Shown here: positions 1-64,000 of the stretch, in pieces
Layout: each line of letters starts with the position of its first letter
How positions within the stretch are numbered: the stretch's first letter is position 1
Source of the DNA: an uncultured Candidatus Saccharibacteria bacterium
GTDB taxonomy: Bacteria > Patescibacteriota > Saccharimonadia > Saccharimonadales > JAUPVS01
Length of the DNA stretch: 64,000 nucleotides
Assembly (NCBI GenBank): GCA_964410185.1
Contig: CAYPFM010000003.1
Span: forward strand, 18,437-82,436
Direction: 5' to 3'
Program-made: the position numbers and the translations under genes
Notes under the pieces: model-generated
The model's input: only the letters and a program-made list of their open reading frames with translations
What the model was told of the DNA's origin: nothing
Database searches by the model: none

Positions 1-292
1 CTAAGCGGAGTTCGAGGAAACGAAGCAGCATTTCACCTGATTGGCCTTCCTTGCGGTCGGCTTCCTTCATCAAGTTACTAAACTGGCGTTCTAGCAAACC
101 ATACAAACGCTTTACTTTTTGCTTCTCACGCAATTGTAGTGAGTACTGGCTCGGCTTGTTGCGAGCGGTACGACCGGTAGCAACGCCACCAGGAGGACCG
201 GAGCGCTTCAAAAGTGCTTTGTGAGCCTTGGGATGAAGGGCATAGCCTTCGCGGCGGCTCATTTTTACGATAGATTGGGTATCTCGTGCCAT
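1..292 (-). CDS. rpsD: 30S ribosomal protein S4, N-terminal part (gene runs off the left edge)
   Basis: Manual minus-strand translation from the ATG at 292 gives MARDTQSIVKMSRREGYALHPKAHKALLKRSGPPGGVATGRTARNKPSQYSLQLREKQKVKRLYGLLERQFSNLMKE..., a typical S4 N-terminus. It starts 2 nt after the rpsK stop. It is absent from the ORF track because no stop lies inside the window. Confidence 0.85.
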   Translation of the reverse strand, partial: MARDTQSIVKMSRREGYALHPKAHKALLKRSGPPGGVATGRTARNKPSQYSLQLREKQKVKRLYGLLERQFSNLMKEADRKEGQSGEMLLRFLELRL

Positions 293-294
293 GA

Positions 295-705
295 TTAAAT
301 CCTTCGAGCCTTACGTGGGCGCACGCCACCATGTGGCACACCAGTTACGTCTTTGATAACTTCTACAGAAATGTCAGCGGCTGCAAGCGCGCGAATCGCG
401 GCATCACGGCCAAGACCAATACCTTTTACATACACATCGGCTTTGCTGAAACCGTGCATTTGCTTGGCAGCAGTGATGGCACGTTCGGCAGCGATCTGGG
501 CTGCGTAGGCGGTACCCTTCTTAGAACCACGGAAGCCACAGGCTCCAGCGCTCGAGAAAGTCAGGACGCCACCTTGCATGTCGGTAACCGAAATGATGGT
601 GTTGTTAAAGGTCGCCTGGACGTGAACTTGTCCAGCCGGAACTGATCGCTTTGATTTCTTCTTCTTGACTGTTGCAGTCTTAGCTGCGGTTGTTGTATCT
701 GCCAT
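295..705 (-). CDS. rpsK: 30S ribosomal protein S11
   Basis: 136 aa ORF with an S11-like core (VHVQATFNNTIISVTD...GSKKGTAYAAQ). GAGGAA Shine-Dalgarno upstream. Sits in alpha-operon order after rpsM. Confidence 0.95.
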   Translation of the reverse strand: MADTTTAAKTATVKKKKSKRSVPAGQVHVQATFNNTIISVTDMQGGVLTFSSAGACGFRGSKKGTAYAAQIAAERAITAAKQMHGFSKADVYVKGIGLGRDAAIRALAAADISVEVIKDVTGVPHGGVRPRKARRI

Positions 706-720
706 AATATTTCCTCAGAC

Positions 721-1107
721 CTAAGTCTTCGATGCCACCTTCTTAGCGGTACCACCAACCGTCAACTTGCGACCACGACGGGTGCGAGCGTTGGTTTTGG
801 TCCGTTGACCACGACTTGGCAAGTTCGCCTTGTGACGCAAGCCACGGTAGGCATTAATGTCCTTCAGACGCTTAATGTTACCGGAAACGATGCGCTGCAG
901 CTCACCCTCAACAGTCAGGTCTTTGTTGATGACTTCTTGGATACGGCCAATCTCGGCATCAGTCAGGTCCTTAACGCGGACGGTTTCTTCTACCTTGGCT
1001 TCTTTAAGAATCTTTACACTTGTCGTACGGCCAATACCGTAGACGTAGGTCAAAGCAATATGAATTTGCTTCTCGCTAGGGATAGTTACACCAGAAATTC
1101 GTGCCAT
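721..1107 (-). CDS. rpsM: 30S ribosomal protein S13
   Basis: 128 aa ORF starting [10 protein letters not shown]...YGIG, with a basic C-terminal tail, typical of S13. Synteny rpmJ-rpsM-rpsK. Confidence 0.95.
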
Positions 1108-1113
1108 ATATTC

Positions 1114-1230
1114 CTAACCCTGCCTTTGCTTGTGCTTAGGCTTTGTCTTATTTATTACATACAAACGTCCCTTACGACGAACAATTTTGTCGTCGGGACT
1201 GATTTTTTTTACGCTAGCACGCACTTTCAT
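1114..1230 (-). CDS. rpmJ: 50S ribosomal protein L36
   Basis: Below the ORF-track length cutoff. Manual translation gives [44 protein letters not shown] Shine-Dalgarno upstream. Lies between infA and rpsM as expected. Confidence 0.9.
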
Positions 1231-1273
1231 GCGGATCATCCTTTCTTATGAGGGGTGACTCACTGCTTTAAAT

Positions 1274-1495
1274 TTATGACTTGCGATAGGTGATTCTGCC
1301 CTTCGTGAGATCGTAAGGGGTCAACTCGACCGTAACGCTGTCCCCTGGCACGATGCGGATGTAATGTTTCCTCATCTTACCGGCGACATGAGCTATAATC
1401 TGATGGCCGTTCTCAAGCTCCACTCGGAACTGAGTCCCAGGTAGGGTCTCGGTAATAGTCCCTGTAAGTTCGATCACTTCCTTGTTACTTGCCAT
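1274..1495 (-). CDS. infA: translation initiation factor IF-1
   Basis: 73 aa S1-like OB-fold sequence ([46 protein letters not shown]). Confidence 0.95.
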
Positions 1496-1513
1496 AGATA
1501 TAACTAAGCGCTA

Positions 1514-1541
1514 ATTATATCGATTTCACAACGGTTTGTAA
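1514..1541 (-). promoter_or_regulatory. putative sigma70-type promoter for infA
   Basis: The minus strand reads TTACAA-N16-TATAAT (plus coordinates 1536-1541 and 1514-1519), 18 nt upstream of the infA ATG. Confidence 0.5.
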
Positions 1542-1607
1542 AGAGTAATCTGTCGTTTTGTCAGATTAGCGCCATAACGTAATATGGCCATGTGGAGTCG
1601 ACTATGA

Positions 1608-1732
1608 TTTTTGGAGCATGACTTAACCAAAAGTTAAGAATTCAGATTAACACATTTAATAATTCTACCCCTGTTATGACTATTAACTTAGTTAATCTGA
1701 ATCATTAAAAACTGATAAACAGCGCTCCAAAA
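1608..1732. repeat. MITE-like palindromic intergenic element, copy 1
   Basis: Outer arms TTTTTGGAGC (1608-1617) and GCTCCAAAA (1724-1732). Inner arms AAGAATTCAGATTAAC (1636-1651) and GTTAATCTGAATCATT (1691-1706). Both flanks are homologous to 57540-57650. Confidence 0.7.
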
Positions 1733-1791
1733 TTCGTAGCACACAAGATCAGTTTGGTAATTCCCTTTGGCGACCCTTGGAGCCGCCAAGC

Positions 1792-3303
1792 CTATTTTTT
1801 CTTGCGTAAACCGCGCTTGGGGCTCAAGCCAAAGCGAAGTTTTCGTGCGCCGGTAGCGGCGATCAACGGATTGGCGTTGACGTCGTAGAAGAAGTCGGGC
1901 TGTTCGTACTGATCGTAGGTCACCATCAGGGCGCGTGACTCGATCTGGCGCAGTGTCTCTAGTGAGACGGCTACCAAGATCAAAATACTAGTTCCGCTGA
2001 GGGCGATGTTGGTCTTAATAAAGGCCTGGGCCACGATTGGCAACAACGCCAGCACACCCAGCGACAGGGCGCCAAAGAAGGTCAAACGATTAACAATCTT
2101 GCCCAAGTACTTCTCGGTCTGGGCGCCAGAGCGCACGCCTTCGATAAAGCCACCCTGCTTCTGCAGATTCTCGGCGATTTCTTTGGTGTTGAAGGTGATG
2201 CTGGTGTAGAAGAAAGTGAACACAAACACTAAGAAGAAGTAGACAGTAGGATAAATATAGGCCTGCCAGCCCTCGGTGGCAAAGGTTTGGGCCGATGGGG
2301 TTTGGAACCACTTGATCAGGTTAGCGCCGAGGTGCTGAAGGTTGGCGCTCTGTGAGCCTTGCATGATTTGCCCGGCAAAACTCGGTACACTCAAGAATGC
2401 TACCGCAAAGATAATCGGCACGACACCGGCTGTAATCAATTTAATTGGCAGCTTGGTGGTCACACCGCCATAGGTACGGTTTCCTTGAATGCGTTTGGCG
2501 TAATGAACCGTGATGTTTCGGGCCGCTTCGTTAAGTTTGACCACACACACCGTCACTAACGTTACTGAGCCAAGCACGCCGATGGCATACCAAATCTGCT
2601 TTTGATAGACGACCAGATGATTGCCAATAACATGCCATTTGGCGCCGGCACTATCGCTGGCCGAAGCAATCAGCTGAGTGATTGTGGCTGGAAGACGACT
2701 GACGATACCAACGGTAATAATCAAGGAAATACCGTTACCAATCCCCTGTTCGGTGATCAATTCACCTAACCACATCAGCAACATCGAAGCACCAGTTAGC
2801 GCCGAAACCATCAAAACCCACTGCATCGGTGAACTGTTGGCGGTAATGTCGCCTAGGCCACCGATGCTTGAGGCCGACTGTCGCACCAAGTAAATGGCGC
2901 CAATCGACTGAATGATTGCCAATGGCAGCGCCAGAATACGGGTGTACTGGTTAATCTTCTTACGGCCAAATTCGCCCTCGTTATTGAGGGCTTCGAGCTG
3001 CGGGATTGCCTTAGTAAGCAATTGCATAATAATCGAGGCATTGATGTACGGACCAAGCCCAATTAGCATGATCGAGAAGTTGGCCAGCGCCCCACCCGAC
3101 AGAACATCAATAAAGCTCAGTAACGATGAGCTTTTGGCGGAGGTATAGATGGTTTCGAGAACCTGTTTAAGGGTCTCTGGACTACTGAGAGGAATAGGGA
3201 TGTGAGCCAAAACACGGAAAACCAGCAGCATACCAAGAACGGCCAGGACACGATTGCGCATGTCGCTGTCTTTCATTGATTTCCAGATTACTCTCCAGTT
3301 CAT
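1792..3303 (-). CDS. secY: preprotein translocase subunit SecY
   Basis: 503 aa polytopic membrane ORF placed directly after rplO as in the spc operon. It is longer than typical SecY and has a basic C-terminal tail. Confidence 0.93.
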   Translation of the reverse strand: MNWRVIWKSMKDSDMRNRVLAVLGMLLVFRVLAHIPIPLSSPETLKQVLETIYTSAKSSSLLSFIDVLSGGALANFSIMLIGLGPYINASIIMQLLTKAIPQLEALNNEGEFGRKKINQYTRILALPLAIIQSIGAIYLVRQSASSIGGLGDITANSSPMQWVLMVSALTGASMLLMWLGELITEQGIGNGISLIITVGIVSRLPATITQLIASASDSAGAKWHVIGNHLVVYQKQIWYAIGVLGSVTLVTVCVVKLNEAARNITVHYAKRIQGNRTYGGVTTKLPIKLITAGVVPIIFAVAFLSVPSFAGQIMQGSQSANLQHLGANLIKWFQTPSAQTFATEGWQAYIYPTVYFFLVFVFTFFYTSITFNTKEIAENLQKQGGFIEGVRSGAQTEKYLGKIVNRLTFFGALSLGVLALLPIVAQAFIKTNIALSGTSILILVAVSLETLRQIESRALMVTYDQYEQPDFFYDVNANPLIAATGARKLRFGLSPKRGLRKKK

Positions 3304-3387
3304 CGAGTTTTGTTTACCCTCTCACGCAATACGGTAGAATTAATGCTTTTGTAATTATACAAGAAACAGCCGCCGATTGCTGTTGTT

Positions 3388-3867
3388 TTATTGTTTTGCT
3401 TCGGTCTTTTTCTTGCTGGCTGGTCGGCCAACCTGAGCAACCTGTTCAAAACTACCACCGGCTTTTTTAACAGCAGCGGCAGCGGCAACACTTGCAGCCT
3501 GCAGCTTAACCGTTACCTTAGCGGTAACATCACCGTTAACAACCAGCTTGGCTTTGCAGAAAGGACTGCTAATGATACCAACTTGGGCCAAGACAGCGTT
3601 ATCGACAGTCTTGCCGGCAAAGTTATTCAACTGGCTTGTGTAGACAATTTCAATCTTGGCACGATGCGAGTTAAAACCGCGAAGCTTTGGTAGACGTTGC
3701 ATCAATGGTGTTTGACCACCTTCAAAGCCTTGTCGTACGCCGCCACCAGTACGTGAGTTTTGACCCTTGGTACCACGGCCAGCAGTTTTACCACCACCAG
3801 CGGCGATACCACGACCAAGGCGTTTGGCGCTCTTGTGTTTGCTAATATTTAGTTCGTTGTAGCTCAT
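3388..3867 (-). CDS. rplO: 50S ribosomal protein L15
   Basis: 159 aa with a Gly/Arg-rich N-terminus (KRLGRGIAAGGGKTAGRGTKGQ). The ATG overlaps the rpsE stop (TAATG). Confidence 0.95.
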   Translation of the reverse strand: MSYNELNISKHKSAKRLGRGIAAGGGKTAGRGTKGQNSRTGGGVRQGFEGGQTPLMQRLPKLRGFNSHRAKIEIVYTSQLNNFAGKTVDNAVLAQVGIISSPFCKAKLVVNGDVTAKVTVKLQAASVAAAAAVKKAGGSFEQVAQVGRPASKKKTEAKQ

Positions 3868-4472
3868 TATTTTTCATCCTTTGCGGCAGCTGGGACAGCT
3901 TTCTTAGAAGCGGTCTTGCTGGCTTTGGTAACCCAGTTGTCAGCTTTTTCGATGCTTTCCAGGGCAGCTAGAGTTGCGTAGGCAGTGTTGATCTTGTTGG
4001 CGGAGCCAAGTGACTTAGACAGGGCGTTGCGGATACCAGCAACTTCGAGGACAACCCGGACCACACCACCGGCAATCAGACCGGTACCCGGGCTGGCTGG
4101 CTTGATTAAGATGCGAGCACCAGAAACCTTGGCTTCGGCTTCGTGAGGAATGGTTTCTTTGTAAACTGGCACGGTAACGAGGTTCTTCTTAGCAACGTCG
4201 ACGGCCTTTGAAACAGCAGCAGTAACGTCTGCGCCCTTAGCGGTGCCGATACCAACGCGACTCTTGTGGTCACCAATGACGACCAAGGCGCGGAAGCGGA
4301 AGCGACGGCCACCCTTTACAACGCGAGCGACACGGTCAATGTGGACCACTCGTTCGTCGAACTCTTTTTCTTCTTTTGGCATATCGTTACGTGGACGGCG
4401 GTTATTGTTGTTTTGGCCACCTTGACGATTTTGATTCTGGCCTTGTGGACCATTGTTAGTAGTTGGGGGCAT
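3867..4472 (-). CDS. rpsE: 30S ribosomal protein S5 with an N/Q/G-rich N-terminal extension
   Basis: 201 aa. The S5 core ([27 protein letters not shown]) follows a roughly 40 aa low-complexity leader. Confidence 0.95.
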
Positions 4473-4474
4473 AA

Positions 4475-4831
4475 TTAGAACTCCAGTCCATTCTCGCGGG
4501 CTGCGTCGGCCAGCGCTTTAACACGACCGTGATACTTGCGGCCACTGCGGTCAAATGAAACTTTAACAATTTTCTTGGCAACTGCCTTCTTGGCAATTTC
4601 GGTACCAACCCAAACTGATTTTTCAGTCATTGAGCCAGTTAGCTTTTTATTGCCAACCGTGCTGACTGCAACGAGTGTGGCGTGGGTGGTGTCATCAATA
4701 ACTTGGGCTGACACGTGGGTGTTGCTGATAAAAACGCTCAGACGAGGGCGTTCAGGTGTGCCGCTGACTACCGAGCGAACGCGGTTCTTGCGGAGCTGAC
4801 GATTTCGTAATTTATGTGCTAATCGATCCAT
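4475..4831 (-). CDS. rplR: 50S ribosomal protein L18
   Basis: 118 aa ending ...[17 protein letters not shown], characteristic of L18. Confidence 0.95.
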
Positions 4832-4833
4832 GG

Positions 4834-5373
4834 CTATTTTTCCTTACCTGACTTACCGCTCTTGCGGATGATACGTTCATCAATGTACTTCAGACCCTTG
4901 CCCTTATATGGTTCAGGCTTCTTGAGAGCACGGATTTCGGCAGCCGTTTGGCCAACTTGCTGCTTGCTAATGCCACTCACCGTAATAATATTGGCTTCAA
5001 CTTTAGCAGTCACGCCTTCTGGCAAGTGGTAGATAACTTCGTGAGAAAAACCGAGGTTCATCTTTACGTCGTTACCAGCGACGGCCATACGGTAACCGAC
5101 ACCATTCAGTTCAAGCTTCTTTTCGAAGCCTTGGCTGACGCCAACGATCATATTGTTGACGAGTGAGCGCATCAAACCGTGCTTGGCGCGGTGCTCCTGC
5201 TCGTCGTCAATTCGAGTTACGTTAATAACGTCGCCGTCTTGGGCAACGGTTATACCGGGCATCGTGAACTGTGTGAGTGTGCCCTTACTACCAGTAACGG
5301 TAATAAGATCAGAATCGACAGTGATTGTCACGCCGGCTGGGACTTGGATAGGCTGTTTTCCTATACGACTCAT
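4834..5373 (-). CDS. rplF: 50S ribosomal protein L6
   Basis: 179 aa starting [17 protein letters not shown], typical of L6. Confidence 0.95.
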
Positions 5374-5385
5374 GATGTACCTTTC

Positions 5386-5787
5386 TTAATAAACCTGACA
5401 AATTAATTCGCCACCAATACGCTCTTTGCGAGCCTGGTCACCAGTCATCAAACCTTTGGAGGTTGAGATGATAACCAGACCACGACCACGCTTGATAACC
5501 GGGATCTTGTCGGAGCCAACATAGGCGCGGCGGCCTGGCTTGCTCAAACGAGTAATTTCGGTGATACGGGCATTGGTTGTGTCGCTGTTAATGGTCAGCT
5601 TGAGGGACTTACCGACAGGAGCATCGGTAACTTTGACTTCGTCAATGAAGTTGTTTTCTTTGAGCAAAAGAGCGACAGACTCTTTAACTTTAGAGTGTGG
5701 CAGCGTCACGACGTTCTTACGAACGTTAATGGCATTACGGACGCGAGTCAGCATGTCAGCGATTGGGTCAGTTGAGGTCATAGACAT
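5386..5787 (-). CDS. rpsH: 30S ribosomal protein S8
   Basis: 133 aa with the S8 hallmark DPIADMLTRVRNA. Confidence 0.95.
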   Translation of the reverse strand: MSMTSTDPIADMLTRVRNAINVRKNVVTLPHSKVKESVALLLKENNFIDEVKVTDAPVGKSLKLTINSDTTNARITEITRLSKPGRRAYVGSDKIPVIKRGRGLVIISTSKGLMTGDQARKERIGGELICQVY

Positions 5788-5792
5788 ATCCT

Positions 5793-6062
5793 TTACCAGC
5801 TCGCTTTCGTTACACCAGGGATTTCACCCTTAGAGGCATGTTCGCGGAAGCTCAAACGACTCAGGCCAAATTGGCGCATGAAGGCGCGTGGGCGGCCGGT
5901 TTCGATACAGCGGTTCTTTAAACGAGTTGGTGAGCTGTTACGAGGCAGCTTGTGCAAACCTTCGTAGTCACCCATCTTTTTGAGTTCAGCACGCTTATCA
6001 GCATACTGCTCGTGCATTTTGTGACGTTTTACATCGCGGGCGATGTTTGATTTCCTAGCCAT
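5793..6062 (-). CDS. rpsN: 30S ribosomal protein S14
   Basis: 89 aa ending ...[11 protein letters not shown], the S14 C-terminus. No CxxC zinc motif is visible. Confidence 0.93.
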
Positions 6063-6640
6063 TACTTGGACTCCTTTTCGAATGGCATACCGAACTTTTC
6101 GAGCAAGGCTCGGCTGTCGGCGGGACGGTGTGCCTTAATAACAAAGATGACTTGCAAACCATGTGGGGTGGTCGTTTCTTCAAACGACAATTCTGGGAAG
6201 GCTGACTGGTCGGTAAAGCCGAGGCTGTAGTTGCCTTGGCGGTCAAAGGCCTTAGCGCTCACACCATGGAAGTCACGCAAGCGTGGCAGCACAATGTTGA
6301 TCAGGCGGTCGGTAAATTCGTACATTTGATCGTTTCGCAAGGTGACCTTGAGGCCGATTTTGTTGCCTTCGCGCAGCTTGAATGAGGCGATTGACAGGCG
6401 AGCGGCTGTTTCCAGTGGTTGTTGACCAGTAATCTTGCGCAAGGTGTTGCTGGCTACAGTCATCAGCTTCTTGTCGTCCTTAGCCTTACCAAGACCAACG
6501 TTAACGACAATCTTTTCAAGCTTTGGTACCTGGTTGACGTTATCGAGCTTGAGCTCTTTCTGCAATTCAGCAACCAGCTTCTCTTTGTAGAGCTGCTTCA
6601 GGCGAGCGGTTGTAACTGGTGTTGCTGCTTTAGTAGCCAT
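6062..6640 (-). CDS. rplE: 50S ribosomal protein L5
   Basis: 192 aa. L5-like sequence with spc-operon synteny. Confidence 0.95.
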
Positions 6641-6990
6641 TACTTGATCTCCTTGCCGGTGCTCTTAGCAACACGGACTTTATTTCCCTTGGTGTCGACC
6701 TTGTAGCCGATGCGGGTTGCCTTCTTGGCGGTAGCGTCGTAGTAGCCGACCTTTGATACATCGATTGGCTTAGTGAGCTCAACGATGTCACCTTGGGGGT
6801 GTTCGCGGGTTGGTTTAACGTGCTTCTTAACGATGTTAATACCTTCGACGGTAACTTTATTCAGGCTTGGGTGAACGGCAGTAATTTTACCGGTTTTACC
6901 CTTGTACTTGCCAGCACGAACGACGATGGTGTCACCTTTCATGAGGCGGATTTTAGTTACTGCTGGCTTGGCGTTGGTTGGTTTACTCAT
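6640..6990 (-). CDS. rplX: 50S ribosomal protein L24
   Basis: 116 aa with a KOW motif (KGDTIVVRAGKYKGKTGKI). Confidence 0.95.
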   Translation of the reverse strand: MSKPTNAKPAVTKIRLMKGDTIVVRAGKYKGKTGKITAVHPSLNKVTVEGINIVKKHVKPTREHPQGDIVELTKPIDVSKVGYYDATAKKATRIGYKVDTKGNKVRVAKSTGKEIK

Positions 6991-7358
6991 TATAGTACCT
7001 CCGGTGCTAAGCTAATGATCTTGGCGTAGCCGAGATCGCGCAGTTCGCGAGGGACAGGACCAAAGATACGGGTGGCTTTTGGTAGCTTATCATCGCCGAT
7101 GATGACGCAGGCATTGTCGTCAAAACGAATGCTCGAGCCATCTTTGCGCTTAATACTATTCTTGGTACGAACAACCACGGCGCGGACAACGCTCTTGCGC
7201 TTGACGTTACCACTTGGGTTGGCGGCCTTAACGGTTACCACAATGGTATCGCCAACGTGGGCGTAGCGACGGCGCGTGCCGCCCAGTACACGAATGCACA
7301 GGACTTCTTTGGCACCGCTGTTGTCACAGACGGTTAATCGGGATTCTTGCTGGATCAT
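6990..7358 (-). CDS. rplN: 50S ribosomal protein L14
   Basis: 122 aa starting [19 protein letters not shown], the canonical L14 start. Confidence 0.97.
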
Positions 7359-7624
7359 TAGGCAGCTTCCTTTTCTTCGACAATAGCTGGTCGCAAAACG
7401 ATTTTCTGTAGAGTAAATCGCTTGCGAGCACTCAATGGACGGGTTTCTTCAATCACAACCTTGTCGCCAACCATGGCTTCATTCTTTTCATCATGCGCCA
7501 TGAACTTGGTGTTCTGGTTGTATTGCTTCTTATAGACGGGGTGCATCTTACGAGTAGCGACCGTAACAATAATGGTCTTATCGGGTTTGTTTGACGATAC
7601 AACGCCAGTTAATGTTTTAGCCAT
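7358..7624 (-). CDS. rpsQ: 30S ribosomal protein S17
   Basis: 88 aa. S17-like, lying between rpmC and rplN. Confidence 0.93.
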
Positions 7625-7824
7625 TACGCGGTCTCCTTGCTCAGCTGATCGCTGAGGACTGTTAGCATTCGAGCCAAATCTTTACGCTTGTTGCGTAGAG
7701 CTTTGGTGTTTTGAACTTCGCCCATGTGCATGCGGCGCTTTAATTCCATAATTTCATCGCGCAACTTGGTACTTTCGGTAGTCAAGTCAGCTGTTGATAG
7801 CTTGCGAATTTCGACGATTTTCAT
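7624..7824 (-). CDS. rpmC: 50S ribosomal protein L29
   Basis: 66 aa helical protein in the expected position. Confidence 0.9.
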
Positions 7825-7826
7825 AA

Positions 7827-8240
7827 TTACGCCTCCTCCCGAGTCAAGAACTTCGTCTTAACAGGTAGTTTATGGGCGGCCAAGCGCATGGCTTCGCGGG
7901 CGACTTCGACAGGAACACCTTGCATTTCAAACATGATCGTTCCTGGCTTAACCTTGGCGACCCAAAACTCTGGGTTACCTTTACCGCTACCCATCTTAAC
8001 GTCCTGCGGCTTACGGGTAACTGGGGTGTGTGGGAAGATGCGGATCCAAATCTTACCACCGCGCTTGATGTAGCGAGTCATGGCTTGACGTGAAGCCTCA
8101 ATCTGGCGGGCAGTGATTCGTTCGTGGCCCTGCGCTTGCAGTGCGTATTCGCCAAAGGCGATCTTGTTACCGGTCGAGGCAACGCCACGGATCTTTCCCT
8201 TTCGCACCTTGCGGTGTGCTTGTCGTTTAGGCATCAACAT
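7827..8240 (-). CDS. rplP: 50S ribosomal protein L16
   Basis: 137 aa starting [15 protein letters not shown], typical of L16. Confidence 0.96.
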
Positions 8241-8243
8241 GAT

Positions 8244-8873
8244 TTAAACCGTCTCTCCCTTATAAATCCAAACCTTAACACCGATAATGCCGGCGGCAGT
8301 GTGTGAACTGACGTGAGCGTAGTCGATGTTAGCGCGAATCGTGTGCAATGGAACTGAACCTTGAACTTCTTTTTCGCGGCGGCTCATTTCGGCACCGTTC
8401 AGACGACCGGCAACCTCGATACGAATACCTTGGGCACCCGAGCGCATGGTTGCTGCTGCTGACTGCTTAATGGCGCGGCGGAATGAGATGCGACGCTCTA
8501 ACTGGTGGGCGATGTTCTCGGCAACCAGCTTGGCGTATAGTTCAGGCTTCTTGACTTCTTCGATGTTAACGCGAACTGGTGACTTGTAGATCTTCTCACA
8601 AGCAGCCTTCAGCTCTTGGGCGCCAGCACCACCACGACCGATTACCACACCAGCCTTAGCGGTAGCAATGGTAATAGTAACGAGGTTTGGTGAACGTTCG
8701 ATATCAACCTTGTTGATAGCACCACGAGAACCAACCTTGTCCTGGATGTACTTGCGAGTCTTAAGGTCTTGAGCTAAGTAGGCAGCGTAGTCCTTCTTGG
8801 CAACAAACCATTTGCTGCGCCAGTCTTTATTGACCTGAAGACGCATTGAAATTGGGTTTACTTTTTGTCCCAT
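8244..8873 (-). CDS. rpsC: 30S ribosomal protein S3
   Basis: 209 aa starting MGQKVNPISMRL, with a KH domain. Confidence 0.96.
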   Translation of the reverse strand: MGQKVNPISMRLQVNKDWRSKWFVAKKDYAAYLAQDLKTRKYIQDKVGSRGAINKVDIERSPNLVTITIATAKAGVVIGRGGAGAQELKAACEKIYKSPVRVNIEEVKKPELYAKLVAENIAHQLERRISFRRAIKQSAAATMRSGAQGIRIEVAGRLNGAEMSRREKEVQGSVPLHTIRANIDYAHVSSHTAAGIIGVKVWIYKGETV

Positions 8874-9262
8874 TATTTTGTCTCCTTCTTGTCGGCTGCT
8901 TTAGCGGCAACTGGCTTCTTTGGTGCGCGCTTTTCGCCATCAACAACAACGGTAATGTGACTGCTGGCACGCTGGAATGGCAGGGCACGACCGTGAGCAG
9001 CTGGGCGGTAACGCTTGATGCGAACGCCCGGGGTAACGGTAATGGTCGTGATGCGCAGGGTGTCAGGCTTGTAGTGGTGGTTGTGGTCGGCGTTAGCGCG
9101 AGCGCTTTCGATAACCTTCTTAACCGGTAGAGCTGAACGACGTGGCGTGTGCTCAAGGATAGTAATCGCTTCGGCGACAGTACGGCCACGAACTAGGCTG
9201 GCAACAACGCCAACCTTACGAGGACTCATGCGAACACCCTTAGCGATGGCTTGGACACTCAT
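8873..9262 (-). CDS. rplV: 50S ribosomal protein L22
   Basis: 129 aa. L22 core plus a short basic C-terminal tail. Confidence 0.94.
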   Translation of the reverse strand: MSVQAIAKGVRMSPRKVGVVASLVRGRTVAEAITILEHTPRRSALPVKKVIESARANADHNHHYKPDTLRITTITVTPGVRIKRYRPAAHGRALPFQRASSHITVVVDGEKRAPKKPVAAKAADKKETK

Positions 9263-9263
9263 T

Positions 9264-9539
9264 TTAGCGGCCTCCCTTTGCTAACTTACCACCATGGCTG
9301 CGGAACTTACGAGTTGGTGAGAATTCACCAAGCTTGTGGCCAACCATGTTTTCGGTAATAAAGACTGGTACATGAACCTTACCGTTATGGACGGCGATGG
9401 TCTTACCAACAAATTCTGGCGAGATAGTTGAAGCACGAGCCCATGTTTTAATAATGGTTCGGTCTTCGTTGCCTAAGGCGTTAACCTTTTTGGCTAGCTT
9501 CGGATCCACAAATGGTCCTTTTTTTAGTGATCTACTCAT
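9264..9539 (-). CDS. rpsS: 30S ribosomal protein S19
   Basis: 91 aa starting [12 protein letters not shown], the canonical S19 start. Confidence 0.97.
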
Positions 9540-9545
9540 GTTCTT

Positions 9546-10382
9546 CTACCTTCGCTTCGCCTGATGACGAGATTTAACAATCATGTTATTGGTACTCTTG
9601 CGGCGACGAGTCTTGTAGCCCAGAGTCTTTTGACCCCAAGGTGTAACTGGTGCGCGGGCCATACGGTGACGACCACCATCACCACCACCATGTGGGTGAT
9701 CAACGGCGTTCATAACCACACCACGGACAGTTGGGCGAATACCCTTGTGGCGGTTACGACCAGCTTTACCGATCTTAATGTTCTGGTGTTGCTCGTTACC
9801 AACGGCACCCATTGAGGCGGTGCACTCTAGGTGAACCAAACGGACTTCGCCAGATGGCAACTTAACCTGCGCGTAGTCGCCTTCTTTAGCGGCTAGTTGG
9901 GCGCGGCCACCAGCTGAACGAACCATTTGGGCACCACGACCGGGCTTGAGCTCGATGGCGTGGATCACTGAACCAACTGGAATGTTCTTAAGTGGCAAAC
10001 GGTTACCCGTCTCGATTGGGGCTTCTTCGTCAGCAGTAATGGTCTGACCGACCTTCATGCCGTTGGCAGCCAGGATGTAGTGGTAGGTACCATTCGATTC
10101 TTTGATACGAGCGATGCGAGCTGAACGGTTTGGGTCGTATTCGATGTGTTCGATAACAGCGGTTGTGCCGTTAGCCAACTTGAAGTTCATGATGCGGTAG
10201 AACTTCTTCGCACCACCACCGATGTGGCGAGTGGTAATACGGCCCTGGTTGTTGCGACCACCACTGCGGGTCTTGATGACGGTCAGGGACTTAACCGGGC
10301 GCTTGGTGGTAATCTCACTCATATCCTGAGTGGTCATACCGCGCTGACCGGGAGTGTTTGGCTTTAATGCTTTAATGGCCAT
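9546..10382 (-). CDS. rplB: 50S ribosomal protein L2
   Basis: 278 aa containing the L2 motif MNAVDHPHGGGDGG. Confidence 0.97.
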   Translation of the reverse strand: MAIKALKPNTPGQRGMTTQDMSEITTKRPVKSLTVIKTRSGGRNNQGRITTRHIGGGAKKFYRIMNFKLANGTTAVIEHIEYDPNRSARIARIKESNGTYHYILAANGMKVGQTITADEEAPIETGNRLPLKNIPVGSVIHAIELKPGRGAQMVRSAGGRAQLAAKEGDYAQVKLPSGEVRLVHLECTASMGAVGNEQHQNIKIGKAGRNRHKGIRPTVRGVVMNAVDHPHGGGDGGRHRMARAPVTPWGQKTLGYKTRRRKSTNNMIVKSRHQAKRR

Positions 10383-10771
10383 TACTTCGTCTCCTTCGCG
10401 TCTTTCTTAGCCTTTTTGTCGGCAGCCTTCTTTAAGGTCTCAGCGGTCTTTTCGGCTTTAGCATCTTCTTCTTCCATGGCAGCAAAGACAGGGATTGAAT
10501 CACCTTCTTTAATGCGGACGTAAGCTTTCTTCAAATCAACGGTTGTGCCAACAGATGGGCGACCACCGCGCTTGTACGTGCGCTTCTTCTTGCCCTTCAG
10601 GTTGCTGATAGTAACTTTTTCGACGGTTACTTTGAACTGGTCGGCGACGGCAGCAGCCACGGTAACTTTGTTGGCATCATTAGGAACCACAAAGACATAG
10701 GTGTTGAGGGCTTGGCTGGTAGCGTAGGCCTTTTCGCTCATGCGAGGCTTTAATGGCATAGAAGTATTCAT
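10382..10771 (-). CDS. rplW: 50S ribosomal protein L23 with a Lys/Ala/Glu-rich C-terminal tail (start codon uncertain)
   Basis: 129 aa. L23 core in the expected position. Several in-frame Met residues lie near the N-terminus. Confidence 0.9.
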   Translation of the reverse strand: MNTSMPLKPRMSEKAYATSQALNTYVFVVPNDANKVTVAAAVADQFKVTVEKVTISNLKGKKKRTYKRGGRPSVGTTVDLKKAYVRIKEGDSIPVFAAMEEEDAKAEKTAETLKKAADKKAKKDAKETK

Positions 10772-11445
10772 TACTTGGCCTCCGCTTTCTTGGCCGCAGG
10801 CTTAGCAGCAGGCTTCTCGTTCAACCAATCACTCACAGCAGTTAAGCCGGCGTTGGTGATGATGATGGAGTGAGCGTTAACAATGTCATAGACGTTTAAG
10901 TAACGAGCCTGGACAACTTTGACGTAGCCCAGGTTGCTGGTAGCGCGGGTCAGTTCAGGAGTCTTAGAGTCAACAACGACCAGGACACCGCGGTTAGCAC
11001 CGAGTTTGTCGAGCAGCTTAACGGCATCAGCAGTTTTACCTGATTTAACGTCGAAAGCTTCGATAACAGCAACTTTGTTGTCGGTAGCAGCCATGCTCAA
11101 GGCCTGCTTCGTAGCACGGCGCTTGGAGCTGGTGGTAATCTTTTGGGTGTAGTTTTCGTGACCGGTTGGACCAAAAACGATACCACCACCGCGCCAGATT
11201 GGGTTACGGCTCGAGCCGAAACGTGCGCGACCGGTTCCCTTTTGCTTCCATGGCTTCTTACCACCACCACTGACGAGACCACGGGTCTTGACGTTAGCAG
11301 CCGCGGAACGGCCATTGGCCAGGTAGGCAACGTAGGCCTGCTTGATGAGTTCGTGGCTGGAAACGTCGACGGCAAAAATGTTCTTGTCGAGCTTGGCAGG
11401 AGTAGTAGCTTTGCTGCCTGATTTTGTATAGGTTGCAATCGCCAT
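10771..11445 (-). CDS. rplD: 50S ribosomal protein L4
   Basis: 224 aa containing the L4 motif GGGKKPWKQKGTGRAR. Confidence 0.96.
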   Translation of the reverse strand: MAIATYTKSGSKATTPAKLDKNIFAVDVSSHELIKQAYVAYLANGRSAAANVKTRGLVSGGGKKPWKQKGTGRARFGSSRNPIWRGGGIVFGPTGHENYTQKITTSSKRRATKQALSMAATDNKVAVIEAFDVKSGKTADAVKLLDKLGANRGVLVVVDSKTPELTRATSNLGYVKVVQARYLNVYDIVNAHSIIITNAGLTAVSDWLNEKPAAKPAAKKAEAK

Positions 11446-12068
11446 TACTTATTCTCCTTCTTTCCACGAATCAAAACGACGCTCTTGCGGGGGCCAGGAA
11501 CGGCTCCAGAAACACCAATGATGTTGCGCTCAGCGTCGATTAACGTGACTTTTAGGTTTTGGATGGTGACTTGTTCGTGACCCATCTGTCCGGCCATCTT
11601 CTTACCCTTAAAAATGTGCTGTGGATACATTGATCCAATTGAGCCTGGTTGACGGGTATTTCCCTTACCACCGTGCGTTTTGCGCTGGCGGTGGAAGTTG
11701 TGGCGCTTGATAGTACCGGCCCAACCCTTACCCTTACTGGTACCAGTAACGTCTACGGCGTCACCAATTGAAAAGACCTCGGTGGTTAGCTGGGTGCCGA
11801 CCTTGAGGTCTTCGGTAATTTCGTCGACGCGGAACTCGCGTACAATCTTTGGCATCACGTTGGCTGGCTTAAAGTGGCCGGCTTGGGCTTTGCCCATTTT
11901 TTTGTCTTCCTCGTAACCGAGCTGAACCGCGGTATAACCGTCGATGGCATCAGTTTTGACCTGCGTGATGGTGCAGGGGCTAGCGGAAAGCAAAGTAATA
12001 GCAGTCACGGTACCGTCTTCTGCGATGGTACTGGTCATGCCGACTTTTCGGGTGATAAGTGCTTTCAT
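11445..12068 (-). CDS. rplC: 50S ribosomal protein L3
   Basis: The L3 sequence begins MKALITRKVGMTS. I trimmed the track ORF (to 12098) to the ATG at 12068, which matches the usual L3 N-terminus. Confidence 0.93.
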   Translation of the reverse strand: MKALITRKVGMTSTIAEDGTVTAITLLSASPCTITQVKTDAIDGYTAVQLGYEEDKKMGKAQAGHFKPANVMPKIVREFRVDEITEDLKVGTQLTTEVFSIGDAVDVTGTSKGKGWAGTIKRHNFHRQRKTHGGKGNTRQPGSIGSMYPQHIFKGKKMAGQMGHEQVTIQNLKVTLIDAERNIIGVSGAVPGPRKSVVLIRGKKENK

Positions 12069-12326
12069 AGTTCTTTCTTTAGTTAGTTTATTGCTCACTA
12101 TTTTTTGAGCATTTGCATAAAAATGCTTGGTTACTAGTGGTTTCTACCTCTGTTATTGGGAGGTGGACCTGCTAATTGACCAAGTAAAACTTTTCTCTGC
12201 AATCTACTCAAAATTGAGATACCATAACAGAGTACCACGCGCCGCCCACTCCTGTCAATATGTTGCAAAAACTACTTCATTCATCAAAGGGTGGCTTTTT
12301 TGGCTTTTTCGTGGTATAATAGCTTT

Positions 12327-12926
12327 ATGTCACTTACCTTGCCGTCCCCTGATTATGCCGGGGCTGTTGATCCAGATCATTTTGCCCGCTTTTGTGGCTT
12401 GTACGAAGCGAGGCCTCGTCGAGCCATTCCAGAAATGGAAGCGTACGACCGCATGCTTGTTCAGGAAGCCGACCTTTTACTCGAACCGGTCAGAAGCAAC
12501 CTCAGCGGGACGACAACTTTTGCTGTTGGTGGTTTCCGGGTCGTCACCTACGAACCGACATTGCCAGATCAATCCTTTGGCGGTTCTTATACTGGGGAAT
12601 GGCATGTCGATGGGGTCCCTGATGACGGAGCCATCGAAACCCTCATTGCTGACATCCAGACAACCGAGGCGTTGAGCGGAGAACTCGATCTGGACAAGCT
12701 TGGCTGGTCAGGCAATCAAGTCGATGACGCTCTAGCAGAAGTATTGGCCGGGCACGATGATCAAACACTGGTCGACGGCTATGGTCTCACCATCCATGAT
12801 GGCATGCCAACACACACCGCACTAGTTTCTGCCGAAAGCTTGGTTCATCGTTCTCCGGCGAATAAAACCGGACAATTAGTCACACGTAACCTTTTGGTCG
12901 CCAAGTTTATTCCAGTCGATAACTAG
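12327..12926 (+). CDS. hypothetical protein (orf211); distant paralog of orf204 with an HxD...H...R signature
   Basis: Long ORF. TATAAT at 12315-12320 lies 6 nt before the ATG at 12327, suggesting a leaderless start. Motifs WHVD, DALAE, LVHRSPA and RNLLVAKF are shared with orf204. No family is securely recognised. Confidence 0.6.
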   Translation: MSLTLPSPDYAGAVDPDHFARFCGLYEARPRRAIPEMEAYDRMLVQEADLLLEPVRSNLSGTTTFAVGGFRVVTYEPTLPDQSFGGSYTGEWHVDGVPDDGAIETLIADIQTTEALSGELDLDKLGWSGNQVDDALAEVLAGHDDQTLVDGYGLTIHDGMPTHTALVSAESLVHRSPANKTGQLVTRNLLVAKFIPVDN

Positions 12927-13201
12927 AGCGCGATTGTTAACCCGAGCGGCAACCACAAGCCTACGAACATTGCCATCAGTAGGACGGCATATTCAATCTT
13001 GCGATCAAGCTGGAAATGTTCGTGACTAGCAAATACCAGCCCGATAATCAGGCCAACCGGTATTGGAATGACGGAGCCGTTACGATCGATACGCACCCAA
13101 AACGAACCAATAATCAGATACATCACCAGCTTTAAGAAGTAGGTGCTATCGATTTCTTTGGTTGGTTTGCGAGTTTTTGATTTCGTTTTAGCTTTAACCA
13201 T
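12923..13201 (-). CDS. small hypothetical membrane protein (orf94)
   Basis: A basic N-terminus followed by 2-3 hydrophobic helices. TATACT lies 7 nt before the ATG at 13201. Its stop shares the tetranucleotide CTAG (12923-12926) with the orf211 stop. Confidence 0.55.
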   Translation of the reverse strand: MVKAKTKSKTRKPTKEIDSTYFLKLVMYLIIGSFWVRIDRNGSVIPIPVGLIIGLVFASHEHFQLDRKIEYAVLLMAMFVGLWLPLGLTIAL

Positions 13202-13245
13202 AAGCAATAGTATAGCAATCTAGGGTGTTATAGACTAACCCTGCT

Positions 13246-13860
13246 ATGACACACCTGTTACCAGAAGGCTTGCACAAAGTAGGCCACGCAGACGAAGACG
13301 TATTTTTGCGCATTGACCAGCTACTCAAAGAAGCAGCTCCAAATACCGAACGCCTATCTTTCGTTAAACTTGCGGGGCACCAACAAAAAGGCTTTTCGGC
13401 CAGTCAACAAGAATCGATCGAGGCCATCTTCACGCCCTTTGTGGCGGACCTCGATACGCCTTACACCGAACTATCTCTGGGCATCGATCTCCGTGGCCAA
13501 GCATACTATGGGCGACAGGAGGCGCAAAGGCAGTCGTTTTGGCATAGCGAAGCATCGTCTCGTTCACTGTCTAACATTGGTCACTTGGGGACCTGGTTTT
13601 TAGTAGATCAACGTTCGTGTAATCCAAACGCAGGGCTTCGTGCTCTCACCGGAACCATGTTGGCGCAAGAGTATGGCATGGATCCGGTCGAGTTAAGCGA
13701 ACTACCAAGCGATGCGTTGGCAGAAGCAGGCTTGGCAATCTACCAAGCTACACCAGGTAGCATTATTGACTATTCTGGAGTTTTGCACCGCGTACCGGCA
13801 GACTTATACGATAACCCTGACTGTGGTCAGAGAATATTCGCGCGCGTAACGGTATTTTGA
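13246..13860 (+). CDS. hypothetical protein (orf204); distant paralog of orf211 with an HxE...H...R signature
   Basis: 204 aa ORF carrying WHSE, DALAE, VLHRVPA and RIFARVTVF. Its stop (13858-13860) directly abuts the convergent rpsJ stop (13861-13863). Confidence 0.6.
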   Translation: MTHLLPEGLHKVGHADEDVFLRIDQLLKEAAPNTERLSFVKLAGHQQKGFSASQQESIEAIFTPFVADLDTPYTELSLGIDLRGQAYYGRQEAQRQSFWHSEASSRSLSNIGHLGTWFLVDQRSCNPNAGLRALTGTMLAQEYGMDPVELSELPSDALAEAGLAIYQATPGSIIDYSGVLHRVPADLYDNPDCGQRIFARVTVF

Positions 13861-14208
13861 TTACATTTTGATTTCGGCGTCGCAGCCGGCTGGCAAGGAA
13901 AGATTCATCAAGCTATCGATGGTCTTTGGAGTTGGCTCCAAAACGTCGATGATGCGCTTGTGAATGCGCATTTCGAACTGTTCACGACCCTTCTTGAAAA
14001 CGTGTGGGCTCTTAACAACTGTGTAAACAGTCTTCTTGGTAGGCAGTGGGATTGGACCGGCAATAGTAGCGCCGGTGCGCAATGCGGTGTCGACAATCTG
14101 CTTGGCAGACTGGTCGATTACTTTGTGGTCGTAGGCCTTTAGGCGAATACGAATCCGCTGCTTACCAACTTCTGTTTTTGGGGCTGGTGTTTTTTTGGCT
14201 TCTGCCAT
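13861..14208 (-). CDS. rpsJ: 30S ribosomal protein S10 with a short Lys/Pro-rich N-terminal extension
   Basis: S10 core [29 protein letters not shown] lies 8 nt before the ATG at 14208. The track ORF start at 14235 is probably too long. Confidence 0.94.
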
Positions 14209-14311
14209 AGTGATAACTCCTGTGTGAAGTAACATCTTTGGTGCGCTATAGAGAACGACAACAACGACTTTTAGTCTTCACGATTAATTTACTAGCTGAT
14301 TTTACAACAAA

Positions 14312-14656
14312 TCAGTCGGGTTGTCTATCGGGATATCCGTTGACGGCCTGCCGATCTTCGGCGTAAAGGTGTCGCAGCGGTGAACTTATGCGATCCAAGT
14401 TATTCGCCAACGCAGCTGCTTCAACTGGCAGCATCGGGCCGTCATAGTCAACAGGGAAACTAAACGCACCTTCGAGTCTGGCGGCCTCGCCTTCAACATC
14501 GACTTGAGTGCCAGGGTCGACGTGCAACTCCTTCACAACTAATCCAATCAGGCTCCAGGTGTGCACGACGGTTTTTCCTTCGGCAGCTTTTCGAAACTGC
14601 TCGGCCGTTGTCATGGCGAGTGTTTGGCGTACGTCTTCTTGTGTTACTTCTGACAA
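14312..14656 (-). CDS. hypothetical acidic protein (orf114)
   Basis: 114 aa ORF. TTG start preceded by AGGAG at 7 nt. It begins 10 nt after the orf85 stop. No recognisable motif. Confidence 0.55.
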   Translation of the reverse strand: MSEVTQEDVRQTLAMTTAEQFRKAAEGKTVVHTWSLIGLVVKELHVDPGTQVDVEGEAARLEGAFSFPVDYDGPMLPVEAAALANNLDRISSPLRHLYAEDRQAVNGYPDRQPD

Positions 14657-14666
14657 TGCATTACTC

Positions 14667-14924
14667 CTATTCGACTATCCGTTGGACTTGTCGTTCTTTT
14701 GAAAGCTCGATGATAATCCCTTCTACCGCTGCCACTTGAGGATCCCAGTCTAAACGAAGCTGGTCCGGGTAAACGACCGCTCCCTTCCTGACTTCTGGAT
14801 AGTCAGTGTCCCAACAAAATGCCTCGCCAATTCTAACATCGGCCTTTTGTAGCATTCGTCGGTAGGCTGTTTCAGAATAATCACTGACGCCTTCTGCTGG
14901 GGAACCATAACTCATCATATACAT
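14667..14924 (-). CDS. hypothetical acidic protein (orf85)
   Basis: 85 aa ORF. TATAGT (14927-14932) sits just upstream, so the ATG at 14918 (8 nt downstream of it) may be a leaderless start. No recognisable motif. Confidence 0.5.
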   Translation of the reverse strand: MYMMSYGSPAEGVSDYSETAYRRMLQKADVRIGEAFCWDTDYPEVRKGAVVYPDQLRLDWDPQVAAVEGIIIELSKERQVQRIVE

Positions 14925-15023
14925 TTACTATACAACCTTTTGACACATAAGAAAAGACCCCCTCGTGAAGCTACTGTTGCTTGGCTTCTTTTCGGGAGCG
15001 CAGGACAGAGTCATTGCCGAGCA

Positions 15024-15062
15024 CAAAAAATGAGACGTATTTGACATACGTCTCATTTTTTT
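15024..15062 (-). terminator. rho-independent, bidirectional-looking terminator downstream of tuf
   Basis: Perfect 10-bp stem ATGAGACGTA / TACGTCTCAT with a 7-nt loop. It is flanked by an A6 run on one side and a T run on the other, and lies about 50 nt after the tuf stop. Confidence 0.8.
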
Positions 15063-15112
15063 GACGGAGGCTATTGCCTGTCGTGTGCCCCGATAAAGGA
15101 GCGTGGGTGTTA

Positions 15113-16294
15113 CTATTTGGTGATCTTAGTAACAACACCAGCACCAACGGTGCGGCCACCTTCGCGGATAGCGAAGCGCAGACCTTGTTCCATGGCGATT
15201 GGAGCGAGCAACTTAACCTTGAAGGTTACGGTGTCGCCTGGCATGACCATTTCTTTGTCAGCTGGAAGCTCAACTTCACCAGTTACGTCCGTTGTACGGA
15301 AGTAGAACTGTGGCTTGTAGCCTTTGAAGAAAGGAGTGTGACGACCACCTTCTTCTTTGGTGAGGATATAAACTTCAGCATCAAATTCGGTGTGAGGAGT
15401 CACAGTACCTGGCTTAGCCAAGACCTGACCGCGCTCGATATCGTCGCGCTCAATACCGCGGAGCAGGATACCAACGTTGTCGCCGGCTTGACCCTGATCG
15501 AGGTTCTTCTTGAACATTTCAACACCAGTAACGGTTGACTTCTTGGTGTCGCGGATACCGACGATTTCGATTTCTTCACCGACCTTAACGATACCTTGCT
15601 CAACACGGCCGGTAGCAACAGTACCACGACCCTTGATTGAGAAGACGTCTTCGATTGGCATCAAGAATGGCTTGTCGAGTTCGCGCTTTGGTTCTGGAAC
15701 GAAGTCGTCCATAGCCTTAACGAGTTCCATGATAGCGTCTTCGTTAGCAGCATCGCCTTCGAGAGCCTTGGTAGCAGAACCCTTGATGATAGGAGCGTTT
15801 TCGTCGAAACCGTTCTTACCAAGCAGTTCGCGGATGTCCATTTCGACCAATTCGATCAGTTCTGGATCGGCGAGGTCCATCTTGTTCATGAAGACCAAGA
15901 TGCTTGGAACGCCCACTTGCTTGGCAAGCAGTACGTGTTCGCGGGTTTGTGGCAGTGGACCATCGTTGGCAGCAACCACGAGGATGGCGCCATCGATCTG
16001 AGCAGCACCAGTAATCATGTTCTTAACGTAGTCGGCGTGACCTGGCATGTCGACGTGAGCGTAGTGACGCTTCTCTGACTCGTATTCCTGGTGAGAAGTA
16101 GCAATGGTAATACCACGAGCTTTTTCTTCTGGGGCGTTGTCAATTTCGTCGTACTTAATAGGCTTGTTAACGTCGCTAGGAAGCTTCTTAGCCAAAACAG
16201 CGGTAATTGCTGCAGTTAGAGTAGTTTTACCATGGTCAACGTGACCCATAGTTCCTACGTTTACGTGAGGCTTGCTTCGGTCGAAATCTGCCAT
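15113..16294 (-). CDS. tuf: elongation factor Tu
   Basis: 393 aa containing [18 protein letters not shown] and NKMD G-motifs. Confidence 0.98.
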
Positions 16295-16403
16295 TTATGT
16301 CTCCTAAAATTATTACTGGTTTAATGTTTTACATACGTGGGGCAACTAGCTCCACGAGAGTTACCGATATATTTTAACGAATCCTACGGTGTTTGTAAAG
16401 GGG

Positions 16404-16961
16404 TTACAGCCAGCGCATGCGCGAGAACGCTTCGGGGGTGGCTAAGCGAGCTACGTCTTGAGCGACGCGGCGTGGTCGTGACAATGGGATGTGCCTGATT
16501 ACTTCGATGGCTCGGGCTTGTCGGGGGTCCTGGCTATTGGTCTTAGAGGCGGCAATACCACTGAAAGTACGTAAAAGATTCCGGCGGTGTGTACCAGGGA
16601 GTTTCGGAGCGTGTTCGATGGCAGTAATCGTATCAGTCGCCGCAACGGTAAGGGTGGCGATGTTTTCGAAGTGGACGTGTTCACGGGTGGCAACTGTGGC
16701 GAGTACTCGAGTGACTATACTGGTCTGCGCCTTACGCAAGGTTACATCCTCAAACGCCCGATCGCCGTATATATTCTTGGACACAGCGAGTTGCTGTAGC
16801 AAGAACATGGTTGGCGTGCCATCTTCGGCCACACCAGGAAATAGCATCGGGTCAAAAAGCGTGTTAGCCCAAATCAGACCACCCTCTTCACACTGTTGGA
16901 TCTGGTCAAAATAGGCGGTAATTGCCGCTTCGTGCGAAAGTGTTTGCTCGCTGCCACTCAT
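16404..16961 (-). CDS. hypothetical protein (orf185) between fusA and tuf
   Basis: 185 aa ORF starting 18 nt after the fusA stop on the same strand. Acidic N-terminal half and Arg-rich C-terminal third. No recognisable motif. Confidence 0.6.
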   Translation of the reverse strand: MSGSEQTLSHEAAITAYFDQIQQCEEGGLIWANTLFDPMLFPGVAEDGTPTMFLLQQLAVSKNIYGDRAFEDVTLRKAQTSIVTRVLATVATREHVHFENIATLTVAATDTITAIEHAPKLPGTHRRNLLRTFSGIAASKTNSQDPRQARAIEVIRHIPLSRPRRVAQDVARLATPEAFSRMRWL

Positions 16962-16979
16962 ATCTTAACTACCAACAGG

Positions 16980-19067
16980 CTACTTGGCGTTCTTGGCAAT
17001 AATCGCTTCGGCTACGTGACCAGGCACATCGGCGTAGTGGTCAAGCTCCATGCTGGAGCTGGCACGACCCTGGGTCGAGCTACGCAGGTTGGTAGTGTAA
17101 CCAAACATTTCACCGAGTGGTACGAAAGCGGTAATTTCTTTAACACCGCCGGGGAGGTCTTCCATCGATTCAATGCGACCACGCTTGGCGTTCAAATCGC
17201 CAATGACGTCACCCATGAACTGTTCTGGAGTTACGACGACCACTTTCATGATCGGCTCCATCAAGACTGGATTAGCGGCCTTAACACCGGCCTGCAGACC
17301 CATCGAGCCAGCAATCTTGAAGGCCATTTCGTTAGAGTCAACTTCGTGGAAGGAACCATCATACAGTTCAGCCTTGATGTCAACGACTGGGTAACCAGCC
17401 AAGACACCGTTCGCCATAGCTTCTTTAATACCTTCGTCAACTGGCTTGATGTATTCGCTTGGAACCACACCACCCTTGATAGAGTTGATGAATTCGTAGC
17501 CCTTACCCGGTTCGTTTTGACTCAAGCGCAACCAGACGTGACCATACTGACCACGACCACCAGACTGGCGGACAAACTTACCTTCGGCTTCGACGGCATC
17601 CTTGCGGATGGTTTCGCGGTAGGCAACCTGTGGCTGACCGATGTTGGCTTCGACATTAAATTCGCGCTTCATACGGTCAACAAGGATTTCGAGGTGCAAC
17701 TCACCCATACCACTAATGATGGTTTGAGCGGTTTCATCGTCCACACGGACGCGGAAAGTTGGGTCTTCTTCGGCTAAGCGCTGCAAGGCGATTGACATCT
17801 TGTCTTGGTCGGACTTGGTCTTTGGCTCGATAGCAATGCTGACGGGAGGTTCTGGGAAGGTGATGCTTTCCAAAACAATTGGGTTAGCGGCGTCACACAG
17901 GGTGTGACCGGTGGTAGTACCCTTGAGACCAACGATGGCAGCAATGTCACCAGCACCGACTTCAGTCACGTCTTCGCGCTTGTCGGCCTGGAGGCGGACG
18001 ATGCGGCCAACACGTTCTTTTTGGCCAGTTGAGCTGTTCAAAACGTAAGAACCAGCGGTAACCTTACCCGAGTACACGCGGAAGTAAGCTAATTTACCAA
18101 CAAATGGGTCAGTCGTGATTTTAAAGGCCAGGCTGGCAAATGGCTGTGACTCATCGGGCTTGCGCTCGATTTCTTCGTCGTTCTTAGGGTTCTTGCCCCA
18201 AGTTGAACCGATGTCCAGTGGGCTTGGTAGGTAGTCGTTAACCAGGTCGAGGACTTTTTCGACGATTACACCACGGCCGTCACCACCTGTGACGATAAAG
18301 AACTTACCAGTCAAAACAGCGGTACGGATAGCTTGCTTGATTTCGTCCTTGCTGAGGCCTTCTTCGCCAACTTCAAAGTACTTCTCGAGGATGGCTTCAT
18401 CTTCGGCCACCGCATTCTCGATGAGCAGGCTGCGGGCTTTCTTAGCTTGGTCAAGCATATCTTCTGGGATCTCCGCTTCGACCAATTCTTTGTCGTGGAA
18501 CTCGGTGTAGGTGTAGGCCTTCATGTCAACGAGGTCGATCAGACCGTTAATTGACTGTTCGAAACCAATTGGCAGGTGAATCGGGAAGGCGCGCTTGTTG
18601 AGGCGAGCGTGGATAGAGTCGAGAGACTTGTAGAAATCGCCACCGGTTTGGTTGATCTTGTTGATGAAACAGATACGAGGCACACCGTACTTGTCGGCTT
18701 GGCGCCAAACAGTTTCGGACTGTGATTCGACACCCATCTTGCCGTCAAAGACCACACAGGCACCGTCGAGGACGCGCAGTGAGCGCTCAACTTCGACCGT
18801 GAAGTCAATGTGACCTGGGGTATCAATAATGTTAATCTGGTGACCCTTCCAGAAGCAAGTAACAGAGGCAGCAACAATGGTAATACCACGTTCGCGCTCT
18901 TGTTCCATCCAGTCAGTAGTGGTTTCACCTTCGTGCACGGCACCAATCTTGTGATTAAGCCCAGTGCGGTACAAAATACCTTCCGTCGTTGTAGTCTTAC
19001 CGGCATCAATGTGCGCGATAATACCAAGGTTACGGATGTTCTTCATTTCAGTTTTCTTTGTTGCCAT
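16980..19067 (-). CDS. fusA: elongation factor G
   Basis: 695 aa containing AHIDAGKTTTTE, DTPGHIDF and NKIN. Confidence 0.98.
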   Translation of the reverse strand: MATKKTEMKNIRNLGIIAHIDAGKTTTTEGILYRTGLNHKIGAVHEGETTTDWMEQERERGITIVAASVTCFWKGHQINIIDTPGHIDFTVEVERSLRVLDGACVVFDGKMGVESQSETVWRQADKYGVPRICFINKINQTGGDFYKSLDSIHARLNKRAFPIHLPIGFEQSINGLIDLVDMKAYTYTEFHDKELVEAEIPEDMLDQAKKARSLLIENAVAEDEAILEKYFEVGEEGLSKDEIKQAIRTAVLTGKFFIVTGGDGRGVIVEKVLDLVNDYLPSPLDIGSTWGKNPKNDEEIERKPDESQPFASLAFKITTDPFVGKLAYFRVYSGKVTAGSYVLNSSTGQKERVGRIVRLQADKREDVTEVGAGDIAAIVGLKGTTTGHTLCDAANPIVLESITFPEPPVSIAIEPKTKSDQDKMSIALQRLAEEDPTFRVRVDDETAQTIISGMGELHLEILVDRMKREFNVEANIGQPQVAYRETIRKDAVEAEGKFVRQSGGRGQYGHVWLRLSQNEPGKGYEFINSIKGGVVPSEYIKPVDEGIKEAMANGVLAGYPVVDIKAELYDGSFHEVDSNEMAFKIAGSMGLQAGVKAANPVLMEPIMKVVVVTPEQFMGDVIGDLNAKRGRIESMEDLPGGVKEITAFVPLGEMFGYTTNLRSSTQGRASSSMELDHYADVPGHVAEAIIAKNAK

Positions 19068-19094
19068 GTATCAATACCTACCCTGTCTTAATAT

Positions 19095-19430
19095 TTAAAA
19101 GTTCTCGATGAAATAATTTGCGCTAGTTAAGTAGCCAAGTTCTTCGGCAATAGTCGCCATTGTGTGTTTGATTCTTGTCTTGTTTGTAGGTTCTTCTGTT
19201 GAACCGGCCGCAGACTCTTCTTGCATCAAGTATGAGAGTGTCGTCGCCTCCTGCCCTACGATAGGTGCCCACAGTCTAACGTTGTGTTCTCCGCCGATGC
19301 TCTCAAGAAAGTCTGCCGAGAGGTGGACTGGTGGCTGAATTCTGACAAGACCACCAGCAAAATCATTATTCGTACCTACGGTTATTTCATATCTGCCATA
19401 GGGTGATGGGATTCCAAAAAATTCAGACAT
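19095..19430 (-). CDS. hypothetical acidic protein (orf111) between rpsG and fusA
   Basis: 111 aa ORF starting 12 nt after the rpsG stop and ending 27 nt before the fusA ATG. No recognisable motif. Confidence 0.55.
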   Translation of the reverse strand: MSEFFGIPSPYGRYEITVGTNNDFAGGLVRIQPPVHLSADFLESIGGEHNVRLWAPIVGQEATTLSYLMQEESAAGSTEEPTNKTRIKHTMATIAEELGYLTSANYFIENF

Positions 19431-19442
19431 CTCTGGGTTAAC

Positions 19443-19919
19443 CTATCTCGCAAAGTGAGCGAAGGCGCGGTTGGCTTCGGCCATCTTATGGGTATCTTCA
19501 CGCTTCTTAACTGAGGTACCAGTGTTGTTGTAAGCATCAACCAGTTCGTTGGCGATGCGGTCTTCCATGCTCATGCCCTTTTTGGCGCGAGCGGCGGCGA
19601 CGAACCACATCATGGTGAGGTGATTCTGGCGCTGACCCTTAACTTCAAACGGAATCTGGTAGTTAGCACCACCAACACGGCGAGAGCGAGTCTCGACCTG
19701 TGGCTGAATGTTCTTCATGGCTTGCTCAAAAACATCTAAAGGATTCTTGACCTTGAGCTTGTCGGCAGCTTTTTGCATACCACCGTAAACCAGGCGTTCA
19801 GCCAGTTGCTTCTTACCGTTCAACATAACGCGGTTGATAAGGCGCTGAACCTGCACGCTGTTGTACAAGCGGTCAGCTGGAATGTCACGAACTAATGATT
19901 TGGTTACTTTACGTGGCAT
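19443..19919 (-). CDS. rpsG: 30S ribosomal protein S7
   Basis: 158 aa starting [16 protein letters not shown] and ending ...ANRAFAHFAR. Confidence 0.97.
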   Translation of the reverse strand: MPRKVTKSLVRDIPADRLYNSVQVQRLINRVMLNGKKQLAERLVYGGMQKAADKLKVKNPLDVFEQAMKNIQPQVETRSRRVGGANYQIPFEVKGQRQNHLTMMWFVAAARAKKGMSMEDRIANELVDAYNNTGTSVKKREDTHKMAEANRAFAHFAR

Positions 19920-20332
19920 TACTTGCTCTCCTTCTTGGCACCGTACTTAGAACGGCCCTGTTTGCGACCCTGAACACCCTGAAGGTCCAAGGCGCCGCGA
20001 ACGATGTGATAGCGCACACCTGGAAGGTCCTTAACGCGACCACCGCGGACCAGCACGACGGCGTGTTCTTGGAGGTTGTGACCCTCACCACCGATGTAAG
20101 CCCAAACTTCTTGGCCGTTTTGCAAACGGACACGAGCGACCTTACGCAAAGCCGAGTTAGGCTTCTTTGGTGTCTTGGTAGTAACTTTGACACAAACGCC
20201 GCGCTTGAATGGTGCGGACTTTTCGTAGTTGACGTTGCGCAGGTTATTGGTAACCTTGTGCAACGCTGGCGACTTAGACTTGGTCGACTTGTCGGTTCGG
20301 CCTTTGCGCACTAATTGATTGATTGTTGGCAT
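19919..20332 (-). CDS. rpsL: 30S ribosomal protein S12
   Basis: 137 aa starting [12 protein letters not shown], with [16 protein letters not shown] Shine-Dalgarno upstream. Confidence 0.98.
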
Positions 20333-20432
20333 ATATCTCCTTGATGGTTGTAATCTGCTGCAGCGGGGGCTATGCCTGGCGCCCTGGCTCGGACTACTTA
20401 TGGTTTATAAACTAATTCTAACAGATAACAGC

Positions 20433-23400
20433 TTAGGCTGCAACTTCTTCAGTTACGTCGGCTTCGTCACCTAACAAAACTTCGTCTTCATCTTCGTCAG
20501 GTTGGTAGCCAGTTCCAACTGGAATTGGGCGACCCAAGATGACGTTTTCCTTGAGACCGTACAGGTGGTCGACCTTACCGCTGGTAGCGGCGCTGATCAA
20601 TACACGGGTGGTGTCTTGGAATGAAGCGGCTGATAGGAATGACTCGGTTGACAGTGACGACTTGGTGATACCAAGCAACAGCTGTGTAAAGACGATTGGC
20701 TGCTTACCTTCTTTAAGAAGTTCGGCGTTGAGTTCGAGGACAGCAATCTTGCTGGCAATGTCGCCAGTCACGAGTTCGCTGTCACCAGCGTCTTCGATCT
20801 GAACACGGCTAAACATCTGGCGCACAATGATTTCAAGGTGCTTGTCGGCGATGTTTTGGCCCTGTGAAGCAAAGATACGCAGGACTTCGTTCATGATGTA
20901 ACGCTGTGCGGCTTCGATACCCTGGAGGGTCATCAGCTCGTGCAGGTTAATTGAACCGTTTGTCAGGCGTTGACCAGGAGTAACTTCGTCACCATCCTTA
21001 ACTAAGACTTGCTTGTAGCTAGGGATTTCGTAACGCATGGTGGTCTTAGCGGTTGGCACAATGCTGATGGTCTTCTTCTTGACATCAAGCTTGCCCGGCA
21101 TGGTGGCAGTGATTGGCTCAGAGTTATCTTCCATGGCAGCTATGACGTCGCCTACAGCAACTTCGGCACCATGCTTAACTTTAGCTTCACGACCAGCCAG
21201 CTGGAAGACAACCTTTTCTTGGCCTTCGGCAGTAACTTCGACGATGTATTTGTCACCGTCTTCCCAGGTCTTGACCACACCAGCGATGTCAGCCAGGAAG
21301 GCTTGACCCTTTGGTTGGCGAACTTCAAAGAGTTCTTCGACACGAGGCAGACCGGTGGTAATGTCTTCACCGGCAACACCACCGGAGTGGAAGGTTCGCA
21401 GGGTTAGCTGCGTACCAGGCTCACCAATGGATTGAGCGGCAATAACACCAACTGGGTGTCGTTCGGATACAACTTCACCAGTAGCAGGGTCGATACCGTA
21501 GGACTTGCGGGCTACGCCACGAACAGTTGTGCAGCTCAGGACACTCATGATGCGAACACCATCAAGTGACTCGTCAGCGTCGATAGCGGCAGCGATTTCG
21601 GCCGTGATCATTTGACCACGCTTAACGTGCTTACCAATGTTTTCGGCTGAGAAGCGACCGACTAAGCGACTTGCTAGGGTAACGCCAATCTCGGCAGCGT
21701 CGGCACGGTAGATTGGGAAACCAAGGTCGCCAGCGTTTTCTTCTTCGGTGGTAAAGACATCCTGAGAGACGTCAACCAAACGACGAGTCAGATAACCAGA
21801 GTCAGCGGTCTTGAGGGCGGTGTCAATCATACCCTTACGTGCACCACGAGTGGCGGTAAAGTATTCCAGTGGGCTAAAACCACTCTTATAGTTCGACTTA
21901 ATTGGCAGCTCAATGGTGCGGCCAGTCGCGTCTGCAACCAGACCGAACATACCAACGGCGGTGTTTACCTGACCGATGTTACCACGAGCACCAGAGACCA
22001 CGGCGGTCGACATGGCGTTGTCTTCGGTCGCAAATTGCTTAACCAAGGCGGCCTGAACGTCGTTACCGACTTCGGTCCAGCCTTCGATGGTTAGGCGGTA
22101 GCGCTCTTCCTCGGTAATGAAACCTTGGTTGAACTGTTCACTCACTTCAGCAACGCGGTCCTCACCCTTCTTCAAAAGATCTTGGAGACCCTTCACTTCG
22201 GTGAAGTCGTCCATACCCATTGAAAGGCCAGACTTGGTAGCGTATTCAAAGCCGAGGTCCTTAAGATCGTCGGCGATTTCGGCTGTCTTGGCTTGACCAT
22301 ACTTCTGGTAGGCCAATGACATGGATTGCTGCAGTTTCTTCTTGGTCATAGCCTCGTCTTGGAATGGGAAGTCTTCGGGGAAGATTTCGCTGAACAGGAT
22401 GCGACCCAATGTAGTGGTGCGCATTTCGCCACGGAATGGCATCTTTACAAAACTTTGCAGAGTTGTCTTACCGGCATCCAAAGCCATCAAGGCTTCTTCG
22501 AGGCTTGAGAACGGCTGAACCGTCTTGTCCTGGCCAGGGCGTTCGTAGGTCAGGTAGTAACAACCGAGCACGATATCTTGTTCGATGTGCAGAATTGGCG
22601 AACCATCGGCTGGCTTCAGCAAGTTAACGTTGCTAGCCATGATGTTCTTGGCTTCGGCCTGCGCCTTATCTGACAAAGGAAGGTGCACGGCCATCTGGTC
22701 ACCATCAAAGTCGGCGTTGAAGCCCTTACATACCAATGGATGTAGCTGAATAGCCTTACCTTCGATCAAAACTGGCTGGAAGGCCTGGATTGATAGACGG
22801 TGGAGTGACGGCGCACGGTTCAACAGCACGTACTTGCCGCTGGTTACCTTGTCGAGCGCGTCCCAAACTGGGGTTTCACCAGCTTCGATCATACGAGTAG
22901 CGGAACGAATGTTGTGAGCATGCTCATTTTCGATCAATTCACCAATAACGAATGGCTTGAAGAGTTCCAAGGCCATCATCTTTGGCAAACCACACTGGTA
23001 GATCTTGAGTTCTGGACCAGCCACGATAACCGAGCGACCAGAGTAGTCAACACGCTTACCGAGCAAGTTCTGGCGGAATCGACCCTGCTTACCCTTGAGC
23101 ATGTCTGACAGGCTCTTGAGGCGGCGGCGCTGGCCAGTAGCGGCCACGGCGCGGCCACTGCGGGCGTTGCTGTTGTCGATCAAAGCGTCAACGGCTTCTT
23201 GCAACATACGCTGTTCGTTACGGCGGATAACTTCTGGGGCGTTCAAGTCAATCAGCTTCTTCAAACGGTTGTTGCGGTTAATAACGCGGCGATACAAGTC
23301 GTTTAAGTCGCTGGTAGCAAAACGGCCACCAGTCAGCTGCACCATTGGGCGAAGGTCCGGAGGAATAACTGGCAAAACGGTTACAGTCAGGCTTGAAGGC

Positions 23401-24266
23401 TCGATGTTGGCGCGCTGCATGCTTTCCAGCAAACGAAGGCGCTTGAGCAGCTTCTTCTTGCGCTGACCCTTCGCTTCGTCAGCTTCGGCAGTCAAGTCGA
23501 TAATCAGTTGATCAAGGTCAACTTTGTCGAGCAAGTCTTTAAGAGCTGAACCACCCATACCAACAGTGATTAGTTCCTGCAGGTCTTCGGGCAAGCCACG
23601 ATAGTCAGTTTCGTTGATCAGGTTGAACTTGTCCAAACCTTGCAACTGCGCCTTAAGGGTTTCCCACTCCATTTCGTGCTCTTCGAGCTCTTTGGTCTGA
23701 GCTTCGGCCAAAGCCTTAACATCAGCACCATCTTCTTTGGCCTGGTTCTCGAAGCGCAACTTAATGGCTTCTTTGCCGGCCTCGAATTCAGCTTCTTTGT
23801 CGGCCATCATCTTGTCGCGCTTGTCAGCATCAACAGTCTTGATAACGTAACTGGCAAAGTAAGCGATCCGCTCCAAGTTCTTAACGGTCATGCCCAAAAC
23901 TAAACCAATAGCTGATGGGGTGCCGCGCAAGAACCAGATGTGTGCCACTGGGCTGGCGAGGCTAATGTGACCCATGCGTTCACGGCGAACGATCGACTTG
24001 GTGACAATTTCACCATTTTTGTCGATAGCGGCTTCGCGTGAGCGAACACCCTTGTACTTGGCATCATGCGGGTTAATGTCTTTGACTGGACCAAAGATCC
24101 GTTCGCAGAACAAACCATCGCGTTCTGGTTTTTGAGTTCGGTAGTTAATTGTTTCTGGCTTGGTGACTTCACCGTATGACCAGTCGAGGATGTCGCTAGG
24201 GTTGGCAACCGCCAAACGCACAGCGTCAAAATCGGCGATATCGGTTCCTGAGTTATAACGGCGCAT
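20433..24266 (-). CDS. rpoC: DNA-directed RNA polymerase subunit beta'
   Basis: 1277 aa containing the catalytic motif NADFDGDQMAVH. The ATG overlaps the rpoB stop. Confidence 0.98.
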   Translation of the reverse strand: MRRYNSGTDIADFDAVRLAVANPSDILDWSYGEVTKPETINYRTQKPERDGLFCERIFGPVKDINPHDAKYKGVRSREAAIDKNGEIVTKSIVRRERMGHISLASPVAHIWFLRGTPSAIGLVLGMTVKNLERIAYFASYVIKTVDADKRDKMMADKEAEFEAGKEAIKLRFENQAKEDGADVKALAEAQTKELEEHEMEWETLKAQLQGLDKFNLINETDYRGLPEDLQELITVGMGGSALKDLLDKVDLDQLIIDLTAEADEAKGQRKKKLLKRLRLLESMQRANIEPSSLTVTVLPVIPPDLRPMVQLTGGRFATSDLNDLYRRVINRNNRLKKLIDLNAPEVIRRNEQRMLQEAVDALIDNSNARSGRAVAATGQRRRLKSLSDMLKGKQGRFRQNLLGKRVDYSGRSVIVAGPELKIYQCGLPKMMALELFKPFVIGELIENEHAHNIRSATRMIEAGETPVWDALDKVTSGKYVLLNRAPSLHRLSIQAFQPVLIEGKAIQLHPLVCKGFNADFDGDQMAVHLPLSDKAQAEAKNIMASNVNLLKPADGSPILHIEQDIVLGCYYLTYERPGQDKTVQPFSSLEEALMALDAGKTTLQSFVKMPFRGEMRTTTLGRILFSEIFPEDFPFQDEAMTKKKLQQSMSLAYQKYGQAKTAEIADDLKDLGFEYATKSGLSMGMDDFTEVKGLQDLLKKGEDRVAEVSEQFNQGFITEEERYRLTIEGWTEVGNDVQAALVKQFATEDNAMSTAVVSGARGNIGQVNTAVGMFGLVADATGRTIELPIKSNYKSGFSPLEYFTATRGARKGMIDTALKTADSGYLTRRLVDVSQDVFTTEEENAGDLGFPIYRADAAEIGVTLASRLVGRFSAENIGKHVKRGQMITAEIAAAIDADESLDGVRIMSVLSCTTVRGVARKSYGIDPATGEVVSERHPVGVIAAQSIGEPGTQLTLRTFHSGGVAGEDITTGLPRVEELFEVRQPKGQAFLADIAGVVKTWEDGDKYIVEVTAEGQEKVVFQLAGREAKVKHGAEVAVGDVIAAMEDNSEPITATMPGKLDVKKKTISIVPTAKTTMRYEIPSYKQVLVKDGDEVTPGQRLTNGSINLHELMTLQGIEAAQRYIMNEVLRIFASQGQNIADKHLEIIVRQMFSRVQIEDAGDSELVTGDIASKIAVLELNAELLKEGKQPIVFTQLLLGITKSSLSTESFLSAASFQDTTRVLISAATSGKVDHLYGLKENVILGRPIPVGTGYQPDEDEDEVLLGDEADVTEEVAA

Positions 24267-27200
24267 TATTCTTCTCCCTCTTCTTCTTTGACATCTTCAT
24301 CGGCAGGTGTACCCACTAACTCGGTGCGATCATCGTCTTCATCACTTGGGTTTTCATCGACAGCAATAGTGGCGACGTTACCATCAGCGTCAGTGTCCAT
24401 GAGGACAAATTCGTCACTCACGTCGCTAACCAAGTCTTGGCTAATATCAACATCGGAGATGCTTGGAGCTGGCACGGCAATTTCGGCTGGGTGGCTGGCT
24501 TCGTCCTTAACGTTCTCGGCCAAAACCACTTCGGCATCGACAACAGCGTCGGAGTGTACCAGGTCAACCTTGAGGCCGAGACCCTGCAATTCCTTAACAA
24601 GCACGTTGAAGCTTTCTGGAACCTTTGGACCAACAATTTCGGTCTTCTTAATGATGGACTCGTAGGCCTTGGAACGTCCGTAGACGTCGTCGGACTTAAT
24701 GGTGAGCATTTCTTGGAGCGTATTAGCGGCGCCATAGGCTTCGAGAGCCCAGACTTCCATTTCTCCAAAGCGCTGACCACCGTTTTGAGCCTTACCACCG
24801 AGCGGCTGCTGGGTAACCATGGTGTATGGACCAGTTGAGCGAGCGTGGATCTTGTCGGTAACCATGTGGTTCAACTTAATCATGTACATCGAACCAACCG
24901 TGGTGCGTTCCTTGTACGGTTCGCCGGTGCGACCGTCGTAGAGCTGTTGCTTACCATCGCGTGGCAGGCCAGCTTCTTCGAGCAGGTCTTGGATTTTTTC
25001 GATTGGGACACCGTTGAATGATGGGCTGGCAACTTTGATTCCCAAAGCGCGAGCAGCCATACCAAGGTGAGTTTCGAACAACTGACCGACGTTCATACGA
25101 CTTGGCACACCGAGTGGGTTCAAGATGATGTCGACAGGCGTACCGTCTTCCATGAATGGCATGTCTTCGACCGGCATAACGCGGGCGATAACACCCTTGT
25201 TACCGTGACGACCACCGAGCTTATCACCAACGCTAATCTTGCGCATCTGAGCCACAAAGACTTGGATTTGCATCAAGACACCGGCTTTGAGCTCGTGACC
25301 ATTGGCGCGGCTGAAGACTTTGACGCCGACAACCTTACCGTGCTTACCGTTACTCATGCGCTGTGAGGTATCGCGAACTTCCTTGGCTTTTTCACCAAAG
25401 ATGGCGCGCAACAGACGTTCTTCGGAACTGAGTTCCTGCTCACCCTTAGGGGTAATCTTACCAACCAGGATGTCGCCAGGATGAACTTCGGCACCAATAC
25501 GAACGATACCGTCGTCATCGAGGTGGCGCAGGGCTTCCTCGGAAACATTTGGAATATCGCGGGTGACAATTTCTGGGCCAAGCTTGGTTTCACGAACTTC
25601 GGTCATGTAGTCGACGATGTGGACTGAAGTGAGCGTGTCATCTTCTACTAAGCGGCGGCTAATAATCATGGCGTCTTCGAAGTTGTAACCGTGCCATGGC
25701 ATAAAGGCGGCAATCAGATCTTTACCAAGGGCTAGTTCACCGGCAGCAACCGACATACCTTCAATCAGGACATCGCCCTTTTTGACTTTGTCGCCACTGT
25801 TAACAACCACACGTTGGTTAATTGAAGTACCTTCGTTGGAGCGAATGTAGTGCATTGGCTCGTACTTAACAGTGCCTTCTTTGTACTTAACGGTAATTTC
25901 TTTAGCGTTTGACTTGGTGACTTCACCGTCAGCCTCGGCCAGAACAACCTGACCACTGTTACGAGCGACCACGCCCTCGAGACCAGTACCAACAATTGGA
26001 CTCGCTGGGCGAATCAGTGGAACGGCCTGGCGTTGCTGGTTAGAACCCATCAACGAGCGGTACACATAGTTCTTTTCGACAAATGGAATCAGACCAGCTG
26101 AAGAACCGATAATTTGCTTGCGGCTAGCGTCCATGTGGGTAATTGAGTCAGCATCGACTTCACCAGATTGCAGGTGCGAACGGGCACTAACACGGCGAGC
26201 GATAAAGACACCGTTTTCGTCAACTGGCTCAGAAGCGTTGGCAATAACCGCAGCTTCTTCATCAGCAGCGTCCAGGTAGACAACTTCGTTGGTTACTTGG
26301 GCACGAACTGGCCAAGTGGTGCGACCACCTTTTTCGAGCTTCTTGGCGTCGGCAGCAGTAATGGTGGCACCGGCCTTAACCAATAGCTTGCCGTCTTTAT
26401 CTTCTAAATCAACGGCAGCAACGCGGCCAACCGCTTCTTTAGGAGTAACAGCATTGCTAACCTTGCGGTAAGGCGTTTCGATAAAGCCATAGTCGTTAAT
26501 GCGAGCGTAACCGGCCAAGTTCAATACCAAACCAATGTTGGCACCTTCTGGGGTTTCGACAGCACAGATACGACCGTAGTGAGTGGCGTGAGCATCGCGG
26601 ACTTCAAAGCCAGCACGTTCACGACTCAAACCACCAGGGCCCATCGAGCTGAGGCGGCGCTTGTGAGCCAACTCGCTGAGTGGGTTAATCTGGTCCATGA
26701 ACTGTGACAATTGTGAGCTGGCGAAGAATTCACGAACGGCGGCCACGACTGGGCGAGCGTTAATCAGCTGAGCTGGCGTAACGGTCTCGATTTCGCTCAT
26801 CGACATGCGGTCTTTGGTGTTGCGTTCCATGCGGAGCAAACCAATGCGGAACTGGCGCTGGACCAATTCACCAACTAATTTGACGCGGCGGTTGGCCAGT
26901 GAGTCGATATCGTCAGCTGGTTCCTGCGTGTTGTTCATGCGAATAATTTCGGCAATGATAGCGATCAGGTCCTCTAGGCGCATGACGCGGTTCTCGGTAG
27001 TGTTTGGAATGTCTATATTAAGACGCTTGTTGATCTTGTAGCGACCAACGCGACTGAAGTCGAAGCGTTTGAAGTTGTAGAACATGTTTTCGAGCAATGA
27101 ACGGGCGTTATCAACGGTAGCCAAATCACCAGGGCGAAGGCGGCGATAGACTTCGATAAGCGCATCGTTGGCACCACGACTAGAGTCCTTGTCGAGAGTG

Positions 27201-27871
27201 GCATTGACGTAGTTAAGTGGACCTTGGTCAACGTGCTTGAACTGTTCGCGCATTTGGGTTTCGGTGACGCCAAGCGCCCGCAATAGGGTGGTTACGGGGA
27301 TTTTGCGCTTGCGGTCGATCTTAACAAAGATGGCACCACTGGCAGCGGTCTCAAACTCTAACCATGCACCACGACCAGGGATAACCTTGGCGCCGTACAG
27401 GTTGTGTGTACCATGAGAGTCAGCTGTAAAGAAAACACCAGCTGAACGAATCAACTGGCTAACAACAACGCGCTCGGCACCATTAATAACAAACGTACCA
27501 CGAGTGGTCATCCATGGATAATCACCGAGGTAGATTTCTTGCTCTTTAACTTCGCCCGTTACCTTGTTGGTAAGTTCGACGGTGGCCTTGAGGGGCGCGT
27601 CGTAGCTGACGTTGTTTTCACGAGCTTCGGATTCAGTCATCTTCGGCTTTTCGAAGCGATAATCCTTAAAACGCAAACTTAATTTAGTAGAGGTATAGTC
27701 GTCGATTGGACTAATTTCTGCCAATAACTCGCCCAGACCTTCTTCTACAAACCATTGGAATGATTTGTTCTGGTGATCTACCAGATTAGGAAGTTCTAGT
27801 GAGCTATCGTCATCAGTGAAATATACTCGTTTAGTATTTTTCTGGGGTTCGTGTACAAGACTCTTCGCCAT
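24266..27871 (-). CDS. rpoB: DNA-directed RNA polymerase subunit beta with an acidic C-terminal extension
   Basis: 1201 aa with conserved beta-subunit blocks (GRHGNKGV, SRMNVGQ). About 100 acidic residues follow the ELQGLGLKV motif. Confidence 0.98.
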   Translation of the reverse strand: MAKSLVHEPQKNTKRVYFTDDDSSLELPNLVDHQNKSFQWFVEEGLGELLAEISPIDDYTSTKLSLRFKDYRFEKPKMTESEARENNVSYDAPLKATVELTNKVTGEVKEQEIYLGDYPWMTTRGTFVINGAERVVVSQLIRSAGVFFTADSHGTHNLYGAKVIPGRGAWLEFETAASGAIFVKIDRKRKIPVTTLLRALGVTETQMREQFKHVDQGPLNYVNATLDKDSSRGANDALIEVYRRLRPGDLATVDNARSLLENMFYNFKRFDFSRVGRYKINKRLNIDIPNTTENRVMRLEDLIAIIAEIIRMNNTQEPADDIDSLANRRVKLVGELVQRQFRIGLLRMERNTKDRMSMSEIETVTPAQLINARPVVAAVREFFASSQLSQFMDQINPLSELAHKRRLSSMGPGGLSRERAGFEVRDAHATHYGRICAVETPEGANIGLVLNLAGYARINDYGFIETPYRKVSNAVTPKEAVGRVAAVDLEDKDGKLLVKAGATITAADAKKLEKGGRTTWPVRAQVTNEVVYLDAADEEAAVIANASEPVDENGVFIARRVSARSHLQSGEVDADSITHMDASRKQIIGSSAGLIPFVEKNYVYRSLMGSNQQRQAVPLIRPASPIVGTGLEGVVARNSGQVVLAEADGEVTKSNAKEITVKYKEGTVKYEPMHYIRSNEGTSINQRVVVNSGDKVKKGDVLIEGMSVAAGELALGKDLIAAFMPWHGYNFEDAMIISRRLVEDDTLTSVHIVDYMTEVRETKLGPEIVTRDIPNVSEEALRHLDDDGIVRIGAEVHPGDILVGKITPKGEQELSSEERLLRAIFGEKAKEVRDTSQRMSNGKHGKVVGVKVFSRANGHELKAGVLMQIQVFVAQMRKISVGDKLGGRHGNKGVIARVMPVEDMPFMEDGTPVDIILNPLGVPSRMNVGQLFETHLGMAARALGIKVASPSFNGVPIEKIQDLLEEAGLPRDGKQQLYDGRTGEPYKERTTVGSMYMIKLNHMVTDKIHARSTGPYTMVTQQPLGGKAQNGGQRFGEMEVWALEAYGAANTLQEMLTIKSDDVYGRSKAYESIIKKTEIVGPKVPESFNVLVKELQGLGLKVDLVHSDAVVDAEVVLAENVKDEASHPAEIAVPAPSISDVDISQDLVSDVSDEFVLMDTDADGNVATIAVDENPSDEDDDRTELVGTPADEDVKEEEGEE

Positions 27872-28057
27872 AGAGAACAGTGCTCCTGCCTAAAATTGAT
27901 GATGATTAAATTGGTTTTATTTTTAGATTTTCGTTTCGCGCGCGAAGATCCTAAGATGGGATTTTGATGCTCATGGAGTTTTTTTAACAACCATGGCACG
28001 GCCCACTTACCCTACTTCTACACCCAGTTTGAGGGATAAGCAATTAAATGTCAAGAA

Positions 28058-28807
28058 TTATTTATCAGCACCTGGCAATTGGTTATCGATGGTGGTAAGA
28101 CCCCGGCGTATACCTTTGCGTCGTGGCTCAGGATATGGCAGTATGTCGCGTCGCAGCATACCGATATTGGCCCTGGAGCGAGTCTGGTCAACACGCGGAG
28201 GGGCTGGAAACGGTTGGTCTTGGGTGGTATCAGTAACCTCAAAACCCCTCTTTTCGAGTGCTGAGGCGACATCTGGAAGAAGCTGCGGCCAGGTGTAGGC
28301 GGTCAAGTCGCTATGTCGATCTCGCGTCAACAGATCAGCCATCACCAATGTCGTACCAACGCCCTGGCGACGGAATTCTGGTGCCACGGCAATCTCCCAA
28401 GCCCAGACATAACGCTTGCTTTGCATGTGCCACTTGACCGCTCGTGCCAAGCCACTACCTGAAACATTTTCGGCAGTATAGAAGTAACCAACAATCGTTT
28501 CGCCTGCTTGGGCGGTGACGACGTGCGGGTTGCGATACTCCTGGTTGGCGCGCATTTCGGCACCAACCATGACATTTGGATCGCGGTGAGTTTCGAAAAA
28601 TCGGTGTGGCAACTGCCATTGCGCCATCTCCTCTGGCGTCCGTCGATACTCTTCGGGAATGGTTGGGTCGGTCACTGCGGCGACCATGGTGCTATGTGCC
28701 AAGGCGTATATGCCTCGCCACTCGTCGCGACTGCGTTGTTCGGGAGTCGTAATCCGGTAGGTTAGGTCCTCGGCAGCAACTGCCTGAGCTTCTTGAGGTA
28801 TAAGCAT
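28058..28807 (-). CDS. GNAT-family N-acetyltransferase (substrate unknown)
   Basis: 249 aa containing the acetyl-CoA-binding motif A, IAVAPEFRRQGVGTTLV. The rest of the protein is not recognisable. Confidence 0.65.
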   Translation of the reverse strand: MLIPQEAQAVAAEDLTYRITTPEQRSRDEWRGIYALAHSTMVAAVTDPTIPEEYRRTPEEMAQWQLPHRFFETHRDPNVMVGAEMRANQEYRNPHVVTAQAGETIVGYFYTAENVSGSGLARAVKWHMQSKRYVWAWEIAVAPEFRRQGVGTTLVMADLLTRDRHSDLTAYTWPQLLPDVASALEKRGFEVTDTTQDQPFPAPPRVDQTRSRANIGMLRRDILPYPEPRRKGIRRGLTTIDNQLPGADK

Positions 28808-28846
28808 GCTTTACAGATTACCAAACTTCACCGTTTTAACCATGAG

Positions 28847-29467
28847 CTACTTCTTGGGTTTGGGTGGCGTCATGATGACTTCGTCAACTAAACCGTACTT
28901 TTTGGCTTCGGGTGCGGTCATCCACTTGTCACGTTCCATGTCTTTATGAATCACGTCCAGCTTTTGGCCCGTATTCTTAGCCATGATCTCTTCCAGTAAC
29001 TTCTTAACCCGCAAGCTCTCGCGTAAATCAATCTCTTGATCGGTCACTTTGCCGCGCGTACCACTGCTTGGCTGGTGGATCATAACGCTAGCGTTTGGTA
29101 ACAAGAAGCGCTTCCCTTTGGTGCCAGAACTTAATAGGAAGGCTGCCGCGCTGGCCTGAATACCAATCCCAACGGTCTGGACATCGGCTTTTACGAACTT
29201 CATGGTGTCGTAAATGGCCAAGGCGTCGTAGACGCTACCGCCTGGGCTATTGATATAGAGAAAGATGTCTTTGGTGGGGCTTTCGTTGTCCAAAAATAGG
29301 AGTTGAGCGGTAATAAGGTTGGCGGTATGCGGGTTAACATCCTCGCCCAAAAAGATAATACGGTCTTTTAAAAGTCGCGAATAAATGTCATAGGCTCGCT
29401 CGATACGGCCCTCGGTTTCGATAACAGTTGGGATCAGTGCTGCGTGTGGAGTGTTTGAACTTGTCAT
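28847..29467 (-). CDS. clpP: ATP-dependent Clp protease proteolytic subunit
   Basis: Contains [19 protein letters not shown] and the Ser-His-Asp context ([14 protein letters not shown]). I trimmed to the ATG at 29467 because the promoter -10 (29474-29479) lies inside the longer track ORF. Confidence 0.95.
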
Positions 29468-29473
29468 ACCCCC

Positions 29474-29511
29474 ATAATATCGAATTGGCAGTCTCAGGTC
29501 AAGAGTGCTAA
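29474..29511 (-). promoter_or_regulatory. clpP promoter overlapped by a CIRCE-like inverted repeat
   Basis: The minus strand reads TTAGCACTC-TTGACCTGA-GACTGCCAA followed by TTCGA-TATTAT-GGGGGT-ATG. The first repeat half matches CIRCE (TTAGCACTC-N9-GAGTGCTAA) at 9/9 and the second at 7/9. The -35 TTGACC lies in the spacer, and -10 TATTAT follows after 17 nt. Confidence 0.65.
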
Positions 29512-29665
29512 CATCAAGTTGTTGGCTGGTGCTTCGGGAATGGTGGAATTTGCCGTTTCTCTTCGAGTACCAGAGCTGGTTGTATCGTGATACTACCGGC
29601 TGGAACGGAGAAGAAAACAGCAAATTACGCCGTTTCTGAAGTGCCAGACAATAACTTGATGTTAG
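29508..29665. repeat. 17-bp inverted repeat (16/17) enclosing 124 nt between orf149 and the clpP promoter
   Basis: CTAACATCAAGTTGTTG (29508-29524) pairs with CAATAACTTGATGTTAG (29649-29665). The 29508 arm overlaps the CIRCE half-site. Confidence 0.6.
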
Positions 29666-29679
29666 GATTCTTGGCCTGG

Positions 29680-29694
29680 GTCAAGAGTGCTAAC
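29680..29694 (-). repeat. third copy of the GTTAGCACTCTTGAC box (orphan CIRCE half-site plus -35)
   Basis: 15-nt exact direct repeat of the boxes at 29498-29512 and 48648-48662. It overlaps the orf149 stop codon. No partner half-site lies at N9. Confidence 0.6.
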
Positions 29695-30139
29695 TTCCAG
29701 CTTGTACATGCTCAGCCGCGTTAGCCGTGGCATGCAAAGCTGATACTACAGAAAGTGGATTAAATTCCACCTCATGGAAGCCACGGGGGCCAGCAACAAG
29801 CCGATCGCGCGAGAGCTCATCATGATTTACGGCATGAGACAAAACTCGTTCACCACGAAGGTATGTAATGTGGCCATCCAGTTCGTCGCGCGAGAAATTC
29901 ACTGTTACGGTCTGCTCAGTAGCTTCATCGAGCAATAACTTCGTAACAACAATCCTGCCACCATCTGAGCCAGTATGAACGTCGAAAGTCCGGGGGTATA
30001 AACTAAATTCCCCATTTTGCCCGTTGAGCTGAACACGGTTAACGTGATGCTCTGACAAAGCCCAAAATGGACTATGGAACGGTTTAATTAGTCGCTTTGC
30101 ACCTGTCAGTTGTGGTTTTGGAAAGGCTAGTTCACTCAT
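29690..30139 (-). CDS. hypothetical protein (orf149) between tig and clpP
   Basis: 149 aa ORF with its own promoter, TTGCGT-N16-TATACT (30169-30174 and 30147-30152). The -10 lies 7 nt before the ATG, suggesting a leaderless start. No recognisable motif. Confidence 0.6.
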   Translation of the reverse strand: MSELAFPKPQLTGAKRLIKPFHSPFWALSEHHVNRVQLNGQNGEFSLYPRTFDVHTGSDGGRIVVTKLLLDEATEQTVTVNFSRDELDGHITYLRGERVLSHAVNHDELSRDRLVAGPRGFHEVEFNPLSVVSALHATANAAEHVQAGS

Positions 30140-30183
30140 ACCTACGAGTATAGCCTGCTATTGCTGGCACGCAAGCATAGGCG

Positions 30184-31467
30184 TTATTTTTTAGTAACGT
30201 AGCCGACGAGTTTGTCGATGGTTTTCTCGCTGAGAATACGCATTGCAATGTCTTGCTGATTCTCTGGCTTATCAAGCTCAGCCTGCATGGCAGGATCTTG
30301 ATATTGGCCTTTGAGCAGTTGGACACGCAGCTGAACTTCTTCGGGTGTCACCCGGATTCCCTCTTTATCAGAAATTTCACTCAATACCAAGCCGGCCTTG
30401 ACGCGGGTCTCGGCGGTAGCGCGGTTGCGCTTGCGGTGCTCTTCTTCGGTCACACCTTCTTCTTTAAGGTGTTCTTCCCAGGTCTGGCCTCTGTACATTA
30501 AGTTTTGGCGCTCTTCGCGCTCAGCGCTGTCGAGCTGCTCTTCTACAAGAGCTTCTGGTACATCGAGCTTACTCTTGCTGGTGATTTGTTCGAGGATTTG
30601 GTTCTGGAAGTCACGGTCGACTGCCTGCTGGCGCTCGGCGGTTAGCTGCGTTTTGATGTCAGCCTTGAGCTCGGCCAAGTTCTTAAACGGACCGACCTTG
30701 CTGGCGAATTCGTCATCGATTTTAGGTAATTCAATAGTTTGCACCTTGTTAACGGTCACCTCAAAAGTAACGGCTTTGCTGGCCAGGGCGGCGACGCCGT
30801 AATCCTTCGGGAAGTTCAAAGTAAAGGTTTTTTCGGCACCAGGCTTGAGGCCAATCAAATTATCTTCAAAACCAGGGATAAAGTTGTTACTACCCAGGAT
30901 GAGCGGATAATCTTTGCCGTCAGCGCCATTAACAGGGTTGCCCTTGTCGTCGGTGCCCTTAAAGTCGATTAAGACTTCGTCACCTGACTTAGCAGCCCGT
31001 TCGACTTCCTTTTTGTCGCCAGCCCGTTCGGCCAAACTTTTTAGAACGTCAGTAATATCAGCAGCGGTAACGGAAACCTTGGGCTGTTCAAGTCGCATCT
31101 TGGTGTAGTCGGGCAACGAGATGTCGCCAATCACGTCAACCTTGACTTCAACTTCTAGCAGGGTGAATGGTACAAACTTCTTAATGCTAACTTCTGGGCG
31201 ACTGACGGGACGAAGCTTCTCTTGCTTGATGGACTCGGCATAAAAGTGGTTAATAGCCTCTTCCATGACTTCGGTCTGAAGCGCGGTTGGGTCAAGGTTC
31301 TTTTCGATGACGGCCTGAGGGGCCTTGCCAGGTCGGAAGCCGGCCACTTTAACGTTCTTGCCAAGTGACTTTACAGCGGCTTGCTTAATGGGGCTTAGGT
31401 CCGCCTCGTGAGCAGTGAAGTTCAAAGCGACTGACGTAGTTGTGAGTTGAGATTTTTTTACATGCAT
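30184..31467 (-). CDS. tig: trigger factor
   Basis: 427 aa with an N-terminal ribosome-binding region (GFRPGKAP), a PPIase-like middle domain and a C-terminal domain. TATAGT lies 8 nt before the ATG. Confidence 0.93.
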   Translation of the reverse strand: MHVKKSQLTTTSVALNFTAHEADLSPIKQAAVKSLGKNVKVAGFRPGKAPQAVIEKNLDPTALQTEVMEEAINHFYAESIKQEKLRPVSRPEVSIKKFVPFTLLEVEVKVDVIGDISLPDYTKMRLEQPKVSVTAADITDVLKSLAERAGDKKEVERAAKSGDEVLIDFKGTDDKGNPVNGADGKDYPLILGSNNFIPGFEDNLIGLKPGAEKTFTLNFPKDYGVAALASKAVTFEVTVNKVQTIELPKIDDEFASKVGPFKNLAELKADIKTQLTAERQQAVDRDFQNQILEQITSKSKLDVPEALVEEQLDSAEREERQNLMYRGQTWEEHLKEEGVTEEEHRKRNRATAETRVKAGLVLSEISDKEGIRVTPEEVQLRVQLLKGQYQDPAMQAELDKPENQQDIAMRILSEKTIDKLVGYVTKK

Positions 31468-31508
31468 AGGTTCCGACTATACCAGAAAGCTCACCTCTTG
31501 GCCACCTC

Positions 31509-31952
31509 TTAGTACAGTCGGGTCACTAAAAGTGCGCCACCAAAAACAAACCAGGCCAGTTCAACCAAAATCAACCACGGACGCTCGGTCTGAATCTTAC
31601 TATGGAATCGAACCAGTGCCGGCCACCGCTGCTTGTCTTTCCCTTTGCGGATAATCAGGTAGTACAGCCACATAAGGTCAGGACTAGCCGCCGCAATACC
31701 ACAAGCCACAATCAGATAGACGTTGGCCGGATGTAGCACGAGGAGCGAAATCAAGATACTGGCCGCAATCGCTGCGTCTGCCGCCAACATTATGAAAAAC
31801 TGCAGGTCATCGTGCTTGGTCCCCGGAATGCCAAAGTGCGGGATTGCATCAAAGACGAAGTGCGACGCAAAAGCTACCGGCAAAGCAAGCCACGGATTGT
31901 GTATGTAGGTTGCTACCAGTGCCCCAGCAATGACGTGATTGGTGGCGGTCAT
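31509..31952 (-). CDS. small His-rich integral membrane protein (possibly YdjM/DUF457-like)
   Basis: 147 aa with 4 predicted helices and conserved-looking His residues. The ATG overlaps the hisS stop (TAATGA). Family assignment is tentative. Confidence 0.5.
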   Translation of the reverse strand: MTATNHVIAGALVATYIHNPWLALPVAFASHFVFDAIPHFGIPGTKHDDLQFFIMLAADAAIAASILISLLVLHPANVYLIVACGIAAASPDLMWLYYLIIRKGKDKQRWPALVRFHSKIQTERPWLILVELAWFVFGGALLVTRLY

Positions 31953-33235
31953 TAGGCTTTGAGTGCTTTTACCAGCTCATCAAGTGTCAGCGTGTCGGTC
32001 TGGCCGGTTTCTAGATCCTTGAGGGTAAAGCTACCATCCTCTAACTCTTTTTCACCCATAAACAGCACTTTGTTGAGGCCTTTTTTGTCGGCCGTTTTGG
32101 TTTGTTTGTCGGGTTTACGTCCGGAGGTATCGACGGCAACCTTGAGGCCGGCTTCACGCAGACTGCGCAAAACTGGTTGTGCGGCCTGATAGACATCGCC
32201 GACTAAAACAACGTACAGGTCAGATTCTGGTTTCAGTACAGGCAGAAGTTGGTGGGTTTCGAGAAAGTTTTGAAGCGTGACATCGCCCGTCGCAAACCCA
32301 ACTGTCGGGATTGGCTCGACACCAAATAGACCGACCAGTCCATCGTAGCGGCCACCGCCATACATTGAACGATTGTTGTCGGGGTGATTATCGAAGACTT
32401 CAAAAACAATGTCGGTATAGTAATCAAAGCCACGCATCAAGGTGATGTCAAAGCCGCAGTTAGTCACGCCCGATTCCGCAAGCATGGCCTCCAGTTTTTT
32501 AAGCTCCGTGACCGACGGGTGCTTCTGAAGAATAGCCGGGAGATCATCGATTGTTTTGGCGTTGAGCAGATCAAGTAACTTATCGGTTGTGGCCTGTTCT
32601 TGGATGATTTCTTGTAGCGCCTCGGCAAACTTATCAGCTTCCATCTTGCGCATACGATCAATTAACTTAGCGGCGTCATGCGCACGAGCCTCGTTCAACT
32701 GCAAAAAGGCGTCAAAAATGTGATTCATGAGTTGGCGGCTGTTGAGCTTGATCTGGTACATATCGCGCTTAGCGCCAAAGGCCTGCATAATCGCATCAGC
32801 CACCAGAATGGTTTCATGCTCGGCTTCGAGACCAGGCACACCAAAAATATCAACGTTGAGCTGCCAGAATTCACGTAGTCGGCCACGCTGTGGGCGCTCG
32901 TAGCGCCAGTTCACCGGCAGACTATACCAGCGCACCGGATAGGCTAGCTCTTGGCGCTTGGCAGCAACCATCCGGCTAACAGTTGGCGTCATCTCCGGAC
33001 GAATAGCAACCTTGCGGTCACCGCGATCAGTAAACGTGTAGGTTTGTTCGTTGACGATTTCTTCACCGGTTTTGGCCAGATACAGGTCGAGTGGTTCGAG
33101 AATGGGCGCGTCGTATTCCTCGTAGCCGAATTGCTCAACAACTTTGCGCATCGTACTGAACATGTAATTTTGGAGTCGCTTATCCTCTGGATAGAAGTCG
33201 CGGGCGCCTTTGTAGGGTTGGGTTGATAGTGCCAT
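31952..33235 (-). CDS. hisS: histidine--tRNA ligase
   Basis: 427 aa with class II motifs (GARDFYPED, RYERPQRGRLREFWQ, GGGRYD). Confidence 0.96.
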   Translation of the reverse strand: MALSTQPYKGARDFYPEDKRLQNYMFSTMRKVVEQFGYEEYDAPILEPLDLYLAKTGEEIVNEQTYTFTDRGDRKVAIRPEMTPTVSRMVAAKRQELAYPVRWYSLPVNWRYERPQRGRLREFWQLNVDIFGVPGLEAEHETILVADAIMQAFGAKRDMYQIKLNSRQLMNHIFDAFLQLNEARAHDAAKLIDRMRKMEADKFAEALQEIIQEQATTDKLLDLLNAKTIDDLPAILQKHPSVTELKKLEAMLAESGVTNCGFDITLMRGFDYYTDIVFEVFDNHPDNNRSMYGGGRYDGLVGLFGVEPIPTVGFATGDVTLQNFLETHQLLPVLKPESDLYVVLVGDVYQAAQPVLRSLREAGLKVAVDTSGRKPDKQTKTADKKGLNKVLFMGEKELEDGSFTLKDLETGQTDTLTLDELVKALKA

Positions 33236-33270
33236 GATTATCTAAAGTATAGCAGAGGTTGGCATTAGCT

Positions 33271-33474
33271 TTACGATAGTTTTAGTTGGGGAAAACGTCG
33301 CTTGCGGCTTAGGTGCTTTTCGACACGCGTTGTCCTCGCTTCCAACCTGTCGAAACGATCATCCACCAGCAAAATCACATCATTCAACAACCTGACAACT
33401 TCATCAATATCATCTTTGGTTGCAAAGATGTCTTTTAGAGCGTTAATGTCATCGGCGGTCAGTGTCATTGCCAT
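33271..33474 (-). CDS. small hypothetical coiled-coil protein (orf67)
   Basis: Sequence starts MAMTLTADDINALKDIF. TACGAT lies 6 nt before the ATG at 33474. The track ORF extends to 33495. Confidence 0.4.
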   Translation of the reverse strand: MAMTLTADDINALKDIFATKDDIDEVVRLLNDVILLVDDRFDRLEARTTRVEKHLSRKRRFPQLKLS

Positions 33475-33538
33475 GACTAAATCGTAGCAAACCACTCAAC
33501 AAAGACTCAAGAATTCTGAAATTGAATTAAGAATTGAG

Positions 33539-33555
33539 TTGGTGGATGAAAGGAC
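33539..33555 (-). repeat. direct partial copy of the tRNA-Leu 3' end
   Basis: TTGGTGGATGAAAGGAC compared with TTGGTGCGGATGAAAGGAC at 33722-33740. The two are identical except for a 2-nt deletion. Confidence 0.6.
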
Positions 33556-33654
33556 TATCGGCTAAAGCCTCCTTCGCTGCGGCGTGCTCGAAGTAAACTT
33601 CTGTGCGCGTCCTCGCTTCGCGACCAATCACGCTCGTGTCTTCGCCTGCGGCAA

Positions 33655-33672
33655 ATCCACCGTGAAGGTTCA
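33655..33672 (+). repeat. inverted partial copy of the tRNA-Leu T-arm region
   Basis: CGTGAAGGTTCA (33661-33672) is the exact reverse complement of 33742-33753 inside the tRNA. The adjacent ATCCACC (33655-33661) is complementary to GGTGGAT (33541-33547). Confidence 0.55.
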
Positions 33673-33722
33673 TTCCCTATTCGACCCAAGAAAAAAGACC
33701 CACTTTAGCGGATCTTTTTTCT

Positions 33723-33806
33723 TGGTGCGGATGAAAGGACTTGAACCTTCACGCCTTTCGGCACTAGTTCCTAAAACTAGCGTGTCTACCATTCCACCAC
33801 ATCCGC
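33723..33806 (-). tRNA. tRNA-Leu (anticodon TAG), class II with a long variable arm and encoded CCA
   Basis: Manual fold: GCGGATG-TG-GTGG-AATGGTAGA-CACG-CTAGT-TTTAGGA-ACTAG-TGCCGAAAGGCGT-GAAGG-TTCAAGT-CCTTT-CATCCGC-A-CCA. Confidence 0.85.
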
Positions 33807-33829
33807 ACGCGGTGATTAACAGGGTTATT

Positions 33830-34360
33830 CTACCGGATATGGCGAAAAAAGACCAGCTGAGCATCGCCATAGGTTTTTTGCGCAATAACCTCAAGACCCT
33901 TGAGGCGAGCAACTTCGTACTGGGCCGGCCATGAAAGCACATAGATGCCCCGTGGTGCCAAATGACGCACCAACTTTTCAACAATCGGAAACGGCAGTTT
34001 GTCGTAGGGTGGGTCAACCAGGAGCAAGTCAAACTTTTGGTCCCAGTAGCGGTTCGACCAGCTGAGGGCATTCGTTTTGATGAAGCGAGCTTTGTCGACA
34101 CCTAGGCTCATGATATTGGCTTCGATGGCCGTGGCCGCTGGCTTGTCGTTATCCAACAAGAGCGCGCTGGCTGCACCACGACTGAGGGCTTCAAAACTTA
34201 AGGCTCCCGAGCCGGCAAAGGGATCTAAAACGGTCAGTCCTTTGATGTCACCAAGCACGGCGAACATCGCGCCTCGCATCTTCTCGCTCATCGGATGGGT
34301 GCGGTGCCCATCGGGGGAAACAAACTGTCGCCCACCGAGCTCACCAGCAATAACCCGCAT
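33830..34360 (-). CDS. rsmD: 16S rRNA (guanine966-N2)-methyltransferase
   Basis: 176 aa containing VLDPFAGSGALSFEALSRGA and the DPPY motif (LLLVDPPYD). Confidence 0.88.
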   Translation of the reverse strand: MRVIAGELGGRQFVSPDGHRTHPMSEKMRGAMFAVLGDIKGLTVLDPFAGSGALSFEALSRGAASALLLDNDKPAATAIEANIMSLGVDKARFIKTNALSWSNRYWDQKFDLLLVDPPYDKLPFPIVEKLVRHLAPRGIYVLSWPAQYEVARLKGLEVIAQKTYGDAQLVFFRHIR

Positions 34361-34362
34361 AG

Positions 34363-35184
34363 CTAGGCCTTTTCGACCTTACCGGCATCAACTAATGCCG
34401 CATACCAAGACAGTGTCACAGCCTGCACAATCAAGGGGCCCAGTTTTTGTCGAACCTGGCGGGCTAATTTAGGTGTCCAGCCGCGTTTGTGATATTCGTC
34501 AAACATATTCAGCACTGCGATCTCGCGGGCGGTTCGCTTGAACCACTCAGCCACCCCAAGTTCTTGAATCTGTTGGAGCTGGTGCTGGTTTGGGACAGCT
34601 TCACCAAAAGCCAAGGGCTTAATAATGGCTGCGATGCCCAGTTCAAACATAATGTGGGCGGTGAGCAGACCTTTGGGACCCCACATCAACCAGTTGTTCT
34701 TCATCTGGTGACGGCGGTTTTCGCCGGGCATGACCAGCTTCTCTTTGACGGTGGTTCGTGTTTCGATACCCTGGCCGCCCCGTAGCTCAATCAGTTTCTC
34801 TTCGTATGGGAAGTGATGGGCAGGTGTTAGGCCATCAACCAATGCGTGCGACAACCAGGCCGCCTCAAAGGCACTGCGTTCGGTGTTGCCCTTCTTTAGC
34901 TCTTTCACGAGACTATTGTAGTGATCGACAATCAGATCAATCAGCTGTGAATCTTCGTCATCAAAAGGACTGTAGTAGTGCCAGGGCTCGTCTTTGGCGG
35001 GGCTTTTACGCTTAATGCCATCAGGGCCATTTTTGCCTTCGAAGCGAAGGATGTTGCCAATTTTAGGAAAGCCCACATCATGATGGGTAATTTTGTCCAG
35101 CTGACGACGAGCGACGCGATCGAGCTTTTGGTGCGCGCCTAGGACGCGGCCAGAAAACTTATTAAAGGTGGTTCCTGAATACAT
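34363..35184 (-). CDS. hypothetical protein (weak resemblance to the zinc phospholipase C / P1 nuclease-like His-rich fold)
   Basis: 273 aa ORF. The segment AAWLSHALVDGLTPAHH resembles metal-binding helices of that superfamily, but I cannot confirm this by eye. Confidence 0.55.
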   Translation of the reverse strand: MYSGTTFNKFSGRVLGAHQKLDRVARRQLDKITHHDVGFPKIGNILRFEGKNGPDGIKRKSPAKDEPWHYYSPFDDEDSQLIDLIVDHYNSLVKELKKGNTERSAFEAAWLSHALVDGLTPAHHFPYEEKLIELRGGQGIETRTTVKEKLVMPGENRRHQMKNNWLMWGPKGLLTAHIMFELGIAAIIKPLAFGEAVPNQHQLQQIQELGVAEWFKRTAREIAVLNMFDEYHKRGWTPKLARQVRQKLGPLIVQAVTLSWYAALVDAGKVEKA

Positions 35185-35193
35185 GTCTGTTTT

Positions 35194-37230
35194 CTAATTT
35201 AGATTTGTAATCGCGCGAAGCGCTGTAACGTGCTCATATAACTCTTGGTATTTTAGCAAATTTTCGCCTTTATCAATAACTTCCTGAGCAGCTTGGCGGG
35301 CCGCCGCAATTAGTCTGGTATCTGTTAATTTGGCAATTCTGAGGTCTAATTGTCCGTGCTGGAAGGTGCCGTAGATCGCACCCGGACCACGCAGTTCCAA
35401 GTCCAGCTCGGCCAAGGCAAAGCCGTCACTGGTATTGGCCAATGCCCGAAGGCGTTTGCTGGGCACCTTGGCTTCGGTCAACATCAGGTAGCAATAGCCC
35501 TGGTGGTGACTACGCCCTACCCGTCCGCGCAACTGGTGCATCTGGGCTAGACCAAACCGCTCGGCACTTTCAATCAGCATGACGGTGGCGTTGGGCACGT
35601 CAACACCAACCTCAATCACTGTGGTGGCCACGAGCACATCAAGTTTATGCGCCACAAAGTCTTCCATGATTTGATTTTTTTCGTCGGCCTTCATCTTGCC
35701 ATGCAATAGGCCGACTCGGTAGTTTTTAAACTCGCGTTCGGAGAGATCTTTGTAAACTTCCTCAGCCGAGCGAGCCTGTAATGCCGATGAATCGCTAATC
35801 AACGGGGTGACCACAAACATTTGTCGGCCAGCATCGAGTTGCTGCTTGATGGTTGCATACAGTTGCTGGCGCGAATGGTTCGACACCAATTCGGTCTTGA
35901 TTGGTAGTCGATCACTCGGCTTGACGTCAATCACCGTGATATCAAGCTCACCATAGAGCGTCAGCGCCAAGCTGCGCGGAATTGGCGTGGCCGTCATATT
36001 GAGTACGTGCGGCATATGCCCGGCCTTCTTTTGCAGTTGCTTACGCTGATCAACGCCAAATCGATGTTGTTCATCGATCACGACCAACCCCAGTTTGTGC
36101 ATATCGACGGTTTCCTGGATCAGGGCGTGCGTACCAACTATCAGCCGCACCGTGCCATCGGCGATATGACTACGGACCAGGGTTTTTTGCTTGGGTTTGA
36201 GTCCGCCAACCAACAAGCCGACCTGATTCGCAAAACCGAGGGGCTCCAACAGGTTATAGAGTGTCTCGGCGTGCTGCCGGGCCAAGAGTTCAGTCGGTGC
36301 CATAAAGGCCACCTGAAAGCCCTGCTCCATAGCCATGAGCGCCGCCATCGCCGCCACCACCGTCTTACCAGAACCGACATCGCCTTCAATCAAACGATTC
36401 ATCGGGTGTTTTTGTTGCATATCCATATATATCTGCCAGACCGCTTTGCGCTGAGCGTCGGTCAAGGTAAAGGGCAGATGGCTGACAAACTCCTTGGCGA
36501 GGGCTTCTTTAAACGGAATCTCGAGGCTTTCGAGCTTTAGAATCTCGTATTTGTTCATCAGGGCCGCCAAACTCAACTGGAAGACCTCTTCAAATCCTAG
36601 CCGGGCCCGGGCACGTTCCAAATCATCGGCATCGGCGGGAAAGTGGATGGCATGCAGTGCCTGGCTGCGACTGATAATTTTTTGCTGTTTAATAATCCAG
36701 GCTGGCAAACTTTCCGGTAGTTTATCGACCATCGGAATCACGTTTCTGATTGCCCGCCGGATTTGGGCCGATTTTAGACCCTTGGTCTCTCGGTAAATTG
36801 GCACGATTCTAGCACTGTTAACCGGAAAGTCGCTGACGAGCTCTAGGGCAGGGTTCATAATCGCCAAGCGCTGGTGAGACATCTCAAACAGGCCAGTTAT
36901 AAAATAGTCGGTACCCCGTTTGGTTTGAGTAGCGCGATATGGCTGGTTGAACCAGACCAACCGTACACTTCCCGTGTCGTCGCTGGCAACCGCTTCGGTA
37001 ATATGCATGCCACGGCGCACATAACGACCCTTGATCTCTTTAATCTGAGCCCGGATCGTGACGGTGCCTGGGTGGAGTGCCTTAATGGTTTGAATCTGCG
37101 AATAATCATCGTAGCGACGAGGAAAGTAAAACAATAGATCCTGAACGGTTTTTAAGCCGAGCTGCGCAAACTTAGCGCCTACGGCTGGACCAACTCCCTT
37201 AACGTCCTGCAACGGACTACGTAATTCCAT
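35194..37230 (-). CDS. recG: ATP-dependent DNA helicase RecG
   Basis: 678 aa with a wedge domain plus SF2 helicase motifs (GDVGSGKT, DEQHRFG, TATPIPR, QLRGRVGR). TATACT lies 6 nt before the ATG. Confidence 0.96.
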   Translation of the reverse strand: MELRSPLQDVKGVGPAVGAKFAQLGLKTVQDLLFYFPRRYDDYSQIQTIKALHPGTVTIRAQIKEIKGRYVRRGMHITEAVASDDTGSVRLVWFNQPYRATQTKRGTDYFITGLFEMSHQRLAIMNPALELVSDFPVNSARIVPIYRETKGLKSAQIRRAIRNVIPMVDKLPESLPAWIIKQQKIISRSQALHAIHFPADADDLERARARLGFEEVFQLSLAALMNKYEILKLESLEIPFKEALAKEFVSHLPFTLTDAQRKAVWQIYMDMQQKHPMNRLIEGDVGSGKTVVAAMAALMAMEQGFQVAFMAPTELLARQHAETLYNLLEPLGFANQVGLLVGGLKPKQKTLVRSHIADGTVRLIVGTHALIQETVDMHKLGLVVIDEQHRFGVDQRKQLQKKAGHMPHVLNMTATPIPRSLALTLYGELDITVIDVKPSDRLPIKTELVSNHSRQQLYATIKQQLDAGRQMFVVTPLISDSSALQARSAEEVYKDLSEREFKNYRVGLLHGKMKADEKNQIMEDFVAHKLDVLVATTVIEVGVDVPNATVMLIESAERFGLAQMHQLRGRVGRSHHQGYCYLMLTEAKVPSKRLRALANTSDGFALAELDLELRGPGAIYGTFQHGQLDLRIAKLTDTRLIAAARQAAQEVIDKGENLLKYQELYEHVTALRAITNLN

Positions 37231-37258
37231 AACTACAGTATAGCAATCTGTTACGGTT

Positions 37259-37675
37259 ATGATTGCAATCCGAGAGTTTCATCGATATAAGTATGTTATG
37301 ACAGGTTATCACGAAATTGGCCACCAACCGACCCCGGACGAGATCTTCGCTGATATGGCCGTGGGTTACGCCGCTATGGCCGGTGTCTATCTAGAGATTT
37401 ACCCAGAAGCTGACTACGAGCATGGTGGCATCATGTTTTCGGCCGTCTGCCTGCCGATGGACTTGCACGACCGCATGCTCAGCGCCTTTAACGAGCGCTA
37501 CCAGCATGAGCCGCCCAAACTGAAACCAAACCAGCCACAACCGATTTGGATAGCCTGCGACCGCCTTGAGCTAGGTATTATTAGATCGATGCCCTCTTAC
37601 CGCACGGGCCTCCGCACAGCGGCCGAGGCACTGCGAGCCACACTGGCTACTTACGACGACATACCAAGATGGTAG
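37259..37675 (+). CDS. hypothetical acidic protein (orf138; alternative start at 37298)
   Basis: ORF divergent from recG. TATAAG (37286-37291) lies 6 nt before the ATG at 37298. No recognisable motif. Confidence 0.5.
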   Translation: MIAIREFHRYKYVMTGYHEIGHQPTPDEIFADMAVGYAAMAGVYLEIYPEADYEHGGIMFSAVCLPMDLHDRMLSAFNERYQHEPPKLKPNQPQPIWIACDRLELGIIRSMPSYRTGLRTAAEALRATLATYDDIPRW

Positions 37676-37683
37676 TAATCTCT

Positions 37684-38451
37684 TTAGTGGGCTTTTTTGA
37701 CAAGCAAGAAAGTACTTGGACCAAAATATGTTCGTGCCAAGGCAGGCTGCATGATCTTTTCTAGGTCAAGCATAATGCTGCGCGGCACGATTTTCTTCAG
37801 CGCTGGTGAGCGAAGGTTAGATACAGATAGTGTCTTTTCGACTTTCATGCCGGCGTGGGCCAATTGTTTGATAACTGTCTTGGGGTTGTGGTTCACAAAA
37901 GCAATTTCGTCATCTTTACGATTCTCGGCGGAGCGGATATCAACTGGCTGGGTGGGCATCTTTTGGAACTTTAGGGCGTGCTTAACGCGGTTCTGGGCGT
38001 GGGTGTAGTTGGCGATTTCGAGCAGGAAGTAGCCATCATCGGTTAAAGCTCGGGCGATTTCTTTGAACTCTGCCGATGGGTCAGGTAGATGGTGCATAAC
38101 GCGAATCATCATAATCAGATCAACTGATTTGTCACCAAATTTAAGGTCGTCCGCTTGCATTAGTTTTTGGTCAATTTGCGGATAGTCCTTGAGGAAGTCT
38201 TTGGCGATATCAAGCTGTTGCTGCGATGGTTCAGCCAGCGTCACTTTTTCGGCATACTCACTGAGCAGCACACACAAGCGACCATAGCCGCCACCAATGT
38301 CCACGGCGTGCTTAAATGTTTTGCCCTTGAGGAAGCGCTTGATAGCGACAACTTCGGCGGCGTTCTCGTAATCGCGACCCTCCCAGTAGTGGAGATAATT
38401 GTGACTGGGGTCGTTATATTGGTCGGCTTTTTTGGTGGTAGTTTTATTCAT
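37684..38451 (-). CDS. class I SAM-dependent methyltransferase
   Basis: 255 aa with motif I (VDIGGGYGRL) and a downstream acidic loop. Substrate unknown. Confidence 0.8.
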   Translation of the reverse strand: MNKTTTKKADQYNDPSHNYLHYWEGRDYENAAEVVAIKRFLKGKTFKHAVDIGGGYGRLCVLLSEYAEKVTLAEPSQQQLDIAKDFLKDYPQIDQKLMQADDLKFGDKSVDLIMMIRVMHHLPDPSAEFKEIARALTDDGYFLLEIANYTHAQNRVKHALKFQKMPTQPVDIRSAENRKDDEIAFVNHNPKTVIKQLAHAGMKVEKTLSVSNLRSPALKKIVPRSIMLDLEKIMQPALARTYFGPSTFLLVKKAH

Positions 38452-38470
38452 CGGGGTTTAGTATAGCAGA

Positions 38471-39739
38471 CTAGCCGTTTAGCTCAACCAGAGCTGTGTC
38501 CTTAAACTTTTTGCCTTTGCGGAGTAATAAGTGACCATTAACAAAGTCGGCGGCCTCAAAATTCTCGCGCGTAATCTTCTGGTTATTGAGGGAGATGGCG
38601 TTGCCAGCCAGGAGCCGTCGCGCTTCGGTGTTCGAACCGGCCAACCCGGAACTTACCAGTACTTCAACAACACTACCATTGACCGTCGTCAGCGCGTTGG
38701 GTTGCTCATGGCGCATAACCGCTAAGGCGGCTGCCCCAGCGTCCGATAAGGTGGCTTTTCCGACCAGTAATTCGGTTACTTTTTCGGCTCGCTTCATCTC
38801 TTCGTGACCATGCACTAACGCAGTCACCTCTTGAGCCAGGCGAGTTTGGGCGGTCCGCATCTGTGGCGCTTCTTTATGATGATGCATGACTTTGTCGATC
38901 TCTTCTTTATCAAGCTCGGTGTAAATCTTGAGGTACTCTTCAACACCCTCGTCATCGACGTTAATCCAGAACTGGTACATCTGGGTTGGTGAGGTCTTTT
39001 CCGCATTAAGCCAGACCGCGCCCTCTTCACTTTTACCAAACTTCTTGCCGGTGGCCTTGTTAATGATGAGTGGGCAGGTATAGGCATTCACTTCCACGCC
39101 ACGAACCCGGCGCACCAAATCGATTCCAGACAGACAGTTGCCCCACTGGTCAGCACCAGATAGCTGGAGGGCTACACCGTGGTCATCATATAACTTCAAA
39201 AAGTCGTAACCCTGTAAAAGTGTGTAGCTAAACTCAGTGTAGGTGATACCGGCTCCGTCTTCGCCGATGCGCTTGGCGATGTAATCACGTTGCACCAAGG
39301 GCGTCATACTAAAGTGTTTGCCCACATCTCGGAGATATTCAACCACCGTCATTTTTTTGAACCAGTCGAGGTTATTCACCATCACGACCTCGCTACCGAT
39401 GAGACGTTCGAGCTCTTTTTTAACAGCAGCCACATTAGCATGAATCGTTTCCTCGGCTTGCAAAGGACGTTCTTTATCTTTGCCGCCTGGATCACCAATT
39501 AAGCTAGTGGCTCCACCGGCTAAGATAACTGCTTCGTAGCCATGGCGGATAAAGACCTTGTCCATCATGATTGCCGCGAGGTTACCGATTGTTAAGGAAT
39601 CGGCCGACGCATCAAAGCCATGGTAAAACTTCAGCTTATTCTCATCTAAAGCTGTTATATCTTTAAGGGTGGATTGGTTTACAAAACCACGCCAGGTTAA
39701 TTCTTCACTTAGGGTCATCTTTTTAACTGTTTGGTTCAT
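38471..39739 (-). CDS. tyrS: tyrosine--tRNA ligase
   Basis: HIGH-like FDASADSLTIGNL, KMSKS-like KFGKSE and a C-terminal S4-like domain. The ATG at 39739 lies 7 nt after TATACT (39747-39752); the track start at 39745 lies only 1 nt after it. Confidence 0.95.
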   Translation of the reverse strand: MNQTVKKMTLSEELTWRGFVNQSTLKDITALDENKLKFYHGFDASADSLTIGNLAAIMMDKVFIRHGYEAVILAGGATSLIGDPGGKDKERPLQAEETIHANVAAVKKELERLIGSEVVMVNNLDWFKKMTVVEYLRDVGKHFSMTPLVQRDYIAKRIGEDGAGITYTEFSYTLLQGYDFLKLYDDHGVALQLSGADQWGNCLSGIDLVRRVRGVEVNAYTCPLIINKATGKKFGKSEEGAVWLNAEKTSPTQMYQFWINVDDEGVEEYLKIYTELDKEEIDKVMHHHKEAPQMRTAQTRLAQEVTALVHGHEEMKRAEKVTELLVGKATLSDAGAAALAVMRHEQPNALTTVNGSVVEVLVSSGLAGSNTEARRLLAGNAISLNNQKITRENFEAADFVNGHLLLRKGKKFKDTALVELNG

Positions 39740-39849
39740 AGACATTAGTATACCTTACACGAAAGTAGCCTGTAGCATAAGCAGAATTTATGACTATTAT
39801 TCCGGATATTTTGCTATAATAGACACATCAAGGAGCAAGTTGGTAACAT

Positions 39850-42800
39850 ATGAGTAAATCTGGTAAAAACGCGCGCAAACCGGGGCGGGTTGGCAAGAAT
39901 TATTTTGTCACCAAAAGTGGTAGCACCATCAAGTTAAATCGTAGCCTGAGCACACGTCTCAAGGCTTACAAGGATGGCAAATCAAAGCGTAAAGCAGCCT
40001 CGTTGAGCACCCTTCCTAAGGGTCGAGTCAAGCGCTTTTTCGCTCGTTTTGAGCCCAAGCGCATGTACCACTACTGGTTCAGCCGCGATGGGGCTGTTAT
40101 GGCTCTTAAGATTCTGGGCATCGGTATGGTGGCCGGCTTTTTGCTATTGGTTGGTCTTTTTGCATATTTCCGTAAAGACCTGCCGAACCTGAAGGATATC
40201 TCTGGCAACAACCTCGGCGGCAGTATCCGTTATTACGACCGTAGCGGTAATGTCCTATTATGGGAAGACTATGCGGCGGTTAAGCGCACCCCCGTAAAGG
40301 AAGATCAGATTTCCTCTTATATGAAAGACGCCACCGTTGCGATTGAAGACAAAGACTTCTTTAAGCACGGCGGCTTTGACGTCCGCGGTATTGCTCGCGC
40401 GGCCGTTAACGATGCTGTTGGCAGTGGTGGCACCCAAGGTGGTTCAACGATTACCCAACAGGTCGTTAAGCTAAACCAGAACTGGACCAAAGACCGCTCG
40501 CTGACCCGTAAAGTCAAAGAACTTATCCTGGCGGTTGAACTGGAGCGCGAATACTCAAAGAACGAGATTTTGACTGGTTATTTGAATATTGCCCCGTACG
40601 GTGGCGTCGACTACGGCGTTGAAACCGCCTCGCGTGATTATTTTGGAGTCAGTGCCAAAGACTTAACGCTTGCCCAGGCCACAATGTTAGCGGCCATTCC
40701 AAAAGCTCCAACTGCCTATTCACCTTTTAGTGATCCTCGCTTTAACCCAGGCGCAACGGCCAGCTTGTTTGATCAAGAGGCCTTGATTGGTCGCCAGCAC
40801 TATATTCTCGATCAAATGGCCAGCCAAGGTAAAATCACCCAAGCCCAGGCTGATGAGGCAAAGAAGATTGATGTGGTTGCACAGGTCCGCCCACTCCAGC
40901 CACTGTACAATGGCATTAAAGCACCGTATTTCGTGTTAGCTGCCAAGCAAGAACTCAACCAAAAGTACGGTGAGACGGCGACTAAACGTGGTGGCTGGAA
41001 AGTTGTCACCACTCTCGACATGGCGCTGCAAGGCAAAGCCGAAGAGTTGGTCACCAAGAACGTTTCGAACATTGGTCGCCTAACTAACGGTGTTGCCGAT
41101 GCCCAGGCCTTAGTGGCGGAGGATGTAGCCACCGGACAAATCGTGTCGTTGGTAGGTGGTTCCGACTTTAACAATGCCGACCACGGAAAGATTAACTACG
41201 CAGCTTCGGCGCTGATTCCACCGGGCTCTAGTTTTAAACCATATGACTACGCCGTCTTTATTGATAACAACACCAATGTTGGAGCTGGCTCGGTGCTGTA
41301 CGACCAGCAAGGTCCGCTGCCCGGCTACCCTTGTACGGTCAAGACGCTCGGCATCAACAAGAATGGTAACTGTCTGCAAGACTACGACTTTAAATATCCA
41401 GGTCCAATGACTTTGCGCTACGCCCTTGGTGGCTCGCGTAACGTACCAGCCGTCAAAGCCATGCTGTCGGCCGTCCCCAACGATACTAGTGACGGTAAAG
41501 TTAACTCGATTAACAAAGTTATTAGCACCGCCTCGGCCATGATGGCTAATCCCTACATCTCTAAGCCCTACCAGTGTTATGCCAGCGGCGTCGACATCAA
41601 TAACGCCACGGCCGCTGATGTTACCCAGTGTTATGGCGCGTCGGCCATCGGTGACGGTGCCTTCCTGCATCTTGACGACCACGTCAACGGGCTTTCAACC
41701 ATGGCTCGACTGGGTAGTGCCATTCCTCGCACCTATATTATGAAAATCACCGACACTGGCGGTAAAACGGTCAGTGAATGGACGCAGCCCAAGGGCAAGC
41801 AAGTTATCAAGCAAGATTCTGCCTTTATTGTTAACGATATGGCCAGCGACCCTAACGCCAGTTATCTACCAAGTAGTTATAAGTTTCAGAACCAAAAGAA
41901 CGGCTGGAAGTTCGCCGTTAAGACCGGTACCACCAACAACGGTTTCGATGGTTTAATGACGAGTTGGTCAACCAAGTACGCGGTTGTGACTTGGGTTGGT
42001 AACCATACTCGTAACCAAGAGCTGCACACTGCCATGGAATACCTAACCACACCACTGGCCCGCGGCTGGATGGAAGCTGCTCACGCCAATCTCAAGCCGG
42101 TTAACTGGACCGCACCGAATGGACTTAAAACCTTGCCCGCCTATGTCGTCCGCAACCACGTTGGTATCGGTAGCGTCGAGCCAAGCCGGGCAACCGACTT
42201 CTTCCCGTCTTGGTACCAAGGTAAAACAGCCGGCTCAACCAATAAGACCATCGACAAGGTTTCGAACAAAGTTGCCACCAGCTGTACACCAGAAGCCGCC
42301 AAGGATAACCGCAGCAATGCCAATGCTAATAGTTTCTCGGTTGATATCTTCGTCAGCGGCGCGGGGGCTGCCAGTGGTGGCGAAGCCAGCGGTAATGACG
42401 ATGTCCATAACTGTAGCGATGCCAAACCAAGCATCACCGTGACAGCATCTGGTTGTGATCTTGTGGCCACTGCCACACAGGGTACTCATCCGCTTTCGGG
42501 AGATAAGTTCCCCGGTACCGTTACTTTTATTATCAACGGACAGAATGTGTCGACCGCTAATGTCAGCAATAGCCCGTCTTCGGTCAGCTACACCGTACCC
42601 GCTGGAACTACATCCGTTACCGCCAAAGTCACCGATAGCGTCTTGTATGAAGATAGCTCAACCATTGATGTGAGTTGTGCCGGCGCTTCCCCGCTGAGCA
42701 ACCTCACGCATAGTGGTGGTACCTATAACTGGACCGGCGGTAGTGGCAGCGTAACAATATACAAAAATGACGGTGTCAGCATCCTTTGTGGTCCCGTCTC

Positions 42801-42891
42801 GGCTACATCTGGTACTTGCTCGGGTACGCCACCTCCGGGCGGCAATTACAAGGCCAAAGACGACAGCGGCACCTTTGTTAGTGGCGCCTAG
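39850..42891 (+). CDS. class A penicillin-binding protein (glycosyltransferase plus transpeptidase) with a long C-terminal extension
   Basis: 1013 aa with a basic cytoplasmic tail and a TM helix. GT51 motifs (EDKDFFKHGG, GGSTITQQ, RKVKE), transpeptidase SxxK (SSFKP) and KTGT. About 210 extra C-terminal residues. Confidence 0.93.
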   Translation: MSKSGKNARKPGRVGKNYFVTKSGSTIKLNRSLSTRLKAYKDGKSKRKAASLSTLPKGRVKRFFARFEPKRMYHYWFSRDGAVMALKILGIGMVAGFLLLVGLFAYFRKDLPNLKDISGNNLGGSIRYYDRSGNVLLWEDYAAVKRTPVKEDQISSYMKDATVAIEDKDFFKHGGFDVRGIARAAVNDAVGSGGTQGGSTITQQVVKLNQNWTKDRSLTRKVKELILAVELEREYSKNEILTGYLNIAPYGGVDYGVETASRDYFGVSAKDLTLAQATMLAAIPKAPTAYSPFSDPRFNPGATASLFDQEALIGRQHYILDQMASQGKITQAQADEAKKIDVVAQVRPLQPLYNGIKAPYFVLAAKQELNQKYGETATKRGGWKVVTTLDMALQGKAEELVTKNVSNIGRLTNGVADAQALVAEDVATGQIVSLVGGSDFNNADHGKINYAASALIPPGSSFKPYDYAVFIDNNTNVGAGSVLYDQQGPLPGYPCTVKTLGINKNGNCLQDYDFKYPGPMTLRYALGGSRNVPAVKAMLSAVPNDTSDGKVNSINKVISTASAMMANPYISKPYQCYASGVDINNATAADVTQCYGASAIGDGAFLHLDDHVNGLSTMARLGSAIPRTYIMKITDTGGKTVSEWTQPKGKQVIKQDSAFIVNDMASDPNASYLPSSYKFQNQKNGWKFAVKTGTTNNGFDGLMTSWSTKYAVVTWVGNHTRNQELHTAMEYLTTPLARGWMEAAHANLKPVNWTAPNGLKTLPAYVVRNHVGIGSVEPSRATDFFPSWYQGKTAGSTNKTIDKVSNKVATSCTPEAAKDNRSNANANSFSVDIFVSGAGAASGGEASGNDDVHNCSDAKPSITVTASGCDLVATATQGTHPLSGDKFPGTVTFIINGQNVSTANVSNSPSSVSYTVPAGTTSVTAKVTDSVLYEDSSTIDVSCAGASPLSNLTHSGGTYNWTGGSGSVTIYKNDGVSILCGPVSATSGTCSGTPPPGGNYKAKDDSGTFVSGA

Positions 42892-42896
42892 AGGAT

Positions 42897-43604
42897 TTAC
42901 TTCTGCTTAGCTGTGGTTTTGAGCTCGGCAAAAATCATCTTACCGGCAACGGTTTGATGCGTGCGTGTCACCTCAACCTTGACCGACTTGCCAACCGACT
43001 TAGCAGCCCCATCGACAACCACCATGGTACCGTCATCTAAGTAACCAACGCCTTGGTTCTTGTTACTGCCCTTTTGCACGATAGTGATGGTCTTAGCCTC
43101 GCCAGGCAGTGCCAAGGGTCGTAGGTGCTGAGCCAGCTCGTTAACGTTCAAAACGGTCACACCCTTGATGTCGGCAACCTTATTGAGATTGTAGTCAGTC
43201 GTGTAAAGGCGAGCCTGGCGTTTTTGCGCCAAGGCGACAAGCTTATCGTCAACTTCTTTAATCTCTGGATATTCGGTGTTGTCGACAAGTACCGAAACAG
43301 ACGTATTGGCCTGAAGTTGCTGCACAACCTCCAAACCAAAGCGGGCACGTTCGCGTTTGTGAGCATCTGAGCCATCTGCGAGGTGCTGGAGTTCGCCTAG
43401 GATGAATTGAGGGATAATCAGCGGTCCACTCATGAAGCTGTTGTTAGCGAGCTCCAGAATGCGTCCGTCAATCAGGGCGCAAGTATCCAAAATCGTTTCT
43501 GGCCCCGTACTTTTAGTGTTTCGGTTTTTCGATTTAGTATTTCGCTTTGTTACCAGCAGGCCTATGACGGCCACTAGTAAAATTATTTCGATGTAATCTT
43601 TCAT
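42897..43604 (-). CDS. PIN and TRAM domain-containing membrane-anchored protein (YacL-like)
   Basis: 235 aa with an N-terminal TM helix, a PIN domain (ILDTCALIDGRI) and a C-terminal TRAM-like beta domain. It lies immediately downstream of radA, the usual arrangement. Confidence 0.8.
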   Translation of the reverse strand: MKDYIEIILLVAVIGLLVTKRNTKSKNRNTKSTGPETILDTCALIDGRILELANNSFMSGPLIIPQFILGELQHLADGSDAHKRERARFGLEVVQQLQANTSVSVLVDNTEYPEIKEVDDKLVALAQKRQARLYTTDYNLNKVADIKGVTVLNVNELAQHLRPLALPGEAKTITIVQKGSNKNQGVGYLDDGTMVVVDGAAKSVGKSVKVEVTRTHQTVAGKMIFAELKTTAKQK

Positions 43605-44951
43605 TTATTCTTTCTCTAAAAATTGATTTAGAGCTCCGCGCACGTCGCTGACGCCATGCAACAGAGCCGGCTTCTTGCCGCCACGCTGGACGGGCCCAAT
43701 AACGGCATCAAAGCCAAGTTTTTTGGCTTCTTCGATACGCTTGTCGATGTAAGGCACATGGCGAACCTCACCCGATAGGCCAACCTCACCAAAGACTACG
43801 GCATTCTGCTTGAGCTGAAGACCGCGAGCGGCTGAGCCAATGGCCAAGCAAATTGCTAGGTCGGCGGCAGGCTCGGTTATGCGCAAGCCGCCGACGACGT
43901 TAATGAAGATGTCCTGGTCGGCCAGATTAAGCTTGGTGCGCCGCTCCAACATTGCAACCAGTAAGTTGACCCTATTCAGATCAAAGCCGCTGGCGGTGCG
44001 CTTGGGATAGCCGTAGGAGGTCTTATTAACAAGGGCCTGCACTTCTACCAGAATCGGTCGCGACCCCTCCATGGTTGCCAGGACGATGGATCCATCGCTC
44101 ACCTGCCGCTCGGCCAACAAAGCTGCCGAAGGGTTTTTAACCGCTGTTAGACCCTTGTCTTCCATCTCAAAAATAGCCACCTCGTTGGTTGAGCCATAAC
44201 GGTTTTTAACCCCGCGTAAGACCTTAAAGCCACCGTATCGATCACCTTCAAGTTGCAAGACAACGTCAACCAAATGTTCAAGAACTTTTGGTCCGGCGAT
44301 TGAGCCTTCTTTGGTAACATGCCCTACAATAATCAGCGCCGTGTTGGATTGCTTAGCCGCGGCCGTTAACAGATGGGTACTGTTGGTAATCTGGCTGACA
44401 CTGCCGGGTGCGGAGCTGATGGCCTGACAAGCCATGGTCTGAATCGAATCAATAATAACCAGCTTGTAGGTGCCGGCGGCAATCGTGGCGGCAATATCAT
44501 CGGCACTGTTGCTGGTCGCGACCATCAGCTGTTTAGCGGTGGCGTGCAGACGCTCAGCGCGCATGCCGAGTTGATGAGCCGATTCTTCGCCGCTAACGTA
44601 CAGTACGGGCGCTTTGAGCCCCACGCCGTGGGCAATCTGTAAGAGGATGGTGCTTTTACCAATGCCCGGCTCCCCGGCAATTAGGTTCACGCTGCCGGCC
44701 ACCAAACCACCACCTAAAACTACGTCAACTTCGCTCAAGCCAGTCGCCAAACGCTTATGCAAGTCTTTGCTGGCCACATCTGTAACAGTGGCGGCTTTTA
44801 GCGATTTGCCGTTTTTAATGACCTGGTCGGCGGCAACCTGCAACTCTTCTTGGAGGGTGTTCCATTCCCCACAGGCGTAACACTTGCCGGACCAGCTGTT
44901 AGACTCGGCCCCACAGTTACTACACACATACCTCACCACAGACTTTTTCAT
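43605..44951 (-). CDS. radA: DNA repair protein RadA
   Basis: 448 aa with a zinc finger (CSNCGAESNSWSGKCYACGEW), Walker A (GEPGIGKST), KNRYG and a Lon-like C-terminal domain. TAAACT lies 6 nt before the ATG. Confidence 0.96.
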   Translation of the reverse strand: MKKSVVRYVCSNCGAESNSWSGKCYACGEWNTLQEELQVAADQVIKNGKSLKAATVTDVASKDLHKRLATGLSEVDVVLGGGLVAGSVNLIAGEPGIGKSTILLQIAHGVGLKAPVLYVSGEESAHQLGMRAERLHATAKQLMVATSNSADDIAATIAAGTYKLVIIDSIQTMACQAISSAPGSVSQITNSTHLLTAAAKQSNTALIIVGHVTKEGSIAGPKVLEHLVDVVLQLEGDRYGGFKVLRGVKNRYGSTNEVAIFEMEDKGLTAVKNPSAALLAERQVSDGSIVLATMEGSRPILVEVQALVNKTSYGYPKRTASGFDLNRVNLLVAMLERRTKLNLADQDIFINVVGGLRITEPAADLAICLAIGSAARGLQLKQNAVVFGEVGLSGEVRHVPYIDKRIEEAKKLGFDAVIGPVQRGGKKPALLHGVSDVRGALNQFLEKE

Positions 44952-45013
44952 ACTCTCAGTTTAACAAACAGATTCGCTTGCGGCGAATTCCGGTCGGTGC
45001 AGGCCGATAGCAC

Positions 45014-46033
45014 CTAGTTGGCCGTCTTGGACTCGATATGGCTGTTTAGCTCTTGCGAGAGGTTCTGCGCCTCAACGGCAATGGCGTTGCGCTTGGCAAC
45101 AATCTCGTTGTAAGTGGCAATTTGGCGTTTAGTCTGAGCAACCAACACATTGTAGGCGTTAATCTGCGCGTTAAAGTTGTCAACACTGGCATTGTAGGTT
45201 GACGTGTTTCCGCTGCTCAAGAGGCGGTTAAGCTCTTGGCGCTGTGAATCAAGACTGGATGAACGGGCCGTTAACGAAGCTTGGTTCTCTTCGATTTGTT
45301 TTTTAAGATCAGTCAGCTGCTGATCGTAGGCCGTAATTTGATCCTGGCGGCTCGTAAAGGCATTGCGGTATTGGTTGGCGTAGCCTACGACGGCTTGCCG
45401 ATCAGTAAAGTACTGCTTGTAATAGTTCTCCAGTGCGGGTGGCAAGTCAGCGACTTCCGTGCCAAAGATAGAGTGCATTTCGTTCACTAAATCATTCGGT
45501 TCGAATTTTTTGTAAGACTCAAAGGTGGCCAGTAAGCGCTTGTTATTTTGGATATTGTGATCGTAGTAGTTTTGCAGCATAGAATCGACGTTGGCGCGTT
45601 CTTTGGAGCTAAGTCGATCGTAAGCACTGTGCAGCATCTCGTGAGCCGCCGTCACCTCCTCTACCCCTTTTAGCTGTGGGTCAGATACACCGTAGATAAA
45701 AATGCCGCGTTGAGGTGGTTTGTAACATCCCAAAATAATCGTCTGCTCGCCACCGTTGTTTGGGCAGTTACTGTTGAAGTCGGCTTTATCTTGCACGGCC
45801 GGCCGGTTGACGTAAAAGTCGTGTTTGGATTTGGCCGTCATCGTAGTCGTTTCAGCCAGCGCGACAACATTCGCCGGTGCCTGATAGCCGCGCAGCCGAT
45901 ACCAATCGTAGATGGCCTGACGCTGCGCAAAGACCACGGCCACCATTGTGACCGCAATAAACAGCGATATAAGTCCTCGGGAGTGGCGTTTTGGTTGGGC
46001 GGTGGCTGTTGGAGTTGACGTCGGTTGGGGCAT
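45014..46033 (-). CDS. membrane-anchored protein with an HExxH motif and a Q/N-rich coiled-coil C-terminus
   Basis: 339 aa with an N-terminal TM helix, the candidate zinc-peptidase motif AAHEMLHSAY and a roughly 110 aa heptad-like C-terminal region. Confidence 0.6.
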   Translation of the reverse strand: MPQPTSTPTATAQPKRHSRGLISLFIAVTMVAVVFAQRQAIYDWYRLRGYQAPANVVALAETTTMTAKSKHDFYVNRPAVQDKADFNSNCPNNGGEQTIILGCYKPPQRGIFIYGVSDPQLKGVEEVTAAHEMLHSAYDRLSSKERANVDSMLQNYYDHNIQNNKRLLATFESYKKFEPNDLVNEMHSIFGTEVADLPPALENYYKQYFTDRQAVVGYANQYRNAFTSRQDQITAYDQQLTDLKKQIEENQASLTARSSSLDSQRQELNRLLSSGNTSTYNASVDNFNAQINAYNVLVAQTKRQIATYNEIVAKRNAIAVEAQNLSQELNSHIESKTAN

Positions 46034-46053
46034 TATGAGGCTAATTATACGGC

Positions 46054-48552
46054 CTACTCGTTAGCAGCGCTATACGCTAGTGCTTTGCCCCTGCCACTGG
46101 TCTTGGCGGCGACCTGAACAATGTGGCCTTTCTGATACTGCTCGTCGAGCATCTTCAGCGCGATGTGGTCCTCGATAGTATCTTGAATCAGGCGGCGCAT
46201 TGGGCGCACGCCGTTATGCGCATCGTAGCCCTTGTCGAGCAAGTACTGCTTGGCAGCCGGTGTTACCTGCAAGCCAAGCCCCTTCTTTTGCAAGCGCTGG
46301 CGCAACTCATCAAGTTGCAAGTCAAGAATCTTAAGGACATCTGGCTTGGTCAGGGCGCGGAAGACGATGGTCTTATCAAGGCGATTAAGCAGTTCCGGGC
46401 GCATCATTTTCTTCAGTTCGTCGGTAACTTTTTCTTTGTTGCGTTCGTGCAGGGCGTCGAGATCCTTCATGTCACTCTTGGCTTCGGCATGGAACCCAAA
46501 GCTGGCTTCCTTTTGTAGTTTTTCGGCACCTATGTTGCTAGTCATAATGATAATGGTGTTGCTGAAGTCGATCTTGCGGCCCTTGGCATCAGTCAGCACG
46601 CCATCCTCGAGAATTTGTAGCAACATGTTGAAGACTTCGGGGTGGGCTTTTTCGATTTCATCAAAGACAACTAGACTGTACGGCTGACGACGAATCTTAT
46701 CGGTCAGCTGGCCGCCATCATCATAGCCCACGTATCCAGCTGGCGCGCCTACCAGGCGCGACGTCGTGTGCTTCTCGCTAAATTCACTCATATCAATCTT
46801 GATCATGGCATCGGTATTACCAAAGAATTCCTTGGCCAAAACGCGCGCTAACTCGGTCTTACCAACACCGGTGGGGCCCAGGAAGACAAAAGAGCCGATG
46901 GGGCGTTGCTCGCTGGAAATACCCGAGCGGTTACGACGAATGGCCTTGGCCACGGCCGTGACTGCTTCGTTCTGCCCAATAATATGTTTTTGGAGTTGCT
47001 TCTCGAGGTTCAACAAATACTTGGCTTCGGAACGAATCACCTTACTCACTGGCACGCCAGTCATGCGGGAGACAACGTCGGCCACATCTTCACTGCTCAT
47101 AGTAATCCGCTTGCCGGCTTTGGTGGTTGATTTGAGTTTTTCAATCCCTTGAGACAGCTTACTTACCTGCGTCTTGTACTCGGCGGCCTTTTGGTAGTCA
47201 CCACTATCAGCCGCTTCTTCCATACGAACATTCAAAAGTTTAAGCTCTTTTTGTAGCTTACGCAGCTCAGGTGGCGTTTTGCCCTTGTCGACGCGCAAAT
47301 GCGCGGCCGTTTCATCAAGTAGGTCGATGGCCTTATCGGGCATGTAACGATCGGCGATGTAGCGCTTGGCCAGGGTGACCGTATCGTCAAGAACTTCGTC
47401 ACTTACTTTCACGTTGTGGAAGGCCTCGTAGTGTTTTCGCAAACCCTTTAGGATGGCGAGCGTTTCTGGCACACTGGTTTCGGGTACCTGGATTGGTTGG
47501 AAGCGCCGTTCGAGCGCCGCATCTTTTTCGATGTGCTTGGTGTATTCATCAGTTGTGGTTGCCCCGATTACCTGGATTTTGCCACGAGCCAGAGCGGGCT
47601 TGAGGATATTGCCGGCGTCCATGGCGCCTTCGGCCGCACCGGCGCCCACGATCAGGTGTAGCTCATCAATGAACACGATAGTCGACTTGTCAGCCTCGAG
47701 TTCGGCCATAACTTTCTTGAGGCGTTCTTCAAACTCACCACGATACTTGGTGCCAGCAATCATGCCAGCCAGATCAAGCATGACGATGCGTTTTTCGAGT
47801 AAACTGTCGGGGACATCTTCGGCGATAATACGCTGCGCCAAACCTTCCACGATTGCGGTCTTACCAACACCCGGTTCACCAATCAGAACCGGATTATTTT
47901 TGGTTCGACGATTCAGGATCGTAATCACACGGCGAATCTGCGGCTCACGACCGACCACTGGATCAAGTTTTTTGTCGCGTGCTTGTGCCGTCAGGTCGGT
48001 GCCATAAAAGTCGAGAGCAGTTTTGCGGGCTTTTTTAGAAGGACGCTTACGGGTACCAGTTTGGTCGGGGTTGTCTTCGTACTGTTGGCGGTTCAAGAAC
48101 TGCTCAAGTTCGTTCAGCAAACCGTCAACATTCACATTCATGTCCCTCAATAGTACCGTCGCGCGAGCATTCTTTTGGCTCAAGATACTGTATAGAATAT
48201 GCTCGGTACCGCAGAATTCCTGGCTATAGTCTTGGGCCACATCAAAGGCCATTTTCAAGGTTAGTTTGGCGGTTTCGCTCAAGCCCTTGGCGCCCATATT
48301 TATTACCAGGGTCTTCGGGGTAAGATTGAGTGCGAGCCGCGCGCGGTCCAGCGTAACGCCGGCGCCTTCGAGCATTTTGGCGCCCATTGATGAGTCTTGT
48401 GCAAGGACGCCCAGCAAAAGGTGTTCGGTGCCAACATAGGCACTGCCAAAGCTACGCGCAATGGCATCGGCGTGCTTAAGGCTGTGCACGGCGTTGTCCG
48501 TTAAGTGATTAACGAAATCGCTAAAATCGGCGTTTGAAGAGTTTGGCATCAT
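46054..48552 (-). CDS. clpC: ATP-dependent Clp protease ATP-binding subunit ClpC-like (class I AAA+)
   Basis: Clp N-repeat, two AAA+ modules ([18 protein letters not shown]) and a short UVR-like middle segment. I trimmed to ATGATG at 48552 (AAAGGTGG Shine-Dalgarno upstream) because the promoter lies inside the longer track ORF. Confidence 0.93.
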
Positions 48553-48622
48553 GATTATTATCCCACCTTTCGTTGTGAACAAACTGAGAAGTTTGCTGGC
48601 CGCAGCACAAGCTGCTACAACC

Positions 48623-48661
48623 ATAATATCGTAATTGGCACTCACGAGTCAAGAGTGCTAA
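48623..48661 (-). promoter_or_regulatory. clpC promoter overlapped by a CIRCE-like inverted repeat
   Basis: The minus strand reads TTAGCACTC-TTGACTCGT-GAGTGCCAA followed by TTACGA-TATTAT. The repeat halves match CIRCE at 9/9 and 8/9. The -35 TTGACT lies in the spacer, and -10 TATTAT follows after 18 nt. About 45 nt are nearly identical to the clpP promoter. Confidence 0.7.
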
Positions 48662-48698
48662 CTAACGCTTTTGCTGGTGCAGCTGACAGGAGTGCAGG

Positions 48699-49367
48699 CT
48701 ATCTGTCAACGTCAGGTGCCAACGCATGCCAGTCGCTACCCCAGAGCTGCACCATCGACCAATTAGGGTCAATTTCAAACTGGCAGACTGCCGCTAAAAC
48801 GCCGTCGCAATCTTCGGCGGTTAAAACTGGAGGCTCGTAGCCAATTTGACGGACTGCATCAATAACCGGAATAGCTGACTGATTTGGGTTGCGCAGATGC
48901 TCAGGCACAGCCCGATACTGGTCAATCAGCATGTCCTCAACTAAATCAGATACCGCATTCGGTACGGCAACTGGCGGCATTTCAGCCGAAGCCCAAACTC
49001 TATAGCCATCATGAGCAAGCGTATGAGCTCTGCCATCCAAAAAATCGAGGTCTGCATCACGGACATATGGTGAACCGTCACGATATAAGCTCATGCTAAC
49101 TTCAATAAGCGACTCGGTCCGATATAAATCAACCCTTTCTCCTCTTATCGCTTCAGCGCCTAAAGCGGTCGCTGCAACACGTTGGTCAAAGTCAAAAGAT
49201 ACCGACACGCATTCATCGGGACAAAATTGAACGAGTTTGCCAAACTTTTGTTTGCAGAGTTCAGTCAACTCTTGGGCTCGTTCAGTGGCTAGATTCGCAA
49301 GCTCAGCGTAAAACAGATGCTGCTTAGGCATTCGGTCACGAAATGGGTCGAACTCAAGATCAATCAC
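48699..49367 (-). CDS. hypothetical acidic protein (orf222) between nusA and clpC
   Basis: 222 aa ORF with a GTG start 17 nt after the nusA stop; the start is uncertain. No recognisable motif. Confidence 0.5.
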   Translation of the reverse strand: MIDLEFDPFRDRMPKQHLFYAELANLATERAQELTELCKQKFGKLVQFCPDECVSVSFDFDQRVAATALGAEAIRGERVDLYRTESLIEVSMSLYRDGSPYVRDADLDFLDGRAHTLAHDGYRVWASAEMPPVAVPNAVSDLVEDMLIDQYRAVPEHLRNPNQSAIPVIDAVRQIGYEPPVLTAEDCDGVLAAVCQFEIDPNWSMVQLWGSDWHALAPDVDR

Positions 49368-49386
49368 GGGTTTTCTGCGTACGTGT

Positions 49387-50544
49387 TTACTCGCCGTGTT
49401 CTTCGATGGCGCTCAGCAATGAATTCTCAAGCTCAGACTTCTTCTTGATCTTTGGGACGGCGCTGGTCTTTTTGGCTGGTGCGGCTTCAACGACTGGTTC
49501 GGCAATCTTCTCAGCAGTAATGTCAATTTCGTAGCCGGTCAACTTGCTGGCGAGGCGAACATTCTGCCCACTCTTACCAATCGCGATACTCAGCTGATCC
49601 TCGGGGACGATAACAGTCGCCTTCTTGCCAGCTTCATCGAGTTTAACCTGCGTTACTTTGGTTGGGCTCAAGGCGTTCTGGATGTAGGTCGCGATGTCTT
49701 CGTCAAAGACGACGATATCGATCTTTTCCTGTTCGCCAACTTCACTCATGACAGCGTTAACGCGCGTACCATGACCACCGACGAAAGTACCAACTGGATC
49801 AACACCAGGCACGGTGCTAGCCACAGCAATCTTGCTGCGCACACCAGCTTCGCGGGCAATTCCCTTGATTTCAACGGCGCCATTTTCCATTTCTGGAACT
49901 TCGGCACGGAACAACCATTCGACGAATTCGCCGTTACCACGGCTAACCACCAGTTGTGGACCACGGAAGCCGCGTTCGACATCCTTTAAGAAGACCTTGA
50001 GGCGTTGGCCTGGGTAGTAGCGCTCGCCCTGGATTTGCTCGCTCATTGGCATGATGCCCTGAGCCTTGCCCAAGTCGACGCGAACGATGCGGCCTTCGAC
50101 ACGAGCCACAATGGCAGTGATGACGGTACCGATTTTGTCTTCGTATTCATTCATAATGATGTCGCGCTCAGCTTCGCGGAGGCGCTGCAAGATAACTTGC
50201 TTGGCAGTTTGGGCAGCGACGCGACCGAAGTTTTCGACCTTTTCTTCAACTTCAATTTCTTCACCGAGCTTGGCACTCTTGTTGCGAACCTGTGCTTCGG
50301 GTAGTGAAATTTCGGTACGGTCGTCTTCGACCTTTTCAACGATTTCCTTGGTCACAAAAGCGGTGATGTCACCGGTGTTGAGGTTCATAATAACGCGAAC
50401 TTCCTGTTCACGATCACCGTAGTCGCGGCGGTACGCAGCAGCCAGGGCCTGCTCAACAACTTCTTGAACGGTTTCTTGTGGTAGGTTTTTTTCTTCGGCA
50501 ATTACCTGAATGGCAGCGGCCAGTTGTTTAAAGTCAAAATCCAT
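49387..50544 (-). CDS. nusA: transcription termination/antitermination factor NusA
   Basis: N-terminal domain, S1 domain and two KH domains (IAIGKSGQNVRLASKLTG). AAGGAG lies 6 nt before the ATG at 50544. The track ORF start at 50565 is probably too long. Confidence 0.95.
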   Translation of the reverse strand: MDFDFKQLAAAIQVIAEEKNLPQETVQEVVEQALAAAYRRDYGDREQEVRVIMNLNTGDITAFVTKEIVEKVEDDRTEISLPEAQVRNKSAKLGEEIEVEEKVENFGRVAAQTAKQVILQRLREAERDIIMNEYEDKIGTVITAIVARVEGRIVRVDLGKAQGIMPMSEQIQGERYYPGQRLKVFLKDVERGFRGPQLVVSRGNGEFVEWLFRAEVPEMENGAVEIKGIAREAGVRSKIAVASTVPGVDPVGTFVGGHGTRVNAVMSEVGEQEKIDIVVFDEDIATYIQNALSPTKVTQVKLDEAGKKATVIVPEDQLSIAIGKSGQNVRLASKLTGYEIDITAEKIAEPVVEAAPAKKTSAVPKIKKKSELENSLLSAIEEHGE

Positions 50545-50763
50545 CTTTATCTCCTTTGGGTACATGACGTTGGTATGAAAAAAGTCGACCTGTTGGCCGA
50601 CCTGAACAGCTACAGTATAGCTGATTTAGGTCGTTTTTACAAGTTATCAAAATCACCACTCTGCAAAGCTTTTGATAGAGTCTTGGCTTCTTGCCGCTGT
50701 GTTGACCAAAAAGATGCTGAGCCTCAGTAAGCAGGCGTGCTATACTCAAAATAGGAGTAGAAA

Positions 50764-51081
50764 ATGAAAAACAATTCTAACAAAATAAAAGTCGCTGCAG
50801 TCTTTACGCCACTTGCCTTCTATCTTATCGCGTACCTAGCAACAACAATGCAAGCCAGTAAGAGTTCAGGTTCCGAAAATTATTCAGGACTCGGAATCAT
50901 TGCAATAATGTTCTTTGTGCCGCTGCAATACCTATTTGCGCTTGCTCTGGCAGGGATTATCCTTTTATTCACCAGATTACTTAAAAAGAACACTTCTTTC
51001 CTAACTTGCCTAAGTATTTCGGCAATCGTGACGCTCATTTTTCCTGCCTGGTACATCATCAGCTCTCTTTTGGCGGGTTGA
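50764..51081 (+). CDS. small hypothetical membrane protein
   Basis: 105 aa with 3 hydrophobic helices. An extended -10 (TGCTATACT) and an AGGAG Shine-Dalgarno lie upstream. Confidence 0.55.
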   Translation: MKNNSNKIKVAAVFTPLAFYLIAYLATTMQASKSSGSENYSGLGIIAIMFFVPLQYLFALALAGIILLFTRLLKKNTSFLTCLSISAIVTLIFPAWYIISSLLAG

Positions 51082-51153
51082 CTGTAGCGCAATTACTACT
51101 TAAGCTAACATTCCATCGTTCCAGCAACCATTACTCGTGCTAAACTAATAGTA

Positions 51154-53706
51154 ATGAGCAAAGACGTGCGACGCCTATTCGGGCAATTTCAGCCGGAACA
51201 CTATAACCTGCATATTACCCCTGATGCTGAGACGATGTCGTTTACTGGCACCGTCACGATTAAGGGGCAAAAAGTTGGACGACCGAGCCAGCGCCTGACC
51301 TTTCACCAGCATGATTTGAACATTACCAAGGCCAGCATTACCAAGCATGACAAAAAACTCGGTGACCAAACCGTAACCATAGCCCGCCAGAACATCCACA
51401 GTACCTACCAAGAGTTACGTCTCCACTCTGACCAAATGATTTACCCGGGCAGTTACACCATTAAACTCAGCTTTACCGGCAAAATTACCCGCCCCATGAA
51501 TGGCCTCTATCCCTGCTTTTTTGAAGAAGATGGTAAAGAAAAGAAGTTGCTGGCCACCCAGTTCGAGAGCCACCATGCCCGCGAAGTCTTCCCCTGTATC
51601 GATGAACCCGAGGCCAAGGCCACCTATGACTTGGCCATTACCGCTCCCAGCAAGGCCGTCGTTTTGGGGAATACGCCCATTGCCAAGCAAGTAACCAAGA
51701 ACGCCTTAACCACCACAAGCTTTGAGACCACACCAAAGATGTCGGTCTACCTGTTGGCCTTTGTGGTCGGTGAGCTCAAGTACCTGGAAGCCACGACTCG
51801 CGATGGCGTCTTGGTTCGCACCTACGCCACGCCAAAGAATTACAAGCTTACCAAGTTCGCGCTCGAAGTCGCCGTCAAGTGCCTGGAGTTCTACAACGAC
51901 TACTTCGACATCCCCTACCCCTTGCCGAAGTGCGACATGATTGCCCTACCCGACTTCGCTGCCGGTGCCATGGAAAACTGGGGCTGTATCACCTACCGTG
52001 AGCAGTGCATGTTCGTCGATCCTAAGAACACCAGCCTACCAACCAAACAATATGTAGCGATGGTGGTGGCTCATGAGTTGGCTCACCAGTGGTTTGGCAA
52101 CCTCGTCACCATGCGTTGGTGGACTGATCTGTGGCTGAACGAAGGCTTTGCCAGCTGGATTGAATACCTCGCCGTCGACGAGATCTTCCCCGAGTGGCAG
52201 ATGTGGACTCAGTTTGTGACCGACGAGCAACAAAGTGCTCTGCGCCTGGACGCCCTCGAGAACACCCACCCGATCGAAGTAGCCGTCCATCACCCCGAAG
52301 AAATCCGCAGCATCTTCGACACTATTAGCTACGCCAAAGGTGCCAGCGTCATTCACATGTTGCATGGCTACTTGGGGCCAAAAGATTTCCGTGACGGCCT
52401 CCGCCACTATCTAAAAACACACGCCTACAGCAATACCGACACCATCGACTTGTGGCACGCCCTGGCCAAAGTTTCCAATAAGCCGGTCGATGACTTTATG
52501 AACGCCTGGACCAGCCAACCTGGCTTCCCGATTGTGACCGCCCGAGTTAAGGGCAAGAAACTAACCCTGCATCAGGCCCGCTACTACACCAACCCCGAGC
52601 AACCCAAAGATGATACCGTGCTCTGGCCAGTGCCAACCAATACCGCAATTGAACCGGCACTTTTTGCCACCAACGAAGCCGAGTGGGAATTGGCCGATAG
52701 CAAAACCCTCCTCAAACTCAACCATGATCAAGGTGGCTTTTACCGGGTGGCTTATGAGAATGGCTACCTGCACGAACTGGCTCAGAGCTTTGAATCGGCC
52801 CAGTTTAGCCCCCTCGACCGCCTGGGCATATTGACTGACGCCTTCGAAACCGCCAAGGCTGGCTACTCGCGGTCGCACGCTGCGCTCGATCTGATGCAGT
52901 ACTACGCCGACGAAGATAACAACGCCGTCTGGGATGTCATGGCTGGCGGCATTAACAGTATTCGTGGTGTCATGGACGACGACAAGCTCCGCGAAGCCAT
53001 GAAGCCCTACGTCCGCAAACTCGTCAAAAAACAGTTCGCCCGCCTTGGCTGGGAAGAACAGCCCAAAGAAGATCACTTCGATACCTTGCTGCGCCCCACC
53101 ATTATTGGGCTGGCCGCCATATCCGACGAAAAACACGTTGTCGACGAATGTTTGAACCGCTTCGCCACCATGAAGACGCCCGAAGATTTGCCTCCAGATT
53201 TGCGCGGTATCATCTACAATACCGCCGCTCGGCATGGAGACGAAAAGACCTTTAAGAAACTGCTCGCACTGCACGATGGCTCAAGTCATAGCGAAGAACG
53301 CACCACGCTGGCCGCTGCTTTAACTGGTTTTCATCAACCTGAAATCATTAAGCAAGCCTTGGCACTGATTACGACCGACAAAGTTCGTCTGCAAGATGTG
53401 GGCTACTGGGTGGCCTATAGCTTTATGAACCGCTATGCCAAGCGACTGACCTGGGAATGGATGCAAGCCAACTGGTTGTGGCTGAGCGAAAACCTCGGCA
53501 CCGACATGAGCTTTGCACGCTTCCCGATGTATGCCGCGCGCTGCTTTAGTGACACCTCATTCTTAAAAGAATACCGAGCTTTCTTTGAACCGAACCTCAC
53601 GCCCGGCCTGGAGCGTGCCTACAAGCAAGGCATCGAAACCATCCAGTGGCAGTCTGCCTGGAAGAAGCGTGACCTAAAAGACATTCAGGAATTCTTCGCC
53701 AAATGA
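51154..53706 (+). CDS. pepN: M1-family aminopeptidase N
   Basis: 850 aa containing the GAMENWG exopeptidase motif and the zinc site HELAHQWFGNLVT...WLNEGFASW. Confidence 0.95.
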   Translation: MSKDVRRLFGQFQPEHYNLHITPDAETMSFTGTVTIKGQKVGRPSQRLTFHQHDLNITKASITKHDKKLGDQTVTIARQNIHSTYQELRLHSDQMIYPGSYTIKLSFTGKITRPMNGLYPCFFEEDGKEKKLLATQFESHHAREVFPCIDEPEAKATYDLAITAPSKAVVLGNTPIAKQVTKNALTTTSFETTPKMSVYLLAFVVGELKYLEATTRDGVLVRTYATPKNYKLTKFALEVAVKCLEFYNDYFDIPYPLPKCDMIALPDFAAGAMENWGCITYREQCMFVDPKNTSLPTKQYVAMVVAHELAHQWFGNLVTMRWWTDLWLNEGFASWIEYLAVDEIFPEWQMWTQFVTDEQQSALRLDALENTHPIEVAVHHPEEIRSIFDTISYAKGASVIHMLHGYLGPKDFRDGLRHYLKTHAYSNTDTIDLWHALAKVSNKPVDDFMNAWTSQPGFPIVTARVKGKKLTLHQARYYTNPEQPKDDTVLWPVPTNTAIEPALFATNEAEWELADSKTLLKLNHDQGGFYRVAYENGYLHELAQSFESAQFSPLDRLGILTDAFETAKAGYSRSHAALDLMQYYADEDNNAVWDVMAGGINSIRGVMDDDKLREAMKPYVRKLVKKQFARLGWEEQPKEDHFDTLLRPTIIGLAAISDEKHVVDECLNRFATMKTPEDLPPDLRGIIYNTAARHGDEKTFKKLLALHDGSSHSEERTTLAAALTGFHQPEIIKQALALITTDKVRLQDVGYWVAYSFMNRYAKRLTWEWMQANWLWLSENLGTDMSFARFPMYAARCFSDTSFLKEYRAFFEPNLTPGLERAYKQGIETIQWQSAWKKRDLKDIQEFFAK

Positions 53707-53841
53707 GCCTAGGAGAAGTGGTCTTTGCAGGTCGCATCGGTAACCTGGATGTCACCCGCCGAGATTCGCCAAGCCATTCAAGCCGGCAGCATGCAAGAGT
53801 GGCGTAGCGTTGGGGTCTTGCTCGGTCTGGTGCTGCCAGCT

Positions 53842-54180
53842 TTAGAGAACAACTAGTTCATCAACGGCGAAGTCTAGACCGGTAACGGCAATTACTGCCA
53901 GCTCATAGTCACCGTGCCAAGCATGCTTTGCCACCCAGAGCTGGGCTGCAAACATCATCTGCCTGAGCTTCCGTTCGGTAATGTAGTCCAGTCCGGATCC
54001 TTGCGAAACCGTGGCTCGATATTTAACCTCTACAAAATAGATGGTTTCGGATTTTTGGGCAACGATGTCTATTTCGCAATAACGAGTACGCCAGTTTTGT
54101 TGTAAAACCTGGTAACCGTTACGTCCTAAATACGTCGCCCCGACGGTCTCGGCTCGGCGGCCGGTATCAAAAGTCGTCAC
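53842..54180 (-). CDS. yraN: YraN-family (UPF0102) endonuclease-like protein
   Basis: Contains GETVGATYLGRNGYQVLQQNWRTRYCEIDIVAQ...IYFVEVKYR. The likely GTG start at 54180 overlaps the rnhB stop (GTGTGA). The longer track ORF overlaps rnhB by about 115 nt. Confidence 0.8.
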   Translation of the reverse strand: MTTFDTGRRAETVGATYLGRNGYQVLQQNWRTRYCEIDIVAQKSETIYFVEVKYRATVSQGSGLDYITERKLRQMMFAAQLWVAKHAWHGDYELAVIAVTGLDFAVDELVVL

Positions 54181-54731
54181 ACAAAGGCTTGGATGGGTTT
54201 GTAGGAGCGGCGGTGCAGCGGTGTAATACCCAGTGAATTCAAAGCTGCCAGATGCACTTTTGTGCCGTAGCCAACATGTTCGGCAAAGCAATAGCCGGGG
54301 AACTCCTCGGCATACTGGGCCATTTTTTGGTCACGGCTGACTTTGGCAAAAATACTGGCCGCACTGACAATCGGATAATCGGCATCGGCCTTAACAATAC
54401 ACTGCACATCAGTATACTTTTCGGGACAGTAGTTAATGTTACCATCCATGACTATTGACTCGTCTGCTTGGGCATCAAGCGCCGCAAGTGCCCGCTCCAC
54501 TGCTAGGTGCATGGCTGCTGTTAAGCCAATTTCATCGATCTCGGCTGGCTCGACCCAGCCTTCGCCTAAATCACAACTCGACTGAATGTCGACCATCAAA
54601 GCTTCACGCTGACCACGCTTAAGTACCTTAGAATCAGCCAGTCCAGTCGGCAATGCCGTCACTTGCCGAGCTGCTACGACCAGCAAGGGTCCGGCCCAGC
54701 AACCGCGTCCAACTTCATCAATCCCAATCAT
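54177..54731 (-). CDS. rnhB: ribonuclease HII
   Basis: 184 aa starting MIGIDEVGRGCWAGPL, with DSK in the catalytic region. Confidence 0.95.
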   Translation of the reverse strand: MIGIDEVGRGCWAGPLLVVAARQVTALPTGLADSKVLKRGQREALMVDIQSSCDLGEGWVEPAEIDEIGLTAAMHLAVERALAALDAQADESIVMDGNINYCPEKYTDVQCIVKADADYPIVSAASIFAKVSRDQKMAQYAEEFPGYCFAEHVGYGTKVHLAALNSLGITPLHRRSYKPIQAFV

Positions 54732-54791
54732 GTCCTTATGGTAACAAAAAACCGTCCCAGAACGAGACGGTTTTAATAACTAATTAAGAAT

Positions 54792-55328
54792 TTACTCTTT
54801 TTCGGCTTCGGGTGCTTCTTTATGAGCAGCAATTGCCGCTTCGGCCTTGGCTTCTAGTGCGGCAGCTTCGGCTTCTTTAGCGGCTTTTTCCGCTTCAGCA
54901 GCCTTGGCGGTTTCTTCCTTCAGCTTTTCTTCTTCGGCCTCAGCCTTAAGATCGCGAACATCATTCACCGCTTCTTTATCAAAAGCCATGCCAGTTAGGC
55001 GGGCTGACTTACCGGTGCGGGCGCGCATGTAGCTAAGGTAGTTGCGGCGAACCTTAGAACGCTTGACGATTTCTACCTTGGTAACAAGTGGAGAATGCAG
55101 TAGGTAGGTCTTTTCGACACCAACGCCACTGGCGATGCGGCGGACGGTAATAGAGGCGGTGTGGCTTTCTTTGCGGTCAACGCGGATAACCAAACCTTCA
55201 AAGATTTGGATACGCTCTTTGTTGCCTTCGCGGATTTTTTGGTGCACTTTTACGGTGTCACCGCTCTTGACGGGAACAACGGCGTTCTTTTTGAACTGGG
55301 CTTCGATTTCGTTAATAACAGATGACAT
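54792..55328 (-). CDS. rplS: 50S ribosomal protein L19 with an Ala/Glu/Lys-rich C-terminal extension
   Basis: 178 aa. L19 core (GDTVKVHQKIREGNKERIQIFEGLVI) followed by a roughly 55 aa AEK-rich tail. Confidence 0.94.
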   Translation of the reverse strand: MSSVINEIEAQFKKNAVVPVKSGDTVKVHQKIREGNKERIQIFEGLVIRVDRKESHTASITVRRIASGVGVEKTYLLHSPLVTKVEIVKRSKVRRNYLSYMRARTGKSARLTGMAFDKEAVNDVRDLKAEAEEEKLKEETAKAAEAEKAAKEAEAAALEAKAEAAIAAHKEAPEAEKE

Positions 55329-55374
55329 ATCCAGACAATTCTACACTAGTTCTCTGTTATTTGCAACACTTTGC

Positions 55375-56976
55375 CTAGCCAATAACGCGATAAATCTCGT
55401 CCAACGTGGTTTCGCCGGCTAAAACTTTAAGGATTCCGTCTTGGAGCATGGTGCGCATACCGCTCTTTATGGCGGCGGCTTCAATCTCTTGCGTGGTAGC
55501 CCCCTTGCCAGCAGCCATCAGCTTGGCAATCTCTCCGGTCATCAAGAATTGCTCACGCAGCGCTACCTGACCACTGTAACCGTATGGATTTTCGGCTGAC
55601 TTACCAGGCCGATATAGCTGTAAATTAGTAAGATCTGGGTGTGGCGTATTTTCGGGAAAGCCAGATACAATCACAGAAAGTTTATCGATAGTCTCTTGGT
55701 CCGGCGTGTAGGCTTCTTTTAGCTTGTCGTCGAGCCGACGCACGAGACGTTGTGCCATAACTAGGCGAATAGCCGATACGAACAGTGGGTTTTCACCAAT
55801 AATATCGTTCATGCGCGTAAGGGCGGCAGCAGCTGAACCGGCGTGGAAGGTCGAGAGCACCAAGTGTCCGGTCAGAGCGGCCTGGAGGGCGGTCTTGGCG
55901 GTATCGATGTCCCTAATCTCGCCCACCATCACGATATCGGGGTCGAGACGCAGGACAGCCCGCAAACGATCGGCAAAACGCGTGTCCTGACTATTGGCCG
56001 ACGTTACTGAAATCTGCGTAATGCCTTCGAACTGATACTCGACCGGGTCTTCGATGGTAATAATCTTGCGTTCGTCCGAATTGAGCGAATTGAGCATTGA
56101 GTACAGGGTGGTCGTTTTACCCGAACCCGTCGGCCCGACCGTCAGAACCAACCCAGTTGGCTTGCTAATGATGTCATCAACCACCGCCCGTTGTTCTTGG
56201 TCAAGGCCAAGGCGGTCCAGCTGATACATACTTTGTTCCATATTAAAGAGGCGCATAACCACATCCATGCCGTTGATGGTTGGCACGGTTTCCAAACGCA
56301 GGTTCACATCCACTTCCGAACCATCGGCCATCTTGACGCGCTGGGCAATGTGCCCTTGCTGGGCATCGGGAGAGGCGGTCGATATATTGCCGGCGCTGGC
56401 GATAGCAGACAGCAAAGTGCGGTACTTCTCGACCGTAAGCTGGGCAATGGAGTGCAGCACCCCATCAACACGTAAACGCACCCGTACCATGCTTTTTTGC
56501 ACTTCGAGGTGAATGTCGGAGGCGCCCAGGCGGTGGGCTTGCTGGACGAGGTAGGCCAAGGTATCATCCGCTCTCACCTGCTCCAGTGTGCTGGAGACCT
56601 GCTGAATGGCTTGCTGGTCGGTGCCTGGTTGGATGGAGATGTCTTGATACTCAACCTTTTTGGGCGGGTCATACAACTTCATGTACTCGCGATAGCCACC
56701 ATCAGATATCAGGGCAAAACTAACTCTCTGGTCAAGAAAACGGTCCTGCAAAGCCTTCATCGACTGCTGCGACGTAACATTGGTGACGCCAAATGTAATC
56801 GTGTGTTCGTCACTTTGCAACGGGATGACCTTAAGGTCATACAGCTCCTGGGTCGACAGCAGTTCCTTGTACAGTGTTTTTTGGCTAATTTGCGACGTGT
56901 CAATATACGCCATATTTAAGATACGGGCACGTCGCAGGGTGGACTGCTCTTCGTCGAGGCGAGCATCTTGACTCAT
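55375..56976 (-). CDS. pilB: type IV pilus / type II secretion assembly ATPase (PilB/GspE family)
   Basis: 533 aa with Walker A (GPTGSGKTTT), Asp box, Walker B and His box (GHLVLSTFH). Confidence 0.92.
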   Translation of the reverse strand: MSQDARLDEEQSTLRRARILNMAYIDTSQISQKTLYKELLSTQELYDLKVIPLQSDEHTITFGVTNVTSQQSMKALQDRFLDQRVSFALISDGGYREYMKLYDPPKKVEYQDISIQPGTDQQAIQQVSSTLEQVRADDTLAYLVQQAHRLGASDIHLEVQKSMVRVRLRVDGVLHSIAQLTVEKYRTLLSAIASAGNISTASPDAQQGHIAQRVKMADGSEVDVNLRLETVPTINGMDVVMRLFNMEQSMYQLDRLGLDQEQRAVVDDIISKPTGLVLTVGPTGSGKTTTLYSMLNSLNSDERKIITIEDPVEYQFEGITQISVTSANSQDTRFADRLRAVLRLDPDIVMVGEIRDIDTAKTALQAALTGHLVLSTFHAGSAAAALTRMNDIIGENPLFVSAIRLVMAQRLVRRLDDKLKEAYTPDQETIDKLSVIVSGFPENTPHPDLTNLQLYRPGKSAENPYGYSGQVALREQFLMTGEIAKLMAAGKGATTQEIEAAAIKSGMRTMLQDGILKVLAGETTLDEIYRVIG

Positions 56977-57034
56977 ACCTCTATTAAAGCATAAGCAGTC
57001 GCTTTTCGTGAAGGCTTCGCACTATAATGCGGAT

Positions 57035-57538
57035 ATGTCCCGCCAGATTATAGTTATCGCCCACAATCTTCGCAGCACCCATAACGTTGGTTCACTATTG
57101 CGCACTGCCGAGGGCTTGGGCATCGAGCATGTCTATTTGACTGGCTACACCCCCTACCCATTAACTCCTGACGACGCACGCTTACCGCACATTTCTCACA
57201 AACTGGCGCGGCAAATTAACAAAACCGCCTTGGATGCCGAACGTACCCAAGCCTGGACGCACCAAGAAGATGTGATGGGTCTGATTGCCGAACTTAAGGC
57301 CGACGACTACACCATAGCAGCCCTTGAACAAACGCCTGACGCCGTGGCTCTGCCGGACTACAACCCACCCGCCAAAGTTGCCTTAATCTTGGGGCGTGAA
57401 GTCGAAGGGGTCGAACCGGCCGTTTTGGTAGCCAGTAACCTGCAGCTGGTAATTCCCATGTTTGGCTCCAAAGAGTCATTTAATGTCGTACAAGCTGCAG
57501 CGATGGCACTGTACCACCTTCGTTTTTGCCTGCTATGA
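57035..57538 (+). CDS. SpoU/TrmH-family RNA 2'-O-methyltransferase
   Basis: Contains NVGSLLRTAEGLG and LILGREVEGV...IPMFGSKESFNVVQAAAMALY. TATAAT (57023-57028) lies 6 nt before the ATG at 57035. The track start at 57008 is GTG. Confidence 0.88.
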   Translation: MSRQIIVIAHNLRSTHNVGSLLRTAEGLGIEHVYLTGYTPYPLTPDDARLPHISHKLARQINKTALDAERTQAWTHQEDVMGLIAELKADDYTIAALEQTPDAVALPDYNPPAKVALILGREVEGVEPAVLVASNLQLVIPMFGSKESFNVVQAAAMALYHLRFCLL

Positions 57539-57539
57539 A

Positions 57540-57650
57540 TTTTGGAGCACCATTTAACCAAAAGGTAAGAATTCAGATCAACTAAGTTAATAACATTCTG
57601 AAGTTATTTAATCTGAATTCTTAAAAACTCGTTAAGTCATGCTCCAAAAA
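57540..57650. repeat. MITE-like palindromic intergenic element, copy 2
   Basis: Perfect 12-bp arms AAGAATTCAGAT (57567-57578) and ATCTGAATTCTT (57611-57622). Outer arms TTTTGGAGC and GCTCCAAAA. Homologous to 1608-1732. It begins 1 nt after the methyltransferase stop. Confidence 0.7.
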
Positions 57651-57725
57651 CCATAGCAAGCAAAACGGCAATCATGCCACACCGGTTGCTTGATTTTTAG
57701 CATAAGCAACGTACAATAAGTATGG

Positions 57726-58613
57726 ATGCCTGTCAAAACACACAAAGTTGCAAAAAAACACCCTCATCACTACGCCAAAGTCTATTGGCCGTATTTGCCA
57801 TTGATTCTGTTGGTGCTGATTGGTTTGTGGGTTGGCAAGCCGTTTGTGGAACGCTCACAGCGCGGCGTCCTTGCCTATACTACTGATGTTACTAGCGCCG
57901 ACCTGCTTATCGATTCCAATCAGGCTCGACAGAGCGAAGGCAGCCAGGCTGTTAAACTCAATTCACAATTATCTCAAGCCGCCCAGGCGAAGGCCAACGA
58001 CATGGTTAGTCGTAACTACTGGTCTCATATTACTCCCGACGGCAAAACGCCGTGGGTCTTTATTGATACTGCTGGTTATCAGTACCAGAAAGCTGGAGAG
58101 AATTTGGCCTTTGGTTTCGCCGACACCAATGACATTATCAAAGGTTGGATGAACAGTCCGGCTCACAAACAAAACTTACTTGACGCTAGTTACAGCGAGG
58201 TTGGGTTTGGAATCGCCAACAGTCAGAACTTCCAAGGTAACGGACCAGAAACTATTGTCGTCGCAATGTATGGCCAGCCTGGTGAAAAACCCGTCTTTGG
58301 CGCTAGCTCAACCACCCCAACCCCAGCAGTCGCTGCCTTTAACACCAGTAACCCATTCTTGAATGAAGCCGGCAATAGCATTAGTAAGGCTCAGGCGATC
58401 ACCAGTGGCCAAACACCCTGGATCACGTTTGCGCTTGGATTACTTGGTGGTGCCGGCATCGCCTACATCATCGTTAAAAACAGTGTGGTGTTACATCGCA
58501 AGTTACGCAAAGGTGAAAAGTTTGCGCTCCAACACCCATTACTTGATATCACCGTAATTGTCTTCGTCGTCGTCTGCGCCTTGCTCAGCCAGAGCGTTGG
58601 CTTCATCCGTTAA
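57726..58613 (+). CDS. CAP/SCP (PR-1-like) domain protein with N- and C-terminal membrane anchors
   Basis: 295 aa. CAP core NDMVSRNYWSHITPDG...GENLAFGF...GWMNSPAHKQNLL, flanked by TM helices. Confidence 0.85.
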   Translation: MPVKTHKVAKKHPHHYAKVYWPYLPLILLVLIGLWVGKPFVERSQRGVLAYTTDVTSADLLIDSNQARQSEGSQAVKLNSQLSQAAQAKANDMVSRNYWSHITPDGKTPWVFIDTAGYQYQKAGENLAFGFADTNDIIKGWMNSPAHKQNLLDASYSEVGFGIANSQNFQGNGPETIVVAMYGQPGEKPVFGASSTTPTPAVAAFNTSNPFLNEAGNSISKAQAITSGQTPWITFALGLLGGAGIAYIIVKNSVVLHRKLRKGEKFALQHPLLDITVIVFVVVCALLSQSVGFIR

Positions 58614-58617
58614 GTAA

Positions 58618-61600
58618 CTACTGAAGCTTAACGTTTGCCGCTCCGACCAGGCCTGCGAGTTTTGTCATAACGTCTTGGTGTCTGTCGACCCGGCTGGGTA
58701 ATTTAACGATTTGTTTGTTTGCTGCTGGGCCAAGCACCAAAACCACTTCGGTTTCCCCGGAGTGCGAATCAATTGTTTCCTTTAGCGACAGTAATAATTC
58801 TTGGTCAGCGCTGTTTTCTAGTCGAATATACACCCGTTCCATGGTTGGCAACGAACCCTGCTCATCGCCCTTGGGTTTGGCGGCAATCACTTTTTTGCTT
58901 GGTTTCGGCACTTTTTTATCCTTGCCGCTGGCTTGGTAGGCCTGGGCTTGTTCGACCGTCACTTCGCGCGCGTCGTCGACCATCACCTTTACCTCGTCGG
59001 TAAGATTACCTTCCCGATCCTTAGAATTAACCTTTCCATGCACCAAGACGACACGGTCGCGCTCCCAGATACCAGTAGTCTGTTGGTAGGCATTGGGGAA
59101 TAATATGAGCTCGATATCGCCTTTCATATCAGCAATCTTGATAAAGGCCATCTTTTGTCCCTTTTTGGTGGTGATCTCGCGTAGCTCATTAATGGTGCCG
59201 GCCACAGTAATTGGTTTACCATCATGCTCGGGTTTGATTTCGGAGAGCGGCACGGCTTGCTCCCGCAAAAAGTCTTCAAACGCACCCAGCGGGTGCTGAG
59301 ACAGGTACAGACCAAGGAGTTCACGCTCCCATTGCAACTGGACATGCGAGTTGTGCTGTTCAACAGCAGGATCAAGAATGAGCTTAGGGATGACCACTTC
59401 CACGCCCAGCTCCCCAAAAATGTCGGTTTGGCCACTGTTGGCCTCTTTTTGCAGGCGGTTGGCGTAGGCCAGAAAGGCATCGATATTTCCCAGTAGAACG
59501 CTGCGATCGGCAAATCGGTCAAAGGCACCTGACTTCACTAAGCTTTCGATAGTTTTGCGATTCACGATCCGGGCGCTCACCTTGCTCGCAAAGTCTTCCA
59601 GGCTCACAAAGCTACCAGTTTCGGCTCGGGCTCGCAAGATCTCGTCGACAGCTCCGGCACCAACGTTCTTAATAGCCTTCATGCCAAAGCGAATCTGTTG
59701 CTTGCCAGGCACGGCCGCAAACTCCATAAATGATTCGTTAACATCGGGTGGCAACACCTCGATGCCCATTCGCTTGCACTCACTAATTTCGATAGCCAAG
59801 CGATCGGTATCATCAAAATCGCTGGTCATAACCGCGGCCATAAAGGCCACAGGGTAATGCGCTTTAAGATAGGCGGTTTGGTAGGAAATCAAACCATAGC
59901 AAGCAGCGTGCGACTTGTTAAAACAGTAGGCCGCAAAGTCTTCGAGCTGCTTCCAGAATTGTTCGGCCGCGGCGCGGGGCATGTCGGATTCTTTGATAGC
60001 CCCCTCGATGAACTCGACCTTCATCTTAGCCATCATGGCTACATTCTTCTTACCAATTGCCTTGCGCAGCGTATCGGCCTGCCCGCCGGTAAAACCACAG
60101 AGGTCTTTACTAATCTGCATGACCTGTTCTTGGTAGACCAAAATGCCATAGGTATTCTCGAGGGCGTTCTTCATTTTGGGATGAACGTATTTAATGCGTG
60201 AGTTGTCGTGCTTACGCGCAATAAAGTCGTCAATAAACTGCATTGGCCCCGGGCGATATAACGCCACCATGGCAATGATGTCTTCAAACGTGGTTGGTTT
60301 TAGGTCCTTCAGGTAGCGCTTCATACCGGCCGATTCCACCTGGAACACGCCGGTTGTATCACCCCGTTGGAATAGCTCATAGGTCTCTTCGTCGTCCAAT
60401 GGGATGGTATTGATGTCGATATCCTTGCCGTACACCTTGCGAATGATACGTAGGGCATTGTTGATAATCGTCAGGTTTGACAGCCCCAAAAAGTCCATTT
60501 TCAGCAGGCCGAGCTCTTCGACCGGTCCCATCGAATACTGCGTGGCCACGACTCCCTTTTGGGCCATTTCCAGCGGGGCGAACTTGACGATGTCATCAGG
60601 AGCAATCACCACACCGGCAGCATGCACACCATGGCTACGAATGGTTCCTTCTAGCTGAACGGCCAAGTCAAAGACGCGCTTGGATTGTTCGTTGTTTTTG
60701 TATTCAGCCTTTAGATCATGGTCATCCTTGAGCGATTTTTCTAAAGGAATGTGGCGGCCTTGCACCGGCGGCGGAATCATCTTGGCCAAACGGTCGGCAT
60801 CGGCGTATGGCACTTGCAAAACCCGCGCCACATCGCGGACGGCGTTACGCGCCGCCATGCGACCAAAGGTGACAATGTTAGCCACCCGTTCGGTGCCGTA
60901 CTTTTCGACACAGTATTCAATCACCTCGTTGCGGCGGCTATCCTGAATATCGATATCAACATCGGGCATACTAATGCGATCCGGGTTCAAAAAGCGCTCA
61001 AACAGCAGGTCGTATTTGAGCGGATCGAGTTCAGTGATTTTTAACGAGTAGGCAATGATTGAACCAGCGGCCGAACCACGACCCGGGCCAAAAACAATTC
61101 CCTTGTCCTTCCCGGCATTAATGAAATCAGAAATAATTAAGAAGTAGCCGTTGAAGCCCATGCTCTCGATGATACCCAGCTCGTACGAGGCACGTTCGGC
61201 CACGTCTGTTGGTAGGGTTTTTTGGGCATCAGCCTTACTAAGTAGGGCCGCTTCGTCTTCGGATACGCCACCATAACGCCAGGCTAAGCCTCGATAGACC
61301 AAATCTTCCAGGTAACTTCTCTCAGTTTTACCTTTGGGTACGGGAAACTTTGGAATCAAAATTTTGCCCAGCTCAATGTCAACATCGCAGCGATCGGCGA
61401 TTGCCTTGGTATTGGTAATCATTTCGGGGTAGTCTGTGCCCCAACGCTCAATCACATCTTGAGGATCGGTCACGTGCAGCTCAAACTCCTTGAGACTCAT
61501 GCGATCGGTGTCGCTGAGATACGAACCAGTTTGGACACACAAGAGAATTTCGTGCGCTTCTTGATCTTTGTGCTGCAAATAGTGCGCGTCACAGGTGACG

Positions 61601-62253
61601 ACGCCTTGAATAGCAAGGTCTTTGGCGAGTTTATGGGTGAGCTTGGTGACAGCCACCTGCTCATCCCACTTGGAAGGATGCTCCGGGTGTCCGTGATCTT
61701 GGAACTCGAGATAATAACGATCACCAAAGACCGACTTGTACCAACTGGCTACTTCTTTGGCTTTATCGTACTGTTCTTGGCGCAGTAAATCACCAACTTC
61801 ACCACCAATACAGCCGCTCAGAATAATCAGACCCTCGTTATACTTTTCGAGCAGTTCGTGGTCAATTCGTGGTTTGTAGTAGAAACCATCCAGGTTGGCG
61901 ATGGTGCTGAGGCGCATCAGATTCTGGTAGCCAGTATTATTCATGGCCAGGATAATCAGGTGGTAGTAAATCTTGTCCTTGCCTGGTTCTTTGTCGGTAT
62001 GCTTGCGAGTGGCAACGTACGCCTCCATACCCAAAACTGACTTGATGCCAGCGGCTTTGCCCTCTTTGTAGAATTCAATTAACCCCGACAGGGTGCCGTG
62101 ATCGGTGATCGCCACAGCCTCCATGCCCTTGTCTTTGGCATAGTCAAAAAGAGCTGGAATCTTGGTTAAACCATCCAGCAAACTGTACTGCGTGTGATTG
62201 TGTAAATGCACATAATCACTCGGCGATAAGTTGTTCCCCGATTTCCCCGGCAT
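58618..62253 (-). CDS. dnaE: DNA polymerase III subunit alpha
   Basis: 1211 aa with an N-terminal PHP domain (VHLHNHTQYSLLDG), polymerase core and OB fold. Confidence 0.97.
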   Translation of the reverse strand: MPGKSGNNLSPSDYVHLHNHTQYSLLDGLTKIPALFDYAKDKGMEAVAITDHGTLSGLIEFYKEGKAAGIKSVLGMEAYVATRKHTDKEPGKDKIYYHLIILAMNNTGYQNLMRLSTIANLDGFYYKPRIDHELLEKYNEGLIILSGCIGGEVGDLLRQEQYDKAKEVASWYKSVFGDRYYLEFQDHGHPEHPSKWDEQVAVTKLTHKLAKDLAIQGVVTCDAHYLQHKDQEAHEILLCVQTGSYLSDTDRMSLKEFELHVTDPQDVIERWGTDYPEMITNTKAIADRCDVDIELGKILIPKFPVPKGKTERSYLEDLVYRGLAWRYGGVSEDEAALLSKADAQKTLPTDVAERASYELGIIESMGFNGYFLIISDFINAGKDKGIVFGPGRGSAAGSIIAYSLKITELDPLKYDLLFERFLNPDRISMPDVDIDIQDSRRNEVIEYCVEKYGTERVANIVTFGRMAARNAVRDVARVLQVPYADADRLAKMIPPPVQGRHIPLEKSLKDDHDLKAEYKNNEQSKRVFDLAVQLEGTIRSHGVHAAGVVIAPDDIVKFAPLEMAQKGVVATQYSMGPVEELGLLKMDFLGLSNLTIINNALRIIRKVYGKDIDINTIPLDDEETYELFQRGDTTGVFQVESAGMKRYLKDLKPTTFEDIIAMVALYRPGPMQFIDDFIARKHDNSRIKYVHPKMKNALENTYGILVYQEQVMQISKDLCGFTGGQADTLRKAIGKKNVAMMAKMKVEFIEGAIKESDMPRAAAEQFWKQLEDFAAYCFNKSHAACYGLISYQTAYLKAHYPVAFMAAVMTSDFDDTDRLAIEISECKRMGIEVLPPDVNESFMEFAAVPGKQQIRFGMKAIKNVGAGAVDEILRARAETGSFVSLEDFASKVSARIVNRKTIESLVKSGAFDRFADRSVLLGNIDAFLAYANRLQKEANSGQTDIFGELGVEVVIPKLILDPAVEQHNSHVQLQWERELLGLYLSQHPLGAFEDFLREQAVPLSEIKPEHDGKPITVAGTINELREITTKKGQKMAFIKIADMKGDIELILFPNAYQQTTGIWERDRVVLVHGKVNSKDREGNLTDEVKVMVDDAREVTVEQAQAYQASGKDKKVPKPSKKVIAAKPKGDEQGSLPTMERVYIRLENSADQELLLSLKETIDSHSGETEVVLVLGPAANKQIVKLPSRVDRHQDVMTKLAGLVGAANVKLQ

Positions 62254-62313
62254 AGCCTGTTACCCTCGCACCGTTACTCACTTATTATACTCGATTAACG
62301 GCGGTACGTCAGT

Positions 62314-62604
62314 CTACTGCGCAGGCTTTACAACACTATTTTGGTTCTGCTGCAGGGTATGATGAATATTCTGCGAAAGCTGGTCAACAAAAGGCACACT
62401 ATTAAATAGCGTAAGCACCCAAAGAATAATTGTCACCACGACCGTGGCACCAATAACACCACCTAAACCAACTAACACGCCCTTTATAAAACTTTGCTTG
62501 TAAAATCGTTTATTGGTGACGTAACCAGTCTCGTAGACATCGACCAATAGACGGCCAATATCTTCATAGTCTTTGGGTGATAATTTAGCTTTTGGCTTTG
62601 ACAT
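62314..62604 (-). CDS. small hypothetical membrane protein
   Basis: 96 aa with one or two TM helices. Overlaps the upstream gene by 20 nt. Confidence 0.5.
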   Translation of the reverse strand: MSKPKAKLSPKDYEDIGRLLVDVYETGYVTNKRFYKQSFIKGVLVGLGGVIGATVVVTIILWVLTLFNSVPFVDQLSQNIHHTLQQNQNSVVKPAQ

Positions 62605-63001
62605 TCTTGGCGAGGTAAGACTTCAAGCTATCGACGGCAGCGGTAGCGTCCTTAATAGCTTTTTGTAAGTCCTTGTCGTCGGTGCCACCTTCGTGAATCG
62701 AAGAGAGGACGGCGCGCACTTTATCTTTGCTGGCGACTGCCGCTTCAGCCAATTTTTCCCATTCAGCCTTTGCAGCGTCTGACAGTTTAGCGGTCGCTTC
62801 TTTTCCCTGGTTCAACAAATCATTGAGTTGGCTGTGCAACTGCTTGAGTTTTTTCTCGGCCTCAACCTTTGCCTTGACGGCAGTATCACGGATATCTTTA
62901 CGTGTTTCTTTACCGCTCTTTGGTGCGGTTAAAATTCCAGCTACATAACCGACGGCACCCGCAACGACGGCGCCAATTGCGATATTCTTACCTTTTCCCA
63001 T
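62585..63001 (-). CDS. YtxH-like stress-associated membrane protein
   Basis: 138 aa with a Gly-rich TM helix followed by APKSGKETRKD and a long charged helix, typical of the YtxH family. Confidence 0.7.
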   Translation of the reverse strand: MGKGKNIAIGAVVAGAVGYVAGILTAPKSGKETRKDIRDTAVKAKVEAEKKLKQLHSQLNDLLNQGKEATAKLSDAAKAEWEKLAEAAVASKDKVRAVLSSIHEGGTDDKDLQKAIKDATAAVDSLKSYLAKNVKAKS

Positions 63002-63003
63002 GA

Positions 63004-63264
63004 TTACTTATCCTTCCTCTTACTAACTGCATCAAAAATATTGGTTAATACTCTTCCTATGGCCACCGGCGCGGCAGCATTCTGAAACATTTCGGCGGCT
63101 GCTTCGGCGCGATCGGCAATTTCTTCGCCTTTGGTAGCGATACGCTGCACGCTATCAGTAACTTTAATCAGTTTAATTAACAGGACGATTCCCAAAATCA
63201 GGAAGACTGCCAGGGTAATCGATAAAATGACGACGAGGATTGTTAGACTGGTTTCTGTACTCAT
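63004..63264 (-). CDS. small membrane protein (DUF948-like)
   Basis: 86 aa with an N-terminal TM helix and a charged helix. Often found beside YtxH. Family assignment is tentative. Confidence 0.55.
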   Translation of the reverse strand: MSTETSLTILVVILSITLAVFLILGIVLLIKLIKVTDSVQRIATKGEEIADRAEAAAEMFQNAAAPVAIGRVLTNIFDAVSKRKDK

Positions 63265-63278
63265 ACTTGTATTATACC

Positions 63279-64000
63279 TTACTGATCAATTTTAGTGCGT
63301 AAGAAAGCGGCAAACTCGTCTTTGAGGTCGTCGTGCAGCAACGCAAAGTCGACCACTGTCTTGAGATATTCGAGTTTATTACCGGTGTCGTAGAATTTGC
63401 CATTTTGGATTTGGTAGGCCAGCATGTCGTGACCGTCATCGATCATCATTTGCATGGCGGTCTGGATCTGCAGCTCTTTACCATCTTCGAGCAGTTGGCG
63501 GGACTTATCAATGTAGCCAAAAATATCAGGTGTTAGCAGGTAGCCGCTGACGCTGGCCAGATCACTCGGAGCGTTGTCCTTGCCCGGCTTCTCGATAATG
63601 GTCGACATTTTGAGCAGGCCTTCCTGCAGCTGTTCGCCGGCGACGATACCGTAGCGCTTGTAGTCATCGTCATTTACGACTTTGATGCACGAAACCACAC
63701 TGGCATTGTGCGCTTGGTATTGTTCGATCATCTGCTTGAAGCGGGACGGGCCAGCCACGATAAAGTCATCAGCAAAGGTATAGATAAAGGGCTCATTGCC
63801 AACTAAGTGCGCCGCGTTGGCAACTGGCGTGGCGTTACCGTAGGGCCCTTTTTGGCGAATGTAGGCAAAATTAGCCAGGTCAGAAACTTTTTTGGTTTGC
63901 TCCAGCAATTCTGTTTTGCCGGCGTCTTTGAGGTTTTTGCGCAAGTCGGCGCTCATTTGGTCAAAGTGGTCTTCGATGGAACGTTTGTGATAACCAGTCA
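63279..64000 (-). CDS. galU: UTP--glucose-1-phosphate uridylyltransferase, C-terminal part (gene runs off the right edge)
   Basis: The reading frame stays open upstream of the track Met. Manual translation of 63957-64000 gives ...TGYHKRSIEDHFDQ, followed by YIRQKGPYGNATPV...FIYTFADD, typical of GalU. Confidence 0.85.
   Translation of the reverse strand, partial: TGYHKRSIEDHFDQMSADLRKNLKDAGKTELLEQTKKVSDLANFAYIRQKGPYGNATPVANAAHLVGNEPFIYTFADDFIVAGPSRFKQMIEQYQAHNASVVSCIKVVNDDDYKRYGIVAGEQLQEGLLKMSTIIEKPGKDNAPSDLASVSGYLLTPDIFGYIDKSRQLLEDGKELQIQTAMQMMIDDGHDMLAYQIQNGKFYDTGNKLEYLKTVVDFALLHDDLKDEFAAFLRTKIDQ

Follow-up and report, generated by a model that had tools for sequence, protein, structure and literature searches.

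The stretch of DNA analysed here (the window, 64,000 nucleotides) carries the rpoBC–str–S10–spc cluster of a Candidatus Saccharibacteria (TM7) bacterium on its minus strand. Within this cluster rpsJ, which encodes ribosomal protein uS10 (13861..14208, minus strand; Pfam Ribosomal_S10, E = 5.3e-35) and is preceded by the SD sequence GGAG and, at 14327-14299, by a promoter-like site, is split from rplC, which encodes ribosomal protein uL3 (11445..12068, minus strand; Pfam Ribosomal_L3, E = 2.8e-15). The island between them holds orf211 (+), orf94 (-) and orf204 (+), as a first-pass annotation of this DNA had described, and rplC is the first gene downstream of it, sharing 98% amino acid identity with its counterpart in the closest relative (L001) at a dN/dS of 0.04. 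The same annotation had described the island as an opposite-strand trio, which holds for orf211 and orf204 but not for orf94, which is encoded on the operon strand.

Judged by the starts called in relatives, orf211 (12327..12926, plus strand) probably encodes 199 aa from the ATG at 12327 within a frame open from 12291, and orf94 (12923..13201, minus strand) probably encodes 92 aa from the ATG at 13201 within a frame open to 13207. The orf94 product, a small membrane protein, is rich in Lys at its N-terminus. The third gene, orf204 (13246..13860, plus strand; 204 codons), is the sole long ORF in its span. The tight packing claimed for these genes is exact, with CTAG at 12923-12926 common to two stops (the orf211 TAG at 12924-12926 and the orf94 stop, which is the reverse complement of 12923-12925) and with the orf204 TGA at 13858-13860 abutting the TTA at 13861-13863 that forms the rpsJ stop. 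A terminator-like site between the orf204 and rpsJ stops was searched for and, as expected from the first reading, none was found, nor were terminators found at the tail-to-tail junctions of the trio in general. Genes wedged antisense and tail-to-tail into a ribosomal operon, the one most conserved in the genome, are an unusual arrangement, and here an evolutionarily stable one.

Promoter-like sequences lie very close to two of the three starts. An extended -10 box TGgTATAAT (12312..12320, plus strand) ends 6 nt before the orf211 ATG, and this arrangement recurs in L001, L068, L085 and L088. On the other strand a -10 box TATACT (13209..13214) lies 7 nt before the orf94 ATG, with TACAAT at 6 nt in L001 and TATAAT at 7 nt in L085. 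As the -10 boxes stand 6-7 nt before the ATGs, leaderless transcripts are indicated, and orf211 and orf94 would each be transcribed from its own leaderless-type promoter. Ahead of orf204 there is a weak -10-like TATAGA (13229-13234, plus strand), and the orf204 promoter is weaker than the other two and uncertain.

Since the tail-to-tail junctions lack terminators, antisense transcription should collide with transcription of rpsJ and orf94, and orf211 and orf204 would therefore be expressed chiefly while the ribosomal genes are little transcribed. Transcriptional interference between the antisense genes and rpsJ/orf94 is thus inferred, and the arrangement is a natural test case for such interference with a ribosomal operon.

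The rpsJ-rplC gap and the rplC leader

Across the Saccharibacteria compared, the gap between rpsJ and rplC can be as short as 138 bp or as long as 5.4 kb, and 84 of the 130 ORFs compared (the gap ORFs together with 7 from the window and its relatives) are singletons. Even in the closest relative, L001, the slot of orf204 is occupied by an unrelated minus-strand gene, orf247. The gap is a general hypervariable slot for unrelated genes in Saccharibacteria. It constitutes a defined hot spot where genes turn over, and with genetic systems for these bacteria now available it may prove useful as a neutral site or for cargo.

One occupant, orf94, is conserved across Saccharibacteria. Its homologues number 38 across 71 gaps, with E between 1e-21 and 1e-39, the gene is under very strong purifying selection with a dN/dS of 0.006, and it is widespread in Saccharibacteria, including those without genes of the orf211/orf204 type. 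No Pfam or PDB match was found for its product. An apparent loss of the orf94 homologue in L086 is a difference in gene calling only, as the DNA is identical to that of L085.

On its rplC side the gap ends in a structured leader RNA upstream of rplC (12117..12184, minus strand), for which a covariance model, R1, was built. Three stacked helices closed by CUUGGNN/NNCCAAG form a hairpin at 12126-12184, which is followed by the U-run CAUUUUUAU at 12117-12125, and R1 scores this leader at 75.1 bits (E = 3.7e-15). An alignment of 27 sequences has 20 base pairs with 92% of cells paired and compensatory changes at 11 pairs; none of 500 shuffles was as good in pairing and covariation, and slid controls reached 29-46%. 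The covariation was obtained from a trimmed alignment with explicit structure, whilst plain RNAalifold on a loosely trimmed leader alignment gave almost no structure. R1 was found in 70 of the 85 sequences searched with one match per locus, and at the 66 loci where rplC was located the match is on the rplC strand and its 3' end lies a median of 47 nt before that gene. No match for the leader exists in Rfam 15.

The leader resembles a terminator or attenuator and is a candidate attenuator leader. A comparable element is known in Archaeoglobi, where an L4 r-leader candidate lies upstream of rplC (PMC7247131). The E. coli S10-operon leader, at which L4 mediates attenuation, and the Archaeoglobi candidate are both structured leaders that end in a terminator-like hairpin ahead of rplC-rplD, and the Saccharibacteria leader appears to be analogous to them, although it differs in sequence and structure and sits after rpsJ rather than before it. 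For ribosomal-protein synthesis across the phylum it is a new candidate cis-regulator with good support.

Taken together these observations suggest a long-lived slot for variable genes that would be bounded by the rpsJ stop on one side and the conserved structured rplC leader on the other. In the lineage of the window it would be filled by a conserved trio, with orf94 on the operon strand and orf211 and orf204 flanking it on the opposite strand, such that orf211 would converge tail-to-tail on orf94 and orf204 tail-to-tail on rpsJ.

The orf211 family and its divergent partner

That orf211 is a genuine gene follows from its dN/dS of 0.13 against L001, a comparison in which the differences fall 34/24/100 by codon position and there are no indels. 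A word-indexed homologue search with orf211 returned one homologue, 74% identical, and a HMMER scan of 1.84 billion representatives added the family members P0004, P0007, P0008, P0011 and P0012. The family alignment used here, A7, has 10 members at 18-74% identity. W92, H93, D95, H174, R175 and R187 are invariant in it and P161 and N179 nearly so, giving a conserved core of the form W-H-x-D ... H-R-x-P-x-N ... R, the codons of which in orf211 are at 12600-12611 (WHVD), 12846-12863 (HRSPAN) and 12885-12887 (R187).

By these searches it is a small, previously undescribed family confined to Saccharibacteria. It has no match in Pfam, NCBIfam, PADLOC, PHROGs or PDB sequences, tblastn against plasmids gave no match, and a metagenome scan for further members gave one spurious short match only (L091). 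Giant proteins that were matched by a 2-sequence profile (P0005, P0006, P0013 and others) were rejected as artefacts in which many weak repeat matches are summed, and these proteins contain unrelated SprB and LRR repeats. Within Saccharibacteria the family is patchy, being present in 2 of 80 species representatives, and it evolves 6-45 times faster in dN than its neighbours.

The position of the genes is retained. P0004, P0008, P0012 and P0007, at 26-40% identity, are each antisense, adjoin rplC and lie within the rpsJ-rplC gap, and a gene of the orf94 type directly follows P0004, P0012 and P0007, with P0008 as the exception; P0011 is on a 1 kb contig without usable context. L092 is a distant relative with the same trio and two clear family members, the one on the rpsJ side being orf202 (E = 7.9e-24). 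The trio, the conservation of which the first-pass annotation had proposed to check, is kept between rpsJ and rplC in relatives.

The first-pass annotation had also proposed that orf211 and orf204 are two distant paralogues. The motifs on which this was based are where they were said to be, WHVD at 12600-12611 in orf211 and WHSE at 13540-13551 in orf204. Both proteins space their two His by 81 residues, and the Arg beyond the second His comes at +13 in orf211 and at +15 in orf204. Moreover the residues singled out from this one genome (WHxD, HRxPxN, R) are exactly the invariant positions of the family. One further shared motif, [DS]DALAE, has to be dropped, as it belongs to an acidic insert that is not conserved, occupies non-collinear positions in the two proteins and is not family-wide. 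With the remaining codons of orf204 at 13786-13803 (HRVPAD) and 13831-13833 (R196), its W-to-H spacing of 82 equals that of the family. The protein retains W, H, H, R, P and R, its putative metal triad positions are H100, E102 and H181, and it departs from the family by D to E, by N to D and by an Arg two residues later. Its GLAIYQATP matches the family GLTIxQxxP and the N-terminal LP..G..D..F is also present. Among 3056 six-frame ORFs drawn from the window and 90 loci, the combination of WHx[DE] with a later H[RK]xP is confined to members of the orf211 family and orf204.

BLASTP of orf211 against orf204 was not significant (E = 0.078 over 27 aa), and against the 10-member profile orf204 scored 8.8 bits (E = 0.23 among the 3056 ORFs), which makes it the best non-member. 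Among 5000 shuffles that preserved composition, 2 did as well (2 to 4 across runs; p ~4e-4), and hhalign of orf204 against the family gave P = 0.0044 with GLxIxQxxP and HRxP in register. The slot, strand and size of orf204 also match those of L092 orf202 and of L068 6373-6981. The claim of two distant paralogues is thus favoured by the shuffles, by hhalign and by the L092 slot, but not by direct BLASTP. As the L092 trio has two clear family members, orf204 is probably a highly divergent paralogue of orf211, and the two would be old, very divergent members of one Saccharibacteria family.

A different explanation is that orf204 is not a paralogue or not functional, and instead a remnant or chance ORF in a recently swapped segment with a coincidental motif. 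It is true that orf204 is an orphan, finding itself only among 5.8 billion proteins, that its HMM E-values are 0.23-2.3 and that L001 carries the unrelated orf247 in its place. Its codon usage is atypical, with its own frame having the best codon score of the six, yet a low one (-0.06) in the range of shadow ORFs. Against this, it is an open frame of 204 codons in a span with no other ORF >45 aa, its GC content at the three codon positions (0.61/0.43/0.49) is the same as in orf211, and it has five collinear family motifs, the N-terminal one included, which together with the shuffle test and the family members on the same strand of this slot in L092 and L068 makes a remnant or chance ORF unlikely.

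Possible functions of the pair

The first-pass annotation tentatively read the shared signature as that of an Fe(II)/2OG dioxygenase of the cupin type. Part of that reading stands, in that the HxD/E...H and the downstream Arg are invariant, but there is no significant match to 2OG families. At the level of sequence the facial triad H93, D95 and H174 is invariant in the 10 members, as is the basic residue after the distal His (R187 at +13, with R196 at +15 in orf204), the role of which in 2OG binding is inferred. In the superfamily a basic residue some 10-17 positions past the distal His binds the C5 carboxylate of 2OG. The centre of the family would accordingly comprise a His-Asp-His triad and a 2OG-binding Arg.

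The nearest known family by motif is PhyH (PF05721; PHYH 2A1X, PHYHD1, SnoN/SnoK, EvdO2). Its C-terminal signature H-x-S-x-x-N-x-[ST]-...-R is seen in the orf211 family as HR[SA]PxNx[Tx]....R, and the family HRSPxNxT....R parallels HGSGQNKTQGFR of human PHYH, HKSKQNLSDRSR of PHYHD1 and HSAGANSTDEPR of SnoN, with equivalents in SnoK and EvdO2. PhyH enzymes share with the family the (W)HxD, the distal His followed by x-S/A-x-x-N-x-S/T, an Arg 11-13 residues past the distal His and, about 12 residues ahead of that His, a strand-like hydrophobic stretch that contains P or G. They differ in that the Arg is at +13 in the orf211 family versus +11 in PhyH, in length (~200 aa here, where 81 residues separate the two His, versus ~250-310 aa), in the lack of a significant sequence or profile match and in orf204, which is without the S and N positions and whose HRVPADLY keeps only H, R and P of the PhyH-type signature. 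TauD/TfdA (E. coli TauD 1GQW), with the metal motif WH[TS]D and a distal His followed by an Arg at +11, is a second point of comparison, but with a His-His spacing of ~156 in TauD versus 81 in orf211 and orf204.

Profiles of PhyH and TauD built from PDB sequences were compared with the family by hhalign, with controls run forward and reversed. PhyH scored 18.3-19.7 (P = 0.07-0.09), the top of 15 comparisons, and its motif region is the best local alignment, extension of which lines WHxD up with HQD. TauD scored 17.2 (P = 0.13), with a best match that covers 13 N-terminal columns only. The 13 controls scored 9.6-16.5, and neither PhyH nor TauD is clearly above them. No Pfam 2OG family matched the 10 members or the family consensus at E <= 10, an NCBIfam scan gave no 2OG-oxygenase match, and sequence and profile searches of the PDB (A1, A2, A4, A7) gave nothing significant. 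The best PDB match of the C-terminal profile, 9wyh 'Oxidoreductase', has the same motif pattern at a non-significant E = 0.7. AlphaFold2 models were too poor to use, the mean pLDDT being 46 for orf204, modelled from its sequence alone, and 35 for orf211, modelled from a 2-sequence MSA, and Foldseek of these low-confidence models against the PDB gave noise-level matches (E >= 0.07, TM <= 0.28).

An Fe(II)/2OG dioxygenase-type metal centre, with PhyH nearest by motif, is put forward for the orf211-family core as the likeliest reading, one that falls a little short of an even chance. Should this chemistry prove right, the 2OG oxygenases would gain a new and very divergent branch, found in largely fermentative epibionts. 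It is somewhat doubtful, though by no means far-fetched, that the family is real and not a DSBH/2OG oxygenase, its residues serving another fold or function (for example binding, or catalysis as a hydrolase or transferase of another metal-dependent kind) and its likeness to PhyH being convergent or coincidental. The empty Pfam, NCBIfam and PDB profile searches and the hhalign scores close to the control range point this way, as do the substantial helix between the motifs in the low-confidence models and the size of the protein, which at 199 aa, and with its two His 81 residues apart, is short as PhyH-like enzymes go. What speaks against coincidence is that HxD, the distal His, the Arg at +13 and HxSxxNx[ST] are collinear, a specific pattern that is common to five solved PhyH-type enzymes, and that WHxD is also the motif of TauD.

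A link between the pair and hydroxylation of ribosomal proteins, raised in the first-pass annotation, is unsupported, the gap being a general variable slot with unrelated genes. Known oxygenases of the translation apparatus are RoxA/YcfD, which acts on uL16, and PPHD, which acts on EF-Tu; these are JmjC- or P4H-type enzymes and are detectable by Pfam, and those of the RoxA/YcfD type join a winged-helix domain to their JmjC/cupin catalytic domain. They embody the idea of small 2OG-oxygenase-type enzymes that act on the translation apparatus, but orf211 and orf204 differ from them in having no Pfam match and no support for a ribosomal substrate. That the pair are hydroxylases of the ribosome or of a translation factor, tied to their operon, would fit the oxygenase-like motif and a position inside the S10 cluster that is kept at 26% identity. 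It is nevertheless highly improbable, as other Saccharibacteria hold unrelated genes in the gap (kinase-, hydrolase- and acyltransferase-like, by eye only), the family is patchy and its rate of dN relative to neighbours is unlike that of a core ribosome-modifying enzyme. Furthermore the proteins, at ~200 aa, resemble neither the JmjC nor the P4H type of ribosomal oxygenase, and no Pfam JmjC or Cupin_4 match was found in the members or the consensus.

The hypervariability of the slot, its recent cassette swap and the fast evolution of the genes might instead suggest that the trio is horizontally acquired mobile, defence or toxin-immunity cargo, with the membrane protein as effector or immunity partner, and Saccharibacteria are naturally competent (PMC10633639). 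This is very unlikely, for PADLOC and PHROGs scans were without matches, there is no integrase, the GC content equals that of the surroundings and orf94 is both strongly purified and widespread in Saccharibacteria without the paralogues. Flanking direct or inverted repeats were looked for and are absent, which leaves a mobile-element reading unsupported.

The most far-reaching proposal is that a Saccharibacteria-specific pair of highly divergent Fe(II)/2OG oxygenases, set antisense in the S10 operon with a small membrane partner, might through convergent transcription without terminators be expressed reciprocally to ribosomal-protein synthesis and act on the translation apparatus or the envelope when growth slows. 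This is speculative and carries little likelihood; if true, an ultra-small epibiont would have a switch that senses oxygen or metabolites built into its ribosomal operon. Saccharibacteria, like other CPR/Patescibacteria, have tiny genomes, and most of their accessory genes are without known function. For these bacteria the analysis adds a new protein family, the putative metal site of which is sharply conserved, together with a conserved small membrane protein.

The trio of genes between rpsJ and rplC

The region belongs to a minus-strand rpoBC–str–S10–spc ribosomal cluster. The nearest S10 sequences, with 77–94% amino acid identity, all come from MAGs of Candidatus Saccharibacteria / Saccharimonadales (GTDB contigs, one genome per species). 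Five ORFs are found as the first-pass annotation had placed them, rplC (11445-12068, −), orf211 (12291-12926, +), orf94 (12923-13207, −), orf204 (13246-13860, +) and rpsJ (13861-14208, −). Two starts and the name "opposite-strand trio" needed correction, as the gene calls in relatives indicate that orf211 probably starts at ATG 12327 (199 aa) and orf94 at ATG 13201 (92 aa), and only orf211 and orf204 are on the plus strand, with orf94 encoded on the operon strand. The extreme packing that had been described is real, the stops of orf211 and orf94 share a CTAG (12923–12926), the TGA of orf204 (13858–13860) adjoins the TTA of the rpsJ stop (13861–13863) with zero spacing, and a consensus scan found no terminator-like sites at either junction.

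Coding status can be judged against L001, a relative in which nucleotide identity is 85% over the stretch from rplC to orf94 and 92% for rpsJ. Its orf211 homolog aligns without gaps at 74% amino acid identity, and because dN/dS is 0.13 (differences by codon position 34/24/100) orf211 is a genuine gene, but a fast-evolving one, with a dN of 0.17 versus 0.004–0.03 in neighbouring genes. The dN/dS values are 0.006 for orf94, which is highly constrained, 0.008 for rpsJ and 0.04 for rplC. orf204 is the sole long ORF within its span, its own frame has the top codon score among the six frames and it has the same GC by codon position as orf211 (0.61/0.43/0.49); its codon-usage score of −0.06 is under the range of genuine genes (0.10–0.75). 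A 182-codon TTG ORF (12127-12675, +), which runs across the leader of rplC and the promoter of orf211 and overlaps orf211 itself in another frame, has a codon score of −0.45 and was rejected as a shadow ORF.

The orf211 family, orf204 and the oxygenase reading

Word-indexed searches with orf211 and orf204 gave almost no matches. With a two-sequence profile, a full HMMER scan (1.84 billion cluster representatives) found the homologs P0004, P0007, P0008, P0011 and P0012 (200–243 aa, E 5e-39 to 4e-5); giant proteins in the same list are artefacts that carry unrelated SprB and LRR repeats. The seven family sequences are 23–74% identical with, among others, W92, H93, D95, H174, R175, P177, N179 and R187 invariant, and two further divergent members lie in the GTDB loci L077 (7121–7753) and L068 (6373–6981). 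At ten members W92, H93, D95, H174, R175 and R187 are still invariant. Neither the members nor the HMM consensus gave a meaningful match in Pfam, NCBIfam, PADLOC or PHROGs, or any match among PDB sequences.

All family members with usable context, which P0011 on its 1 kb contig lacks, are in the rpsJ–rplC gap and antisense to the operon. P0003, P0004, P0008, P0012 and P0007 adjoin rplC and the L077 and L068 members are likewise antisense within the gap. Most converge on an orf94-type gene, the exception being P0008 whose neighbour is unrelated, and the 4-nt CTAG stop overlap is also present in L001 and L092. The order in L092 is rplC(−), P0007(+), an orf94 homolog(−, 87 aa), orf202(+) and rpsJ(−), with an 11-nt overlap between the 3′ ends of orf202 and rpsJ. 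orf202 belongs unambiguously to the family (E = 7.9e-24 against the family profile) and carries WHAD…GLSIYQ…HRSPKNK…R. As L092 keeps this layout, with family members on both sides of the orf94 homolog, at only ~28% identity of its orf211 homolog to orf211, two paralogs around a small membrane gene are an old and conserved arrangement.

The motifs that had been taken to link orf211 and orf204 are WHVD (12600–12611) and WHSE (13540–13551), the two histidines are 81 residues apart in both proteins, an arginine follows the second by 13 residues in orf211 and 15 in orf204, and the flagged residues prove to be exactly the invariant positions of the family. The proposed shared DDALAE/SDALAE has to be dropped, it lies within a non-conserved acidic insert, lacks collinearity between the two proteins and is no family feature. 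Pairwise homology is not significant (BLASTP E = 0.078). Profile-based hhalign gives P = 0.0044 with the deeper profile, from 0.048 before, with WH, GLxIxQxxP and HRxP in register. Against 3056 background ORFs orf204 scores 5.4–8.8 bits (E = 0.23–2.3) with the family profile, it is the top-scoring non-member under the 10-member profile, and its score is matched by just 2–4 of 5000 composition-preserving shuffles. Among those ORFs it alone outside the family contains WHx[DE]…H[RK]xP, it has the N-terminal motif LP..G..D..F in common with the family, and its slot, strand and size are those of L092 orf202 and the L068 member. Against paralogy, the same slot in the closest relative, L001, holds an unrelated minus-strand gene, orf247 (247 aa). 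On balance orf204 is very probably a paralog of orf211, and the original observation is confirmed and biologically real, the trio being conserved and its two divergent paralogs forming part of a new family. Since the breaks in homology between the window and L001 coincide exactly with the 5′ end of orf94 and the rpsJ stop, the orf204 slot turns over, and the swap of the orf204 (+) and orf247 cassettes between these close relatives (window 13161-13855, L001 3936-4765, flanks 85-92% identical) is recent.

The His/Asp/His triad and Arg, on which an oxygenase had been proposed, are present at the sequence level. From its distal His the family reads HR[SA]PxNxT….R, with HGSGQNKTQGFR in PHYH (the human sequence used is 100% identical to PDB 2A1X over its 308 residues), HKSKQNLSDRSR in PHYHD1, HSAGANSTDEPR in SnoN, HMAEANTSDSVR in SnoK and HYAGPNLTDQPR in EvdO2. 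The WHxD of the family corresponds to PWHQD of EvdO2 and NWHTD of E. coli TauD (100% identical to PDB 1GQW). The motif-level resemblance to PhyH-type enzymes is specific. In hhalign against a PhyH profile built from five sequences the top local alignment is the C-terminal motif, and extension pairs WHxD with HQD; the score of 18.3–19.7 (P = 0.07–0.09) is only marginally over 13 controls (9.6–16.5), for which unrelated families were used in both orientations, and PhyH and TauD in reverse. No Pfam-level oxygenase match was found, the predicted models are of low confidence (pLDDT 46 for orf204 from a single sequence, 35 for orf211 from a two-sequence alignment), and Foldseek with both returned noise only. 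Oxygenase-type chemistry may be given a little under an even chance, a reasonable lead that is unproven.

The variable slot and the rplC leader

The junction of rpsJ and rplC is a hypervariable slot, 138 bp to 5.4 kb long in 71 Saccharibacteria species loci, with 0-7 ORFs per gap (L005-L084). An orf94 homolog is found in 38 of them, on the operon strand every time, and the 123 further ORFs of 80 aa or more in these gaps divide into 90 on the operon strand versus 33 opposite. These are mostly unrelated to one another; clustering of 130 ORFs, the 123 plus 7 of the window and its relatives, left 84 singletons. By eye, a few resemble acyltransferases, an α/β-hydrolase, a VanY-like peptidase or a guanylate-kinase-like protein. 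A family with 9 members of ~150-175 aa recurs on the operon strand. Because the gap holds mostly unrelated variable genes, location alone implies no ribosomal function; the suggested ribosome-hydroxylase link is unsupported and a ribosomal substrate for orf211 or orf204 is very improbable.

No repeats flanking the window island (12069-13860) were found and its GC content equals that of its surroundings. Natural competence is known in Saccharibacteria (PMC10633639), and we infer that the conserved flanks (rpsJ, orf94 and the rplC leader) would favour cassette exchange via homologous recombination. The orf94 family, strongly conserved small membrane proteins whose N-terminus is Lys-rich and which share the motif HEHFQIDRKIEYA, usually encoded between rpsJ and rplC, appears to be specific to Saccharibacteria, with no match for orf94 in Pfam, NCBIfam or PDB. 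Two more operon-strand ORFans, of 114 aa and 85 aa and without Pfam or NCBIfam match, are found between tuf and rpsJ (14312-14924, −), where spacing differs so widely among loci that a second variable slot is suggested.

The 14-mer CAGAGGTAGAAACC matches exactly in 21 loci, upstream of rplC wherever rplC was located, and is part of a hairpin with CUUGGNN/NNCCAAG as its closing helix, after which comes CAUUUUUAU. The whole leader (12117–12184, −; 75 bits with the covariance model) consists of three helices stacked on one another, with a conserved AACAGAGGUAGAAACC strand, and has a U-run like that of a terminator. In an alignment of 27 sequences its 20 pairs have 92% of cells paired versus 29–46% with partners slid, with compensatory changes at 11 pairs, values reached by 0 of 500 shuffles. 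The covariance model has exactly one match each in 70 of 85 sequences (the window and 84 loci), and in the 66 loci with a locatable rplC the leader shares the strand of that gene and stops (3′ end) a median of 47 nt before its start. Loci whose gap is only ~185 bp (L013, L052) keep it too, so it is ancestral, with the variable genes lying between rpsJ and the leader. There is no match in Rfam 15, and in a 2020 survey of ribosomal leaders the sole leader before rplC is the archaeal L4 leader (PMC7247131). With the E. coli S10 leader as the model, it is a candidate attenuator responding to a ribosomal protein, possibly uL4. A second ACAGAGGTAG-like copy (TTGACAGAGGTAGG...CTGTTAyGGTATmTm) forms a small hairpin ~30-70 nt upstream of the leader hairpin in the window (~12216-12262, −), L005, L014, L020, L040 and L074, followed by a −10-like TATCTC/TATATA (window 12216-12221), and may be the leader promoter or a larger RNA domain.

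Promoters and expected expression

TGgTATAAT ends 6 nt upstream of the orf211 ATG, with TATAAT or TAATAT at 6–8 nt in relatives, and orf94 has TATACT at 7 nt, its homologs TACAAT at 6 nt (L001) and TATAAT at 7 nt (L085); orf204 has a weaker promoter-like TATAGA 11 nt upstream. Many first genes of transcription units in the window (for example upstream of 30139, 31467, 37230, 38451 and the 58613-side genes) lack a Shine-Dalgarno and have a (TGC)TATACT/TATAAT −10 box 6–10 nt ahead of the ATG, which suggests that leaderless mRNAs are widespread in this genome, whereas its ribosomal genes have GGAG-type sequences instead. With a −10 box of its own 6-7 nt before the ATG, each of orf211 and orf94 is an independent transcription unit that is probably leaderless.

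Antisense read-through is expected from the tail-to-tail overlaps and absent terminators, with orf204 transcription that would run into rpsJ and orf211 transcription that would run into orf94, and vice versa in both cases. From this we infer mutual interference and reciprocal expression. The new elements are the orf211 family, the way it is stably embedded antisense within the S10 cluster, and the leader RNA of rplC.

Follow-up and report, generated by a model that had tools for sequence, protein, structure and literature searches.

Two small acidic reading frames, probably accessory genes, in the hypervariable slot between tuf and rpsJ of Saccharibacteria

The 64,000-nucleotide stretch of DNA analysed here (the window), from an uncultured Candidatus Saccharibacteria bacterium, carries two small open reading frames, orf85 and orf114, between the genes for EF-Tu and ribosomal protein S10. 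The initial annotation took them for a tightly coupled two-gene module that heads the rpsJ transcript. The locus thus raises the questions of whether the two frames are genes, whether they belong together and whether they belong to rpsJ. Along the minus strand, tuf is followed by a hairpin terminator, TATAGT, orf85, AGGAG-N7-TTG, orf114, 103 nt and rpsJ (Table 1). Our analysis indicates that orf85 and orf114 are probably real coding accessory genes of tiny, fast-evolving families, situated in a hypervariable slot between the tuf terminator and the promoter and leader of rpsJ.

Table 1 Features of the tuf–rpsJ interval and its flanks (window coordinates).
Feature	Coordinates	Strand	Description
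tuf (EF-Tu)	15113-16294	-	393-aa ORF; upstream edge of the variable slot
tuf intrinsic terminator	15025-15061	-	perfect 16-bp inverted repeat, 15025-15040 / 15046-15061; 5-nt loop
TATAGT, candidate -10 box for orf85	14927-14932	-	leaderless type; from sequence and spacing
orf85	14667-14924	-	85 aa; 83 aa with start at ATG 14918; three-lineage family
Shine-Dalgarno AGGAG for orf114	14664-14668	-	overlaps the orf85 TAG stop (14669-14667); 7 nt, then TTG 14656
orf114	14312-14656	-	114 aa, TTG start; two divergent relatives in one other lineage
rpsJ promoter	14299-14327	-	-35 TAGACA 14327-14322, 17-nt spacer, -10 TAAAAT 14304-14299; 10/12 consensus matches
structured rpsJ leader RNA (candidate)	14217-14288	-	two nested helices; model R1 49.5 bits, E = 2e-9 in the window
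rpsJ (ribosomal protein S10)	13861-14208	-	Pfam Ribosomal_S10, E = 5e-35; downstream edge of the slot

The slot is bounded on the tuf side by a strong terminator, as the initial annotation had noted (at 15024–15062). Its perfect repeat is preceded by an A-run and followed by a T-run, and judging from these flanks the terminator is bidirectional in form. The fold of the surrounding 81 nt (15005–15085) has an energy of –28.8 kcal/mol (z = –5.6), which none of 200 shuffles equals. A simple terminator scan overlooks the site because the stem takes up the T-run. The sole near-match in the Rfam scan, mir-71, is merely this hairpin. A comparable hairpin with a T-run is found within the first ~60 nt past the tuf stop in 45 of 69 relatives. 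On the other side, rpsJ begins 103 nt beyond the end of orf114 on the same strand, also as annotated (start at 14208, orf114 end at 14312). Tuf from the window is 83–94% identical to Tuf in the other Saccharibacteria loci, and the 80 closest rpsJ loci all come from Saccharibacteria or from unclassified metagenome-assembled genomes of the same group.

Coding statistics favor translation of both frames. Of composition-matched random 908-nt stretches, 0.6% contain two ORFs this long (≥85 and ≥114 aa) on one strand without overlap. Among random ORFs of 80–130 aa, 0.8% match the coding score of orf85 and none of 2281 that of orf114. In both cases none of the other five frames scores as high as the annotated one, and GC1 > GC3 > GC2, the same order as in tuf. 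The two ORFs are intact in all three independent samples that contain the strain, and the two other contigs with the strain match the window at 100% and 99.97% identity. A single gene split by a frameshift was ruled out, as the orf114 frame is open for merely 6 codons upstream of its TTG. The JGI call of orf114 is shorter, at 100 aa, and starts from an ATG at codon 15 that has no Shine-Dalgarno sequence.

Each protein has a few very divergent relatives in Saccharibacteria, which the remote-homolog search proposed in the initial annotation did turn up. For orf85 these are P0006, with 41.5% identity over 65 aa (E = 8e-12 and 5e-13), and P0007, with a profile E-value of 9e-6. The profile search covered 5.8 billion proteins and found three family members in total, each adjoining rpsJ or tuf, and a word-indexed search of the same 5.8 billion proteins returned no match but the query itself. 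Across its three lineages the family has retained an aromatic and hydrophobic motif of 18 residues, F.W[ED]..[YF]..V....V[IV][YF]P, which among 25,231 ORF segments is exclusive to the three members, as well as a length of 81–85 aa and an acidic composition. An RHH domain in the L164 homolog was rejected, being sub-threshold (E = 0.066) and missing from the other members. The orf114 family consists of three sequences linked by two pairwise alignments at 28% identity. The window's orf114 has Smith–Waterman z-scores of 11.1 against g119 and 6.8 against g87, two genes of locus L163; none of 2000 shuffles equals either score, and control pairs have z < 2. Fourteen positions are invariant in the three sequences. 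A word-indexed search of 5.8 billion proteins with orf114 again returned only the query. When 1.84 billion representative proteins were scanned in full with HMMER, orf114 itself and two long repeat proteins came up. One of the latter, P0003, is a low-complexity repeat and the other, P0004, has Ig-like repeats; both were treated as repeat-inflated artefacts. With tblastn, neither orf85 nor orf114 had a match in 80 species representatives. Both proteins are acidic, as first described, with pI 4.66 and net charge –5 for orf85 and pI 4.65 and net charge –9 for orf114, and the homologs of both families stay within pI 4.4–4.8. As far as the searched sequences go, the two families are so far known solely from Saccharibacteria and solely beside rpsJ or tuf.

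The arrangement of these relatives bears on the question of whether the two genes form a pair. Locus L163, whose Tuf is 93.4% identical to that of the window, has the order tuf, terminator, g81 (orf85 family), g85, g75, g119 (orf114 family), promoter and leader, g87 (orf114 family) and rpsJ. Both families thus occur in one slot there, but g81 and the nearest orf114-family gene, g119, are parted by two genes; g87 comes after the rpsJ leader and is only 2 nt away from the rpsJ start codon. L164 and L165 contain the orf85 family and no orf114 relative. The L164 homolog of orf85 is located 9 nt past the rpsJ stop, has no promoter of its own, and is followed after 128 nt by a MazE/AbrB-type gene. 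The latter has its own TTGACA promoter and palindromic, operator-like AATTACGTAATT sites, and is therefore a separate unit from the orf85 homolog. A link between the MazE-like gene and the orf85 family was rejected on this ground; the window has no such gene. From the sequences compared, orf85 and orf114 are adjacent only in the window strain. What stands of the tightly coupled module is the shared direction and the 10-nt spacing; conserved adjacency, not seen in L163 and L164, does not, and the co-occurrence that was to be checked holds for L163 only.

The expression signals of the pair are largely as first described. The TATAGT at the head of orf85 (14932–14927) is present and is a plausible promoter element. 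It lies 8 nt from the ATG at 14918 with no Shine-Dalgarno sequence between them, which is the layout of a leaderless mRNA. This spacing was correctly reported for the annotated start, but the first in-frame ATG is at 14924, and 14918 is the position of the next one. In the window, 11 of 66 genes show a –10 box (5 or more of 6 positions matching) that stops 6–10 nt short of the ATG, compared to a background of 1.8% (P = 3e-8), and orf85 conforms to this –10-N6-10-ATG pattern only with the start at 14918. A lone TATAGT-like hexamer is not significant in itself, as an estimated ~0.27 are expected per 100 nt; the –35 region is weak, and a simple promoter scan does not call the site. The description of orf114 holds, with a start 10 nt past orf85 and the elements AGGAG (14668–14664) and TTG (14656) in place. 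A simple terminator scan finds no terminator between orf114 and rpsJ, so the pair's transcripts probably continue into rpsJ, and given the strong tuf terminator the expression of the pair hinges on the candidate TATAGT promoter. In the mechanism that we propose, a bicistronic mRNA, leaderless or nearly so, would begin right past TATAGT and be translated from the ATG at 14918, and orf114 would be translated via its own AGGAG-N7-TTG, which overlaps the orf85 stop. The unterminated transcript would then run through the rpsJ promoter and leader. For rpsJ, expression and its control would come from this promoter and the structured leader and would not depend on the pair.

The pair had been placed at the head of the rpsJ transcript as its leader genes. 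This is contradicted by a separate rpsJ promoter (14327–14299) and a covarying leader (14217–14288) on the downstream side of orf114. Neither ORF is situated downstream of the rpsJ promoter and ahead of its coding sequence, as promoter and leader come past the orf114 stop at 14312, apart from the –35 hexamer, which sits within the 3′ end of orf114. In most relatives the promoter and leader keep their position just upstream of rpsJ whatever the content of the slot, and the –10 box is ~10–16 nt upstream of the leader in nearly all 61 aligned relatives. In strain TM7x, the upstream region of rpsJ served as a working promoter (PMC10633639).

The leader region is a well-supported candidate for an rpsJ leader RNA with no counterpart in Rfam: the window has no match at gathering thresholds, and 14100–15120 none at E ≤ 10. 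Model R1 gives 64 matches in the first set, namely the window and 63 of 80 relatives, and 47 further matches in 83 loci outside those used for model building. All matches are on the rpsJ strand, with at most one per locus, and exclusively upstream of rpsJ. Pairing is kept in 95.3% of cells, compared to 62.8% in shuffles. The covariation score of 0.883 compares with 0.255 in shuffles (0/500 reach the observed value) and at most 0.157 in slid controls, and 9 of 10 pairs show compensatory changes. On this comparative evidence the element marks the true beginning of the rpsJ 5′ UTR. As there is no U-tract past the structure, translational control would be more likely than attenuation. In E. coli, the S10 leader is regulated by L4. 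Another ribosomal-protein leader RNA is the rpsJ motif of Peptostreptococcaceae (PMC11109978). The element in the window resembles such leaders in being a conserved, covarying structure in the rpsJ 5′ UTR that abuts the Shine-Dalgarno sequence, and differs from both in belonging to another clade and in having no Rfam match. Pairing between the orf85/orf114 junction and the rpsJ leader was also considered and rejected, since the complementarity is partial and the matches are not collinear, so that no coherent structure is possible.

If the pair is not part of the rpsJ unit, its location calls for another explanation. The initial annotation called the position unusual, yet 72% of the related species examined have more than 300 nt between tuf and rpsJ. 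In 69 species the interval ranges from 4 to 3437 nt, with a median of 636. The four junctions rpsG|fusA, fusA|tuf, tuf|rpsJ and rpsJ|rplC exceed 300 nt in 56–88% of species, whereas for the control junctions, rplC to rpsC, the figure is 0–9%. Among same-strand slot ORFs, 176 of 203 are without relatives at other loci (E < 1e-4), a count that includes the relatives of orf85 and orf114, which score below this threshold. The annotated cargo in other slots comprises Ldh, a sugar transferase, PLD, DnaJ, VanY, NUDIX and one IS200, and transposases amount to one in 78 ORFs. A g75-like cargo family occurs in 11 loci, and its members are apparently long-term residents of the slot rather than imports.

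Bacterial pangenomes contain integration or variability hot spots, where ORFan accessory genes particular to a lineage sit between conserved core genes. The tuf–rpsJ slot is similar in that its flanks are conserved and in fixed order, its content differs in nearly every species, its cargo consists mostly of small genes of unknown function and narrow distribution, and the junctions rpsG|fusA, fusA|tuf and rpsJ|rplC behave likewise. It differs in lying inside the normally tightly packed str–S10 ribosomal gene cluster, in the apparently long residence of some of its g75-like cargo, and in that no integrase, attachment sites or flanking repeats of a mobile element are seen here. The search for mobile-element scars gave only short repeats at chance level, and the window's slot has no mobility gene, so the route by which the genes arrived can only be inferred. 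The slot may tolerate gene gain, loss and rapid divergence because it separates two transcription units. Natural competence and homologous recombination with ~1 kb flanks have been demonstrated in Saccharibacteria (PMC10633639), and tuf and ribosomal-protein genes are prominent among the genes inferred to have been transferred between Patescibacteria (PMC12455944). The highly conserved flanking genes could anchor homologous recombination in these naturally competent bacteria.

The pair itself adds two tiny hypothetical-protein families to the pool of unknown genes of the candidate phyla radiation, and the surrounding context is more useful than the pair alone. The normally compact str–S10 cluster is broken in Saccharibacteria at four junctions by genes of fast turnover. 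These junctions are defined, naturally permissive sites at which gene gain, loss and divergence can be studied in ultra-small epibionts, and they could be used for the insertion of engineered genes. The sequence evidence also points to leaderless-type promoters being common in this genome.

As to what the two proteins do, the statement that they contain no recognizable motif is borne out, as single-sequence searches of Pfam, NCBIfam, PHROGs, PADLOC and PDB sequences gave no meaningful match for either. Profile searches of the PDB with both family alignments were likewise empty, and enzyme, DNA-binding, signal-peptide and membrane features are absent from both products. The caution that nothing supports a specific class was correct, as no known family matches. 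Small acidic inhibitors include DNA mimics, anti-restriction proteins and anti-CRISPR proteins. The products of orf85 and orf114 resemble these, as a functional analogy only, in being small, acidic, soluble, fast-diverging and narrowly distributed, with no enzymatic motifs; they differ in having no sequence or structural match to them and in being encoded on a chromosome beside housekeeping genes and not on a phage or plasmid. Our guess, from composition and the lack of other features, is that the two are soluble binding or modulator proteins, possibly acting together.

Other readings of the locus have to be weighed against that of accessory genes. Both frames could be functionless or barely functional, that is, young or decaying frames that drift in an expanded intergenic region and are kept by chance and read-through. 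Such an origin would fit the codon-model scores, which at –0.06 (orf85) and 0.08 (orf114) bits per codon fall between random ORFs and housekeeping genes (0.29 ± 0.13), the very low confidence of structure prediction (single-sequence AlphaFold models with pLDDT 44 for orf85 and 38 for orf114, both uninformative), the extremely narrow taxonomic spread, the mostly lineage-specific cargo of the slot in other species, and the very fast divergence, with 28–42% identity within the two families where Tuf is 85–93% identical. We nevertheless consider it unlikely, in view of the motif, length and acidity maintained in three lineages of the orf85 family, the invariant positions of the orf114 family, the integrity of both frames in three samples, and the good Shine-Dalgarno sequence at optimal spacing before orf114. 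Moreover, strong expression would be expected at the sites occupied by the L164 homolog and by g87 in L163, where an ORF without use would carry a cost. The initial annotation had also allowed that the region might be an untranslated 5′ leader of rpsJ in which neither ORF is translated. The lack of a terminator between orf114 and rpsJ is compatible with this, as is the tuf terminator, which implies that a new transcript starts somewhere upstream of rpsJ. The conserved promoter and covarying leader RNA (14327–14288) are, however, downstream of orf114 and at a constant distance from rpsJ in most relatives; together with the conservation of both ORFs as proteins in other lineages and the coding statistics, this largely refutes the reading, to which we attach almost no probability.

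If the accessory genes are translated, they might form a type II toxin–antitoxin or toxin–immunity module in which translational coupling fixes the ratio of the two products. Like such modules, they are two small co-directional genes, 10 nt apart, with close translation signals (the second ribosome-binding site overlaps the first stop) and a patchy, accessory distribution; 85 and 114 aa are typical sizes, the families share a slot in a second lineage (L163), and a MazE/AbrB-type gene follows the orf85 homolog in L164. The resemblance to toxin–antitoxin or immunity pairs that had been suggested nevertheless finds no support at the family level. Pfam, NCBIfam, PADLOC and PHROGs contain no toxin, antitoxin, immunity or defence match even at E ≤ 1, with the homologs included, and neither protein has the DNA-binding domain of an antitoxin. 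Both partners are acidic, and most toxins of toxin–antitoxin pairs are basic. In addition, the adjacency of orf85 and orf114 is not kept among lineages, with two genes between the families in L163 and no orf114 family in L164, and the MazE-like gene is a separate unit with no counterpart in the window. A toxin–antitoxin or toxin–immunity function is thus very improbable. We give a slightly better, though still small, chance to a role with the neighboring translation genes, in which members of both families would be acidic partners, chaperones or modulators of, for example, the basic S10/NusE or EF-Tu. This would account for every known member adjoining rpsJ or tuf, as all three orf85-family members do. 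The placement of the L164 homolog directly behind rpsJ, with no promoter of its own, and of g87 immediately before rpsJ in L163 also fits, as does the acidity kept in both families, compared to a pI of 9.95 for S10. On the other hand, such closeness is expected if the genes descend from, or move between, adjacent permissive slots, and both families are missing from most Saccharibacteria, which implies that they are not required for S10 or EF-Tu function in general. Equally speculative is the wider idea that the orf85 and orf114 families, perhaps with further small acidic residents of the slots near rpsJ, are a new, fast-evolving class acting on the translation and transcription apparatus encoded next to them, for instance through binding or buffering of S10/NusE or EF-Tu or by shielding these from attack by the host bacterium or phages. 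An interaction with S10 or EF-Tu, if true, would represent a novel, lineage-specific way of modulating the core machinery, and the broken-up str–S10 cluster would, if such factors do act on the translation apparatus, be a dedicated, highly expressed site for their evolution.

The initial annotation described two small acidic proteins, orf85 and orf114, ahead of rpsJ. They are encoded on the minus strand in the 904-nt interval between tuf and rpsJ. All of its listed features (the terminator, TATAGT, the two ORFs, AGGAG-N7-TTG, the 103-nt gap and the acidity, with pI values of 4.66 and 4.65, respectively) were found in the sequence. The terminator hairpin after tuf has a folding energy of -28.8 kcal/mol (z = -5.6). 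Public annotation labels both proteins "hypothetical protein", and the earlier statement that they carry no recognised motif was borne out by searches of Pfam, NCBIfam, PHROGs, PADLOC and PDB sequences, which gave no match. A word-indexed search of 5.8 billion proteins retrieved only the queries themselves, and for orf114 a full HMMER scan against 1.84 billion representatives returned only the protein itself and two repeat-protein artefacts. AlphaFold predictions made without an alignment were uninformative (pLDDT 44 and 38). Two further metagenome contigs carry the locus, one with 100% and the other with 99.97% nucleotide identity. Among GTDB species representatives, nearly all of the 80 closest rpsJ loci bear the label Candidatus Saccharibacteria or Saccharimonadales, with best rpsJ identities of 87-94% and Tuf identities of at most 94%.

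Features of the str-S10 region and genes with a promoter box close to the start codon (positions in the window)
Feature	Position	Strand	Details
rpoB, rpoC, rpsL, rpsG, fusA, tuf, rpsJ, rplC and remaining S10/spc ribosomal protein genes		-	
rpsG-fusA junction ORF	19095-19430	-	111 aa
fusA-tuf junction ORF	16404-16961	-	185 aa
tuf	15113-16294	-	
tuf terminator hairpin	15025-15061	-	16 bp, perfect; A-run 5', T-run 3'
TATAGT	14932-14927	-	-10 candidate ahead of orf85
orf85	14667-14924	-	85 codons; in-frame ATGs at 14924, 14918, 14915
AGGAG	14668-14664	-	overlaps TAG stop of orf85; 7 nt, then TTG at 14656
orf114	14656-14312	-	114 codons; start TTG; ends 103 nt short of rpsJ ATG
rpsJ promoter, TAGACA-17-TAAAAT	14327-14299	-	from promoter scan; -35 within last codons of orf114
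Candidate rpsJ leader RNA	14217-14288	-	two helices; covariance model match 49.5 bits
rpsJ	13861-14208	-	
rpsJ-rplC junction ORF	13246-13860	+	204 aa; end coincides exactly with rpsJ end on opposite strand
rpsJ-rplC membrane protein	12923-13207	-	94 aa, basic
rpsJ-rplC junction ORF	12291-12926	+	211/199 aa
Genes with -10 box before ATG (examples)	30184-31467, 35194-37230, 45014-46033, 63004-63264	-	
Gene with -10 box before ATG (example)	12327-12926	+	

Several lines of evidence indicate that both ORFs are genes. Under a 3-periodic Markov model trained on 30 long genes of the window, each ORF scores highest of all six frames in its annotated one. The coding score of orf85 is matched by 0.8% of 2281 random ORFs of 80-130 aa from composition-matched sequence and that of orf114 by none; the chance of two such ORFs in a random 908-nt stretch is 0.6%. 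Their codon-position GC is patterned as in tuf, and their scores are below those of housekeeping genes and about equal to those of other non-ribosomal small genes, including the conserved 94-aa membrane protein nearby. A further line is the recovery of divergent homologs, which settles that both ORFs are, or until recently were, under protein-level constraint.

The search for remote homologs proposed in the initial annotation recovered relatives of both proteins, by profile search and by Smith-Waterman comparison. An rpsJ-anchored scan of metagenome contigs followed by tblastn yielded an orf85 homolog in locus L151 (41.5% identity over 65 aa, E = 8e-12). The orf85-family profile has exactly three matches among 5.8 billion proteins, namely the query and the proteins P0006 and P0007 (E = 9e-6). 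All three share the motif F.W[ED]..[YF]..V....V[IV][YF]P, absent from the rest of the 25,231 ORF segments in the retrieved loci. P0007 is gene g81 of L163, a lineage with a Tuf 93.4% identical to that of the window. It comes first after the tuf terminator, and the slot there reads g81, g85, g75, g119, promoter and leader, g87, rpsJ. P0006, in L164, a lineage with 85% Tuf identity, lies 9 nt beyond the rpsJ stop codon without a promoter of its own. orf114 aligns with g119 (score 78, z = 11.1) and g87 (score 56, z = 6.8); neither score is attained in 2000 shuffles, control pairs give z < 2, and the three-way alignment has 14 invariant positions. Both families keep their acidity (pI 4.4-4.8), and no member of either matches Pfam or PDB. 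Divergence in both is extreme relative to core genes. For orf85 it is also incongruent with them, as the closer homolog is in the more distant genome, which suggests either that rates are uneven or that the genes have moved among lineages and slots. A 94-aa tuf-rpsJ slot ORF in L013 (9553-9852, plus strand), with weak matches to g87 (E = 0.038), the orf114-family profile (E = 0.48) and orf114 (E = 1), may be a further, very divergent orf114-family member. In L164, a solitary MazE/AbrB-type gene (6260-6560; 59 aa, Pfam E = 1.4e-7) lies downstream of the orf85 homolog; it has a TTGACA promoter and two AATTACGTAATT palindromes, lacks a MazF partner and is followed by glmS.

The TATAGT in front of orf85 is not significant taken alone, and its -35 is weak. 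Support for it as a -10 box comes from enrichment of the same layout: 11 of 66 window genes (17%) have a box with at least 5/6 matches ending 6-10 nt before the ATG, compared to 1.8% in the background (P = 3e-8). The forms are TATAAT, TATACT and TATAGT, and one gene has exactly the TATAGT-N8-ATG of orf85. Of 51 confident genes, only 27 are preceded by a Shine-Dalgarno core of 4 nt or more. Together, these two features imply that leaderless or near-leaderless mRNAs seem common in this genome; no top-ranked paper in a text search applied "leaderless" to Saccharibacteria. The ATG at 14918 is favoured as the start of orf85, giving a predicted 83 aa.

Alignment of the sequences upstream of rpsJ in relatives exposed a conserved element in which ATTAAT and the 5' strand of helix P1 are followed by GACTAAAAGTC (or GAGAACTCGG), next by a variable hairpin and GATGTTAC (or GAGGTTAC), and finally by the 3' strand of P1 with a Shine-Dalgarno sequence after it. 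RNAalifold and explicit pair counts show compensatory changes in 9 of 10 pairs. Paired cells amount to 95.3%, compared to 62.8% in shuffles, and the covariation score is 0.883, compared to 0.255 in shuffles (attained by 0/500) and at most 0.157 with the partners slid. A covariance model built from 56 sequences matches 64 loci in the first set, i.e. the window and 63 of 80 relatives, at most once per locus and upstream of rpsJ; 83 loci outside the build gave 47 more matches, again all upstream of rpsJ. Almost all loci have a -10 box 10-16 nt ahead of the element. Rfam gives no match even at E <= 10, and the published "rpsJ motif" belongs to a different clade, Peptostreptococcaceae (PMC11109978). 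The element is a candidate new ribosomal-protein leader conserved in most Saccharibacteria. Because P1 lies directly against the Shine-Dalgarno sequence, with no U-tract after it, translational control is likely. A few lineages have an ORF between leader and rpsJ (L003 9700-9771, L017 9508-9579, L163 4181-4252), and here the leader would control a two-gene unit. Wang et al. employed the region upstream of TM7x rpsJ as a working promoter in Saccharibacteria, where tuf flanks also served as promoter and terminator (PMC10633639). In 45 of 69 relatives, the ~60 nt that follow the tuf stop contain a terminator-like hairpin. This gives a common layout of tuf, terminator, cargo, promoter, leader and rpsJ.

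In this layout the pair is cargo, not the rpsJ leader. The initial annotation had placed the two as leader genes of the rpsJ transcript, which does not hold, as the rpsJ promoter and structured leader are both downstream of orf114. Its transcription-unit head stands in part: the sequence scan found no terminator between orf114 and the rpsJ promoter, so read-through into rpsJ is likely, though not required, but rpsJ has a promoter and leader of its own. The position was described as unusual, which is right for bacteria as a whole but not within this phylum. Across 69 related species, tuf and rpsJ lie 4 to 3437 nt apart (median 636), and only 15 have a distance of 200 nt or less. Junctions exceed 300 nt in 56% (rpsG-fusA), 75% (fusA-tuf) and 88% (rpsJ-rplC) of species, compared to 0-9% for the six junctions from rplC to rpsC. 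The expanded str-S10 junctions, tuf-rpsJ included (56-88% of species; L003-L165), reach up to 8 kb. In the window the cluster is interrupted across 12099-19442, with a 1.76-kb rpsJ-rplC gap that includes two opposite-strand ORFs, and each of the four junctions holds one or more ORFs of no assigned function. In 133 loci, 176 of the 203 same-strand slot ORFs with 50 aa or more are without a relative in another locus (E < 1e-4). Most cargo is without a Pfam domain, and the domains present are miscellaneous (Ldh, sugar transferase, PLD, DnaJ, VanY, NUDIX, glyoxalase, one IS200 transposase). Neither orf85 and orf114 nor the 185-, 204- and 211-aa ORFs had a tblastn match in the 80 related species; for the 111-aa ORF the search covered L163-L165. 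Five of the six slot ORFs of the window have a pI below 5, compared to 2 of 31 other non-ribosomal proteins.

On balance, the pair is probably a real accessory cassette: two fast-evolving small acidic proteins in a permissive transcription-unit boundary that turns over throughout Saccharibacteria, probably with their own leaderless-type promoter and read-through into an independently controlled rpsJ unit. They are lineage-restricted accessory genes in a variable slot, a kind already known, and the by-products (the candidate rpsJ leader RNA, the interrupted str-S10 cluster and the leaderless-type promoters) may outweigh the pair in worth. Slot turnover by homologous recombination through the conserved flanks would be a plausible route, because Saccharibacteria are naturally competent and recombine DNA via ~1 kb flanks (PMC10633639), and tuf and the genes for ribosomal proteins feature prominently in inferred gene transfers between Patescibacteria (PMC12455944). 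The absence of enzyme, DNA-binding, signal-peptide or membrane features, with the conserved acidity, gives a weak hint of soluble proteins that bind or modulate a target.

Functionless, drifting ORFs are an unlikely explanation given the motifs conserved in the families. A functional tie to S10/NusE or EF-Tu would fit the adjacency of all known family members to rpsJ or tuf, but the slot structure explains this equally well, and we regard such a tie as rather improbable. The coupled two-gene arrangement had also raised a toxin-antitoxin or immunity pair. Two lineages do carry both families in the tuf-rpsJ slot, but only in the window do the two stand side by side, and the orf85 family is also found without the orf114 family; since adjacency is not conserved and no family matches at all, this reading is doubtful in the extreme. 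That the region is an untranslated rpsJ leader is essentially refuted by the start of the rpsJ promoter and leader downstream of orf114, and hardly any weight is left to it.

The 94-aa basic membrane protein between rpsJ and rplC is kept in 48 of 80 related species and is an unrecognised conserved member of this neighbourhood, with no Pfam family. A helical family resembling g75 (~75-150 aa; sub-threshold DUF1319) is absent from the window and occupies the tuf-rpsJ slot of at least 11 lineages (L163 3534-3761; L021, L034, L045, L087, L109, L115, L116, L122, L123 and L152), which makes it the most widespread slot-specific family seen.

Follow-up and report, generated by a model that had tools for sequence, protein, structure and literature searches.

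A fast-evolving family of small acidic proteins encoded at the rpsG-fusA junction in one lineage of Saccharibacteria

Introduction

[quoted passage not shown] The question raised by the locus described here is what kind of gene has settled at this same S7-EF-G coupling junction in an uncultured Candidatus Saccharibacteria bacterium, in which an open reading frame of 111 codons (orf111) stands between rpsG and fusA. It was found in a 64,000-nt stretch of contig CAYPFM010000003.1 (assembly GCA_964410185.1), referred to below as the window. Since a reduced episymbiont genome has little room for useless DNA, an extra cistron at this place suggests a lineage-specific addition to the making, chaperoning or protecting of translation components. 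The original prediction, made from the window alone, described orf111 as an acidic ORF inserted into a nearly universal gene pair and similar neither to any recognised protein nor to the other inserted ORFs of the window.

Results

Organization of the str locus

The rpoB-rpoC-rpsL-rpsG-fusA-tuf block runs in the classical order on the minus strand of the window, to which all the features of this section belong. According to the ORF list, rpsL (ribosomal protein S12) occupies positions 19919..20332, and its product is 79–88% identical to S12 of related loci. The rpsL stop codon and the start of rpsG (19443..19919) overlap by 1 nt, so that no room is left for an S12-S7 intercistronic operator region. 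The rpsG product is a complete S7 of 158 aa (stop codon 19443–19445, pI 10.4), which matched Pfam Ribosomal_S7 (PF00177) with an E-value of 2.4e-53 over positions 6–148 of the 148 positions of the profile. A spacer of 12 nt (19431..19442; GTTAACCCAGAG on the coding strand) separates the rpsG stop from the start of orf111 (19095..19430; ATG 19428–19430, TAA 19095–19097), while the purine-rich SD-like bases preceding orf111 are placed within the final rpsG codons. The 111-aa translation agrees with the MSEFFGIPSPYGRYEITVGTNNDFAGGLVRIQPP... quoted in the original prediction and is acidic (pI 4.65; D+E = 14 vs. K+R = 6). On the other side, a 27-nt spacer (19068..19094) with an SD-like GGGTAGG (at about 19077–19083, 9 nt upstream of the fusA ATG) leads to fusA (16980..19067; ATG 19065–19067), encoding a complete EF-G of 695 aa in which all five domains were recognised by Pfam (GTP_EFTU, EF-G_D2, EFG_III, EFG_IV and EFG_C). 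The next slot, between fusA and tuf, is occupied by a second inserted ORF, orf185 (16404..16961; pI 8.0), which has no known family, and the str operon is finalized by tuf (15113..16294 in the ORF list), whose product, EF-Tu, is 84–94% identical to its relatives. The coordinates of the ORF, the 12- and 27-nt gaps and the shared strand reported in the original prediction were all correct, the strand being the minus one for all of these genes.

The GC3 of orf111 (0.43) was below that of its neighbors (0.53–0.61), which means that it is devoid of the codon bias typical of highly expressed genes. No promoter-like or terminator-like minus-strand site and no Rfam element were detected within the rpsG-fusA slot of the window. 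An origin of orf111 as a split-off domain of one of its neighbors was rejected, as the S7 profile was covered from position 6 to 148 out of 148 and EF-G possesses all five domains.

Homologues of orf111

An exhaustive phmmer search (HMMER) against 1.84 billion representatives returned 76 matches to orf111, which fell into two kinds. About 20 of them, uncharacterised proteins of 91–133 aa, aligned with orf111 over its full length, the best being P0002 (43% identity, E 9e-18) and P0003 (43%, E 7e-16). The other kind, comprising approximately 55 of the 76 matches, consisted of long actinobacterial WD40-repeat proteins (E down to 1e-14), which matched only residues 39–66 of orf111, in 3–11 stretches each. 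A word-indexed search of 5.8 billion clusters matched orf111 to itself only (on one 230-kb NCBI contig and one JGI contig), and the same search with the family profile recovered 5 members only: the family became visible because the exhaustive phmmer search was used, and the word-indexed search alone did not reveal it.

The alignment of 21 family sequences (A1), including orf111, P0002, P0003 and P0009, was collinear and featured two motifs, RNDFxDGxxRIEPP and GxEAT, together with a conserved amphipathic C-terminal helix. G27, R30 and T63 were invariant and P33 and P34 nearly invariant. In the window member the first, signature motif reads NNDFAGGLVRIQPP (codons 21–34, 19329..19370) and the second one GQEAT (codons 59–63, 19242..19256). 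The members are small (approximately 90–135 aa) and uniformly acidic (pI 4.05–5.41 in 21/21), and orf111 belongs among them both by size and acidity and by its full-length collinear similarity with both motifs and the C-terminal helix; it scored 110.7 bits against a family HMM from which the window sequence had been left out. The chance of a 111-codon open frame is approximately (61/64)^111 = 0.005 per frame. Searches with orf111 in Pfam, NCBIfam and PHROG produced no match, and among the 21 members PADLOC recognised none and Pfam gave 0 relevant matches. A hand-built degenerate DNA pattern, ND[FY]xDGxxR[IV]xPP, picked up 10 metagenome loci, which were treated as chance matches; none of these scored against the family HMM except for L091, with an insignificant 11 bits (E 0.047).

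The ORF noticed at the junction is real, as confirmed by its homologues, the HMM score and the synteny described below, and orf111 is almost certainly a genuine protein-coding gene. It represents a family of small acidic proteins that had not been described before, evolves fast and is restricted to one clade of Saccharibacteria. The earlier impression that the sequence matches nothing stood for Pfam, NCBIfam, PHROG, PADLOC and PDB, and fell with respect to the roughly 20 uncharacterised homologues. Its lack of paralogy with the other inserted ORFs was upheld: orf185 was not similar to orf111, and nowhere in the window was a paralogue found.

Synteny of the family

The genomic context was recovered for 12 distinct members out of 21: the window, L082 (P0029), L083/L084 (P0070), L085 (P0028), L086 (P0052), L097 (P0002), L098 (P0003), L099 (P0020, NCBI GCA_029288335.1), L100/L101 (P0016), L102–L104 (P0072), L105 (P0036) and L106 (P0009). 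All 12 had the gene between rpsG and fusA on the same strand. In 11 of the 12 loci the gene started -1 to 30 nt after the S7 stop and, again in 11 of the 12, it ended -1 to 27 nt before the fusA start, with a 1-nt overlap with fusA in L082, L098 and L100. The exceptions were L097, with the order S7-family member-orf103-orf107-EF-G, and L099, with the order S7-orf114-orf97-orf139-family member-EF-G. In one Saccharibacteria lineage, the rpsG-fusA junction is the fixed location of the gene. Since it adjoins or overlaps the end of the S7 gene and the beginning of the EF-G gene and lacks a separate promoter or terminator, it is probably co-transcribed on the str mRNA and probably also co-translated in the str operon.

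The rpsG-fusA gap in other bacteria

The sampling across bacteria was anchored on EF-G, with one genome per GTDB species, and the best EF-G matches (81–87% identity) came from MAGs of uncultured Candidatus Saccharibacteria and Patescibacteria. The length of the rpsG-fusA gap was 0–150 nt in nearly all sampled non-CPR bacteria, while in many of the sampled Patescibacteria it was 360–3700 nt and was filled with ORFs. Thus, the nearly universal adjacency of the two genes assumed in the original prediction holds for the sampled non-CPR bacteria and does not extend to the Patescibacteria.

The gene was absent from L004 and L005, whose gaps were 2 and 15 nt, respectively, and in L002, L003 and L007 the slot was taken by other ORFs of 90–117 aa. 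Their relation to the orf111 family was ruled out by BLAST, Smith-Waterman shuffles, HMM and hhalign (probability <1%), and a seemingly shared 'PP...FL..G' motif in the 90-aa ORF of L002 and orf111 was likewise rejected (Smith-Waterman shuffle z = 1.7, hhalign 0.5%). For the L003 slot ORF, no homologues were found in the word-indexed search, and its single-sequence AF2 model was of low confidence (pLDDT 56), mostly helical and unlike the orf111 family; the model lends no support to the idea that this ORF retains the fold of the family behind an unrecognisably diverged sequence. In L006, the nearest EF-G relative of the window, the slot is masked by a 100-N scaffold gap. Absence from relatives, which would have refuted the original prediction, was not what was found: the gene occupies the same slot in 11 other genomes, although it is missing from some close relatives (L002–L005 and L007).

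Divergence, selection and inheritance

The genomes carrying the gene had EF-G 72–91% and S7 65–87% identical to those of the window. The mean pairwise identity within the same genomes was only 34% for the orf111 family vs. 78% for S7. The two identities rose together (Spearman 0.50, p 0.002), although the Mantel test was not significant (p 0.085); this fits vertical descent, and the gene would then have been inherited vertically while diverging about three- to four-fold faster than its neighbors. In the EF-G neighbor-joining tree, a clade with 100% support mixed the carriers (the window, L097, L099 and L102) with genomes lacking the gene, L004 and L005 among them. L083, in turn, carried the gene and yet was placed outside this clade, and L099, with the family member and three other slot ORFs, paired with L005 and its 15-nt gap (79% support). 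Such interspersed presence and absence indicates that the gene predates the clade and was lost or replaced several times and, consequently, that it is dispensable.

The closest pairs of family members were at most 50% identical, while contigs with identical proteins had 0 DNA differences within the gene; the synonymous sites among the homologues must be saturated. That the reading frame, the length and the motifs stay intact across the genomes that carry the gene, at such a divergence, is taken as evidence of purifying selection, the lack of which would have refuted the original prediction. In L100 and L101 the gene was identical over 366 nt, with 22 differences per 480 nt in rpsG and approximately 5% in the fusA start. 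No residues of S12, S7 or EF-G were found to co-vary with the presence of the gene. The motif pattern of the family was found at 0 loci in viral contigs, and tblastn against 50,697 phage and 72,556 plasmid records gave no match. By the tests applied (viral, phage, plasmid and PADLOC), the gene is not mobile.

Predicted structure

AlphaFold2 modeling on the alignment A1 (21 sequences) resulted in a mean pLDDT of 85.4 and a pTM of 0.74, with all five models at 84–85. The predicted order of elements is b1 (3–8), b2 (15–20), b3 (26–32), a1 (39–48), b4 (51–58) and b5 (63–69), followed by a disordered acidic linker (approximately 70–82) and two terminal helices, a2 (83–102) and a3 (104–110). The conserved motifs correspond to the two hairpins of the model: the signature motif to the b2-b3 hairpin loop with strand b3, and the second motif to the predicted b4-b5 hairpin. 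The product is, accordingly to the model, likely a compact cytoplasmic alpha/beta protein with a b3-a-b2-a2 fold without recognisable relatives, and no catalytic signature was evident in it.

Foldseek searches with the model in PDB and BFVD returned nothing at E <= 1e-3. In PDB, the type III secretion chaperone ExsC (3kxy) and PheF (7z3s) reached the best TM-score, 0.37 in both cases, and the best ones in BFVD were 0.48–0.49, to uncharacterised phage proteins. Kinase N-lobes and IS200 transposases also appeared among the matches (TM 0.3–0.37) because of the b3-a-b2 topology, which is all that they have in common with the model. A profile search of the PDB sequences gave flagellin helices only, at an insignificant E of approximately 0.5. 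The class I type III secretion chaperone fold was rejected at a criterion of TM >= 0.5 (ExsC 3kxy_A: TMq 0.37, RMSD 6.8 A, E 0.16, probability 0.47). It was rejected by context as well, the neighbors being rpsG and fusA in all loci, without T3SS or effector genes.

Other inserted ORFs of the str operon

The str operon of this clade contains up to seven extra small ORFs, mostly acidic and mutually unrelated. Up to four of them are located in the S7-EF-G slot and up to three in the EF-G-EF-Tu slot, and ORFs of 75–93 aa are also present between S12 and S7 in L082, L097, L099 and L100. BLAST among the 20 inserted ORFs found none related to another, and orf185 of the window had no detectable similarity to orf184 of L097 from the same EF-G-EF-Tu slot. 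A pI below 5.5 was characteristic of 16 of the 20 other inserted ORFs vs. 24% of the ORFs of the window. As judged from sequence comparison, orf111 appears to be the sole inserted ORF for which a conserved family can be demonstrated.

Two more ORFs of the window, orf85 and orf114, are located between tuf and rpsJ; both are acidic and have no Pfam match. A 1.76-kb insertion with opposite-strand ORFs is present between rpsJ and rplC.

Discussion

Proposed function and its alternatives

The explanation preferred here is that orf111 is a co-translated str-operon gene and that its acidic product binds some part of the translation apparatus, for instance free S7; taken as a whole, this explanation has a chance that falls somewhat short of even. 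The gene would be carried on the str mRNA, and its translation would form a link of a coupled chain running from S12 via S7 and the orf111 product to EF-G, and this coupling would bring the protein to a ribosome-like abundance. The protein would act by binding and not by catalysis, as an acidic accessory partner of a translation component, because it has no catalytic signature, is uniformly acidic in the family and would be co-expressed stoichiometrically with the very basic S7. The first candidate for a partner would be newly made free S7, with the 30S subunit and EF-G as alternatives. S7 is put first in view of trigger factor, which reportedly stabilises uS7 in its free form by binding to it and masking its rRNA-binding surface (review PMC10931766).

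The weakest step, drawn from the genomic context, is that the partner belongs to the translation machinery at all, which is a tentative proposal and rather doubtful on balance. Several observations count against such a role: the dispensability of the gene, the lack of co-varying residues in the neighboring proteins, the low GC3 of orf111 and the rapid divergence, which would not usually be expected of a protein that binds highly conserved ones. The ORFs in L097 and L099 that part the gene from one of its usual neighbors also count against this explanation.

Much of the same evidence would suit an unlikely, although serious, alternative: that the gene is a low-constraint hitchhiker, possibly born in the expanded operon spacer and expressed by read-through, with no specific role in translation, which persists as its product is a harmless one, a soluble acidic protein that does not bind RNA. 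A gene of this kind could well be dispensable, diverge very fast, have a GC3 below that of its neighbors and leave no co-varying residue in the neighboring proteins, and many unrelated ORFs of like size and charge, without detectable homologues, do fill the same and adjacent slots. However, it would hardly be expected to have a confident and well-packed predicted fold backed by the alignment, or motifs with invariant residues. Neither would it be expected to be kept in genomes down to 65% S7 and 72% EF-G identity, including one lineage outside the main clade. The fold, the motifs and the deep retention indicate that purifying selection has long preserved one particular structure.

A quite unlikely possibility is a conflict-driven role, in which the protein would be an acidic inhibitor or an 'immunity-like' decoy shielding EF-G, EF-Tu or the ribosome from toxins or antibiotics of the hosts or competitors. 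The immunity proteins that act against nucleases and toxins are typically small, acidic and of the alpha/beta class. The position in the str operon would guarantee a constitutive high expression, and the acidic slot ORFs of the sister genomes would represent alternative specificities. The fast divergence (34% vs. 78% for S7), the patchy and interspersed distribution with unrelated ORFs filling the slot in sister genomes, the tandem arrays of 3–4 different small ORFs in the L097 and L099 slots and the acidity of 16 out of the 20 other inserted ORFs against 24% of the window ORFs are all consistent with it. The identical L100 and L101 genes between flanks differing by approximately 5% could, likewise, be the result of a recombination sweep. 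In contrast, no toxin or partner gene adjoins the gene in any locus, immunity families of PADLOC and Pfam were found in 0 of the 21 members, and the gene keeps to one locus in 12 out of 12 cases without island-hopping and is absent from the phage, plasmid and viral collections. Membership in the known immunity or anti-phage defense families was rejected, there being no PADLOC or Pfam family match and no toxin-like ORF adjoining.

Taking all the inserted ORFs together, the str junctions of this clade might be a place where small acidic proteins of fast turnover are expressed, and where they perhaps even arise, to bind, tune or protect the translation machinery, with the orf111 family, placed at the S7-EF-G coupling junction, as the oldest survivor, although this broader proposal is improbable as it stands. 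The targets would be S7/30S, EF-G and EF-Tu, and an example would be target protection against inhibitors from the actinobacterial hosts.

The possibility that orf111 is merely a chance open frame in an expanded spacer or in a non-coding regulatory leader of fusA is very remote: the absence of a known domain and the atypical GC3 would suit it, but about 20 full-length homologues with conserved motifs, synteny in 12/12 loci, the 110.7 bits obtained from an HMM without the window sequence and the confident AF2 model speak against it, as does the lack of an Rfam family or a terminator-like element in the slot. The probability that orf111 is a fragment or a relative of WD40 beta-propeller proteins is negligible, despite 55 of the 76 phmmer matches with E to 1e-14, all on residues 39–66, since the scores are summed over 4–11 repeats of one short motif (DGTVRLWDPATGQ..TL vs. 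EHNVRLWAPIVGQEATTL), 'VRLW..GQEATTL' mimics a WD40 strand pair with the VRLW peculiar to the window member, the HMM without the window sequence gives merely 2–6 bits per repeat, a Pfam WD40 match is absent, there is a single motif and not tandem repeats of approximately 40 aa, and the segment forms in the AF2 model a helix and a hairpin of the alpha/beta domain and no propeller blade.

Its extra small ORFs make the str operon of this clade a natural system well suited to following how genes are gained, lost and, possibly, born within an essential and highly expressed operon. The orf111 family is one of many uncharacterised protein families of the CPR. Having no relatives in the sequence and structure databases, it would yield new information with either a solved structure or a partner.

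Comparison with known systems

Literature searches turned up no account of a gene located between rpsG and fusA in CPR or Saccharibacteria. The window shares the gene order rpsL-rpsG-fusA-tuf with E. coli, and its tight or overlapping junctions suggest a like coupling of translation, which would be routed through the orf111 product. In E. coli, S7 binds an operator of approximately 100 nt in the rpsL-rpsG intercistronic region, whereas in the window this operator is absent and an extra cistron is present at the S7-EF-G junction. The complex of trigger factor with uS7, known from Thermotoga maritima and Mycobacterium tuberculosis, is a precedent for a partner of free S7, the role proposed for the orf111 product. 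Trigger factor, however, is a large, universal, multi-domain protein encoded elsewhere, and it has no sequence or structural relation to the family.

The class I chaperones of type III secretion (ExsC, CesT and SycE) have a b3-a-b2-a core topology. They are small, acidic partner-binders, and the predicted fold of the orf111 product is of like topology, but without the N-terminal helix. FusB and FusC are accessory proteins acting through binding to EF-G; FusB consists of approximately 213 aa in two domains, including a zinc-binding one, and is usually plasmid- or island-borne. The orf111 family has no sequence match to FusB/FusC and differs from them in size and predicted fold; its assignment as a FusB-type EF-G-binding protein was rejected, with no Pfam or NCBIfam match and a single predicted domain in 111 aa.

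The dispensable ybxF gene of Bacillus is located within the rpoC-rpsL-rpsG-fusA-tuf region of Firmicutes, upstream of rpsL. Similarly to orf111, ybxF is a small, lineage-restricted accessory gene of the str neighborhood, co-expressed, as orf111 probably is, with translation genes. Its product (YbxF, also RplGB/OapC) binds k-turn RNA (PMC9723947). The two differ in origin and place: YbxF belongs to the ancient L7Ae family, of which no Pfam Ribosomal_L7Ae match at E <= 1 was found in any member of the orf111 family, and it is encoded upstream of rpsL, while the orf111 product is acidic, without the character of an RNA-binding protein, and encoded between rpsG and fusA. By analogy, orf111 would be closest in kind to such str-embedded accessory genes as the ybxF of Bacillus.

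Small ORFs in the str and S10 operons

The gap between fusA and tuf in the window is occupied by orf185 (16404–16961, minus strand; pI 8.0), which had no match in Pfam, NCBIfam or PHROG. A 184-aa ORF was found at the equivalent position in L097, a relative carrying the acidic family X, but no similarity between the two ORFs could be detected, despite 94% identity of EF-Tu between the window and this relative. The str operons of L097 (5236–10483) and of a second X-bearing relative, L099 (1648–6696), each contained seven extra small ORFs, which were mostly acidic, were spread over the S12/S7, S7/EF-G and EF-G/EF-Tu slots and showed no mutual relationship by BLAST.

Two further acidic ORFs, orf85 (14667–14924; pI 4.7) and orf114 (14312–14656; pI 4.6), lie between tuf and rpsJ (S10; 13861–14235, minus strand), together spanning 14312–14924 on the minus strand shared with both of these genes; neither was matched in a Pfam search. 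The rpsJ gene normally adjoins rplC (L3), which in the window is located at 11445–12098, with a separation of approximately 1.76 kb (12099–13860) that includes three ORFs: 13246–13860 (plus strand, 204 aa, pI 5.0), 12923–13207 (minus strand, 94 aa) and 12291–12926 (plus strand, 211 aa, pI 4.4). None of the three had a Pfam match. Two of them run opposite to the S10 operon, which is thus physically interrupted in the window.

The X gene and its rpsG–fusA slot

Within orf111, the X family member of the window, residues 39–66 (19233–19316, minus strand) form a local string, EHNVRLWAPIVGQEATTL, mimicking the WD40 consensus DGTVRLWDPATGQ..TL. The resemblance is close enough to draw in some 55 WD40 proteins of actinobacteria, whose summed E-values reach as low as 1e-14, and this calls for caution in automated annotation.

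The X genes of L100 (6001–6366) and L101 (611–976), on contigs from different samples, were completely identical across 366 nt, while the flanking rpsG differed at 22 of 480 nt (19 of the differences being synonymous) and fusA, over its first 144 nt, by about 5%. Such a pattern could mean that X has recently undergone recombination or a sweep, or that an assembly is chimeric, and it represents a single case, subject to ascertainment bias from the look-up by exact protein sequence.

In the EF-G-anchored comparison set, the nearest relative of the window by EF-G, L006, has its slot content hidden by a scaffold gap of 100 N (1980–2080) extending from rpsG codon 13 to about fusA codon 39; this record, labelled 'uncultured Bordetella sp.', is evidently a mis-binned Saccharibacteria contig. 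Bacillus chungangensis (L058, 3632–3912) was among the few non-CPR genomes of the sample with an expanded rpsG–fusA gap (347 nt). Two ORFs on the minus strand lie within this gap and have an identical 25-aa N-terminus, suggesting that the spacer holds a duplicated or repeated element.

The rpsL–rpsG junction

In the window, the stop codon of rpsL and the start codon of rpsG share 1 nt (19917–19921), and therefore an S7 operator of the E. coli type, situated between the S12 and S7 cistrons, is not possible there. The same junction in the relatives L082, L097, L099 and L100 is instead occupied by an ORF of 75–93 aa.

Follow-up and report, generated by a model that had tools for sequence, protein, structure and literature searches.

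The inverted repeat ahead of clpP in a 64,000-nucleotide stretch of Candidatus Saccharibacteria DNA (referred to here, in its whole length, as the window) is very probably an HrcA-bound CIRCE operator which occludes the clpP promoter and unites clpP and clpC in one regulon with hrcA-grpE, dnaK and dnaJ, as judged from sequence comparisons. To our knowledge, hardly anything is known of how genes are regulated in Saccharibacteria and other CPR bacteria, and full-text searches of the literature retrieved no relevant paper linking HrcA or CIRCE to Saccharibacteria, Patescibacteria or TM7. The window contains, among other genes, a ribosomal-protein cluster, rpoBC, tig, hisS, recG, radA, nusA and dnaE.

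Inspection of the minus strand bore out, base for base, the inverted repeat and the promoter elements that had been described at clpP by an earlier reading made from the sequence alone. The features of this region are the following:

28847..29467, minus strand: clpP (ATG at 29467), 206 aa, Pfam CLP_protease 4e-76, NCBIfam PRK00277 290 bits.
29485..29511, minus strand: CIRCE-type operator of clpP, TTAGCACTC-TTGACCTGA-GACTGCCAA, located by consensus match.
29497..29502, minus strand: -35 hexamer of clpP, TTGACC, within the CIRCE spacer, located by promoter scan.
29474..29479, minus strand: -10 hexamer of clpP, TATTAT, 17 nt past the -35 and 6 nt ahead of the ATG, located by promoter scan.

From 29511 to 29465 the minus strand reads TTAGCACTC TTGACCTGA GACTGCCAA TTCGA TATTAT GGGGGT ATG, and with the adjoining bases gatgTTAGCACTC TTGACCTGA GACTGCCAA TTCGA TATTAT GGGGGT ATGacaagt. 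Compared with the CIRCE consensus used in this work (TTAGCACTC-N9-GAGTGCTAA), the left arm matches at 9/9 and the right arm at 7/9 positions, giving 16/18 with two mismatches and an exact 9-nt spacer, while an independent promoter scan scored TTGACC-17-TATTAT as a 10/12 promoter match. With up to three mismatches allowed, the consensus occurs twice in the window (64 kb) and in none of 100 dinucleotide shuffles; by our own arithmetic, about 0.001 sites with two mismatches or fewer are expected per window by chance. In the right arm, position 3 has changed from G to C, a substitution shared by few of the orthologous sites (3/72), so that the clpP operator may be bound with reduced affinity.

The second site is located before clpC, 19 kb away from clpP, and matches the consensus better than the clpP site:

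46054..48552, minus strand: clpC, 832 aa, Pfam Clp_N, AAA, AAA_lid_9, UVR, AAA_2 and ClpB_D2-small.
48635..48661, minus strand: second CIRCE operator, TTAGCACTC-TTGACTCGT-GAGTGCCAA, one mismatch (17/18).
48623..48652, minus strand: clpC promoter TTGACT-18-TATTAT, -35 within the CIRCE spacer, promoter scan 10/12.

The product is a ClpC-type ATPase with Clp_N, two AAA modules and a UVR motif. The layout is the same as that of clpP, with the exact 9-nt spacer, and at both promoters the operator takes in the -35 and part of the gap between -35 and -10, the right arm at clpP covering 9 of the 17 bases of this gap. The clpC gene has a leader of ~65 nt with a AAAGGTGG Shine-Dalgarno sequence.

Conservation was evaluated in related DNA found via the motif, ClpP, ClpC and DnaJ, which consists of Candidatus Saccharibacteria MAGs and unlabelled metagenome contigs. 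A ClpP-based scan of metagenome contigs provided 80 loci encoding ClpP proteins 75-95% identical to that of the window, two of which were set aside as they contained less than 40 nt of upstream DNA. A CIRCE with the exact 9-nt spacer precedes clpP in 78/78 of the relatives with enough upstream DNA, as would be expected if the site upstream of clpP were maintained in related genomes; it has no mismatches in 35 of these, one in 30, two in 12 and three in a single case, and begins 13-162 nt (mostly 24-60 nt) ahead of the predicted clpP start. In L035 and L001 the operator is identical to that of the window. Likewise, the clpC site is present in the four relatives with usable upstream DNA (L113, L114, L115 and L116; ClpC 80-92% identical), which represent three distinct sequences since L114 equals L115 upstream of the gene. 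In these loci the CIRCE lies 91-222 nt ahead of a conserved MMPN start, and the leader and the Shine-Dalgarno sequence are conserved as well; L116, with the same gene order around clpC as the window, comes from NCBI as a complete genome of 1.0 Mb (CP023991.1). No further CIRCE with up to three mismatches was detected at distances of up to ~6 kb from clpP among the 80 loci, and a search of 851 kb returned, besides the 78 clpP sites and the same site in L001, no more than the pair in the window and a single CIRCE in L014, a locus of Chloroflexota. At the sequence level, the attributes of a CIRCE element were all found, namely a near-consensus repeat, the 9-nt spacer, the location at the promoter of a proteostasis gene and conservation at orthologous positions.

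The placement of the -35 inside the operator is a constant trait of these promoters. TTGAC lies within the CIRCE spacer in 72/72 distinct clpP promoters. It opens the spacer in 40 of them (type A, to which the window conforms) and closes it in 32 (type B, in which TTGACG reads into the right arm). A -10-like hexamer, TATACT most often, follows 16-18 nt past the -35 in 78/78 relatives, and an in-frame ATG occurs 4-10 nt past this hexamer in 53/78 (6-10 nt in 51, exactly 7 nt in 34). The remaining relatives have leaders of 19-144 nt, most of them, where read, with a visible Shine-Dalgarno sequence. The earlier description of clpP as a gene with a leaderless promoter fits with the majority: the window reads TATTAT-GGGGGT-ATG, the -10 ending 6 nt before the start codon, and clpP is probably translated from a leaderless mRNA, yet its closest relatives, L032 and L035, have a leader of 27-31 nt.

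The presence of a GAAAGGT Shine-Dalgarno sequence in these two leaders, together with the GGGGG run directly ahead of the clpP ATG and the fact that the ORF can be extended to a TTG at 29623, would fit an alternative in which the operator is real and clpP has a leader, belonging to a longer transcript (by read-through from tig-ORF149 or with TTG 29623) and using GGGGG as a weak Shine-Dalgarno sequence. We consider this unlikely, though it deserves more credit than any of the other alternatives, as the GGGGG run is separated from the ATG by only 1-2 nt, the upstream extension shows no conservation and an independent gene call on L001 picks the same ATG. In addition to the predominance of closely spaced ATG codons among the clpP relatives, leaderless geometry is also displayed by hrcA and dnaJ of other Saccharibacteria, which argues for a leaderless clpP.

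Neither hrcA nor groES/EL nor dnaK was found within the 64-kb window by family searches and tblastn, and when HrcA of B. subtilis and the GroES, GroEL, DnaK and ClpX proteins of E. coli served as tblastn queries, neither the window nor the clpP and dnaJ loci yielded hrcA, groES or clpX. Outside the window, its ClpP sequence was matched on a single contig of 2.6 kb. The chaperone genes were examined in five Saccharibacterial loci (L117-L121) retrieved by starting from a Saccharibacterial DnaJ, none of them from the genome of the window; the loci with hrcA belong to Saccharibacteria lineages other than that of the window and have a GC content of 41-46% vs ~50% in the window. L118, from an NCBI MAG, displays the order gmk-hrcA-grpE-x-dnaK...dnaJ and encodes an HrcA of 237 aa (3909-4622) which matches TIGR00331 (2.4e-52), Pfam HrcA (1.5e-18) and HrcA_DNA-bdg (3.5e-5); its TIGR00331 score of 178.6 bits is below the cut-off of 197.2, and its winged helix-turn-helix (wHTH) aligns to Thermotoga maritima HrcA 1STZ with 1.1e-14. 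The hrcA gene is also present in L120 (Nanoperiomorbaceae; 2912-3706) and at the start of L121 (Nanogingivalis). In Southlakia epibionticum, described as genetically tractable, SEML1_0720 contains the HrcA Pfam domains and adjoins grpE and dnaK, its annotation being no more specific than "transcriptional regulator" (Wang et al., 2023; PMC10633639). The Saccharibacterial HrcA proteins are short, 237-264 aa vs 338 aa in T. maritima 1STZ, that is, ~100 aa below the canonical length. In the supplement of that study, the ECOD assignments comprise no domain of 1STZ other than the winged-helix and the sensor domain (PMC10633639), suggesting that the inserted domain of HrcA is absent.

In these loci a CIRCE with a 9-nt spacer is located directly before hrcA (L118, L120), dnaK (L117-L121) and dnaJ (L117-L121), so that, in these other Saccharibacteria, hrcA-grpE, dnaK and dnaJ do carry the motif, as anticipated if clpP shares its operator with the chaperone genes. 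TTGAC is within the spacer at most of these operators, and hrcA and dnaJ have the leaderless geometry mentioned above. The arms GAGTGCCAA and GACTGCTAA occur as variants at dnaK and hrcA operators, and the "CCAA" and "GACTGC" arm variants of the window recur at the canonical targets in L117-L121. The occurrence of the operator before hrcA itself suggests that the Saccharibacterial HrcA is autoregulated, and the presence of the same operator at hrcA, dnaK and dnaJ, which is the comparative signature of an autoregulated HrcA regulon, points to the two sites of the window as members of that regulon.

It is conceivable that the palindrome is merely CIRCE-like and is read by another transcription factor, considering that hrcA was not seen in the window and that the HrcA of Saccharibacteria is a truncated protein which does not reach the equivalog cut-off of NCBIfam. 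This seems improbable given that the motif agrees with the canonical CIRCE at 16-18 of the 18 positions, that the wHTH of the Saccharibacterial HrcA is well conserved relative to 1STZ and that CIRCE elements are located directly upstream of hrcA, dnaK and dnaJ in Saccharibacteria, the classic arrangement of an autoregulated HrcA regulon.

Other observations were made at the chaperone genes. The dnaK gene has a tandem CIRCE pair in L118 (5865-5938) and L119 (80-153), the two elements being 47 nt apart from start to start; the first brackets the -35 and the second, by its position, would be in the transcribed leader. A scan of genome contigs used a query spacer of 10 nt (TTGAC plus 5 N), which is unable to match 9-nt sites; it detected a CIRCE-like repeat with a 10-nt spacer, TTAGCACTC-TTGACCnnnn-GACTGCTAA, before dnaJ in 29 Saccharibacteria species (L002-L013, L015-L031). 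Examples are L003 5939-5966, L004 6767-6794 and L023 1487-1514, the arms being perfect in L004 and L023. Most of the target genes are leaderless and encode a dnaJ-like protein of 298 aa, and many of the species are gut or rumen MAGs. The same scan also matched one groES site of Chloroflexota. A homologue search with a C-terminal fragment of DnaK retrieved only contig-edge fragments without upstream context, a scan of viral contigs for the operator gave no match, and the TM7x transcriptome supplement lists chaperones and contains no TM7x clp or hrcA entries.

The pattern of variation within the arms suggests recognition by a protein. Across the 72 distinct clpP promoters the cores of the two arms (GCACTC and GAGTGC) hardly vary, with ~2 bits per position, and the flanks have 0-0.3 bits. 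The variants tolerated are T/C at position 1, A/G at 3, G/C at 21 (3/72), T/C at 25 (23/72) and A/G at 27, indicating that the "CCAA" right arm of the window is common and that its GAC is rare and recurrent. Symmetric arm positions do not covary (A3/C25 in 20 sites and G3/C25 in three, Fisher p=1), and this absence of compensatory changes indicates that selection acts on the sequence, as in protein recognition, and not on a hairpin. The location of the repeat just 3' of another gene might be taken as a sign that it forms a hairpin in DNA or RNA, serving as a terminator or attenuator of the tig/ORF149 transcript or as an mRNA stability element, and an effect on mRNA stability has been reported for CIRCE elements in 5' UTRs of B. 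subtilis. We find this reading very improbable and reject it: the scan predicted no terminator-like site at clpP or clpC, there is no T-run past the repeat, the arm sequences are invariant beyond what complementarity alone would demand, the clpP site of the window has two unpaired positions and the predicted transcription start of clpP is downstream of the repeat. That the site is a chance match or a functionless decaying relic, as its two right-arm mismatches and a decayed copy 182 nt upstream might suggest, is contradicted by the conservation data and highly implausible given the low chance expectation, the 78/78 orthologous sites with invariant arm cores between random flanks and the identical operator in L035.

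This decayed tandem copy of the operator and promoter (29659..29693, minus strand) reads TTAGCACTC-TTGACC-N14-TAACAT, has no right arm and overlaps the TAG stop codon of ORF149. The same copy exists in the closest relatives, L032 (~2971-3005) and L035 (~955-989); in L032 a right arm is still visible (GTGCTAA), 4 nt too close, suggesting a duplication followed by a small deletion.

Based on the available evidence, a model can be proposed in which an HrcA dimer would bind the CIRCE operator at the sigma-70-type promoter of clpP, the half-sites flanking the -35 and the right one filling most of the -35/-10 gap. As the operator brackets the -35 and extends its right arm into this gap, bound HrcA should exclude RNA polymerase. 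Upon proteotoxic stress HrcA would lose its activity and clpP and clpC would be released together with the chaperone genes, clpP giving rise to a leaderless mRNA that starts at or beside the ATG and clpC being expressed from the same operator-promoter module with a normal leader. In Bacillus the activity of HrcA depends on GroEL. It is from sequence that we infer the binding of HrcA, the repression of the genes, the stress signal and the start of transcription. The proposal made from the single clpP site, namely that the HrcA-type regulon of this organism includes the Clp protease genes and acts by promoter occlusion, gains support from the conservation of the site and from the operators at the chaperone genes.

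The system resembles the class I CIRCE operons (hrcA-grpE-dnaK-dnaJ and groESL of B. subtilis) in its 9-nt arms, 9-nt spacer and promoter-proximal position, and in that the cognate repressor family is present in Saccharibacteria and appears to be autoregulated. It differs from them in its targets, which are the protease genes clpP and clpC, in the probably leaderless transcript, in the -35 embedded in the operator spacer and in a repressor which in Saccharibacteria is ~100 aa shorter. In the Bacillus operons, CIRCE is located at the transcription start site or 3' of it. Concerning the arms, the CIRCE variant of Desulfovibrio groESL, cTgGCACTC-N9-GAGTGCcAA, with G at 3 and C at 25, has the "CCAA" right arm found at both sites of the window, in this case in Proteobacteria (PMC545781, Table 8); according to the same article, groESL is the only target of HrcA that is constant across other phyla (PMC545781).

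The control of clp genes by HrcA has precedents in Firmicutes, so the view in the sequence-only reading that CIRCE/HrcA classically controls groESL and dnaK operons overstates the unusualness of the arrangement. The clpP gene of Streptococcus salivarius is reported to be under dual CtsR and HrcA control (Chastanet and Msadek, 2003, as cited in another paper) and clpL of Lactobacillus gasseri is reported to be controlled by HrcA; both are, as here, clp genes under HrcA/CIRCE. These organisms are Firmicutes which have CtsR too, usually as the dominant regulator, whereas no CtsR box was detected above chance in the window, and the Firmicutes precedents concern single species while the putative HrcA-clp arrangement is clade-wide here. 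The CtsR operators of Firmicutes clp genes, direct repeats of the type RGTCAAANANRGTCAAA, fulfil the same role of stress-responsive repression of clpP and clpC promoters and differ from the CIRCE elements in the DNA motif and the repressor family. Searching the window for this box with up to three mismatches gave five matches vs 6.75 expected, none near clpP or clpC, and control of the clp genes by CtsR was rejected with boxes at chance level. The absence of CtsR boxes above chance, together with that of ctsR-mcsAB ahead of clpC in the window, suggests that HrcA is the sole recognisable control of the clp genes.

What appears to be new is the lineage, as part of CPR/Saccharibacteria, and the clade-wide use of clpP and clpC as putative HrcA targets, apparently without CtsR, along with a -35 which invariably lies within the spacer and frequent, predicted leaderless transcripts; this remains an extension of the well-known HrcA/CIRCE system and not a new mechanism. 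The analysis provides a concrete candidate regulon for the phylum (hrcA-grpE, dnaK, dnaJ, clpP and clpC) with a precisely defined operator, and the consistent promoter layout (-35 TTGAC, -10 TATAMT, frequent leaderless starts) could improve the annotation of promoters and start codons. A Clp protease that answers to the repressor of the chaperones, at promoters where no CtsR motif was detected, fits with regulatory consolidation in reduced genomes. It can be speculated, with chances that we would place slightly short of even, that a truncated HrcA is the single master repressor of the Saccharibacterial proteostasis network, comprising the chaperones and ClpCP, and that it acts via a fused operator-promoter cassette and, in these reduced genomes, fills the roles which CtsR, sigma-32 or ClgR have in other bacteria. 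If this holds true, the cassette would be one in which the -35 is always inside the CIRCE spacer and the mRNAs are often leaderless, read by an HrcA apparently devoid of the inserted domain.

Some features of the gene neighbourhoods complete the description. The order tig-clpP-clpX is a common one. No clpX adjoins clpP in the window or occurs within ~6 kb of it in the 80 relatives (L032-L111); in the window (region 28000-31500) clpP is followed by a gene for a GNAT acetyltransferase and then by rpoB. The tig gene is present in the loci of more than 60 relatives and, where positions are given, lies just upstream of the CIRCE-clpP module. ORF149 (29690-30139, minus strand), between tig and clpP, has no Pfam or NCBIfam match, and its homologues among the fetched loci are limited to the window, L001 and, weakly, L032 (27% identity).

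Between nusA and the clpC operator the window contains an ORF of 222 aa with a GTG start (48699-49367, minus strand) for which neither a family match nor a homologue in the fetched loci was found; it is explained either by an insertion of ~700 nt confined to this lineage or by a spurious ORF call. The annotated gene preceding clpC in L113-L116 is nusA, barring an ORF of 61 aa in L116, and in L113 nusA ends ~20 nt ahead of the clpC operator. On the minus strand of the window, 43605-48552 contains in order clpC, a conserved ORF of 339 aa without known function, radA and a gene for a PIN/TRAM protein. The clpC-radA order resembles the Firmicutes cluster ctsR-mcsA-mcsB-clpC-radA, without ctsR and mcsAB, and the 339-aa ORF is conserved in L112-L116 with 48-62% identity.
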